From Eledone cirrhosa (lineage: Eukaryota), in assembly GCA_964016885.1 (NCBI GenBank), contig OZ024740.1, positions 172,980,001-173,044,000 on the forward strand: a stretch of 64,000 nt of DNA, given 5' to 3'. Every line of letters begins with the position of its first letter. Within the stretch, counting starts at the first letter, position 1. The notes below the pieces were generated by a model. It searched no databases and had not been told where the DNA came from. It saw nothing but the letters and a program-made list of their open reading frames with translations. The position numbers and the translations under genes are program-made. Below are positions 1 through 64,000 of the stretch, in pieces.

Positions 1-113
1 ACAAATTTCTACAAATTTCATACTTGATGATCCAATACATTTATGTATGTATGTTGAGTGGGAGTTGATTGTTTGCATGCCATTGCATATCTGTATGAGT
101 ATTTGTTTATGTT

Positions 114-156
<43 letters not shown>

Positions 157-1072
157 GGGTGTATATGCCTCCCCTGTGTATATTTTGGGACGTTTTAAAT
201 ATTAAATAATTTAAACAGCCAAAAATTATTTTTAATTTAGGTATATGTTTGTTTATACCTATCCTAATATTTTATTGATACTTTATTTTATCGACCAATG
301 AATGCTGAAAGATAAAGTTGATCTTCGCGGGACTGGACATCGATCGCCTAATAATAAAACTGCCCACTACATCTTGTGCAATAGAAGTTCGATTTCATTG
401 TCCACAAGGCAATCTATAGTGATATAAGCAAACAAGATAAAGTAATCATGGATTCTAACTTAGAATCTATGTTACGGGGTCGATAAAATAAAGTACCAGT
501 AATACACTGGGATTGTGACAAAAGTAGAAACAATTATTTTCTATATGAGATCATTAGTAAATGATGTGTCATGAAGGCTTGAAAATGCAATATACAGCAC
601 GTATGAGAAGGATATACTTGTCGCCATAGATACATAAGGTGTCGAGAATTTAAAGGAAGATCTAGAAAACAGCCCTGTACAAAACTTTAACATCCAAAAT
701 GTTACAAATAAACGTTCGAACAATATAACAACCCAATGTTAAGACATTAACATTCAGATAGAAAATGACATACACATCATATCTGTCTGCACCAAAAATC
801 ACTGATAAAGGTATATGTGTACAGACACACAATGTCAGCAGTAAAATCCCTAATTAAAAAAGCCTTTAAGCATTTTTCTATAAAAGAATCACTAAAAATC
901 TACATAATTAAACAAACACTCATTAATATCGAATGTTTAAACAATGTATAAAATCATATGCCATAGAACAATACAAACCCAAATACAATGCTAGACATAA
1001 CATCGTTTAGAAATAAATAAACCACACAAAGTACACTCCATGAATCAAATGCATAGTAATTATGGACTATAT

Positions 1073-1421
1073 CAGAGGTTCTCAATGTGGGTGCTACCTC
1101 CCCCGTGGGGGGGGGGCATTGAAAAGGTCCAGAAGGGCGCTGGGGCCTAAGGAGTCAGGGGCGGTAGAGATGATATAATGGTATATTGAATATCAGATGA
1201 TACATATATATAAATATAGTAAAATAAAAAATATATAATATTTATTTATACATAATATATATATTATATTATATATTATATATAAATTAACGATTTTATT
1301 TATCATATATTATTTACAATACGTGTATAGGCAGGTCTCTATGGAAATAGGGTTGGCGTGCTGAGATTATTATTACGTGGTCGTAAGGAGGGCGGTGGTC
1401 CCAAATGTTTGAGAACCTCTG
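1073..1421. mobile_element. hAT-type (Charlie/MER5-like) MITE
   Basis: TIR CAGAGGTTCTCAA...TTGAGAACCTCTG; perfect 8-bp TSD GACTATAT at 1065-1072 and 1422-1429. Confidence 0.9.
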
Positions 1422-2878
1422 GACTATATAAACACATCAAAAACCTCATAAAACAGAACACAAATGATATTGCTTCAAAACATAAACTACCAGAAATAAT
1501 ATGCTACAAAAACACATAAAGTTAAACACTTTTTATCTATAACAAACTACAAGATTGTCGGTCCGCAGACAAATTATTAAATAGTAATATGAATTGAAAA
1601 TTTGACTGCAGATTTTAAAGTTATATATTTCACGACTCCAACTGTTATTTGCCCACACAACCACGACACTCTCCTGCCAGCTCACTATGCATTTACAACA
1701 AAGAGTAATTGTAATATACTACATTGCACAATACTAAAAAATCTAGGTCGGAAAACATTTATAAACAGTACATCTATTCAATATAGATTTCCCCTCGAAA
1801 ATAGACAATTAATGATGAAAGCAATGTTTATAATAGAGAACAATGCTAAACTTAAAAGTACACACTAATCTCAAACAAAAATAGAAAATAAATATGTCTT
1901 CATCACTGAATATATATAAATCAAAAGGTCGGAAATACAAATTCAGGCAGCACTGAATACAAATCACATTTGCAGATCTGTCAATTCTACCCGTCCGATT
2001 GGGAAATCTCCTATACACTTTGGAGTGGGTGAGAGATGTCTTCTCTTGTGAAAATGGGCATAGCTTTCATTATGTAAAATCTCCCCATTTTGCCTCATTT
2101 CTCCCAGTTTTGGAGAGGTTGGTAGGTCTGCATTTGCCCTGCCAAGACAACTCAGAAATGCTGATAATGGATTTGAACCTTTACTGTTCCAAGTAAATTA
2201 TAAGGAATTCATGTGAAAACACAACATCAGCTTAGCTAAGAAGATAAAATTAGAATACTGTCTAATACACACACTCGTGCACATACATATATACATTCCT
2301 ACCCATATATGTATGTGTGTGAGTGTGTGTATGTGCGTACGTGTTGTATTGAAAAATGTGACTGTGTTCTAGTTTGTCATCTAAATTACCCACAATATAC
2401 TACTGGTATATATTTTATTGAATCTGCTTCATCGGAACCAATTACAAAATTTGATCTAAGAGAGATTGAACTCTAAACGTGAAGGGGCATAACTATAAAC
2501 CTCAAGTTATTTGTCCGGCACTCTGCCATTTTTGCTAACCCACCGATACTCTACCGTTTCCGTTATCTCACCACTAGTACATATTATTTAGTTGGGTATA
2601 GTATATAAAATATAATCGTTTCCACCTAGAGTTGTTCAACTTGCTAGATGTAGCAATAAAATCTCCCTTAAATGAGACCCTACTGTCTTTTAAAAGAGAA
2701 AGGCACACGAGATAACCCATAGGATCTGCCTTGCTCACAACCCTAAGGATCGACACCTGGACCAGGAAGCGCTCTGTCCTTGAGTAGGATACTTCATTTT
2801 ACTTTGCTCCAGTACACTTAACTAAAAAAAACAAAATGAGGTCCACCAGCAGCGACAGCAGCTGGAAAATAACCTTGC

Positions 2879-3095
2879 GTTTCTGATTTAGTCACAAAGC
2901 CAACAATTTTGAGGACAGAGGAAAGTCGATTAAATCGACCCCAGTGCATTACTGGAACTTTATTTCATCGACTTCGTAAGGATGAAAAGCAAAGCTACTC
3001 TTGGCGCGATTTGAACTTGGAACGTAAGGGGCCGTAACTCTATGCCACAAAGCATGGTGAGCGACGCGCTACCGATACTGCCAATCCACCTCCTT
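2879..3095 (-). mobile_element. tRNA-derived SINE (family S1)
   Basis: A box TGGCAGTATCGG and B box GTTCAAATC on minus; core GCTTTTCATCCTTACGAAGTCGATGAAATAAAG; homologous to many copies in the window. Confidence 0.8.
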
Positions 3096-3598
3096 GACGC
3101 CCCCATAAATAATAATTCAGACATGTAGATGCTCTAATACATGCTGGTGCACGCGTATATTGGTTTAGCAGGCACGTGCTCTGCACATGTAACAGTCGTT
3201 AAAAAACACTACAGCAAACGTTATATTATAGTGTTTACAAACACATCTGACTGTTCTTTTTATACACGCATTCATGAAGAAGTAAAAGTTTCCGGAATCG
3301 AATCAAAGTGAAAAAAATATTAAATAAAAAAAAAATCAAAGAAAAGAAAGGAAGAAAAATAAATAAAAATGTAACAAAGTAGTAAATAAAAGAAGAAAGG
3401 ATTCCCGCCCAACGTTTACAAATGATACGATTGATAGCATTGAGGCGTTAGATAGCAGACGGTTGTCCATTTATATGTTTTAGAATCTCTTCTTATCCTC
3501 TTATTATAGACTATCACAAGGAGGGACTCAATCTCACTTTTTTCTTTCCCTCTGACCGCACCTCTTCGCTTTTCCTCCCACTTGTTTTATCTTTCCAC

Positions 3599-3669
<71 letters not shown>

Positions 3670-3670
<1 letters not shown>

Positions 3671-3790
3671 ATTTCTCACGAATAAAACAGTTCTAGTCCT
3701 GTAGAAGCTCTTCTATATTAAAACTGTTATACTCTGCTATGTATTGAGTACCTTACTTATTGTGGTTACCTCCGATTCAACCTGGAATAA

Positions 3791-3794
<4 letters not shown>
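3670..3794 (+). mobile_element. Family B TA-anchored mini-element, 5' truncated
   Basis: Matches 9316-9436 and 54245-54361; flanked by (TA)n on both sides. Confidence 0.75.
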
Positions 3795-3826
<32 letters not shown>

Positions 3827-3827
<1 letters not shown>

Positions 3828-4136
3828 CCAAATGTTAAACAAGGTTCATTGATTATTCAATGAATATAGTTTTACAATAGATTAAAAGCACTCAACAAAG
3901 AAGTTTTCTGGAGTTATTAATATTATTCAAAATATTAATAAATGGATACATTCACATAATCAAAATATATGTTTTATTATATATATTTCGGAGGTACTGT
4001 GTTGTTTTTTTCAGTACGTCCTCATCAGATAAAATACATAAATTGATGTATGACATACCTCAACTGTGCCGAAATATATATAATAAAACATATATTTTGA
4101 TTATGTGAATGTATCCATTTATTAATATTTTGAATA

Positions 4137-4140
<4 letters not shown>
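3827..4140 (-). mobile_element. Family C fold-back mini-element with hammerhead
   Basis: Inverted arms about 3920-3991 and 4069-4140. Minus strand reads TTTTAT CTGATGA GGACGTACTG..CAGTACCTCC GAAA TATATA TA ATAAAA. (TA)n on both sides. Confidence 0.75.
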
Positions 4141-4218
<78 letters not shown>

Positions 4219-4221
<3 letters not shown>

Positions 4222-4392
4222 AAAATGAGAGGTTGTTTTAAGAATGAAAAAAAAACCAGATGTCCTACACACACAAGTGAAATTATAAGGAAAAAAGATG
4301 AAATCGAAAATGCAACTGGAGTCTTTTTAAGAAAATTTATTTTCTTAAAAAGTCTCCAGTGGCATTATCGATTTCATCTTTTTTCCTTATAT
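4219..4392. mobile_element. Diverged family D 3' end, fold-back
   Basis: GATGAAATCGAAAATGCAACTG plus its inverse, as in 22218-22519 and 61664-62032. Confidence 0.65.
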
Positions 4393-4396
4393 ATAC

Positions 4397-4465
<69 letters not shown>

Positions 4466-4654
4466 GCGCATGTCACTTCTTATTTTTTTTTTTTTTTCAT
4501 TTTTTTTTATTATCAAAATTTTTTTTTTCTTTCAGTTTAAAGTTGAAAAACAAGATCCAATTATGAAATTTAATTTAAAGATAATAAAATTAGTCTTGAG
4601 TTAATTTGTAATGTATTATTAATAAAAATAGGTAAGAAATTACTTTTGGCCCAT

Positions 4655-4695
<41 letters not shown>

Positions 4696-4697
<2 letters not shown>

Positions 4698-4907
4698 CGA
4701 AGGAAATGTGGTAAGGAACCAGGTGGACCATAACGCACCAAAATACTCAATACTTAGGGTAGTAGAGTGGGTAATAGGAACGAGTAGGACCCCGACGGCT
4801 GAGCTCAAGCCGTTTCGACGGCTAATTCTGGACTAAAATGTTGGTTTTAGTCCAGAATTAGCCGTCGAAACGGCTTGAGCTCGGCCGTCGGGGTCCTACT
4901 CGTTCCT
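4696..4907 (-). mobile_element. Family A fold-back mini-element in (TA)n
   Basis: Arms 4774-4838 and 4845-4909 nearly perfect; contains GAAACGGCT-TGAGCTC-(A/G)GCCGTC-GGGGTC; nine related copies in the window. Confidence 0.85.
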
Positions 4908-4989
4908 ATATATATATATATATATATACACACACCCACACACACGTACAGACACATGCAGACAGAGAGAGAGGGAGAGGCGGGTAGGA

Positions 4990-5275
4990 GTCAGGGGGTT
5001 TTGTCGGAACTAAAGATAATTCGTTCCACGGAGCCTTGGACTGACGGCAAAGTAAAGAAATAACTTTCTAGGGCATTATCGGAGGCAGCTGAGACAGCAA
5101 GTTACTACAACTGGCTCAAAAGTGAAGATGGAGGGTGTGCTTGACACATTGTCGTAGATGGAGAAGCTTCGTTCAGTGTCATACCACCAAACACATCAAA
5201 TGTCATGGTGTCCTGACGTGTTGAGGTGGAGGGAGTCACAACATCAGACTCACCAAAGATTGTGATGTTTCGTCG
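4990..5275 (+). pseudogene. Possible 3' end of an RLE-type (HERO/NeSL-like) non-LTR retrotransposon
   Basis: Broken frames give GFVG...ALSEAAETASYYNWLKS, resembling the C-terminal GF..AE.AS.W.WLKR motif. Confidence 0.4.
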
Positions 5276-5309
5276 CGTAAACACACACACACACGCATAT
5301 ATATATGAC

Positions 5310-5698
5310 AAGTCAGGACCTCGATGGCTGAGCTCCGGCCGTTTCGACAGCTAGATCCGAACTAAGTTACCGGTACTGGTGGCTTAGTTCGGATCTAGCT
5401 GTCGAAACCGCCGGAGATCAGCCGTCGGTGTCTTTACTCTTTTATATTACCCACTCTACTACCCTAAGTATTGAGTACTCTGGTGCGTTATGGTCCATCT
5501 GGTATCTTACCACACCTTCTTTGTTATATATATATATATATATATAACGAAGGAGTTGTGGTAGGAACCAGATGGACCATAACGCAACAGAGTACTCAAT
5601 ACTTAGGGTAGTAGAGTGGGTAATAGGTAAATGTATGACCCCGACGGCAGAGCTCAAGCCGCCGAAACAGCTTGAGCTCTGCCGTCGGCGTTATACAT

Positions 5699-5702
<4 letters not shown>
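5310..5702. mobile_element. Two family A elements tail-to-tail across a (TA)n tract
   Basis: 5310-5525 (plus body with inverted 5' arm) and 5546-5702 (minus body with short inverted arm); both 3' ends face the TA run at 5525-5545. Confidence 0.8.
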
Positions 5703-5747
<45 letters not shown>

Positions 5748-6549
5748 TAAAAATAATGAATAAAAACAAAGAAACAGTTCCTTATATTAAAAAATTCATC
5801 ATTTTACGATCGTTTCTAGGATATATATGTGTGTGTTGGTATGTATATCATATAGATATACATATATATATATATATGTATATCATATAGATATACATAT
5901 ATATATATATGTATATCATACGCACAAACACTTCTTACCCATGACACGCACTACAGACGCACGTCCGTCTTTCACTCTTCCACCACCCCCTTTCTTTCTC
6001 TGAATATCCCATATTATCTTTCTCATTCACTATTTTTCCCACCCTAAATTTATTTCTTAATCTTTCTCCCTCCTCCCCCAGTTGCTCATTCGTTCTCTTT
6101 CTCCCTTTCTTTTTTTATCCTTCATTCCACCCACAGTCTTTCTTATAACACAAAATGTTTTCTCTTTTTAAAACTCTCCCATCCTTCTTTTTCTTGAATT
6201 TCTTCTTTCACTTTTACTTTCACTTTGACAATCAGCCAAGGAATCTCTATGTGACTGCCTGATATGCTAAAAATAACAGCCAATTTCTTTTTCATATTTT
6301 CACACCCCCTCCATCTCAGAAAAGGGAAAGACACATTGAACAATGTTGTATTATGTACGTCCCACAAAAAGACGGGATTGTTACGGCTGGAGTGCCTTTC
6401 ATCATAGTTTTGCTCAATTAGGTTTGACCTAAGGCTAAACAATGCCACATCCTTATCTTGTTCCTCTCTTTTACTTTCTTTTTATCACCAACTTGTCTCA
6501 ATCTCTCTCTTTCTCTCTTACATACACGCACACACACTCTCTCTCTCTG

Positions 6550-6599
<50 letters not shown>

Positions 6600-8028
6600 T
6601 CATCTCTTCACACTTTCTCTCTTGTCATATATATTCACACACAAATATATCACTCTTTCTATCATTCCCTCTCCCCTTCTTAACCGCTCTCCCTCTTCTT
6701 CTCTCACTCACTATATATCTGTCAGTCTGTTTGCCTCTCCCCCCTAACTAACTCACTCTCTACCTCTGTTACACACACACACACACACACGCGCGCACTC
6801 ACGCACGCACACACACATATCTCTCACGCACACACACGATCTCTTTCTCTCTCTCTCACTTAGCTCTCTATGCTTATACCTCTCTACCTTTATCCTTCAT
6901 TTTCTCTCTCACATGTAAACAGTTTTCTCCCTTATTTAATTCTTACCTGTCAATCTATCCCTGCCTGTCCCTCTATACGGTAGTCCCTTTTTTTCTTTCT
7001 CTCTCTCCCTCTCTTTCTCTCTCTCTCTTTCTCTTTCTTTCTCCCCCCCCCCCCCCACACACACTATCACCATACATACATGTGTACATACATACATGTA
7101 TTCATGCATGTGCAGTCGCTCAAACAAACAAACATAAACACAAACGTGTATGCACACAAACATGTTCCGAAATGACACTTACACACAAACACACAAAACC
7201 TCCACTCGTCATGTCCAATCTCATCTCCACCTCATCTACCCGATCACACACATCACACGTGTGCCCACACATAACACAAACCACAAACAAAGAAATATAT
7301 ACATAACAAACACATACACACTTCAGGAAAAGCAATTCACACCTACTCAAAACACACATATAGATTGACACAGTGATGGATACTCCGTTGGTATCGACGA
7401 GGAGTATCCAGTTCTTCAATCAACTGAACGTCCGACTCATAAGATTAACGTGTAAATGGATAATTATTTCACAGACACGTGTAACTTTCATGTAATTCAC
7501 ATGCCGAATCAGCGTAACAGTGTATGACATAGCTAGACTACTAAATTAAATACACAATCCATCCGATCGACTTCCACAGTTTCTGTGTCCCTAATTTCAA
7601 TTACAAGAATGGGGTCGACTTGGATTAAATTAATGACACACTTGACTAAGATGGCTTGTAGCGGGATTTAACCCGGGAACTTATAATTGAAAAGCAAAAC
7701 TGTTAATCACTCAACAATGTTTGCACCCTTAGATACATTATCTACATACACAGGAAACAATAACGAGACCAGCCGCGCTGTATACGACTACTTTATATGC
7801 TAGAAACAGCAGCCACATCTCCCTCCATATCATACCATACCATCTCCCCACCCCAAATATGTGAGAAAGTGAGTAACATAGAGTAGTTGAATTTAGCACT
7901 CTACTTTGATTTTTGTCAAGTTTTAGTTAAGCAATAACAACAGCAACAGAGACGGCTGCACACACGCACACACGCACACACGCACACACAGACACACACA
8001 CACGCACACACACGCACACACACACACT

Positions 8029-8075
<47 letters not shown>

Positions 8076-8078
<3 letters not shown>

Positions 8079-8252
8079 AAAAGGTATGACCCCGACGGCA
8101 GAGCTCAAGCCGTTTCCCAGAAATAACCGTCGAAACAGCTTGAGCTCTGCCGTCGGGGTCATACCTTTTCCTATTACCCACTCTACTACCCTAAGTATTG
8201 AGTACTCTGGTGCGTTATGGTCCATCTGGTATCTTACCACAATTCCTTCGTT
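8076..8252 (+). mobile_element. Family A fold-back element
   Basis: Homology to 4696-4907; inverted arm 8076-8116. Confidence 0.8.
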
Positions 8253-8273
8253 ATATATATATATATATATATA

Positions 8274-8397
8274 TTTCTCCCGGTTCAATCGGGAGTAACC
8301 ACAGTAAGTAAGGTACTCAATACATAGCAGAGTATAAATAGGGCTTCCTGATGATTTATCCCGATTGAAACTATTCTAGTCCTGTAGAAACCATTTC

Positions 8398-8405
<8 letters not shown>
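8274..8405. mobile_element. Family B fold-back element with hammerhead
   Basis: Minus-strand 3' tail, then TTC CTGATGA..GAAA CTATTCTAGTCCTG TA GAA at about 8345-8389. Confidence 0.75.
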
Positions 8406-8433
<28 letters not shown>

Positions 8434-8435
<2 letters not shown>

Positions 8436-8592
8436 CGAAGGAAATGTGGTAAGGAACCAGGTGGACCATAACGCACCAAAGTACTCAATACTTAGGGTAG
8501 TAGAGTGGGTAATAGGAACGATGACTAAACGATTTTAGTCCAGAATTAGCCGTCGAAACGGCTTGAGCTCAGCCGTCGGGGTCCTACTCGTT

Positions 8593-8595
<3 letters not shown>
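8434..8595. mobile_element. Family A fold-back element
   Basis: Minus tail 8434-8520 joined to a plus segment with the longest upstream stem, GACTAAA-CGAT-TTTAGTC. Confidence 0.8.
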
Positions 8596-8645
<50 letters not shown>

Positions 8646-8698
8646 CAGGATACTATTTATGGTTATGTATATTTTAAACCTTAAACAGTGAAGGTCAG

Positions 8699-8733
<35 letters not shown>

Positions 8734-8759
8734 TTATATATATATATATATATTTATAA

Positions 8760-8826
<67 letters not shown>

Positions 8827-9262
8827 GAGAGAGGAGGGGTCAATTGGCAATGTTATTAGGGCGTCGGATTAAATGCCTCGGTATTTATTTCGGTTCACTG
8901 CGTTCTGGTTTCAAATCTCGCCCCTTTCTGGCATGAGTTGCAACCAGCAGATAGTATCAGCAATGAAAAAAGGACAAACAAGAAAATCGTCGTTTCCTTT
9001 AGGCCGAAATGACGATCGGTTCCTTTCCTTTCATATTTTCTTTTAATATATATCTTACCTATAGATAATATAGATTAAACGATACACAAAAATCCTCACG
9101 CGGATCCACAAACAGGTACTTAGACATGATACTAAACACTTTCCCCAAACTATCAAGCACAAGTGTTCATACTGAACACGTATACAAGCAGACATATAAG
9201 CATACATACAAGCATACATGCAAGCAGCACACAAGCGCGTGCACACACACACACACACATTG

Positions 9263-9436
9263 CAGGACTAGAACTGTTTCATTCGTGACAAATCATCAGG
9301 AAGCACTTCCTGATGATTTGTCACGAATGAAACAGTTCTAGTCCTGTAGAAGTTCTATATTAAAACTGTTATACTCTGCTATGTATTGAGTACCTTACTT
9401 ACTGTGGTTACCTCCTATATAACCCAGAATAACTTA
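9263..9436 (+). mobile_element. Family B fold-back element
   Basis: Perfect inverted arms centred on GAAG-CA-CTTC (about 9304); 3' end joins (TA)n. Confidence 0.85.
9305..9353 (+). ncRNA. Type I hammerhead ribozyme (family B)
   Basis: ACTTC CTGATGA TTTGTCACGAAT GAAA CAG-TTCTAGTC-CTG TA GAAGT: stems I, II and III all pair; GUA cleavage triplet. Confidence 0.8.
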
Positions 9437-9594
9437 TATATATATGTGTGTGTGTGTGTGTGGTGTGTGTGTGTGTGGGGGGGGTGTAATTATGCATATG
9501 TACACATATATACACACACATACACACACACATATATATGTATGCATAATTACATTTAAGTATCAACTGTGCTAGGGCGAGAAATAAAATTCTA

Positions 9595-9625
<31 letters not shown>

Positions 9626-9640
9626 GTATATATATACATA

Positions 9641-9724
<84 letters not shown>

Positions 9725-9743
9725 TATGTATATATATATATAC

Positions 9744-9774
<31 letters not shown>

Positions 9775-9823
9775 ATTAGAATTTTATTAGTACACATGTA
9801 ATACACACACATATATATATATG

Positions 9824-9875
<52 letters not shown>

Positions 9876-10621
9876 CATATATATATGTGTGTGTATTACA
9901 TGTGTACACACAAATACATAAATACATAAATAATACATACATACATACATACATACATACACACATACATACATACATACATACATACATACATACATAC
10001 ATACATACATACATACATACATACATACATACATACATTTATATTTGCATATATATTTACATATGCAAGGTGGACACTGTGATGTTCAGTCGTTTACAAT
10101 GTAAGAACGAAGAGAGGGGAGAGAGGAGAAAAGAAAACTGAAAGAAAAAGAAAGAACCGCAAAGAAAGTGGAAGTAGGAGGTAAAAAGCGATGGCAGCAC
10201 ACGTGTAACCGATCCGATCCTTTATATATAAAAACAATGCGCATGTGCTTGGCGTGCGCTCATTCATTACGTCTGTCTTATACGGACAACACGATTGTAA
10301 ACACATAACAGAGACGATGACGACAACATCCTTGAAAATAAACACGGGACGAAGTCTTCTTGTCCATTTCGTGTTGAATTCCAAATTTCCTGAGACCAGT
10401 CTTAAATAATAACTTTATAAAAATAGAATTAGATGGTGTATTATTTCCAGTAAAGTAAAAAGACAGAAAACAAGGAAATCAACAATCATAAACTACAATA
10501 AACCCCACCAAAGAAGGAATAAGTAGCAAAGTTAAAAAGAAAGCACATTGAAAAAGTAAGTATGAATTATTTATGCATAGAAACCATTATTTATACATGT
10601 GCGCTTCGGTGTGTGTCTATG

Positions 10622-10688
<67 letters not shown>

Positions 10689-10791
10689 ATACTTTATATA
10701 TATATATTGTTATACTTTATTTAAAGTAAAACAATATCGGTTTCAACAAACCCTTTCAGATAAAGAATCCTGCTAAACAAATTCAGAAACG

Positions 10792-10848
<57 letters not shown>

Positions 10849-10961
10849 ACACATCTTATCTTACTGGTAATAAGGTAGTAATAAATTACTGACCTTCCCT
10901 GTTTATAGTTGTTTATAGTATAATATATATACATAACTATAAATGGTATCTTTATATTATA

Positions 10962-11064
<103 letters not shown>

Positions 11065-11073
11065 GTGTGTATG

Positions 11074-11111
<38 letters not shown>

Positions 11112-11309
11112 TTATAGGTGAATACGTATATATGTATATAGGTATGTATGTTTATATATATATATAATATATATATATATATATGTGTGTGTGAAATTAG
11201 AATTTTATTTCTTGTTCTAGTACATTCTAATTTTTACATACAGTATATATATATACCCATACGTACATAAATATATGTATATAAATATATACATAGATAT
11301 GAGTATATA

Positions 11310-11606
<297 letters not shown>

Positions 11607-11626
11607 CTATATATATTGTTATACTT

Positions 11627-11843
11627 TGTGAGATGTGAGAAAAACTACAGACCCTCCATCTCAATTCTACTTTTGAAAAGCAGAAGAACTGCGAAACCGG
11701 TAAAGGAACCAAATAAATATATATATATATTTTAAAATAAGGATCCAGTTGCATTTTCGATTTCATCTTTTTTTCTTTATACTTTCACCCGTGTAGGACA
11801 CCGGTTATTTTTCATTTTGTATAAAAAATCTCACTTTCTAATA
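11627..11843 (+). mobile_element. Family D element with U3-A8 hammerhead (11669-11706)
   Basis: CTT TTGAAAA GCAG AAGAA CTGC GAAA CCGG TA AAG; 3' end CTCACTTTCTAAT-(AT)n. Confidence 0.8.
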
Positions 11844-11849
11844 TATATG

Positions 11850-11942
<93 letters not shown>

Positions 11943-11996
11943 TAGTATATCTACCAACATATATATACAGATGCATACATATGCTAGCAAATATAT

Positions 11997-12058
<62 letters not shown>

Positions 12059-12107
12059 GTATATATATGTATATATGTACATATGTATATATAAATATAT
12101 ATATATA

Positions 12108-12194
<87 letters not shown>

Positions 12195-12728
12195 TTATAT
12201 GTATACATATATATATATATGTATATATATATATATGTGTATGTATATATATTTGTGTATATATATACATATATATATGTATATATGTATGTGTGTATGT
12301 ATATATATATAAATAAACATATATATATATATCTATATATATATATATACATATATATATGTATATATGTATGTGTGTAAGTATATATATACATAAATAT
12401 ATATATATATATATATATATACATTCATATATTGCGTATGTATATATATATACATTCATATATTTCATATAAGTTTCGTTTACATATGGAAAATATTTAT
12501 TGCGTTCCGACCTGTTACGCGCGTTTCGCAGAGGATTGGCTCAACGTGGCCATTCTTATATATATATATATATATAAATTTTAGTACAGCATTAACGAAG
12601 CTTTAGGCTGCGGCTAAGCTCACGAATACAAATTCGGAATATAGCTTTAGCACTCGATAGAGAATAATACCCCCAGAGTAATAACAATACGTTTAGACAG
12701 CTTTGCAAATCAAATATATATATATATA

Positions 12729-12929
<201 letters not shown>

Positions 12930-13237
12930 TTTATATATATGTATATAATAGAATCGTCTTCACAAGGGTCTCGGGAAGAAGCCACAGTTAAATAAGGTAC
13001 TGAATACATCACAAGAGAAGATTAATATATATTTTATATTGAAATAACTTATATATTTAAGATATCCCTGATGATTTCATAAGTGTACAGCACTAGTTAT
13101 GTAGAAGTCATTTCTTTATTATATATATGTATGTATGAATGTATGTATGTATGTATGCATGTATGCATGACTGTATGTATACATTTATGTATATATGTAT
13201 GTATATGCATATATATATATATATGTATGTATGTATG

Positions 13238-13323
<86 letters not shown>

Positions 13324-13355
13324 TATGTATATATGTGTATATATATATATATATG

Positions 13356-13449
<94 letters not shown>

Positions 13450-13602
13450 ATATATATATATATACATATATATATGTATATATATATATATAATATATAT
13501 ATATATACATATATATATGTATCCTCTTTTACCTGTTTTAGCCATCCGGCTGAGGCCATGCTGGGGCACCGCCCTGTATGTATATATATATATGTATATA
13601 TG

Positions 13603-13759
<157 letters not shown>

Positions 13760-13780
13760 ATATATATATATATATGTATG

Positions 13781-13983
<203 letters not shown>

Positions 13984-14232
13984 GAAGGTTTGCAGAAAGA
14001 TCCATAGACAGATCAAGATACTCTCATGGAATGACCAATTGGGGTTTATTTTTCAACACAGTCCCTGGAAACAATGGAACTATTAATGAGAAGAGCTGAA
14101 GTTTAATGCATGCAAGATTTCACAGCTCTACCATCATTCCTTTATAGTTACCACATGAACTTTTCAACCGACCATAGTATATATAGAATATTTATATATA
14201 TAATACATATATATATATACTCACACACACAC

Positions 14233-14268
<36 letters not shown>

Positions 14269-14273
14269 CTATA

Positions 14274-14333
<60 letters not shown>

Positions 14334-14334
<1 letters not shown>

Positions 14335-14768
14335 TCAATGATATTAAATAAATGGAAACTATATTTATAAAACCATATTTAATCTATTATATATATTTCA
14401 AGGCTACGAAAAACTTTGGTACGCTTTCATCAGATAAAATACAAAGTGTGTTTTATAAATTTTGACATAGCCTTAACGGTTGAAATTTTCCTTGGATTAT
14501 TCAAGGAAAATTTCAACCGTTAAGGTATGTACCTTGGCTATGACAAAATTTATAAAACACACATTGTATTTTATCTGATGAAAGCGTACCAAAGTTTTTG
14601 GTAGCCTTGAAATATATATAATAGAATAAATATGGTTTTATAAATATAGTTTCCATTTATTTAATATCATTGAATATTGTACTCCAGAACACTTGTCGAG
14701 TGCTCTGAATCAGTTATAAACATTTATATTTGTTGAATTACCAACAAATTGAATATCCCTTCTGCTTA
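14334..14768 (+). mobile_element. Family C fold-back element with a hammerhead on each strand
   Basis: Arms of about 160 bp around 14497. Plus HHR 14568-14627: ATTTTAT CTGATGA AAGCGTACC..GGTAGCCTT GAAA TATATA TA ATAGAAT. Mirror copy at about 14382-14440. Confidence 0.85.
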
Positions 14769-14888
14769 TATATATAAAGATATATATATACATCTATAAT
14801 ATATATACATTATATATATATATAATATATATATATATATAATGTATATATATATATATAATGTATTTATACATTATAGATGAGTGTA

Positions 14889-14968
<80 letters not shown>

Positions 14969-15417
14969 ACTCCTTGATAGTCAATCAGAAGTTTTGCATT
15001 TCCCTTAACTTTTGAAGGCGTGGCACCGTGGTGAAATTGATCCTGTTGTACAGGTCAATGACACCAAAATATTGGTGAATGCCTGCGTCAGGTGGCTTGC
15101 AACAGCGTGAAACCACCCTTGACACACTACACACACATATATATGTATATATATATAAATATATGCATATATATGAATTTGTGTGTGTGCATTTGCACGT
15201 GTATGTGTGCACATGAATCGTGTTTGTATGTATATATATATATATATTATATGTTTGTGCATGTGTATTTCTGTGTGTAATATATATATATATGCATATA
15301 TATATGATATATATATATATTTATTAAGTAACAGATTAAAGTTTAAGCAAAGAATCGCTGCTTTCACCCTTAACGTGTGTTAAAGTGTAAACATCATGTT
15401 TCAATAGAAATAGCTTC

Positions 15418-15520
15418 GACGGGACTAGAACTGCTTCATTGAAAAGAATTCATCAGGAAAGGACTTTCCCGGTGATTTTTTTGAATGAAACAGTTCTAGT
15501 CCTGCCGAACACATTTCCAT
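15418..15520. mobile_element. Decayed family B fold-back
   Basis: GGACTAGAACTG..TCATCAGGAAAG / CTTTCC..GAAACAGTTCTAGTCC. Confidence 0.65.
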
Positions 15521-15521
15521 A

Positions 15522-15581
<60 letters not shown>

Positions 15582-15658
15582 CATTGTAAGGACAGAAATA
15601 CCCTATGGAGCTCATTGATCCATAGGGTATTTCAACGAGATTTTAACTTTACCTTTTA

Positions 15659-15769
<111 letters not shown>

Positions 15770-16245
15770 ATATATGCACACACACACACGCTCTCATGCT
15801 TAGACACGCATACATGCGGCTTTGACCGGGAGGGTCATTTAGAGGGAATTGGGGGGAGGGGGGAGGTAAGGCTGCACAGCCTCACTTTCCCCCATGGCGA
15901 TTGGACTGCATGTCCTGCTTTCCAGCTTATATATATATATATATATGTATTTATGTATATACATATATATATATACATATATGTATGCATGTCTGTATCC
16001 GAGGGATTGTTTTTGATATACATATATGCATACGTATGCATACATATGCAGACATAAACATATATATAGATTTTAACGAGTCGGAGTCAGTGTTGCAGCA
16101 TATATACAAATTATATTTGCATATTAGAATTGTTTCAATATCGATCAGTTCAGGGTACAATCATGGTGACGGGGCCCGACCCTTTTTCGACAACTCATCA
16201 GATGTGCGAGCCAATATGTACAAAAACGTGCACGCACACGCACAT

Positions 16246-16318
<73 letters not shown>

Positions 16319-16473
16319 ATAGTACTCTGTTCAGTAATGGTCTAACTAGTTTAAAACTCGTTCAGTCCTGCCAAGAGATGTCAACACGAATGGACCTGTT
16401 ATTTTTATCCAAAGACATTTTTTACAAACCCCCTCCCCCTCGTCTCCTCAATCTATCTTGTTTCTCCTTCTTT

Positions 16474-16507
16474 CTTCTGATGAACGACTAACGTCCGAAA
16501 CGTTAAG
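16474..16507 (+). ncRNA. Minimal hammerhead motif, PLE-type
   Basis: CTT CTGATGA ACGAC TAAC GTCC GAAA CG TT AAG; palindromic AACGTT; the tail runs to (TA)n at about 16595. Confidence 0.6.
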
Positions 16508-16716
16508 TCCCTCTTCCTGCTATTTCAATTGTTAACCTAATATATTCCTTCCATATACTGTACCGATTGTGTTCTTATTTCTGTTTACGTTTTATATATA
16601 TATATATATATATATAAAACGTAAACGTATATATATATATATAAATTAGCCAGTAATATACATTGCATCCCAATGAATATTGTCACCTAGAACATAATTC
16701 AGAGAAACTTATAATT

Positions 16717-16881
<165 letters not shown>

Positions 16882-16905
16882 TGTGTGTGGATGTACGTGT
16901 GTGTA

Positions 16906-16936
<31 letters not shown>

Positions 16937-16943
16937 CTATATA

Positions 16944-16984
<41 letters not shown>

Positions 16985-17026
16985 GTGTGTGTGTGTGTGT
17001 GTGTGTGTATACATATATATATGTGT

Positions 17027-17081
<55 letters not shown>

Positions 17082-17167
17082 TATACATGTATACATACGT
17101 CCAGAAATAGGTGTCGAAACGGCTTGAGAGCTGCCGTCAGGGTCATACCTTTTCCTATATATATATA

Positions 17168-17566
17168 TTCCATCAGCTTAGCCCAAATGATGTTGGCGTC
17201 ACCTTTAGTGTACACCCAAGGCTTGGGCCCCGTGCTATCCGCCCACGACGAAAATCCCACTCGCATCACATAACAACAATGCGGCACAATTATTTCACCT
17301 CAATTGGCCCTGCACTCTTTAACATTACACCAAAACACATCAAAGCAGAGACAGACCCCATCAAGTTCAAGAAGTCTTTGGATAAATTCCTTCAAGAAAT
17401 CCCGGATAAGCCTCCTACACCCAGATATGCCTCCGTAAACAATAATTCTCTGCTCGAATGGGCCATGGTGCCCAAACACTGATTTGTAAGACTTCGCCAG
17501 GTGGTATTAAGTTAGACATGGCCTGGGCCAATACTGGCCGAAACCTATCAAAGTTATCAAGGTTAT
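17168..17566 (+). mobile_element. 3' end of a CR1-group LINE
   Basis: C-terminal GPALFN..FKKSLDKFLQEIPDKP..NNSLLEW; 3' UTR hairpin and (TATCAAAGT)n-like tail; second tail copy at 20390-20472 (minus). Confidence 0.7.
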
Positions 17567-17721
17567 ACATATATATATATACGTTCCACCCTTGCAAGCA
17601 GGGAAAAGCGGACGTAAAATGATGATATATACATATATACATACATATATGTATACATATATACATATATATGCATACATATATACATATACATACATAC
17701 ATACATATATATATATATATA

Positions 17722-17778
<57 letters not shown>

Positions 17779-17798
17779 TGATATACTGTATATATACA

Positions 17799-17874
<76 letters not shown>

Positions 17875-17876
17875 TG

Positions 17877-17910
<34 letters not shown>

Positions 17911-18016
17911 GATGTATATATGTATATATGTATGCATAAATATGTATATATATATATACTGTATATATATATATGTATATATATATACTGTATATATATA
18001 TGTATATATATATATA

Positions 18017-18061
<45 letters not shown>

Positions 18062-18066
18062 TATAT

Positions 18067-18277
18067 AGGAACCAGTAAGACCCCGACAGCTGAGCTCAAG
18101 CCGTTTCGACGGCTAATTCTGGACTATATATATATATGAGTCCAGAATTAGCCGTCGAAACGGCTTGAGCTCAGCTGTCGGGGTCTTACTGGTTCCTATT
18201 ACCCACTCTACTACCTCAAGTATTGAGTACTTTGGTGCGTTATGGTCCACCTGGTTCCTTACCACATTTCCTTCGTT
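18067..18277 (+). mobile_element. Family A fold-back element with a (TA)n loop
   Basis: Perfect arms 18067-18125 and 18139-18197 separated by a short TA run. Confidence 0.85.
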
Positions 18278-18339
18278 ATAAATATATATATATATATATA
18301 TTCGAAATTTAACAAAGGAATATAATAGACTAAATCTTA

Positions 18340-18419
<80 letters not shown>

Positions 18420-18457
18420 TAAGATTTAGTCTATTATATTCCTTTGTTAAATTTCGA

Positions 18458-18515
18458 ATACCTGATGATGTCACCGGATTCATACTGAACCCGGTCACTG
18501 AAATGATCATAGTAT
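18458..18515 (+). ncRNA. Type I hammerhead ribozyme
   Basis: ATAC CTGATGA TGTCACCGGATTCA TAC TGAACCCGGTCACT GAAA TGATCA TA GTAT; palindromic stem III. Confidence 0.75.
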
Positions 18516-18557
18516 AATAAACCTTTTAAGGAATTACACCAGTCCAGCCTCCTGTTA

Positions 18558-18662
18558 TTTTGAAAAGCAGAAGAACTGCGAAACCGGTAAAGGAACCAAA
18601 TAAATATATATATTTTTTAAAAAAATAAGACTCCAGTTGCATTTTCGATTTCATCTCTTTTT

Positions 18663-18668
<6 letters not shown>
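18558..18668 (+). mobile_element. Family D fragment with U3-A8 hammerhead
   Basis: Identical TTTTGAAAAGCAGAAGAACTGCGAAACCGGTAAAGG, fused directly behind another HHR element. Confidence 0.75.
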
Positions 18669-18718
<50 letters not shown>

Positions 18719-18895
18719 TAAAATACAAATATTAATAAAATAGATGTTCTTTTGATCAATTAAATTTTATTATACATATTTCGGAGGTACAACAGCACGT
18801 CTTCATCCAAAATATAATGATACATGTCATACCCTGAGATGTTAAATGGTTAAGATCTAATCAATATGATTTAATGTATATATATAATAAGATTT

Positions 18896-18998
<103 letters not shown>

Positions 18999-19005
18999 GT
19001 ATATA

Positions 19006-19077
<72 letters not shown>

Positions 19078-19130
19078 TATAATATATATACATATAAATA
19101 TATATATATATATATAATATATATATATAC

Positions 19131-19181
<51 letters not shown>

Positions 19182-19274
19182 CACATACATATAAATATAT
19201 ATTATATATATACACATACATATAAATATATATTATATATATACACATACATATAAACATATATTATATATATG

Positions 19275-19364
<90 letters not shown>

Positions 19365-19505
19365 TATATATATATATATATGTCGGTGTGTGTATGTGTG
19401 TGTGTATATATATATATATATTATATATATAATGTATGAGTGTATGTAAACACACACACGCCCAAATACACACACACGCCCAAATACACACACACGCCCA
19501 AATAC

Positions 19506-19567
<62 letters not shown>

Positions 19568-19573
19568 ACACAC

Positions 19574-19645
<72 letters not shown>

Positions 19646-20117
19646 ATGCTTTGGGAGGGTCATGTTGCCAATAAATTCAGAAACGAAATATATATATTAC
19701 TCTTTTACCTGTTTCAGCCATCCGGCTGAGGCCATGCTGGGGCACCGCCCTATATGTAAATATTGATGAGATTCTACAGGACTAGAACTGTTTCATTCTT
19801 TAGAAATCCTGTAGTGTAGAATCGCATCTATATTAAAACTTTTGATTTAATCCAGGTATTTACGACCGTTTCATTGGTAAGTGCAACCTTATATTGCTAT
19901 ACTGCAAATAGCAGCCACTCAATTATAATTGTTGTTCACAGTCCAAATTTTCAAAATAGTGAGTTACTCTTGAAATAATTCTTAATATATAGAGAAAAAC
20001 ATTTATTTGGAATTATATTTACTAGTATAGAGAGAGAGGAATCAGTACGTTGAAACCATCCATGAAACTGGCTTTCTTAACCAAAAACTGGATCACAATA
20101 AGCAATTTTTTGCTTCT

Positions 20118-20156
<39 letters not shown>

Positions 20157-20470
20157 CTAAATACATTAACAGAGAAAGCTAATAGCGATACTCTGACCAA
20201 CTCCCATCTCACTCAAGAAACATTAGGAAATACCTAAGTATATTCCCAATTATACGTTTAGGGTGCTTACTCTATTGTATTTTGTGGAAAGTCGACTGTA
20301 TTATTTTATTTGAGACATAATTAAATAAATCTATATATAGTAGTTAGATGCGTAAATATAGTTACAGGCGGTAAGTTTTGTATATATATAACTTTGATCA
20401 TTTTGATAACTTTGATAACTTTGATATGTTTTGGCCAGTATTGGCCCAGGCCTTGTCTAACTTAATAGCA

Positions 20471-20538
<68 letters not shown>

Positions 20539-20591
20539 TTAAATATATGAAAATTGCATATATATATTATGTATATATATTATATATATGT

Positions 20592-20758
<167 letters not shown>

Positions 20759-20814
20759 CATATATATATAATATATATATATCTTCTTTTTCTTCTTCTT
20801 TATTATCACCGTCA

Positions 20815-20907
<93 letters not shown>

Positions 20908-20979
20908 CCTTATTCCTGAGAGTGTCGTGGGATATATATATATATATAAATGAAAATAGAGAAATTATATATATCTATA

Positions 20980-21015
<36 letters not shown>

Positions 21016-22217
21016 TGTGTGTGTTTGTGTGCGTGTGTGTGTGTGTATATGTATGTGTGTATGTATGTATGTATGTATGTATATCATTGTAAAAAATCTT
21101 TCTTCAGATATAAATGTCTATAATTTAAGAGGGTAGCACTATTCTGTGAAGCGAATAAATGAAAGTATTTTCAAAAAGGTGAATATCCGAAGTTGTTACT
21201 TCTACAAAGTTTAATGCGAATCTGAACCTCAAGGGATTTATTTGAGCGATGCTTTTCCGATACACACTTAGTCCCATTAGTTATCCACGTCCACAAGTCA
21301 TCCATATGATGAAGATATGTTGCGTGAACAGTAGCATTATTTTGACACCATAAGATATACTTAAAGTAAATATTTCTGAAATTAATGAACTATTATTATA
21401 CATTTTTAGAGTTGTGGCAAAAAATATGTGCTTTTTTGCTCTTAGATGTTCTTTATAGATTAATTCTCTCATTCATAGGACCAAAATTATAAAATTATTT
21501 AATTAAAACTTTAAAAAACCTTTTCAAAACCTAAATAGTTTGTGAAGAAGCACCAGCAATGGTCATATACACCAATATGTTACTGGAATAATTAAACCGT
21601 TTTTGACGATATTTGAATTCGGAATGTTAAGGGTTGTAACTGGATATGCATTTTTTTTTCTCTCGACATTTTTTTTTCTCTCGACGCTCTCCCAATTCTC
21701 TTGCTCGCAACACTGACAGGGTTTACACAATAACTGTGAAATGTGGCGATAATCTATCTTGTATATGCAATTTAACCTTCATTTGTTCTTCGGTGACAAT
21801 AAAGTTCGGATTATTTGACAATAATATTCGATTTATGTGACAATAATGATTACTTTATTGTCACGCAAGTGTTAAAAAAAGGAATAAAAGGGGGAATAAA
21901 TAAGAGAGAAGAAGGGTTCAATGCCTTACAAGTCGATAATGTTTTGCCCGCATGACAATAATGTTTATCTTGCGTGACAAAAACAGTTTGTATCGTGTGA
22001 CTTCAATGTTTGCCTTATGTGCTGATGATATCTATCATATATACGACATTGGTATGTTTATCTATTTATTACACATGGCAGTGAAAGAAGGGAAAAGTGT
22101 TTAATTTACGGGAGAGAACGATACGACAGTCATTGGTCTCCATGCTCTTATTTCTCTTCACACCTCGTTTTCAACACACACACACACACACACATATATG
22201 TATATATATATATATAT

Positions 22218-22512
22218 AGAAAAAAGGATGAAATCGAAAATGCAACTGAAGTCTTATTTTTTTTTTAAATATATATATTTATTTGGTTCCTTTACCGGTT
22301 TCGCAGTTCTTCTGCTTTTCAAAAGGTGAGTTGAGATGGAGGGTCTGTGCCTCCATCTCAACTCACCTTTTGAAAAGCAGAAGAACTGCGAAACCGGTAA
22401 AGGAACCAAATAAATATATATATTTTTTTAAAAAATAAGACTTCAGTTGCATTTTCGATTTCATCCCTTTTTCTTTATACTTCCACTCGTGTAGGACACC
22501 TCGGTTATTTTT

Positions 22513-22519
<7 letters not shown>
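22218..22519. mobile_element. Family D fold-back element with two U3-A8 hammerheads
   Basis: Near-perfect arms around 22345; HHR minus 22289-22326 and plus 22366-22403; flanked by (TA)n. Confidence 0.85.
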
Positions 22520-22559
<40 letters not shown>

Positions 22560-22806
22560 ATATATACATACCCATATAACACATACACAAATACACATAT
22601 CTATGTATAGATATATGTATAGATATATATGTATATATGTATATATGTACATATATATATATGTTATTTTAATAAATATATATATATATATATATATTTC
22701 GTTGACAAATATAACAATATGCCCAGACATGCAGATATATTGCCCTTGGTATGAGAGTGTGGTTTTAGCTCAATGTAGGATAACTAGTATACTACAGAGC
22801 CGTTAT

Positions 22807-23687
22807 AGTTATAGGAATAACCAAAGAGTGCTTAGAAATACATTGTTTTATTAGCTAACAGTGTTTCATCCATACACCATGGCAGGTATCATCAGAGTCT
22901 ATAAACATGAGTATATCAGTAGTTGCATGCTCCATCGAGCTGCGTCACCAGAACAAGTTTAATGGACCAGCAGGGTGTCCCGAGGCCAGCGCTATATGGA
23001 AAAAGACAGAATACATGATGCACATAATGTCATAAAATGTCTTAAAAATTAAAAAATTAAAAATTACACCAAAAATGTATCACTTAAATGGTGTAATAGA
23101 TGATAAAGAGGTTGGGAGAGGGTAGCAAGGGATGAGTGAGGGTAATACTCTGCATGATCAGAAACAACAAGAAAATAATTTTAAAAAATAATAAAAAAGT
23201 ACAAAAATACAGGGATAAGAAAAGAGATAAATATAAAAATACAAAACAATAAAGGAACAAAAGGTCCGGAAACCCCCCAAAATATAAGACAAAGCAAAGC
23301 ATAGATGCATCAAAGCACAAGCAGTTCAAAAAGAGGGTGTACGGGCAGATCAAGAGAGTTTGCAAGCATGAGTCTGTGAAAAGAATAGTTGGTTAGCAGT
23401 GGTGTAACCTTACATGTATGATAGTCCATATGAGGGATGGTGTACTCCAATTATATCGCCTTGTAACAGGTCGATTCTCCTTATCATATCCGCGCCCTAC
23501 GAACCACATCGATATATTCCAGTTCCGAACGTTAAGTGAGATAACACTATTTTTCCAAAACCTATGGAGCATGCAACTACTGATATACTCATGTTTATAG
23601 GCTCTGATGATTCCTGCCATGGTGTATGGATGAAACACTGTTAGCTAATAAAACAATGTATTTCTAAGCACTCTTCGGTTATTCCTA

Positions 23688-23695
<8 letters not shown>
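22807..23695. mobile_element. Hammerhead element with 130-bp inverted arms and a 630-bp spacer
   Basis: Arms 22807-22935 and 23565-23695. Plus HHR 23600-23646: GGCT CTGATGA TTCCTGCCATGGTGTATGGAT GAAA CACTG TT AGCT. Confidence 0.7.
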
Positions 23696-23727
<32 letters not shown>

Positions 23728-23770
23728 TATATACATATCCATATATATATATGTATATATATATATATAC

Positions 23771-23835
<65 letters not shown>

Positions 23836-24103
23836 TCCATATATATATGTATATATATATATTATATATATATCCATATATATATTATATATATATCCAT
23901 ATATATATATGCTTATACACACACACACATATATATTAATATATGTACACACATGTGTGTGTGCATGTTTGTACTGTACATGCGTGTTAAAGACAATTTA
24001 TTTAGGGTTTTTCGTATTTTCTGATTACTCCTAAAAATTCAGTTTAGAACAACAGTTTCCCTAAATTAATCAGTCTATTAGCAATTTCTATGTTTCTCAC
24101 TTA

Positions 24104-24290
24104 AATAATTGTTTCTACTTTTGGAACAAGACCAGCAATTACCCAGTGCATTACTAGTACTTTATTTTATCGACCCCGTAAGGATGAAAGGCAAACTTAT
24201 CCTCGGCGGGATTTGAATTCAGACCGTAAAGGGATGTAACTATACTGGAAAGCATGGCGTCCGACTCTCTACCGATACTGCCAATCCACA
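24104..24290 (-). mobile_element. SINE S1
   Basis: Inverse of the 63675-63858 type copy. Confidence 0.85.
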
Positions 24291-24519
24291 AATGATCTAA
24301 ATACAGCGATGAATATTTTACTATTATTCTCATGATCCTTTGCGACCTACAACTTGGGCGAATGCTAATAAACTATTTAGGAATATTATTGTACTAAGCT
24401 AAACAGAAATGTCTAATGAAGAAATGTGAAAAGAAACACAATGAAATAGATTGAATTTAAATTCGGTCGTGCCTTTAATATGACGTGAAAAATAACGATT
24501 GTATCTATAAATAGCGAAG

Positions 24520-24840
24520 ACCCCTTTCGGTCACGAATGACCATGTGATTTGCACCTAGAAAGATTCCCTCCGAGGCACAAGTCTGGACAAGTTTGTTTG
24601 AGGAAGACCAGCAGTCACCTATGCATACTAGCCTCCGATGATATTCAAGGGAAAGGCTATGGCCGATACAGCTTGACACCAGTGACGTCACAACTCATTT
24701 CTAAAGCTGAGTAAACTGGAGCAACGTGAAAATAAAGTGTCTTGCTCAAGGACACAAGGCATCACCCAGTCCAAGAATCGAACTCACATCCTTTCGATTG
24801 CAAGCCCAATGTTCTAACCACTAAGCCATGCACCTTCACC
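24520..24840 (-). mobile_element. tRNA-derived CORE-like SINE (family S2)
   Basis: Minus strand: TGGCTTAGTGG (A box), GAGTTCGATTC (B box), TGTGTCCTTGAGCAAGACACTTT core; decayed relatives at about 2740-2860 and 41040-41150. Confidence 0.75.
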
Positions 24841-24864
24841 TATATATATATTTAATATAGAAAT

Positions 24865-24916
24865 GGCTTCTACAGGACTAGAACTGTTTCATTCGAAAGA
24901 AATCATCAGGAAAGCC
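24865..24916 (-). ncRNA. Type I hammerhead ribozyme (family B)
   Basis: Minus strand: GGCTTTC CTGATGA TTTCTTTCGAAT GAAA CAGTTCTAGTCCTG TA GAAGCC. Confidence 0.75.
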
Positions 24917-25037
24917 GACTGTCAATGTGATATGGGGGATTTATACATTTTCTGTTGGTAGGGTAAGGTGATTGGGATGGATGGAGGTCATTGGTTGATG
25001 GATTTAAAGAATGTGGATTCTTTGAAATATAGTTTTC

Positions 25038-26970
25038 TCAATGAATCCCGGAAGTGTGATATCTGAGATAGATACCGTGTTGACAATCCTTGAAGGCCAT
25101 GAAGAACACCATTGCGAAATACAAGGCAAACAAAGTTGGTGCAAGTATATCACCTTGCTTGACACTCTTTTCGACTGAGATTGGCTCAGACAGGTTACCT
25201 CCAATGTTTACCCTTGCCTGCATGTCATCGTGGAAGAGCTTGAGTATATTCGCAAACTTTTCAGAACAGCCCAATCTCTCCAAAATAACCCACAAAGCCT
25301 TCCGATTTACGGTGCCAAATGCCTTGGTCAGATAGACAAAAACTTGTTATAAGTCCATGCGCTGTTCAATGCATTTCTCTTGAAGTTGTTTGGCCGAGAA
25401 GATCATGTCAACAGTGCCTCTGCCATTCCTAAAGCCACATTGGGACTCTGGCGGTACCTCAACAGCAATGTGCTGTATCAATCTGTCCAATAATACCCTG
25501 CACAAGATCTTCCCAGCCACAGATAGTAGTGAAATGCCTCTGTAGTTGCCAGAGTCATCTTTGGCTCCTTTTCCTTTGTAAAGTACCACCATCAATGCAT
25601 CTTTCCGGTCCTACGGTACATCTTCATTCCAAACATTCACAAAGTGAGGTGGTTTAAAAAGTTATCACCAGCACACTTGAAGATCTCAGCACTCAGTTCA
25701 TCCATTCCAGGTGGCTTGCCGCTGTTTAATTTGGCAATGGCCTTCGCCACTTCATCAAATGAAGGAGGATCAGCCATTGCCAGCTTTGTTGGTCTGGCTG
25801 GAATCGACCGGATGAACTCATCATCGATTTCTGATGGTCTGTTGAGGAGTTCATCAAAGTGGTCATGCCACCTAATCACGATTTCCTTCGGATCTCTGAG
25901 CAATTCCTTGCTGTCTTTGGAGCAAAGTGGTGATATTTGTGAACCAGTTGGACCAAACACCTCCCTGAGCAGATTGTATAAGAGCTTTGTATCATGTCTA
26001 TCTGAGACTTTCTGGATTTCATCAACTTTTTTTCTCCACCAGGAATCTTGCATGGCTTTCAATTGATGTTGCTAGCGTGCCTTGATCTACTTAAAGGTCT
26101 GGTCACTCTTGCCAGAACGCGTCTCACACAACAATGATGTCAGCACTTTATGTTTATCTTCAAGTAAGGTTTGGATCTCTGCATCATTTTCGTCGAACCA
26201 GTCCTTATGCTTTCCATTGGTATGACCTAAGACTCCAGCACTGACATCACAGACGGTTTTCTTCAATGATTCCCACGTGTTTTCACATTCCATGGACTCA
26301 AGAGACTGCCACAGCTCGGCTCTGACTTCTATCTTCAGACGAGCCACGTTTAGTCGTTTTGGAAGTGCAACCTTCTTCCCTCTAACTTTTGGCTTCACAA
26401 CAAATTGAAACTTGGCTCGCACCAGACGATGGTCAGTCCAACATCCACCCCTCACAATGCACGAACCAATGTGATATCCCTGACATCACGTTTCCTCGTT
26501 AAAACAAAGTCAATAAGGTGCACACGGTAGGAACGTACACACTGACCAGGGTCACAAAGCGGTTTTGAATCAGAGAGACTCTCATGGACATTATCCGATC
26601 ATTGAATCCACAAGGAAGATTTTTCAGCTTTGAGACGATTCCATTCCTGAGAGTAAATGCGACCCCTGCCTCTCTCCTACAACCCTCTGCACTACGACTC
26701 CAATAGAAGGTATATCCTCCCTTCTGTTCTGTGAAATACCCTCACCTGCTAATCTCATTTCTGAGAGTGCAACGATGTCCAAGTAATAGCGATTGCGTTC
26801 CTTCGACAGTAAAGCAGGTCTTCTTTCAGGGTGAGTTTCACTGAATTGGGAATCAAGTAAAGTTCTTACATTCCAGCACCCAATATTCATCAAGCAAGCT
26901 TGGTGAGGTTGCCGGTTTAGTCGCCGACAACCGGACCATAAGACAGGTTGTGCTGGGTTACATGTGTCAC
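25038..26970 (-). pseudogene. Decayed RTE (BovB-like) LINE: APE endonuclease and RT, 3' truncated
   Basis: NIGCWNVRTLLD..ERRPALL..LDIVALSE; CWTDHRLV; NYRGISLLSVAGKIL..PESQCGFR.GRGTVDMIF; VKQGDILAPTLF; multiple stops and frameshifts. Confidence 0.92.
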
Positions 26971-27171
26971 AAAAATAGAACCTGTTCAAACACTCTTGGA
27001 ACTGCGTATGCCACATCTCGATATGGCATACTTGGAGCTTTGTTGATATCATCGCGGGGCTGGCTCAATGGAAGGATCTAACAAGGAGCTCATTCACTAA
27101 ATCCCTTTTTTATGTACTTCTGAAGTAAATGTATCATTTCCTGTTGACATTTTTATTTTAATTCTTATTAA

Positions 27172-27357
27172 CAGTATCGGTAGAGCGTTGGACAACATGC
27201 TTTGCGGCAGAGAGTTACGGCCCTTTAGTTTCTGATTTCAAATCCCAGCTAAGTCAACTTTGCCTTTCATCATTACGGGGTTGATAAAATAAAGTACCAA
27301 TAACGCACTGATACTTCAAATTGCTGGCCTTATTCCAAAAGTAGAAACAATTATTTT
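27172..27357 (+). mobile_element. SINE S1 followed by (TTTTTA)n
   Basis: Homology to other S1 copies; hexamer run 27360-27460. Confidence 0.8.
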
Positions 27358-28539
27358 GTATTTATTTATTTTTGTTTTTATTTTTATTTTTATTTTTATT
27401 TTTATTTTTATTTTTATTTTTATTTTTATTTTTATTTTTATTTTTATCTTTATCTTTATTTATGTCGTTGGTTATATATGACTTATTCATATATTTTATA
27501 TTATTTATAACGTATAGTTGAATATTTATTTCTTATTTCATATTTCGTATGTCGCGATCTGTGTATTGCCTTATCCCTTTCACCCAACCTCTAAATCGTA
27601 ACACTTCGATGTACTCTGTATCTTTTATATATTTATGTACTTCCAGTATAAAAATGGTGTTCTATATATACTCCAATTATCTAAAATACATCATGTCTCT
27701 GATTTCTTCCTGTGTTCTATATCAATCAATCATATCTCTACCACTAACGATATATATATCAACTTAACACTCTATCTAGCAAACAGTGTTACTGTAGCAC
27801 TAAAAACTTGTATAAAAACAGCTATTATGCAGTGCAAGAGCTAAGCTTGTTGCAGCAGCTTCTCTCTTTATGTTACTGAAGGATATTCGCAGGCGGGGGG
27901 GGGGTTATAATAACTGAACAATAATTGCCCATAACCCGAATGGATGGACGAGATCAATGTTACTGGAAATAATACTGTAGATTGTATTTGGAGGGTTGCT
28001 TTGTGAAAATTGTAATCTATTCTTTGAATCGATACCGCCTTAAATGAGCTTCTATGTGTCCAGTATCTCACCCGTTGACTCAATCCAGTTGTTGATAGCC
28101 GATTCCCACTTATACACTTGATCACATCAGTAAGCCACTGTCATTGGGTCCTAGTTAGAATTAGCTTAATTATAACGTAACCACCGAATTAATGAATTGG
28201 ACGTTGTAAGCCGAATTAATTATTTAATCAACTCTATATAAAATATTAATCTTATACACATAGGTCTATACTAATAATACTGTATCTTTGATATTGTCTT
28301 TTAAAAATGACATGATTTCTTTGAAATTATTCAACTAATTAGTTGATTATTAGGTTTTCTCTTGTCATGTGGTTTTTTTCTGTGTATTTATCTTGAATTC
28401 TCACTAAATATTTTTGTCTCTATTTTACTCTATTTGAATTTCTTTATTTTTATTTTCTATCTTTCTCTATTTTAGTATTTTCTCTCTGTAAGCTTTTCCT
28501 CTATTTAATTTTTTTTAATTCTTATCTAGCAGACTATTA

Positions 28540-28604
<65 letters not shown>

Positions 28605-28624
28605 TATATATATATATATATATA

Positions 28625-28703
<79 letters not shown>

Positions 28704-28704
<1 letters not shown>

Positions 28705-29062
28705 AGATATAGGATACTTTAGTGCAGAAAATAACTGCAATTATAGCCAATTGCTATAAAATAATTTATAAAAATCAGGTAAAACTCCTTTGAGACGGGA
28801 AAATGTGCTCACAGCGGCTGTTACGAGGACTCGAACTTCATAACTCTCAGATACCGGTTGAGTACTCGTGCATTTGAACTAAGGGACCTGTGAAAACTTA
28901 CCATCTAAATTACGGAGCTGAATCAGACAGCTTTTGAAAATGTAAACAAACATCGTATGCGATCTTTCGAACATACAAAACGCTTGAGGAATACATTTAT
29001 AAAAGATATAGGATGCTCAAGTGCAGAAAATAACTGCAATTGCAGTCAGTTGCTATAAAATA
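28704..29062 (-). mobile_element. Direct-repeat-bounded element with an internal tRNA-like segment
   Basis: Direct repeats of about 60 bp at 28704-28763 and 29003-29062; minus-strand TAGTTCAAATGC and GAAGTTCGAGTCC boxes within 28815-28888. Confidence 0.55.
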
Positions 29063-29345
29063 TATATAAGCATGAGTATACGTCTGTGTGTGTATAAAAA
29101 GAGTGGGAAAGAGATAGAGCGTCTACGGGGCGCATAGTAGGATTAGAATTTCAATTTGTGTTTGCTCCCATTCAAAGTACCTCAAATGCAACTATAAAAT
29201 AGTTGACTACCAGCCGAGCATGTAACACCAAGACACTATTCGGCACATAATAGGCCATGGGGTTTTAAACGCCACATATCTCTTTATAAATTAAATGAGT
29301 TTTGTGGTGAATGTGTATATATGCATATATTTACATACATACATA

Positions 29346-30245
29346 CATGGTGGCTGCCAACTCGTTTTCGAGTACGGCCACTACTTTATATCCATGTAGG
29401 AGAACCCTTACTGATGCGCTGAACGAGTGTGACTTTTTAGTCCAGCCAGCGACTTGAAAACTCTGGTACAAACACTACACTTGTGACAATTATTGACACA
29501 TAGTGCTGGACCCATGGTACCATGTGATGACAAGTACAGAGAGATCTCCAGATATAAAGCATATACATACATACATACATACATACATACATACATACAT
29601 ACATACATACATACATACATACATGACGATGGCCGCCCCCCTCGTTATCGAGTATGGCATTGCACGATATAACATTATTAATAATTACTAATTAATTCTA
29701 TCGTGCGATGCCTGCGCGTGAAGATATTTTTTAAAGTGAGGAAAGACTGTGCACTGAGCCAATCCCACTCTCTGAGCGACAGTAGTGATAACTCGAAAAG
29801 AAGAAAAGATCAACATCCTCGGTAACTACTGAGCCGCAGGTTTTATATCGGAGTTATCCCAGTTTCCTGAGTTGCCTTCTCCTAGAAGAATGCCCTGACA
29901 AAGGCTAGGGATCCTTCACTCCCAGTGGTTTAACCGCGCGATCGGGTGTCCAGCCCGACTATTTCTATGTCCCCACGCATATACATACACAGGCACCCAT
30001 GTATATACACATATATATACATATGTACATGTGTATATACATATTTACACACTTTTGGATGGCCGTTGACATTTACGAGTTCTTCCGCCCTTTGTCAGGT
30101 TTTGTTTTTTGTCCTGCAGGGTGTCCAAAATCACCCTCCTCACCAAGTAAACTTGGTGGGGTTGCCGATTTAGTCGCCGACGACCCGACCATGCGACAGG
30201 TGTTACTGGGTTACATGTTACCAGTAGCACTCAAGAGTGACCCGA
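29346..30245 (-). mobile_element. Composite non-autonomous RTE-derived elements
   Basis: 5' module matches the RTE leader at 26900-26965; 3' module encodes HKCSVCTRVFKSLAGLKSHTRSAH (C2H2); (ATGT)n tails. Confidence 0.75.
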
Positions 30246-30326
30246 CATATACATACATACATACATACATACATACATACATACATACATACATACATAC
30301 ATACATACATACATACATACATACAT

Positions 30327-31053
30327 GCAATACAGGAACAAGAACTCCCTACCAAATATCTGCTGCACAGAAGAGGAGGGCCAGCAGCTGACAATAAATG
30401 TAGGCTATGTAAAACAAAGATCGAGGATGTAAGCCACATTGTTGCCAGCTGCGAAAGAATGTCATCTCGCTACTACCTCCCCATGAGACACGATGGGATA
30501 GCTAGAACCATCTGGAACGCACTTCGGAAAACAAAATTAACAACAAACGAGGAAGAATATATTGAGACAGATGGCACTAAGGAATACTGGTGGAACCTGA
30601 AAATAAAAACTGCCACCAAATTAAAGCACAACCGGCCTGATATTGTAGTTTGGGACCACACATTGAAAACGTGTTCTGTTGTGGAGATCAGCTGCCCACT
30701 TGATGTAAACGTTGTCAGAAAAATACAGGAGAAGGAGGACATCTACGGACCATTGATGAGGAGTTTACAAATCCAGTATCCAAGATACACCTTTAGCTTC
30801 ATACCCATCATTATTGGTGCTACGGGTTATATACCAACCCGCTTGGACCAAAGTATGACTGAACTTGGATTTGCGGACAAAAAGCGCAGCTCCCTAATTC
30901 ATAGTCTACAAATGGCTGCGATAGCTGGCACCTTCAAAATTTGCAAAACATTCTTGCGATTCAAGGGATGACAATTTCTTTTCTTTTACAACCTTGCCAC
31001 CAGGAAGGTGGCCGGTCAAAAAAAATATACTCAAAATTAAGAGAAAGAGAAAA
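30327..31053 (+). mobile_element. 5'-truncated R4/Dong-clade non-LTR element (CCHC knuckle + RLE endonuclease; open to stop at 30971)
   Basis: AIQEQ..CRLC..EDVSHIVASC..RHD..HNRPDIVVWD..VVEISCP..EKEDIY..PIIIGATG; (CATA)n on both sides. Confidence 0.88.
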
Positions 31054-31172
31054 CATACATACATACATACATACATACGTACGTACGTATATAAAGAGAG
31101 AGTAAGAGGGAGAGAGATTGAGATAGAGCACCTATGGAGGGTAGATGTATACACACACACACATACACAACA

Positions 31173-31237
<65 letters not shown>

Positions 31238-31241
<4 letters not shown>

Positions 31242-31375
31242 AAAAGTATGACCCCGAGGGCAGAGCTCAAGCCGTTTCGACGGCTATTTCTGGACCCAGT
31301 CCAGAAATAGCCGTCGAAATAGTATTGAGTACTCTGGTGCGTTATGGTCCATCTGGTTCCTTACCACAATTCCTT

Positions 31376-31377
<2 letters not shown>
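31238..31377. mobile_element. Family A fold-back, internally deleted
   Basis: TTTCGACGGCTATTTCTGGAC-CCA-GTCCAGAAATAGCCGTCGAAA hairpin plus family A tail. Confidence 0.75.
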
Positions 31378-31429
<52 letters not shown>

Positions 31430-31560
31430 CAAGATTAAATAGACAAACTCAGGGGAAAATTACGTAAAGTCTTATTAATTTCGTGTGAGTAAAAAATAAA
31501 GCATTATTTTGATACTCTTTTCCGCTTATATATATATATATATATATTAATATATATATA

Positions 31561-32080
31561 CAGTATTTTCCGTTGTGTTGTAATATAAATATTACACACA
31601 GTAGATTATCAGCTCACGTAGAGTTTGCTCGACGGTTCTAGTTGTAGTTCCAAAAGTAATCCGGAGAAAAATAGAAAGATTTGAATGGATACAGTTTAGT
31701 TGAAAGGAATTTATTGACACGTGTTTTTATAACAGTTACATAACCTAAAACAGCTATCTACAAACTTTTAGTTATGCAGACATTCAATATTGGGAATCTA
31801 ATTACTCACTGCCACCAAGAATTCTCACTGCTATCGAAAAACCACTCCTTCAACTATTCTTCTAACAACTTCACCCCTCCCTCCTAATATTCTCTATAAA
31901 AACTAAATAGGTCCTCAGTAATATTATTCTGATGAAATGACAGTAAATAATAACATTGAAATATTGAATGTCTGCATAACTAAAAGTTTGTAGATAGCTG
32001 TTTTAGGTTATGTAACTGTTATAGAAACACGTGTCAATAAATTCCTTTCAACTAAACTGTATCCATTCAAATCTTTCTAT
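31561..32080. mobile_element. Fold-back element with a long-stem-II hammerhead (31924-32040, plus)
   Basis: Arms 31671-31791 and 31960-32080; TTATT CTGATGA A ATGACAGT...ACTGTTAT A GAAA CACGTG TC AATAA. Confidence 0.75.
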
Positions 32081-32081
32081 A

Positions 32082-32142
<61 letters not shown>

Positions 32143-34217
32143 ACCGTACACATACATATTGAGGTGAGAGTTTTGATTTATGTTTTGTTTTGTTTTTCTC
32201 CTTATCTCTGTTTTGTTCTTGGAAAATTTCAAATTTACGAAACTTATATTTTTCATAAACTGCAATTGATGACTTGAAGCAAGGGATCTGGAATTCTAAA
32301 GAAATATCTTTTCATAATGAATAATATTCATCAAACAATGATTAAATCCATTTTTAAAGAAAAAAAACAACAAAGAAATAACTGGAGAATTGAGCATACC
32401 ACAAATCATTCTATCCGACGTTCTAATGACTCTGCCTATATGCTGCCTTAAAATTTGAATATGAATAATTGAATAGTTTTAGTGGTCCATTCTAAAATGG
32501 ACCACTAAAACTATGCAATTATTCATATTCAAATTTTAAGGCAACATATTGGCAGTTATTAGAACGTCGGATAGAATGGTTTGTGGTATGCGTTCCGGCT
32601 CTCTGATCAACGTTGCATTTCATCCTTTCGAGATGGTAAAAAAGAAACAGTTCAGTACTGGGGTTGATTCTTTTCTCCTTTTCTTTTTCGCTCTCTCCCT
32701 ACTGCTCTGGAAAAAATCAGCCGTATTCAGATCGGTAAAGGGGATGAGCTTCGTCGGGTTTAAAGTACCACGACGTTGTATCTACGACACCATCACGAGT
32801 TTTTTGTTCATACATACAAATTTCAGTTTCTTCTTCATCTTCTTTATTTGCCTTTTTGTTACAAATTTGAATTTTATCGTAGAAGATTGATTTTAGCCAT
32901 CACAAATTCAACTGGCTCTTCCACGATGTAACTACCCAAGTTTTATCACGCTCTCTCAACTAAGTACAACTCCAAAGTTTATATTTCATTCTGAGTTTAG
33001 TTTCTATATTTATACTGATTTATCAGCCAATGTCATAATGTCTTTTAACTTTAAAATATAAATAGCAAGGAAAAGAAAGATAATAATAAATTACTGAAAA
33101 AAAATACAAATAAAAAAAGTAATTAACTCATTAACTAATTTTACTGTCAGGTAAACTATGACAAAACCAGGAAAAACATGCTTCTGGTTTTGGTGCATAA
33201 GGGTTTCCTATATTAGACACGGTTTGACCAAAGCGTTATAGATTTGGGGGAGACGGAAATACGTAATGTTTGTACTTATGTAAGTTAGTGTAAGATTATT
33301 TCTCTTATTATTTAGTCAGGTGAACGGGTTGTACCCATAAGTATTTTTAGGACCTCCGAACCAAATTAGGGGATCGGGGAGTTATCTTAAAACTGGAAAC
33401 CTGGTCCGGAGACTTGCAACAAAGTCGACCCTCTAAAGACAGCTAAGAGTCAGGTGATAGTGTTAAGCCGAACGGCGGATTAAACCTTTTATATTCAAAT
33501 ACTTTTTTCTCATAAATTTGGTGAATTTTCTCAGTCAGTAAAATTCGTTCACAATTTTGCAAAGTTGACAAAATCTCATAATCTCTCTACTTGCCAAATT
33601 GGTTCAGTTACTAAAAGAAGAAAATAACATTAATTAAATAAAGTGAATAAATGAATAAATAAATACAGAATGTAACAGTCTGTAATCCAGAAGTGAAGTG
33701 ATTTTACGCATTATCTTGTAAGTGTGTTTGTATATATATATATATATTCTCACAGAGAGAGAGAGAGAGAGGGGGGGGGGGCGAGAGAGAAACTCAGAAA
33801 CAAACATAGTTCAAGAAAGTTCATGAATTATTTGTTTCACAATCATTTCTTCCAATTACGTCGCAGTGATTTCACGCGCTCCATTGTAGTAAAGCAAATG
33901 CCGTTTAAATTAAAATAACCCTCTTTTTTACCAAAGAAGAAATTGCTTAACATTGCTATTGTTTAATCTTGTGTTAAATAATCAATTAACTCTGCTAAGT
34001 AATGGAAGTCTCGTCTGCTCAGAAAATAGATCAGTGAGAATATGGTTGTGTAACTTTGGAGATGGTGGTGCACAGAAGATACAAAATAGAGATATAGTGA
34101 CACACACACATATATATGAAATACCAATGATGGTTGGAAAATCACTGACGAAGGACTATTTTTATCATATGTAACCCATGTGCAAACCACGCAGTATTCT
34201 TCTTTCTTCTCATGTTT

Positions 34218-34306
<89 letters not shown>

Positions 34307-34316
34307 TTATTATTAT

Positions 34317-34440
34317 TCTGTTTTCAAATCCCGCTGAGGTTAACTTTACCTTTCATCCTTATGGGGCCGATAAAATAAAGTACCAGTAATGCACTGGGTA
34401 ATTACTGGTCTTGTGCCAAAAGTAGAAACAATTATTATTG
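34317..34440 (+). mobile_element. SINE S1, 5' truncated
   Basis: TTCAAATCCCGCTGAGGTTAACTTT..CAAAAGTAGAAACAATTATT. Confidence 0.8.
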
Positions 34441-34699
34441 TTATTATTATAGAGTTGGATAAAGAAAGAAAAGACAGCGTTTGGTGAGATTAGTTTTGAT
34501 TTTTTTACTTTCAGAGAGCAAGGCTAGGAATTTTCTTAGCCATTCGTGTTCCATAGAAAAAATGTTTCTACAAAAAATTTATTCTTCTCTAAGATGTATA
34601 TAAATAAACTTATCAAATCTTAAAAACTTTCTATGTACAAATAAGTTGAACACAAAACCACTTTTTTATGCAGTTGTACGAAGCAGAATTTTAAGAAAG

Positions 34700-35575
34700 C
34701 CACTGAGGCCTTTTCTACTCTTCAAGATTGCCTGTGGTCTCAGAAAGACCTGAAAAAGGAAACGAAGATAGATGTCTATAATGCCCGTGTTCTTACAAGC
34801 CTTCTTTATTCTTGCAAGCTTTGGTAGTTTAGCGGAAACATTTAAATCTACTGGAGCGCTCCCACCTGAGCTGCCTGAGATTGACCTTGGCATTCACTGG
34901 ATCTCACATGTTCCAGACTCAGAGGTACTGGAACGAACTGATACACTCAGCATAGAAGATCATATACACAAGTATACTTTCGTTAGGCAGGACATCTGGT
35001 ACAGCTTGGCGAGAATCGTATCCTTAAGCATGTACTTTACCGAGAGCTAGCTGAAGAAAAAAGGTCTCATGAGAAAGCTAAGAAACGTTTCAAGGACTGT
35101 GTCAAAGACTCACTGTCGCAATTCGACCTTGACTTTCATAACCAGGAAGTACAAGCTGATGACAGAAACAACTGGAGAAAACAAATATACGAAGGATGTT
35201 GCACATTCCACACTAAGACAATAAGTTGGGCAAAGACCAAAAGACCTGCATGCAAAGAAGAGGAAGTAGACCGAGCTGTTTCTCAGTTGGTTTTCCATAA
35301 GTGTGGCCGAATATGTTTGTCATACGCAGGACTTCAAAGCCATCTAAGGAGTCATTTAGATAACCCGCCAATAGATTATGCTTATTTTTATCGTCAGGCC
35401 AAAAACATGGATTTAGTTTACAGTCTTTGAGGCAAAACCTCTAAGTCTCTCACCGGCTTCAAAAGTCACTGTTGGCTTCACCTTCGTAGGAACAATCAGG
35501 TATAAGTCAAACTCTCAGCCATAGTCATGCTCGTCGAACGAGTATACAACCATCATATATGTATGTATGTATGTA
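34700..35575 (+). pseudogene. RTE LINE 3' fragment
   Basis: WISHVPDSEVLERT, KKRFKDCVKDSL and C2H2-like CGRICLSYAGLQSHLRSH in broken frames; (ATGT)n tail. Confidence 0.7.
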
Positions 35576-35796
35576 TAAACCCATACGTGTGTGTTTTTAT
35601 GCGCATGTGCATGTATGGATGTGCGTGTTTGTGTGTGTATGTATGTGTTTCTGTGTTTGTATCTGTTTTAGGTACGTTATTTTGTACAGTGATATAACCT
35701 TGTGCTGTTTCTGAACAAATATGTATATGCGTGTAGATATGTGTTTGGGTGTGTGAGTGTGCCTTTATATGCACCCACCCCCCTATATATATATAT

Positions 35797-36262
35797 AAGA
35801 ATAACATTCACAAAGATGCTGATGTTACATAAATAGTTTATTCATAATAATTCTTTCAGCGGTTCTTTTATGCAATCCAAGATGTAATTTATGTATTTGT
35901 TGTTGTTATGAGAACGGTATCTTCAGATGAAAAATCCGATTTTGTGATATGTTGCAGACAAAAATGAAGTCCTTCTTTTCGTGCGCCTAACTGACAAATA
36001 AGTTCCTAAAGGGTGGGAAAGACCCTGTAGGAACTTATATATCATCTGAAGATACCGTTCTCATAGCAGCAACACATGCATAAATTACAACTTGGATTGC
36101 ATAAGAGAACCGTTGAAATAATTATTATAAATAAACTATTTATGTAAAATCAGTATCTTTCTTAATGTTATTCTTATACTAAATCTCCATCGTAACTACA
36201 AACTTCGAATATAGAGAGCTTTCTCCTGCTTGCTCCTGTTTTTGCCAAAACAATTTCTACTG

Positions 36263-36263
<1 letters not shown>
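35797..36263 (+). mobile_element. Older fold-back element with a degenerate long-stem-II hammerhead
   Basis: Arms about 35797-35931 and 36042-36177; TCAT CTGAAGA TACCGTTCTC...GAGAACCGTT GAAA TAATTA TT. Confidence 0.6.
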
Positions 36264-36356
<93 letters not shown>

Positions 36357-36359
<3 letters not shown>

Positions 36360-36429
36360 TGTGTCCCCAAAATATGTATACAGACTGATTAGAATGCAGT
36401 GGAAATGTGTACACATTTTTGGGGACACC

Positions 36430-36432
<3 letters not shown>
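36357..36432. mobile_element. 76-bp Tc1/mariner-type MITE
   Basis: TIR CAGTGTGTCCCCAAAA / TTTTGGGGACACCCTG with TA on both sides. Confidence 0.75.
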
Positions 36433-36467
<35 letters not shown>

Positions 36468-36543
36468 TAGTATGGATTCAGTTTGAAACTGGTTAGACCT
36501 TTACTCAACAGAGTAGCCGATACTTAGGGCAGTAGACTATGGT

Positions 36544-36597
<54 letters not shown>

Positions 36598-37209
36598 TAT
36601 AGTATATTTTATAATTACTATCTTCTACGTTTTGAGTTCAAATCATGACGAACATATACTTCGCCTGTCACCTGTATGTGATGAATAAAATAACAATCAT
36701 GCATATACTGACTAGCATCCGCTCATATATACCACGCTCTTTTATATTACTTTATCCTTGAGCCTCTGTGTAGAAATCATTGTTCGGCGGCTCAAACGTT
36801 TTGATCCACATGCTTCCTTTCTCGCCATGCCAATCAATGATGCTAGTTATAGCGTCGCCTTATTAGTATATGGATAGCTGATAGGGGTTGTTACTTTGCA
36901 CTGCAATCAACGTTATCTTTTTAGAGTGGTGATGAGGTTAGTGTAGCAAACTGGATCAAACAGATCACTCCCAAAGGAAATAGATGGTTGAGAAGCGACG
37001 AGTGACGAGGGAAGGGGTGTAGTGACGTGGTGAAGGTGATAGAGTAGCGTCGTGTTTCTAAAACCCATGCTGTAAGGTCGATACTATGGAATGCAAGGTG
37101 TAAATGTTTCAGTGTTATCTCAATGTAGTTCTTTATGTACATCATGTAAATGAATATACAATGTTATTGATAATATTTCTGCATAGACACATACATATTT
37201 CGGTGTATG

Positions 37210-37320
<111 letters not shown>

Positions 37321-37327
37321 GTGTTTG

Positions 37328-37381
<54 letters not shown>

Positions 37382-37695
37382 TTTATATATATATATGTAT
37401 ATATATATATATGTATGCATTTATTTATGTATGTATATACACACACATTTATACATACACACCTTCATACATACAGACATTCATACATACATGTATACAT
37501 ACATAAATACATCATGAAATTTACATGTAAGGGATTGGGCATTTACCATACTACAGACAGGTGTACAATACAAGAAGTTCACGAAGAGACTCAGTACGAT
37601 ACTTCTGTGAAGAAGCTGCCCGTCCACTCAAATACACAACTTACTTTTAGGAATCGAACTCATGACCCTATACAAGACGTATGCTGTTAAATGTA

Positions 37696-37762
<67 letters not shown>

Positions 37763-37816
37763 TATATATATATATAAATATATTCATATATACCATATAT
37801 ATAACATATATATATA

Positions 37817-37881
<65 letters not shown>

Positions 37882-37922
37882 ATATATATATATATACCAT
37901 ATATATATATATATATATATAT

Positions 37923-38827
<905 letters not shown>

Positions 38828-38844
38828 TATATATATATATATAT

Positions 38845-38951
<107 letters not shown>

Positions 38952-38991
38952 TTGCGAGGTTTTTTATATGAAATCTTGTGTCGAAACAAAT

Positions 38992-39275
38992 ATTGTTATA
39001 CTTGGGGAGGGTCATGTTGTTGTAATAATATTGTCAGAAATAATAACAGAACAAACTCACTGTTTGGTTGGTTTTCGCTTCTGCATCTTTTATATCTCCA
39101 TAGTTAATTCATTTGGTCATGAATGTTTATCCTTGACTGAACAACGGTTAAAAATACAGATATAAATATATATATACAGTCTAACAAAGTTCTTTCGTTG
39201 CACATCTGCAACATCTGCAGTGGTACTATTATGTTTCCTCCTATTGTGTTGTGTTTAGTCCATTTTTATTTTAAT
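38992..39275 (-). mobile_element. Family E element
   Basis: Colinear with 55495-55780 and 63170-63440. Confidence 0.75.
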
Positions 39276-39323
39276 AAAAATAGCGTACACATAATATATT
39301 AATAATATATACATATATATATA

Positions 39324-39396
<73 letters not shown>

Positions 39397-39485
39397 ACTA
39401 AATATATATATATATATATATACAATATATATATATATACATATATATATATACCATATATATATATACTAAATATATATATATG

Positions 39486-39518
<33 letters not shown>

Positions 39519-39636
39519 CATATATAAATATACCATATATATATATGGTATACATATATATATATATGTATACCATATATATATATATATGGTATACATA
39601 TACATATATATACCATATATATATACCATATATATA

Positions 39637-39686
<50 letters not shown>

Positions 39687-39750
39687 CATAGATATATATA
39701 TATATAGCATATATATATACATATATACCATATATATATATATATACCAT

Positions 39751-39785
<35 letters not shown>

Positions 39786-39825
39786 CATATATATACCATA
39801 TACATATATATATATACCATATATA

Positions 39826-39942
<117 letters not shown>

Positions 39943-40085
39943 CATACATATATTTTACCATATGTATATATGCCATATATATATATATACCATATATATA
40001 TATACCATATATATATATAATATATATATATATTTATATATATACCATATATATATATAATATATATATACTATATATATATATA

Positions 40086-40120
<35 letters not shown>

Positions 40121-40296
40121 ATATATATGTATGTATACATACATATATATGGTATATACCATATATATGTATGTATACATACATATATATGGTATATATA
40201 AACATGAGAAGAATGAATACTGCGTGGTTGCACATGGGCTAAATAGTCCTTCATCAGTGATTTTCCAACCTTCATTGGCACTTCATCGCTTTAAAA

Positions 40297-40371
<75 letters not shown>

Positions 40372-40398
40372 ATATATATATATATATATATATATATA

Positions 40399-40473
<75 letters not shown>

Positions 40474-40480
<7 letters not shown>

Positions 40481-40871
40481 AGAACAAAAGATGGTTAAAA
40501 GAGTTCCATGTATTTTATTATGCGCATTTCAAAAACAAATATCATCATGCAATAATATTTGTGTTTTCATCAGATAAAACAGGAGGACATGATATGAAGG
40601 TTAAAAAACACTTGTGGATAGTTTAGTTTTTAAACTATCCACAAGTGTTTTTTAACCTTCATATCATGTCCTCCTGTTTTATCTGATGAAAACACAAATA
40701 TTATTGCATGATGATATTTGTTTTTGAAATGCGCATAATAAAATACATGGAACTCTTTTAACCATCTTTTGTTCTTATATATTATGTATACTCCAGTCCT
40801 ACAAACAGTAGAGTGCTTCTTATCCGATATCTGCATTGCTTTATTGTACTACAATAAAACTCACCTCCTAC
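40474..40871 (+). mobile_element. Young fold-back element with hammerheads on both strands
   Basis: Essentially perfect arms of about 150 bp around 40628. Plus HHR 40677-40743: TTTTAT CTGATGA AAACACAAATATT..GATATTTGTTTTT GAAA TGCGCA TA ATAAAA. Confidence 0.88.
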
Positions 40872-40880
40872 ATATATATA

Positions 40881-40948
<68 letters not shown>

Positions 40949-41170
40949 ATCGATAGACTTTCGTCAAATCGGACCGAGGAAACAATGTTTTTGCCGGTCT
41001 TTCCAGTTGCTAGTACTAACTATCTGTCGCTACTCAAGGCAGAAGGAACAACGACAAATAAAGTGTGTTCCTTAATGACTTAACGCATCACCCAGTCCAG
41101 GAATCGAACTTACAACCTCAAAATTGTGAATCCAATTCTCTAACCACTTATATATATATGTATATATATT

Positions 41171-41379
<209 letters not shown>

Positions 41380-41738
41380 ATATATATATTTATTAAAATA
41401 ACAGATTAAAGTTATAGTAAAGAATCGCTGCTTTCACCCTTAGCGGGATCTTCTGAAACTAACAAAGTCAATCTGTGAACGCAGAAGTGAATATTTTAAA
41501 AAACGTTGCAACCGGAGGAAGACAGGAAGACGATACTTTGGTTCGTGGAAACGTTGCCTGGCAAAGAACGGGAAAAAACGAATATAACACGTCATTATTT
41601 GGAGCGGTGAAAAACAATTACGCGCAAAGACAAAACCACGTTTATTAATAAATATTTGCTCTACGGTTCTCATATATTTGATATATATTTATCCTTATCG
41701 AGCCCTCTTTGGATTTTAATCTTCAAATTTATTATTAT

Positions 41739-41847
<109 letters not shown>

Positions 41848-41886
41848 TATATATACATACATACTTATATATATTTATATATATAT

Positions 41887-42190
41887 ATAATATAAAACGA
41901 AAAATCAGTGATGCATCTGAACTCAATTTATTGTGTGTTACAATTGTTTCGCCGGCGGACAGCTCCAGACGTGATCAATGTGTGGATCTGTCTGATTCTG
42001 GACCCGCAGATTCGACGGACACGTCTAATGATTTCGGAGCAAATTCCTTCACGGCGAAACAATTGTAACACAATAAATTGAGTTCAGATGCATCACTGAT
42101 TTTTTGTTTTATATTATATCATACTCTGTTCTGTAAGAGCATAGAGTGCTCAACCGGCATACCGCCTATGGAAGCACCTTAGCTACCATC
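41887..42190 (+). mobile_element. Fold-back element with the 3' half of a hammerhead
   Basis: Arms about 41887-41954 and 42052-42118; GC GAAA CAATTG TA ACAC; ACTC..GAGT hairpin at 42123-42147. Confidence 0.65.
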
Positions 42191-42191
42191 A

Positions 42192-42299
<108 letters not shown>

Positions 42300-42316
42300 C
42301 ATACACACACCACATG

Positions 42317-42396
<80 letters not shown>

Positions 42397-42544
42397 ATAT
42401 ATATATACTTACACACACCACCTGTATATATATATAAGTGGTGACACAACAGTTAGTTGACCATCCGAGAACAATTGTTTCACCTCAGCTGCGAAAGTCC
42501 GAAAGTAGTTCGAGTTAATAAGAAGATTAGGATGTTGTTGTTAT

Positions 42545-43085
42545 TCAATCCGGAGCTTTGTATTTATGTAAGAGGTGATTCCAGACATGTGAACAACGTT
42601 TGAAGATTTCATTGCTTGAGTTTAGGCAATCATTATTGCGTAATTTCCTTCGAATATTTATCCGTTCATCAATACACAGTCCACAAGACGGATTGCCCCT
42701 TGCGTATGGCTTGAACTTAGTGATGGCTTTCCATTGAATGGAGTAGTCTATACTTGAGTCCTTGAGGGGCCATACGTGGCTTGCGAGTTTCGTGGATGAT
42801 CGTTTGTCCGGGCACCTAAACGTCGACTGATGTATCAGGAAGCGTTCCTTAAATCGGCCCTCCGCCATACCGACATAGGATTTGACCTCCTGTGGTTGGT
42901 TTGGTCGGTTGGAAGTGATCACAGTTTCATAAACTACAGCGGGTGTGTTGCATTGCTGTTGAAGTGGACAAGCTTCAGGCTTTCGGCAAGAGCTCGTTGG
43001 TGGGGTGCTGCTCTTACGGATGTTGGTGATGTGGGCCTTCATATACTTAGCGCAGGAGTACCCTAGTTTTACTCTGTTATCTTTA
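42545..43085 (-). pseudogene. Penelope-like element (Neptune-type) C-terminus: Cys-rich linker + GIY-YIG endonuclease
   Basis: VKLGYSC..CRKPEACPLQQQC..AVVY..YVGMAEGRFKERF..H..TKLASHVW..CGLC..E..LN..EIFKRCSH. The first codons of the called ORF come from an unrelated repeat. Confidence 0.88.
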
Positions 43086-43346
43086 ACAGGCGCATAGTAA
43101 AACTCTTTTACTCTTTTACCTGTTCCAGCAATCCGGCTGAGGCCATGCTCGGGCACATATATATATGGTTTAACTTGATCTATTTTCTCTTCGTTTACTC
43201 ACATACATGTGCCATTGTCCAGTGTTCTCCCTTCTATCAGTGTGTTTACTTCGTTTTTTCCTTTTTTTCTTCTTCCCTTTTTTCTTTCTTTCTCTCTCAT
43301 CGACTGGTGTGAGGTATCGAACCCCATATCACCTATATGATACTGG

Positions 43347-43414
<68 letters not shown>

Positions 43415-43737
43415 GTGTGTGAGACCGAGTGTGTATGTGTGCGTGTGTATGAGTGTATATATGTGTGTGTATGTAATTTATGTAATAAGTATTACAAACA
43501 GATGAGGTGCAAAAAGACCGGAACATAGTCGTATCTGTCACATTCCTTTGTAATACAGATCAGATTTTTCCTGTAAACAGGAACATTTAATTTTCGGTAA
43601 AATTAATTTTTAATTTCTTGTAATACTGGCATATCTTCTCCTCTGAGAGTCGCTCTTTGCTGTTAATTTTTCTGTTTTCTTTGAGAAGTCTTTGTCTTCT
43701 TATGTCTTTGCATATTTCATTCAGTTCATCGCCACCT

Positions 43738-44170
<433 letters not shown>

Positions 44171-44661
44171 GTTAGCTGGATTACAGCATGTTGTTTAGGT
44201 GCGAGAGAAAAAGGATAGTGTGGGAGAGATAGAGAGGGGAGAAAGTCCAATGTCGGGAGGATTATTGGCACACTTTCACAGTCAGCCTGTGTTTACTTGC
44301 TGAGAGCATGTTTTGTAGGGTGGAAGAAGGAGCCAACTTTAACGAATCTAGTGTAGTAGTGGTAGTAGTTGTAATGTACGATGCCAGCCGTATTAGTTGT
44401 AGTGGTGGTGGTGATTTTGGTCATCGGCGTCGTCGTGGTAATGTTGATTGTGTTAGCAATAGTATTAGCGATGGTGCTTCTGGTGATGGAGGTGGTTTTA
44501 ATGGCGGAGTGTTTTAGTGATAGTAGTGATAGTGTTGTTAGTGTTGGGAATGGTAGTGGAGGTGGTATTAAACCGAAAACGGGGGAGTATTAGTGATCAC
44601 TTCATTTCACCTAACTGGCCTTCTAGTGTTATGGCGTGGCTACATGGTAGAGCATTGTTCC

Positions 44662-44920
44662 CAGAGCCGGATTTAATGGGGAGAGGGGGCAATTGCAGTG
44701 GGGGCCCCAGCAGCGACGGCCGTAGCAATTTATTTGTGCTCTCAGCTTGGATTTTTTTAGTTTTAGGATGGTTAGAAGTTTTGAATTCAATACCTGTGCC
44801 AAGCTAACTTTGATATGTAAATTGGAGGAGGGGGATTGCATATTCTAATTTTTTTAGTATGAGGGGTCCTCCAAAACCTGAAGTGCCTCCCCCCACCCCC
44901 CAGGTCGAAATACGACTCTG
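44662..44920. mobile_element. hAT-type MITE
   Basis: TIR CAGAGCCGGATTT / AAATACGACTCTG; 8-bp TSD ATTGTTCC / ATTGTACC. Confidence 0.75.
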
Positions 44921-46287
44921 ATTGTACCAGCCCTCCCCATCCGTCTCAGTTACGAGCCAGACTTTCCTTTTTACCTGTCCTTGTCCCCCACCTTAAACTG
45001 TTCTTTGCAGAATGGCCTTTGGTCAATTCATCAGATTTTGTCAAATGACCATACCATGTCTTTTTTATTTTCTTTACAGTGATTAACATGTCTTCGCAGT
45101 TGTCCGCATTATGTCTGATTGCTGTGCAAATGCTTTTGGTGGTTATGTGTTAGAGAAGCCCATGGTTTTTCTGTAACATCTCATTTCGAATGTCACTATA
45201 AACAAATGGAAATTACAAGAACACGCATGAGTTTCAGTTTATCTTTGAAACAAGTAACGCGATATAGTTTCAAAACTTCATATAAGGTTTCATGCAATGT
45301 TTCAATAAAATGTTGGCTTAATGCTTGAAGGATCGAAAGTCATGTCTATCATAGAATATTCATCGAGTGTTTGAACTATGATGTAGCTAATTCACATAAG
45401 ACCTACACGAAATATTCCCTATTCCCTATAAACTTTGACCAATTTTTGTAGAGGAATGGTCAAGTTTGATTGGACTTATAACAATATATTTCTGATGCGG
45501 AATTTATCTTTCTCGAAAAACAATTCAGTTTTCTCTAAACGATCTTTGTACGATTTCCACTTAGCCACCTGATCTACTAGAAATAGCAATCAAACCTCCC
45601 TCAAATAACACTCAGTCGTCTTAAATAACGAAAGGACACGTGAAATAATGTAATCATACTTGTTTCTAACGTCTGCTCGATCGGGATTAACCCTTAGCTA
45701 AACAAGAGTAATATGAAAAGCTGTTGATAAACACCAATGTCTCTATACTCTTTTGCACACCCATGAAAACATTCTTAGCTCATCTTTAACCCAGGAGAAA
45801 GGAAAGATTTGGACGGAGGGGGGGGGGCTCACCATACCCCTGCCACGTGCGTTCCATGCCATGAAAAAATAATATAGAACCAAATAGTCGGGCCGTTATT
45901 TGCTGCTGCTGTTGTTGTTGTTGTTGTTGTCGTTGTCGTTGATGTTGTCGTTGTTGTTGTTGTTGACGACGACGACAACGACGTGCGTATATGCGCACGC
46001 CTGTGTTTTTTAGTATATCTCTATGAGCTTAGGTACTCGCTATTGTTAAAATTAAGTAGACATCGCCTACGAACATTTTACAGCGATTAGACAGAATCCA
46101 TGACAGTATGCCAGTTTGCTTTGCCTTTGTTGTTGTCGGTGGTGGTGGTAGTGACGATGATGGTGATGGGGGATAGTAATGTTCCCCGTTTGACGGTCAA
46201 AATGCTGACCTTTCTTGTGAGCTGGATTCCTAAATGGTCATAATAATCGTGTCATCGACATTGATGTACGTGGTGATGGTGAGGAAT

Positions 46288-46320
<33 letters not shown>

Positions 46321-46331
46321 GTGGTAGTGAT

Positions 46332-46928
46332 GGTTTCTTACATAGGCACGAGGCCAGCAATTTTGGGGAGGGGAAAGTTGATTAAATCGACCCCAGTGCG
46401 TGACTAGCACTTTATTTTATCGACCCCGTAAAGATGAAAGGCAAAGTTAACCTCGGCAGGATTTGAACTCAGATCATAAAGGGCCGTAACTCCATGCTAC
46501 AAAGCATGGCGTCCGACCCTCTACCGATACTGCCAATCAGATGATAATGATGATGATGATGATAATTATTATTGTTTATATCTTCTGTTTTCCCTTTGTC
46601 GGTGCCACCTTACCTTTTTACTCGATGTAAATCCCATTCTATGTTGTTTTATCGTCCTTGTTTTGTCCCCAATGTTTTGATCCCTTGTGGCCAATAAAGA
46701 TATTTCATTAGTAGTAGTAGTATCGGTAGAGCGTCGGACAATATGCTTATGGCATAGAGTCACGGCCCTTTACGCTCTGATTTCAAATACCGCTGAAGTT
46801 AGCTTTGCCTTTCATCTTTACAGGGTCGATAAAATAAAGTACCAGTATCGAACTGGGTTGATTTAAACGAATTTCTCTTCCCCACCAAAAAATTGCTGGC
46901 CTTGTGCCTACATCTGAAGCCATTATTG
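46332..46928. mobile_element. Two head-to-head SINE S1 copies (46332-46538 minus, 46715-46928 plus)
   Basis: Full S1 homology. Confidence 0.85.
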
Positions 46929-47599
46929 TATATTTCTTTTTTTTTTTTTTTCCGTATTCGAACAGCACAAACTATACACATATGTCTCTGTAGGTTTATC
47001 GGTTTTCTTTTTGTTAATTTTCGCGACGAAATTTTGAAATTTTATTTAGATATTTTCAAGAAAAAAAAATAGGTTTAAAAACTGTCTCCCCTAATTAGGG
47101 AAAGTACAGCCATTTTTTTCTGTCGTCTGTTCTTAGCAGACAATCATATTGTATAAAAAAAAATAACAGCGTTGACGTTTAAAATGAGGTGAGTGGTGGG
47201 AGGCAGTCCTGACTGACGTAGTAGCAATCCCTCGGAACACTTTGCAGGAAAATTTTGCAGCAACATAACCAACAAAAACATACAACACATACGCTAATAG
47301 CTATCAAATGCCAAGCGACAAGGGCAACATCAACAACAACAACAAAGACAATTATAATAAGACCCTCCCGATAGGATCGACCTTCATTATTTGGTGGCTG
47401 TCCCCTAGAGAGCCGGTTTCGGTGTCGCTTTCTGTGGTGTGGTAGCTATAATGTACTGCGACTTCTGTATGTTGACCAGTCTAAAGGGCCATCTATCAGA
47501 ACCGTTTCAAATTATATTTTAAATCTGACGAAAGTGTCATCTCTCATTTCTTTTGTATGTTCTGACTCTCGAATAACACGTGAAAACTGGCTGATGATT

Positions 47600-48760
47600 C
47601 GCTGACGTGTGTTAATGCTGTAGCATCTATATAAATTAGATGGTGAGCAGGTGTGATCATGCTTTACCAGGCATATTTTTTCACAGTTGCAGTCCTGTGT
47701 CAAGCGAAGACTAGACCACCACAGTATTCTACCAATTAGGCAATGCGGTCGAACTTCTATGTTTAGGTTCTATAGAGGACTAGTGGTGGGAAAGATGACG
47801 TTCTTGGAAAACTCGGTGTGCACGGCTGATTGGGGAGAGCAGAGGGTCGGAGACGGTGACGGACTTCAGTTCCTACCTCGACAGTTCCTACCGTGACTCT
47901 CTGCGACGGATACAGAGAGCTGCAAAAAAGCTGATAACATCAGCCGAGATTCCGTCATTTATTGCCGATTGACCATCTTGCCTTTCTCCCGTTCACGTCT
48001 CGCCAAATTGGAGCGCCCGCTCTTCAACTACTCGAGGAAGGGACAGGTTCCAGTGGTGAGGTGGTCCATCTGTTTCCAGTACCCTCTAGGCGGATGGTTG
48101 GAATATTGTGGATGATGATGTAAAATATGCGCTGAAGCTACGGCATCGTCAGATATTCCTAAACGGTGAACAGGTGTGGTCGTGTTTTGTCAGGCACGTC
48201 CTTCTGCAGCTTGTCTCTTTGACTGAGCTGCAGTCGTGGGTCAACGGAAAACAGAGACTGGGCGCTAAGCATCTGAAATGTTGACAGGCGCTCAAATTCC
48301 TCTACCAGTCGGGCAATGTGGTCAATGGAAATTCCACTCTAGCATCCTATAGAGGACTAGTGGTGGGCAAGTGCGACGACGTTCTCAGAGTGGCTCTTGA
48401 CGTTGGCGATATCGAACTGACCAGTCTGTTTCGGAGAACTTTCAATCCAGGGATTATGGACAACTTCGAGAAATTCGTGGCTTGGCAGTGCTACTGAGGC
48501 CACTACCGTTTCGAGACAAACTCCATAGCCACGGATGCGCTCGGACGGACGAAATCGTTCTGCACACACTCGTCCAGTGTCTGTGCATTACTTACTGACT
48601 TGTGGAGTTTTGTCGAACAGCTATTACCGCGAGTCCATCGTGAAAATCGCCACGCTATCTTCTTTCGACCGGGAAGGGCAGGCAGTTTTCCTCTGTCGGT
48701 GGCTACAGTGAAAGAGATTGTGTGATGGGCGCAGCTGAAAGTACTGAAAACACTTTACTT
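47600..48760 (+). pseudogene. Decayed Tx1/L1-like LINE C-terminal region with an internal duplication
   Basis: GC-rich; FRRTFNPGIMDNFEKFVAWQCY and LPFRDKLHSHG; CTATAGAGGACTAGTGGTGGG repeated at 47770 and 48347. Confidence 0.45.
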
Positions 48761-48859
48761 TTCAGTCAAGCCCTCATTAACCTTCTCAAGTTCCACTTTG
48801 AAAGCTGGTGAGGGTGAAGAGGAAAGTGCTGCACCCCAATAAAGAAATTATTATTATTG

Positions 48860-48907
<48 letters not shown>

Positions 48908-48908
48908 A

Positions 48909-48983
<75 letters not shown>

Positions 48984-49350
48984 GGACAGCTGTGGTACCA
49001 ATGGAGTGTAGAGGGAAGAGGTTTAGCAATTAAAACGGAAATAATGTTCGGGTTGTTAAACTCTAACATTATCTCAGTAGTAGTTCAGTTGGTATTTAGT
49101 GCAATAGCATTATTATTGGTGGTGTTGGTGTTGGTAGTGGTAGTGGTGGTGGTTGTAGGAAGGTTAGGGGTGATTCTAGTGATGGCAGCAGTTGTTATAA
49201 TGATGGTATTACTAGAGCAGTGTACATTTTACTAATACACCATTTTACAAATATAGTAGTACTTTAGTGGCTTAGATATGACAGAACTGGTTGACTTTCA
49301 CCGTGACGATGGAAGCGTAAAATTACAACGTAGTTACTATTATTTAGATC

Positions 49351-50290
49351 CAGGAGAGCGGTGGATTGGCAGTATCGGTAGAGGGTCGGACACCATGTTT
49401 TGTGGTATAGAGTTACGGCCCTTTAAGATCTGAGTTCGAATCCTGCCGTGGTTAACTTTGCTTTGCATCCTTACGGGGTCGATAAAATATAGTGCCAGTC
49501 ACGCACTGGGGTCGATTTTATCCACTTTCCCCTCCCCTAAAATTGCTGGCCTTTTGCCTATATTAGAAACCATTATATAGATCCAGGAGGGCGGGGAATT
49601 CGCAGTATTGGTAGAGCGTCGGACAACATGCTTTGGGGCATATAGCTACGTCCCTTTGCGTTCGGAGTTCAAAATCCACCGAGTTTAGTTTTGTCTTTCA
49701 TACTTACAAGGTCTATAAATTAATGTACCAGTAACGCACTGGGGTCGGTTTAATCAACTTTCCCCTCACCTAAAATTGTTGGACTTGTGCTTAAATCAGA
49801 AGCCATTATTTAGCCCCAGGTCAGCTTTAATTGAGCAAGCGCATTCCAGTTATGACCATCCTGTTTTGTATTCAGATCAATTTTACAAGTTTTTACTAGC
49901 ATTAGGGAGGGGAAATTCGTTACAATCGACCCCAGTACTTTAATGATACTTTATTTACTCTAGAAGGATGAAAGACAAAGTTGACCTCGGCGGGATTTAA
50001 ACTCAGAACATAAAGTGCAGTAACAAATACCAACGATTTTGCTAATCCACCGAACTTAAACGAAATTAATGGTTTCTTATATAGGCACAAGGCCAGCAAT
50101 TTTGGAGGAGGGGAAAGTCGATCAAATCGACCCAGTGCGTGACTGGTACTTTATTTTATCGACCCCCGTAAGGATGAAAGGCAAAGTTAACCTCGGCGGG
50201 ATTTGAACTCAGATCATAAAGGGGAGTAACTCTATGCTGCAAAGCATGGCGTCTGACCCTCTACCGATACTGCCAATCCACCGCCCTTAA
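49351..50290. mobile_element. Cluster of four SINE S1 copies (+,+,-,-)
   Basis: About 49351-49577, 49585-49811, 49895-50055 and 50068-50288. Confidence 0.85.
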
Positions 50291-50843
50291 ACGAAATTAA
50301 TAATAGCAATATTACAATGTATCTAGAACCTCATTATTCAGTGTGTTCTCCTTTTCGTAAGACAGGAGGGTGTAATTAAAGGGAGATTTAGCTGCTATTT
50401 CTAACAGGTCAAGTGAATAGCATGTTGAAGCTTAAATAGTCGATTATATTTAATGCATGTTATGAAAGGAGGGTCACTATCCATTACCATGTCAGTCACT
50501 CTGAGGCTCAAGAGATTGATCTGATGGTCACGAATGGAATACTTTTGATCGTAGGTCTGTTCTGTCAGGGTTGACCTGAGGCTAATTAGTATCAGTGACA
50601 ACGCTGTAATTTTACGCTTCTGTAGTCACGGTCAAAGTCAACCAGTTCTGTCATTTCCAAGTACCTAAAGTGCTACTAATACCAGTAAAATAGTGCATTA
50701 GTAAAATGTAATGTACACTTCACTGACACAACCACCATGTGCTATTTTAACTGTTTGTAGAATCGCTTAATGGAATGTATAATTATGATTCAAATTGATA
50801 TATCTGGAATATTGGCTAGTGGTGTCTAGTCGAGAAGTGTATA

Positions 50844-50880
<37 letters not shown>

Positions 50881-50881
<1 letters not shown>

Positions 50882-51135
50882 TGGAATTCTATAAGAATCC
50901 AACATTCATAATTTTCAGCAGACAGGAAGAGTGCTGAGATTTGATAAGTACCAACAAGTACGAAACAGAGCTCTGTCAGCGTATCTCTCCTTGTTTGCTG
51001 AAAATAGAAGTAAGTGACATTGTCACTACTTTAAAACAATAGCGTAAGGTCTTCAAAATGCTTTTAATTAAGCATACAGTGTATTGCAAAATACACTGTA
51101 TATACATTTATATATATATATACAGGGTGGCCTTG

Positions 51136-51187
<52 letters not shown>

Positions 51188-51440
51188 GAATTGGTGCTCT
51201 GAAATAGAGATATATACATGAAAGTATATATAGTATATTTGCCAATACACTCACTGTATGCTTAATTAAAAGCATTTTGAAGACCTTGCGCTATTGTTTT
51301 AAAGTAGTGACTATGTCAGTTTTTTTTCAACAAACAAAGAAGTAAGTGACATATTCACTACTTTAAAATAATACCGCAAGGTCTTCGAAATGCTTTTAAT
51401 TAAGCATACAGTATATTGGCAAATATACTATATATACATG
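50881..51440 (+). mobile_element. Family I element: variant hammerhead with a triplicated 3' tail
   Basis: TTGATAA GTAC CAACAA GTAC GAAA CAGAGCTCTG TC AGC at 50941-50980; tail copies at 51007-51108 (+), 51213-51320 (-) and 51338-51440 (+). Confidence 0.6.
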
Positions 51441-51526
51441 TCCCTGTATATACATATATATATACATATATATATATGTGTATGTATGTGTATGTGCGTG
51501 TGCGTGTGTGTATGTGCGTGTGTGTG

Positions 51527-51619
<93 letters not shown>

Positions 51620-52209
51620 CGGGTTAAAGTTTAAATTGCATCCATATATGAGATGCTATTGCTTTTACAAAAATATATACAATATCTGGTGAGTGTAATG
51701 TGATTGACGGAAACTGTACAGAAGCCCGTCGATGATGTGGTGGTTGTCACGAGGATGATGATGATAATGATGATGGTGGCGAAGGATTATTTCAATTGTT
51801 TGATGAACATTATGTCAAAATGAAGCCGAGTCATCTGATACATATACAGTTAACATGTATATTGAACTATGAACATTATGATCGACGATTGAATTTTTAA
51901 TCATAAACACAGACACAAACACAAACACAGACACAAACACAAACACAGACACAAACACAGACACAAACACAAACACAAACACAGACACAAACACAAACAC
52001 AGACACAAACACAAACACAAACACAGACACAAACACAAACACAGACACAAACACAAACATAAACACAGACACAAACACAAACACAGACACACATACAGAC
52101 ACACCCAGACACACACGCGCGCACACACACACACTCACATATATATATATAGAGAGAGAGAGAGACAGACAGACAGACATAGGCATCTCGATATATACAT
52201 ACATATATG

Positions 52210-52324
<115 letters not shown>

Positions 52325-52620
52325 GACAGTTAATTGCTCAATTGCAAGTCAATGTCAGTCAGATTCATCCTAATATGTATCGTCATGGTAATATATTAGT
52401 CCCTGGCACCATGCAGACAATAGCATTAATCCGACCAACGAAAAACAAGGATTAACGCTGTAAAGTAGCTTGTGTCTAATGAATATACTGGACCAGTGAA
52501 GCAAGAATTAACGCGAGGGCTTCATCTCTGTCCTTGCCATAGCTACTATTTCTCCACTGTCATTAGTCTATCTATCTGTCATTCTCTTTCTTCCAATCTT
52601 TCTGTCTCACTCACCATCTT

Positions 52621-52719
<99 letters not shown>

Positions 52720-52748
52720 TGTATATATATATATTATACAGTATATAT

Positions 52749-52877
52749 AACAAAGAAGGTGTAGTAAGATACCATTTGGACCTTAACGCACCAGAGTACT
52801 CGATACCTAGGGTAGTAGAGTTGGTAATAGGAAAAGAGTCAGGACCCCGACGGCTGAGCTCCGGCCGTTTCGACAGC

Positions 52878-52879
<2 letters not shown>
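52749..52879 (-). mobile_element. Family A element
   Basis: Same subfamily as 5310-5525; (TA)n on both sides. Confidence 0.8.
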
Positions 52880-52916
<37 letters not shown>

Positions 52917-52919
52917 GTA

Positions 52920-53520
52920 TGCTACTGGTAACATGTATCCCAGTACAACCTGTCCCATGGTCGGGTCGTTGGCGACTAAATTGGCAACCCCACCAAGGTT
53001 TCTTGGTGAGGAGGGTGACTTTGGACATCCTGCTGGACTAAAAACAAAACCTGTCAAAGGGCAAAGGAGCTCTTAAGAGTCAATGGCCATCCAAAATCAC
53101 CGAGAGAGATGACCCCTTAGCCTTTGTCAAGGCAGAATTTGAGAAGGAAAACTCTGATATAACACCTGCAACCCTGATGGTATCCAAAGATGTTGACTTG
53201 TTCTTCTTTTTGGTAAATATCATCTTGGTTAAGAGAGTGGGACTGGCTTTGTGCAGTGCCTTTGCTCACTATAAAAGCTTCACGGCACAGGCATTGCTTT
53301 ATATCTTGAGATCTCTCTGCACTTGTCGTCACATGGTACCATGGGCCCAGCACTATGTGTCAATAATTGTCACAAGTGTAGTGTTTGTACCAGAGTTTTC
53401 AAGTAGCTGGCTGGACTAAAAAGTCATACTCGTTCAGCGCATCGGTAGGGGTTCTCCTACGTGGATATAAAGTAGTGGCCGTACTCGAAAACGAGTTGGC
53501 AGCCACCATGTATGTATGTA
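52920..53520 (+). mobile_element. Non-autonomous RTE-derived element
   Basis: Same three modules in the same order as 29346-30245; (ATGT)n tail. Confidence 0.75.
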
Positions 53521-54230
53521 TTTGAATTTCGTATTTCTAAAGAAATACGGTATATTTATAAATAAACATACCCTTGCTTCTGTCGGACACCGATGGTTGG
53601 TGTTAGCTGCCAGTGTTTTTCATAACTATGGCTTTCTAAATGTTTATTTATAAACATACTGTATTTCTTTAGAAATACGAAATTCAAATACATATTTGAA
53701 TACAGCTATACATATTTGTATACAGCTATGTTCGTAGCTAAATTCTATTTTTATTATATAAATATATGTATATATATATATGTGTGTATGTGAATGCGTC
53801 TGTTGACACCTGGAATATAGCTTAAGAGAAATATAACAATAATGATAGATACCCAATATTTTGTACTGGTTTATAGAATTCTCTTGGCCTTTGTCACTCT
53901 AAGTAGAGCTTTAAAGAATTAGCTTTTAAAGAATTTCCCTTTTCTTTAAATCCATCAACTATGACCGACCCACAAGCACCTTATAGACACCTGAAATATA
54001 GGCATTGTTAGCTTAAGAAAAACTTAAAAATTAGGAGTGGCACCCCATTCCGAACCTGTTTATAGAATTCTTTCTGCCTTTGTCGCTCTAAATATAAAGT
54101 ATTGACATAAAGAATTAGCTTTTAATGAATTCCCTTTTCTTTCAATCAATGACCTCCACCAATCCCACTCCCCACCCTCTCCTACCACCTGAAAAGATAT
54201 AAATACCACTACATTTATTTTTGGAAAGCC

Positions 54231-54358
54231 AGATTTCTGATGATTTCTAAAGAATGAAACAGTTCTAGTCCTGTAGAATCTCATCTATATTAAAACTTTT
54301 ATACTCTGCTATGTATTGAGTACCTTACTGTGGTTACCTCCGATTCAACCCGGAATAA

Positions 54359-54361
<3 letters not shown>
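54231..54361 (+). mobile_element. Family B element with an intact hammerhead (54231-54281)
   Basis: AGATTT CTGATGA TTTCTAAAGAAT GAAA CAGTTCTAGTCCTG TA GAATCT; the tail joins (TA)n. Confidence 0.8.
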
Positions 54362-54430
<69 letters not shown>

Positions 54431-54992
54431 AAGGATACACACACACACACGCACACTTATTATGATGATCCAAGCAATCGACCATAATGATGTAAACAGA
54501 AGGAAGTCCTTGACATTATGGAGAGAAAAAGGTATTACGCATATGGTATCAGACGAAGTATCAATATTAAGAAAGGGGAGAGAGACGGTATCACATACTC
54601 AACATCAGTTTATTCCATTACATCATCCCGTTATGCATATTTCAAAGGCACCAAAAGGTCGTTATTCAACAATTATTCAATGTATTGTCGTCAGATGAGA
54701 ATTTCAAATATAAATGAAATTAAGCTTTATTTTTAAATGGTGCCATTAAAGATGCGTTTACTTATCGACGCCCGGCATAATAGTTTAACCTTACCACTTG
54801 CATAGCGAGCACATACACTTCATTGTGTTAAAAAGCTGTTGTTCGGTGTCCTTTTGTAGACAGCTATATGCAACTATGAAATCCTCAACAATCACCAACC
54901 CCGTCCAATACCCAAAATACGCAGCAACAAACATCATTTCGTATTTCATATTTATTTTGATACCAAAAATCTACCATCATAATTTTATGTAA

Positions 54993-55079
<87 letters not shown>

Positions 55080-55086
55080 TATATAA

Positions 55087-55150
<64 letters not shown>

Positions 55151-55450
55151 TTACATAAAATTAGGAAAAATCAACAAAGAAAGAACAATACATGGGACGA
55201 CAAAAAGGCAAAGCGAAAAACAATTTGTTAAGGGGAAACCTAGAAAATAAAAATACCAACGAAAGACATAGAACTCCAGGCTCATCGGCAGTTTCGACCC
55301 CCTACCAACATTATTGCTAGGCCACCCGGGGCCACAGTCTCTGACGCACGTCAAAATGCTGTCCAGCAACTTATAGCAATTAAGCTATGACAAATTCACA
55401 TAGAATTTCACCAGACGTGTGTGCGTGTGTATGTGTATGTACGTACATAC

Positions 55451-55494
<44 letters not shown>

Positions 55495-55500
<6 letters not shown>

Positions 55501-55780
55501 ATACTTGGGGAGGGTCATATTTGTGTAACATTGCCAGAATTAATAACAGAACACACTCACTGTTTGGTTGGTTTTCGCTTCTGTATCTTTTATATCGATG
55601 AATTTAATTTATTCGGTCCTCAATGTTGCCATTGACTGATCAACGGTAAAAAATACAGATACAATATAGACACAAACACATATATATAGTCTATCAAAGT
55701 TCTTTCGTTGCACATCTGCAACATCGTCAGTGGTGCTATTGTTTTCTCCCGTTGCATTTTATGTCTACGCCATCTTTATT
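55495..55780 (-). mobile_element. Family E element with a hammerhead core (55693-55734)
   Basis: Minus strand: ACCA CTGACGA T GTTGCA GATG TGCAAC GAAA GAAC TT TGAT. Confidence 0.7.
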
Positions 55781-55799
55781 TAGTCTGGATATTTAGTCG

Positions 55800-56480
55800 G
55801 ATATCGATGGCGTTAGTTCAGAGATGTTGAAGTCTGGTGTGGAAAGGTTGACTGAATTACTTCCCTCCTTACTACTGGAGAAAAGAGAAGTAGCCTCAAG
55901 ACTGGGTTGATGCTATTCACATTTTCCTGTATAAATCTGGTCTCAAGGATTTACGTTGAATATCTTTATTGTCAGTTGTTGGAAAGGTGGTTTCTCGTGT
56001 TCTTTTAGAGAACCTTGATAAACTCATTGTCTCGAGGAACAGTTGATATGATCTTCACTATCCGGCAGCTACAAAAGAAAAACAACAAACAAAATATGGG
56101 CTTATACCATTGTTTTGTGGATCTTAGCAAAACTTTTGACAGGGTTAACAGGAATACGTTGTGGCCAGTGCAAGTGCTGAAGAAATTTGGCTGTCCTGAA
56201 AAGTTTGTGAATATAACCAAGGTTCTCCATAAGGATATGAAGGCGTAGGTTAATTTGGTGTAACCCTATCGGAACCATTTTTGGTTGAAATTGGAGTTAG
56301 GCAAGAAGATCTCAAAGCACCGACACTCTTCATATATTTTACAGCTATGATATCAAAGGCATTTGCAATTTCAACAGATCGCATATATATACGATACTGC
56401 TCTTCAGATAATGCGTTTAAACAGACAAAAACTTCAAACGTCTTTCCTCTCTGGTACATGATCTTTTATATGCGGTCGAC
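55800..56480 (+). pseudogene. RTE reverse transcriptase fragment
   Basis: SRGTVDMIFTIRQLQ..CFVDLSKTFDRVNR..KFGCPEKFV..GVRQ..APTLF. Confidence 0.85.
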
Positions 56481-56487
56481 TGTGACC

Positions 56488-56662
<175 letters not shown>

Positions 56663-57611
56663 TGCATATAGTTGTCAACCTGTCTTTTTCATCGGAAGAT
56701 GTTGAGATGTTGAGGTATATAATCTTCAATAAAATAATCTGTTCCCAGTATGAAACGAGCCGGTAGCCTTGTATAAATGTGTGTAGTACGTAACTATCTA
56801 GTTATTCTATTTCCCTCACTATCAATTGATTATTATACTGCACATACACACTCTGTCCCTCTCACACTCTCTCTCCTACTCATTATTTCTCTTTCTCTCT
56901 CTCACTCACACACATATATGCATTATTCTATGTCTGTCTGTCTCCCCCCTCTCTCTCTCCTTTTCTCTTTATCTCTCTATCAAATTGTATCTCCTTCTGT
57001 TACTTGGTCAAATACTTGTCTTCATTTCCAACTTTCTATCTACTTATATATCTATACTATTTATTTTTCCCTCATTCAACCTTAGTTCTATTCGTGTCTT
57101 TTCCTACGTCCGTTAAACAATAATAAGCCCTCCACACACACTGAAATCCACTCAGAACTTACTGAAATTGTAGTTTTTCCCAGTAAAATCTCAGCATTAA
57201 TAATATTACTACAATGAAAACAGCATCTACTACTACTACTACTACTATTACTACTACCATCACCAACACCTTCACTGCCGCCATCTCTACCACTGCAGTG
57301 ACAACCACCTCCATCGCCTCAACCACCACCACAACTACCACTACCGTTTGAAAATTGGTGGCCGCGGGTTCCTGGAAACTTGCAGCTTAAGCATTATTAT
57401 TACTGTTTTTAATAAGTTTGTTTTAGAAAAATAACAATGATTAGTAACAGATTTGACGTCTTAGGTCTTTACGACTAATTGCATCAGTTAGTCCCCCTAA
57501 AGGGTTCATTACTTCTCAAAGCGAACTACTTTGATTGTAAGAACCCGGTTGTCTAAAAATGTATAAATAAAATTAATTAATCAACTAAAAATAAAAGAAA
57601 GAAAATAATTA

Positions 57612-58430
57612 TAATTGTTTCTACTATAGCAATTTGAATGGAAGGAGAAAATCGATTAAATCGATCTCAGTGCATTATTCGTACTTTATTTTATTGACCC
57701 CTAAGGATGAAAGGAAAAGCTAACCTCGATGGGATTTGAACTCAGAAAGTAAAGTGGCGTAGCTATATACCGCAAAGAATGTTGTCCGACATTCTACCGA
57801 TTCTGTCAATCCACTGCCCTAAAAGAAAAGAAAATAACAATAATTGTTGCTAATCTCGGCACAAGGCCAACAATTTTGGTGGAGGGAAACATTGATTAAA
57901 TCAACTCCATTACTTCACTGGTGCATTATTCTATCGACTCCGGAAGAATGAAAGACAAAATTGATTTCGGCTGGATTTGAACTTATTATATAAAAGCCCG
58001 TAACAAATATTACAAAGCATTTTGTCAGGCATTCTAACGTTTTTACCAGTCAATCACGATTAATGACTTCTAATTTGGCACAAGGCCAGCATTGTTTTAG
58101 GTGGATTGGTGAATGGTTTGGAGTCGATAAATATATCCTAGTTGTTGACAGATACTTTATCGTATATAGTCCGGAAATATGAATAGCAAAGTTGACCTGA
58201 ACAGGATTTGAACTCAGAACATACAGAGCCCTAAGTAAAAACCGCAAAGCATTTTGTTCGGCGTTCTACCAGCAATTTCTGTTGGGGAGCGGGGAGTTAG
58301 GTAGTTTATTAAATTGACTCAGTACTCGACTGGTACTTTATTTTATTGACTTCAGAGAGAAGAAAGGCAAAATTGAGTTCGGTGAGATTTGAACTCAGAA
58401 CGTAAACAGCCGGAACAAATACCGCAATAT
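57612..58430 (-). mobile_element. Tandem run of four diverged SINE S1 copies
   Basis: GATTTGAACT B box at about 57733, 57975, 58205 and 58386. Confidence 0.75.
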
Positions 58431-58431
58431 A

Positions 58432-59136
58432 TCTCTTCTTGGTTGGCCATCGTAAACGATGATGACATCTTCTTTATTGTTGTTCCCATCTGCCGTGGGC
58501 ACGAAGGTGGCTGTGAAGGCCGATCCTTGACTTGCAGGTCCGGGGACAGTGGAAGAGACCGGAGTCAGACCGGCAACTCCCAGAGGTTACCTGCAGCTCT
58601 CGCCCATCGCCGCAGGGCTTTGGGAGTGCACGCTAAAGAAAAAACCTGTGCGGGAAAGGTTTATAGTGGAGGGCCAGTGCACAGTGACGGTCCCACTCAC
58701 TCGGCCGCAGAAGCCAAAATCCGGTGGTACGGAGGACTGTCACGACCAGGGACTTCCTTGGCTGCAGTGGATGGCCACGACGTTTGTAGTGCCTTGCCGT
58801 GCCCTAGCGCTCCACACCGCTTGCTGAGGCGCCTTTGTGACCGTTAGGACGATGTTGTCCTCCTCCACTCACTCCGCTGGGTCCAGTCTTCGCATGCAGG
58901 CGCAGGCACCCCCTATCTAACTCACCGGGGGTTTCAGACCCGTCCGGCTACGCTCAACCTGGTTCGGCCCGCCAGCCAAGGCGGTTTACCGGGGTGTGGC
59001 CACTGTCGCATGCTACAGCTTCTTGGGACCACAGGTGAGAGCTGAGTGTCAGGTGGGACCCAATGCAGGACGAGCTGTCCTGAAAAGGGCATGGCTAGCC
59101 CTCCCTACAGAGGTACATGCCCCTCCCTGACACCCC
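58432..59136 (-). mobile_element. GC-rich RTE-derived non-autonomous element with a candidate HDV-like ribozyme
   Basis: Structured leader beginning GGGGTGT; 3' hairpin CATCGTTTACGATG and AAG tail. Confidence 0.6.
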
Positions 59137-59398
59137 AGGCATATACACACGCATAACGCATATGCATATACATACATATGTACATGTGTATATACATATT
59201 TACACATTTTTGGATGGCCGTTGACTCCTATGAGTTCTTCCGCCATTCGTCAGGTTTTGTTTTTTGTCCTGCAGGGTGTCCAAAATCACCCTCCTCACCA
59301 AGCAAACATGGAGGGGTTGCCAGTTTAGTCGCCGACGACCTGACCATGCGACAGGTTGTACTGGTTTACATGTTACCAGTAGCACTCAAGAGTGACCT

Positions 59399-59400
<2 letters not shown>
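59137..59400 (-). mobile_element. RTE-leader module, near-identical to 29990-30245
   Basis: Direct sequence match. Confidence 0.8.
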
Positions 59401-59462
<62 letters not shown>

Positions 59463-59547
59463 TTGCTTGACGCTCTAACGATTCTGTCATTAATGATGAT
59501 GATAATGTTGATGGTGGTGATAATGTTGATGGTGATGATGATGGTGG

Positions 59548-59584
<37 letters not shown>

Positions 59585-60015
59585 GAAGAAGGGGAAGGGG
59601 GAGAAGGTAGAAGAGGTGAGTTAGATATAGATCTATATATATATCGAAATGATAAAGATACGTGATTATGATAATAAGTCATGATGATATAAATATGAAA
59701 CAAAGCAGAAATGCAAAATACAAACATACATATAAACAAAAGCAAGAAAGATAAACCGAAGAGAAAAGAGAAGAGGAAATGTTATACCATATTGTAAACT
59801 TGAACATAATCAAGCTCTTAAAGGAAATTCTACTGGAAGCAAACTAATTAACTGAAGCAATACGCTTAGCAGAATTAAGGGTAAAGACAAAGGCAGATTT
59901 AGCCTTCGGTTTCTTGGAAATAATTCTGCCACAAAGAAAATTAACTGATACTTCGCAATCGATTACAAAAGCCCTGGTTGAGCATAAAAGTATAGGTATA
60001 CACAAATATGATATA

Positions 60016-60810
<795 letters not shown>

Positions 60811-61345
60811 ATGTGTGTGTTTGTGTATAATACATACATACATGCATACATACATACATATATACATGCAAACATACATACATACAAACATATACATACA
60901 TACAAACATATACATATATACATAGAAACATACATACATACATACATACATACATACATACATACATACATACATACATACATACATACATACATACATA
61001 CATACATACATACATACATACAATGGAAGAAGCAATAATAGAAAGAACAACACTACCGTTGATAATGAAGACAAAATATTATTAGAGAAAGAATGACAAT
61101 AAAATATGGTAAAAAAGTGCAACGTCCTTCAGTGATTCTAAAGATAGTTTAATCATGTTGAGGTGGAAGAATTTCTAACGATATTGTTGATGGAGGTAGA
61201 TAATTGTAATTGAGTCGTTTGGTTTTGTCAACCTCTTCCCATTGTGTGTGTGTGCAATAAACGACAATACACTATCACTGCCATATATGGAGGTGTGTAT
61301 TATGTATGTAGAAAAGGGGTACATTGTTTGTGTGTGTGTGTGTGT

Positions 61346-61417
<72 letters not shown>

Positions 61418-61602
61418 GAGGTGTGTGTGTATGTCTGTGTGTGTGAATATGAATGAGTGGCAGTTTATATATATATGTGTGTGTGTGTATGTGTGTGTTT
61501 AATCACTTAATATATATATATATATATAAATATTAAGCTCTAAGAAAAATACTTCTGAGCATTACATTACAATATATATATATATATATATAGCATTACA
61601 TT

Positions 61603-61663
<61 letters not shown>

Positions 61664-61671
<8 letters not shown>

Positions 61672-62026
61672 GTGAGGTTTTTTTTACAAAATGAAAAATA
61701 ACCGAGGTGTCCTACACGAGTGGAAGTATAAAGAAAAAGGGATGAAATCGAAAATGCAACTGAAGTCTTATTTTTTTTAAAAATATATATATTTATTTGG
61801 TTCCTTTACCGGTTTCGCAGTTCTTCTGCTTTTCAAAAGGTGAGTTGAGATGGAGGGTCTGTGGTTTTTCTCACATCTCACAGATGTGAGAAAGACCACA
61901 GACCCTCCATCTCAACTCACCTTTTGAAAAGCAGAAGAACTGCGAAACCGGTAAAGGAACCAAATAAATATATATATTTTTTAAAAAAATAAGACTTCAG
62001 TTGCATTTTCGATTTTATCCCTTTTT

Positions 62027-62032
<6 letters not shown>
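61664..62032. mobile_element. Family D fold-back element with two U3-A8 hammerheads
   Basis: Arms around 61882; HHR minus 61803-61840 and plus 61920-61957. Confidence 0.85.
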
Positions 62033-62079
<47 letters not shown>

Positions 62080-62081
<2 letters not shown>

Positions 62082-62265
62082 TAAGTTATTCCGGATTGTA
62101 AGGTACTCAATACATAGCAGAGTATAAAAGTTTTAATATAGATGAGATTCTACAGGACTAAAACTGTTTCATTCTTTAGAAATCATCAGGAGTCCCTGAG
62201 ATTCCTGATGATTTCTAAAGAATAAAACAGTTCTAGTCCTGTAGAATCTCATCTATATTAAAACT
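62080..62265. mobile_element. Family B fold-back element
   Basis: Intact core on minus (about 62146-62192); the plus copy has GAAA>AAAA. Confidence 0.8.
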
Positions 62266-62329
62266 ATATATATATATACACATATATATATATGAAAACT
62301 ACTACTACTATATTCATCCATTTCTTTGT

Positions 62330-63090
62330 GGTGATATGATGAAACCTTTCCATGTCACACGATCCAACATTAAATACCTCAGTTCTTCACCGAATAACTC
62401 TGTATCATCTCTTTATTGTCTTAAGGAATTTTCCGAGTTTGCATTTTACATTAGTGGGCTTCCATAGTAAAAGATTTGCAGCAGATTTGTTGCCTCTCAT
62501 GACATGACCTGCAGGCCGAAGACGCCTGATATCGATGGTATGGCTAGTGTGTCGGAGGTTACAGTAAAGAATTTTATTTGTAAGACGGACCAAAGTTTTG
62601 ATGATATTTTATCCTTCTTAGCATTCATGTGTAGCATCTAAAGCTTTGGTGATAGGTATTGCCACCGACCATGTTTCACAGGAATATAGTAAGATTTATT
62701 CCACTGTAGTTTTGAATAATCTAACTTTTTTTTTTGTGGTTATGTTAGCTTTCCACACCTTATCTAACGAGTTCAGAGCAGATCATACTTGTGCTATCCT
62801 GTTGTTTATATCATTTGACGAGTTGGTGTATGCGCCGCCAAGTTATTTGAAATCATCTACTTTTTCGAGAACGGTATTGCTTAATGGTTTGATGTTTGTT
62901 GCTTGATATGAGTTGATCTTCATGTATTTAGTTTTGTTGATATTTAGGAAGAGTCCCATAGCTTGAGTAGGAACTTTTAGCTTGTGTAAGAGATCCTCTG
63001 CCTTAGTGAATCTGCACATTAGATATCATCAGTGAATTCCATATCTGCTAGGTGTTGTGACGGATGTCCCGTGCTTCTCTTGTTTTGAAG
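62330..63090 (-). pseudogene. RTE-group RT C-terminal fragment
   Basis: LADMEFTDDI, GLFLNINKTKYM, VDDFK.LG and RLRPAGHVMR in broken frames. Confidence 0.7.
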
Positions 63091-63169
63091 GATAAAGTCA
63101 TCCAAAATAATCAATAGCAACACGTAATGCATAATTAAGTACGATGATAAATAAATACGAATAAGAAAA

Positions 63170-63441
63170 TAGAATGAGAAAACATTACACCAATACAAAG
63201 GGAGGAAACATAATATCACTGATGATGTCACAGGTGTGTAACAAAAGAACTCTGATAGACTATATTTATATCTATATTTTTAACAGATGGTCAATCAATG
63301 TTAAACAATGATAGTCAGCTGAATTAATTATAGAATTATAAAATATACTGAAGCGAAAACCAACCCCAACCAAACAGTGAATGTGTTTTACTATATATTT
63401 CTAGCAATATTATAACATCACCCTCCCCAAATATAACAATA
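63170..63441 (+). mobile_element. Diverged family E element
   Basis: ATCA CTGATGA TGTCACA GGTG TGTAAC AAAA GAAC TC TGAT at 63215-63256; end ACCCTCCCCAAATATAACAAT. Confidence 0.6.
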
Positions 63442-63674
63442 AATAAATACACCTTTCCCATTTCTTTCAAATTGCTGGCCTTGTACCAAAATTAGAAACA
63501 ATTAACATCATCATCATCATCATCATTATCATTGTTTTAAGAGGCTTACCGATAAGAAACTTACTTGATTCTAGAATAATGAATCGCTATCACTCCTTGA
63601 TTTTCGTTGTTCCCAATGGCAAAACACTTAACTCTACTCAGCTAATAGCTTCCTGTCTAATTATTTTCATGTGA

Positions 63675-63858
63675 ATTGGCAGTATCGGTAAAGGGTCGGA
63701 CGCCATGTTTTCCAGCATAGTTACGTCCCTTTACGGTCTGAGTTCAAATCCCGTCGAGGTTAACTTTGCCTTTCATCCTTACCGGGTCGTTAAAATAAAG
63801 TACCAGTTATGAACTGGGTGATTGCTGGCCTTGTGCCAAAAGTAGAAACAATTATTTT
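63675..63858 (+). mobile_element. SINE S1
   Basis: TGGCAGTATCGG..GAGTTCAAATCCC..GCCTTTCATCCTTACCGGGTCG. Confidence 0.85.
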
Positions 63859-64000
63859 CAGCTAACTTCATTTCATTTCCATCTTTGTTTCGTCTCTCAT
63901 TGACTTATGTGTCCTTTCACTAAGTGTATGTATCGTTTGATTAACCTGTCTGTCGTTTAACTACCTCAGTGGTCTCCAACATTTTTTCACGATACGAAAT

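Follow-up and report, generated by a model that had tools for sequence, protein, structure and literature searches.

The window analysed here, 64,000 nt of contig OZ024740.1 from Eledone cirrhosa (positions 172,980,001 to 173,044,000), carries at 22366-22403 of its forward strand a 38-mer arranged as a minimal type I hammerhead. By inspection, it consists of a stem I of 4 bp (22366-69/22400-03), a core stretch from U3 to A9 that reads UUGAAAA (22370-76, with U3 at 22370 and A8 at 22375), a stem II of 4 bp closed by G10.1-C11.1 (22377-80/22386-89), the segment G12 to A15.1 (GAAA, 22390-93) and a helix III region formed by the palindrome ACCGGU (22393-98). A17 at 22399 is the last base of the predicted cut triplet GUA, and the cut is predicted between 22399 and 22400. 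The type I core (N3-U4-G5-A6-N7-N8-A9 / G12-A13-A14 / A15.1-U16.1 / H17, with positions 3 and 8 paired) is present throughout, the 3-8 pair being U3-A8 and H17 being A. The initial annotation had described this layout with its compensated U3-A8 pair, and had held that searches for CUGANGA overlook a UUGAAAA core; both points agree with what we found.

In the computed fold of the 22366 monomer, stems I and II are formed while helix III remains open, and the stability does not exceed that of shuffled sequences (z -0.94). Two copies of the motif can pair via the palindrome ACCGGU, with a computed energy of -8.3 to -10.3 kcal/mol. A palindromic, unstable helix III is characteristic of the minimal (dimer-type) hammerheads of Penelope-like elements (PLEs), and the family described below, family D, shows it. 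The Rfam hammerhead models, confronted with a minimal motif whose core is a variant, gave no match up to E 10 over 22340-22430. A MALAT1 match at the motif (E 2.4) was taken as chance, and among the best 150 of 505 Rfam matches across the window we found microRNA-type models lying on microsatellites.

Six copies in four insertions

Allowing up to three mismatches, the 38-mer has six matches within the window, where none is expected by chance (100 shuffles). Four are exact (22289-22326 on the minus strand, 22366 on the plus strand, 61803-61840 on the minus strand and 61920 on the plus strand), and those at 11669(+) and 18556(+) have one and two mismatches, respectively, all of them within the 5′ strand of stem I. 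The stretch from the core to the 3′ strand of stem I, which had been reported as identical in all six, is indeed so over 34 nt. The accompanying statement that the flanks differ was wrong: 110-170 nt of 3′ flank are common to the copies, the identity over whole matches is 90.5-98.8% (blastn), and the six diverge only beyond the ends of the element.

The six copies stem from four insertions, of which two are inverted pairs and the others single copies. In the first pair, a 5′-truncated pLTR arm on the minus strand (22213..22349), which carries the motif at 22289..22326(-) and ends in (TA)n at approximately +79 from the cut site (the short end), is joined to a plus-strand 5′-truncated arm (22350..22518) with a partial tail that likewise ends in (TA)n and contains the 22366 motif. 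In the second pair, a minus-strand pLTR arm with a full tail (61664..61878, hammerhead at 61803-61840) faces a plus-strand partner with a short end (61881..62033, hammerhead at 61920-61957). The singles, both on the plus strand, are a truncated subfamily 2 copy with a full tail (11631..11842, hammerhead at 11669-11706), in which stem I has 3 bp and a mismatch, and a copy truncated within the 5′ strand of stem I (18558..18669), in which stem I consists of 2 bp, a mismatch and 2 bp. At 4243..4391 lies an older, inverted vestige of this 3′ end, about 79% identical, from which the hammerhead is gone. The match of the window copies to the full-length element reaches past the cut site by 32-73 nt on the upstream side; judged by this alignment, all six are 5′-truncated ends of a PLE.

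The window copies are dead truncations. The arms 22213..22349 and 22350..22518 together form an almost perfect hairpin, about 125 bp long (-197 kcal/mol in the computed fold of a transcript from 22213 to 22476), and since such a transcript would form this hairpin, the motif copies in the window are probably silent. More generally, the fold model makes it likely that the hairpins of the two inverted pairs silence the motif.

Canonical minimal hammerheads with a C3-G8 pair and palindromic loops also occur in the window. Two of these families form the inverted pairs 14383-14438(-)/14567-14628(+) and 40511-40581(-)/40675-40745(+), and others lie at 3972-4034(-), around 18461-18511(+) and at 31929(+); they are probably the ends of other PLE families. 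At 49339-49820 lies a 233-nt unit in two copies (79% matches); its start is tRNA-like, and it is possibly a SINE.

The parent element, a Penelope-like retrotransposon

The 34-mer has 10,850 exact copies in the 3.0-Gb genome, compared to 0 for the control. Tracing copies upstream reveals a PLE, which the initial annotation had overlooked. At one locus, L023, a frame of 770 aa contains RVT_1 (PF00078, E 5e-7) and GIY-YIG (PF01541, E 7.6e-5), both over the curated cut-offs, and is bordered by one inverted and one direct copy of the pLTR. Family D thus has the arrangement of an EN+ PLE, a reverse transcriptase followed by a C-terminal GIY-YIG domain, and the motif lies within the pLTR at this locus as well as at L151, L219, L220, L226 and L234. 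In full-length copies, the unit measures 4679-4915 nt from cut to cut with the motif at both sides, and the AUG of the first long ORF lies 169 nt past the predicted cut.

The insertions have the anatomy described for PLEs (PMC8557442). Among 100 flank-anchored copies, (TA)6 is found within 170 nt downstream in 94 and the tail in 57, and the 100 include 21 divergent inverted pairs. The 3′ ends, most of which are in (TA)n, lie about 79 or 147 nt past the cut, and the partial tandems, inverted 5′ copies and optional tail of EN+ PLEs are all seen. A non-LTR retrozyme, which would consist of non-coding head-to-tail monomers of a few hundred nt, was considered and ruled out, the copies being truncated or inverted ends of a coding element of 4.7 kb. 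The best 150 matches to the endonuclease end of family D are 98-100% identical, and the family is therefore young.

The family D protein has a DKG motif and a C-x4-C-x2-C linker, the latter also present in the protein of a sister family, family E. A CX2-5CxxC linker is given as a mark of the Neptune and Nematis clades (PMC8557442), which would make family D, by its linker, a zinc finger PLE of the Neptune/Nematis type. With the EN+ PLEs of these clades, as portrayed in that work, it shares the DKG reverse transcriptase, the linker, a C-terminal GIY-YIG domain with an internal CxxC, (TA)n targets, partial tandems and inverted 5′ copies. ORFs resembling those of other, distant PLE families lie beside family D copies at L026:3220-4611(+), L030:1331-3400(+) and L022:3730-4128(-), the first of them about 25% identical to the family D RT-EN, which suggests common microsatellite targets.

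Of 20 long loci of family D, 13 have a further frame upstream of RT-EN; this ORF1 has 400-401 aa where it is whole (8 loci). Its overlap with the RT-EN frame of 775 aa measures 88 nt, in the -1 frame, for instance at L219:931-4395(+) and L150:1870-5396(-); family E has the same arrangement with an overlap of 85 nt. The overlap contains an in-phase U-UUU-UUA heptamer, which is a standard slippery site, and a stem-loop is predicted 7 nt downstream. Five of six homologues from other assemblies (P0001, P0003-P0006) are complete; in these, Phe-Leu is found some 22 residues ahead of the stop. Taken together, the -1 overlap, the heptamer, the stem-loop and the Phe-Leu site in the homologues make programmed -1 frameshifting between ORF1 and RT-EN likely. 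Among PLEs, some types are already listed with a pseudoknot and a frameshift that separates ORF1 (PMC8557442, Fig. 1 legend, which does not state their clade), and family D probably shares the frameshifted ORF1. The structure model of ORF1 (8 sequences) is a long helix with a pLDDT of 73. A gag-like nature of ORF1 (an Atlas lead of 0.85 with low recognition) was not upheld: there was no Pfam family and no PDB match at E <=0.001.

Conservation of the core within and between families

The identity of the six window copies had been read as the mark of a selected, functional variant. Selection is probably the right reading, albeit on the evidence of the sister families discussed below and not on that of the six copies. 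As a check, it had been proposed to ask whether the core is more conserved than the flanks. We compared mutation rates in 98 flank-anchored family D copies from contig C1, every one of which lies within its first 37 Mb. Excluded were copies whose motif contained indels (4 of 100), as well as one flank column whose variant was shared between copies. At A/T sites, 4 of 882 core positions had changed, compared to 8 of 1414 in the rest of the hammerhead (p 1.0) and 14 of 1633 in the flank (p 0.33); at G/C sites, the counts were 2 of 196, 40 of 1624 (p 0.31) and 31 of 1002 (p 0.15). With composition matched and private changes counted in these 98 copies, the core rate is thus nominally lower, though not significantly so (p 0.15-1.0). 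Such a comparison is in any case ill-posed for dead copies, since a change that arises after insertion should be neutral.

All 11 core positions are intact in 92 of the 98 copies, U3 and A8 are kept in every one, and H17 is G in one of 96 copies of equal length. Among the same 96, stem I has 4 bp in 54 and 3 bp with a mismatch in 42. The two subfamilies of family D have per-site change rates of 0.79% and 2.04%. In contigs of four sequencing runs on the pLTR, no variant at a frequency of at least 10% fell inside the 34-mer, compared to about eight in the other 300 nt, a result that carries no information, since about one was expected.

It could be argued that individual genomic copies are ribozymes selected by the host, as the initial annotation implied and as the six intact 34-mers and the nominally lower core rates might be taken to indicate. 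We consider this very improbable. The rate differences are not significant, six of 98 copies have a mutated core, and the inverted pairs would form the 125-bp hairpin. Furthermore, at the measured rates six intact copies are expected about once in eight such draws, even before allowing for the fact that they were picked by their match. As the core rate is not distinguishable from that of composition-matched sites, the flanks are shared and the family is young, the identity of the six copies is no evidence of selection and likely reflects the youth of the family.

A different picture emerges when families are compared. A pattern search for the U3-A8 core with other versions of stem II gave 3,026 matches compared to 1 in the control, and among the 100 of these matches that were listed, two further families, E and F, were recognised. 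The core in E and F is imposed by the search pattern, such that the independent evidence is the pairing of the stems, the position of the motif and the control count. Both families keep UUGA-N-AA / GAAA-CCGG-U-H, with N7 varying between A, U and C and H17 between A, C and U, and both have longer loops. Relative to family D, two pairs of stem II and the second pair of stem I are changed on both sides; helix II has 4-5 bp in all three families, with G10.1-C11.1 retained and covariation in the helix, whereas stem I in E and F is reduced to 2 bp and a mismatch, with at most 2-3 further pairs beyond it. These pairings were taken from a script table, because families D and G were out of register in an alignment of nine hammerheads, on which no pair count was made.

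The flanks of family D, in contrast, match those of E and F no better than shuffled sequences do (50-51% compared to 52-53%, over 200 nt upstream and 140 nt downstream). Since E and F keep the U3-A8 core, with compensatory changes in the stems, in spite of this, selection on the motif is probably visible between the families, and not within family D. The RT-EN of family E is 58% identical to that of family D, its unit measures 4784-4885 nt from cut to cut with an AUG 176 nt past the cut, and the motif sits at the same place. For family F, the sequence upstream of six copies yielded no ORF, and its tie to PLEs rests on a similar 3′ end only. We infer that an ancestor common to at least two, and probably three, families fixed U3-A8 in place of C3-G8.

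A C3-G8 sister with the ACCGGU loop was sought in the genome, and eight matches compared to 145 in the control spoke against such a family; several C3-G8 hammerhead families with other loops are present. One of them, found at L186:1081(+)/464(-) and L018:1958(+), shares the GAUG/CAUC stem II with E and F and might serve as an outgroup to date the core swap. A fourth U3-A8 hammerhead forms an inverted pair at L169:1738-1772(-) and 2012-2051(+), with N7 being G, a stem II of 4 bp and a palindrome of 8 nt, and its sequence is unrelated to that of family D.

The U3-A8 core itself is already published, and what is newly traced here is a family of a known class of retroelements. Natural U3-A8 cores were reported in 2011, with earlier work cited for their activity in vitro (PMC3088659); they show the same covariation of the core, and the account given there states no tie to PLEs or to minimal dimer-type motifs. 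A close likeness is to the Cercyon elements of Schistosoma mansoni, whose minimal hammerheads were described in 2014 as U3-A8, with about 1,300 matches (PMC4209133). As in family D, these are type I motifs in the pLTR with a short helix I, G10.1-C11.1, a palindromic helix III and a U3-A8 core, present in thousands of mostly truncated copies and in opposite-strand pairs 100-700 bp apart. The PLE hammerheads of Drosophila virilis Penelope, rotifers, shrimp and mosquitoes resemble ours in their small palindromic helix III, in the high uniformity of a recently active family and, with regard to families E and F, in a helix I of 2 bp, but they are not described as U3-A8 in the account of them in PMC4209133. 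No description of families D, E or F was found in the literature searched, and the supplements of PMC4209133 and PMC8557442 could hold them. With more than 10,000 exact copies, or about 14,000 together with its sister families, family D is an abundant and recently active example of the described variant, and it confirms that scans restricted to CUGANGA undercount the hammerheads of animal genomes.

Cleavage and insertion

We favour, with a probability of roughly three in four, the reading that the motif is a minimal type I U3-A8 hammerhead in the pLTR of a young PLE, and that it acts as a weak self-cleaving ribozyme in need of a second copy or of a protein of the element. It likely cleaves the element RNA weakly and with help. 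The candidate ribozyme would cut after pairing with a second copy via the ACCGGU palindrome, or alternatively with the help of the element's own protein. Cleavage would release element RNA from longer read-through transcripts and yield a defined leader or an RNA of unit length. Precedents exist for both kinds of help, in that a minimal PLE hammerhead was inactive as a monomer and had low activity as a dimer or trimer (PMC4209133), while another PLE hammerhead cleaved only with the protein of its element, was dispensable for insertion in vitro and gave no read ends at the cut (PMC11167929).

The ends of insertions argue that cleavage does not define the template. Genome-wide, apparent 5′ junctions (five end patterns searched) numbered 66 at +1, 43 at +2 and 34 at -1, which amounts to a 1.5-fold excess of +1 over +2 and not to a sharp pile-up at the cut, and the 66 come from a family of more than 10,000 copies; (TA)n microhomology is enough to account for the weak excess. 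Of 22 long copies examined, 14 have a 5′ end near the upstream cut, and none of these begins there, while seven read through it. A model in which cleavage sets the 5′ ends of insertions was rejected on these junction counts and long copies. In the absence of a pile-up, cleaved RNA would not be the main template of insertion, and as copies run through the cut site, cleavage would not be required for it. In the reading we favour, cleavage would thus be dispensable for insertion, and the template would be uncleaved or re-ligated RNA.

The same read-through, together with the direct repeats that border a constant cut-to-cut unit, could also be produced if cleavage and ligation gave a circular RNA of unit length, on which reverse transcription would start 79 or 147 nt past the junction and generate tandems of more than one unit. 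Such a circular-template model has been put forward (PMC4209133). We regard it as doubtful, since uncleaved read-through RNA predicts an identical pattern and unprocessed RNA was the dominant substrate in vitro (PMC11167929).

The lack of a pile-up at the cut site is also what one would expect of a catalytically dead or near-dead relic that is retained for the structure or protein binding of the PLE RNA, e.g., in RNP assembly or RNA dimerisation. The stem I of just 2 bp in families E and F fits this explanation, as do the low activity of minimal hammerheads, for which roles other than cleavage were left possible (PMC4209133), and reads that neither start nor end at the cut (PMC11167929). A relic would, however, hardly keep all catalytic positions while N7 and H17 vary, the latter being G only in the single copy mentioned above, nor would its 3-8 pair be expected to remain Watson-Crick, and a related PLE hammerhead does cleave once its protein is added (PMC11167929). 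This explanation therefore appears unlikely, somewhat more so than the circular template.

The PLE just referred to, PAc Poseidon of Anolis, is comparable to family D in its hammerhead within the pLTR, its tail between two insertion ends, its AT-rich targets and its disregard of the cut site at insertion (PMC11167929). It differs in having a C3-G8 pair, a tail of 30-40 nt (about 65 nt in family D) and a cut 26 nt inside the ORF, whereas in family D the cut lies 169 nt upstream of ORF1. We tentatively raise the further, rather speculative possibility that a PLE lineage with fixed U3-A8, and with a two-pair helix I in the sister families, carries ribozymes that are obligatorily gated by protein or dimerisation and that would cut a conserved ORF1 leader of 169-176 nt, thereby licensing translation of the frameshifted ORF1-RT-EN without defining the template. 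Families D and E form a natural pair, with intact proteins, a common U3-A8 core and different helices, that lends itself to experiments on protein-assisted cleavage and on a function in translation.

Two loci, L203 and L216, contain short direct duplications in which the second copy begins exactly at the predicted cut site. Either slippage or template jumps from the end of a cleaved RNA could account for them.
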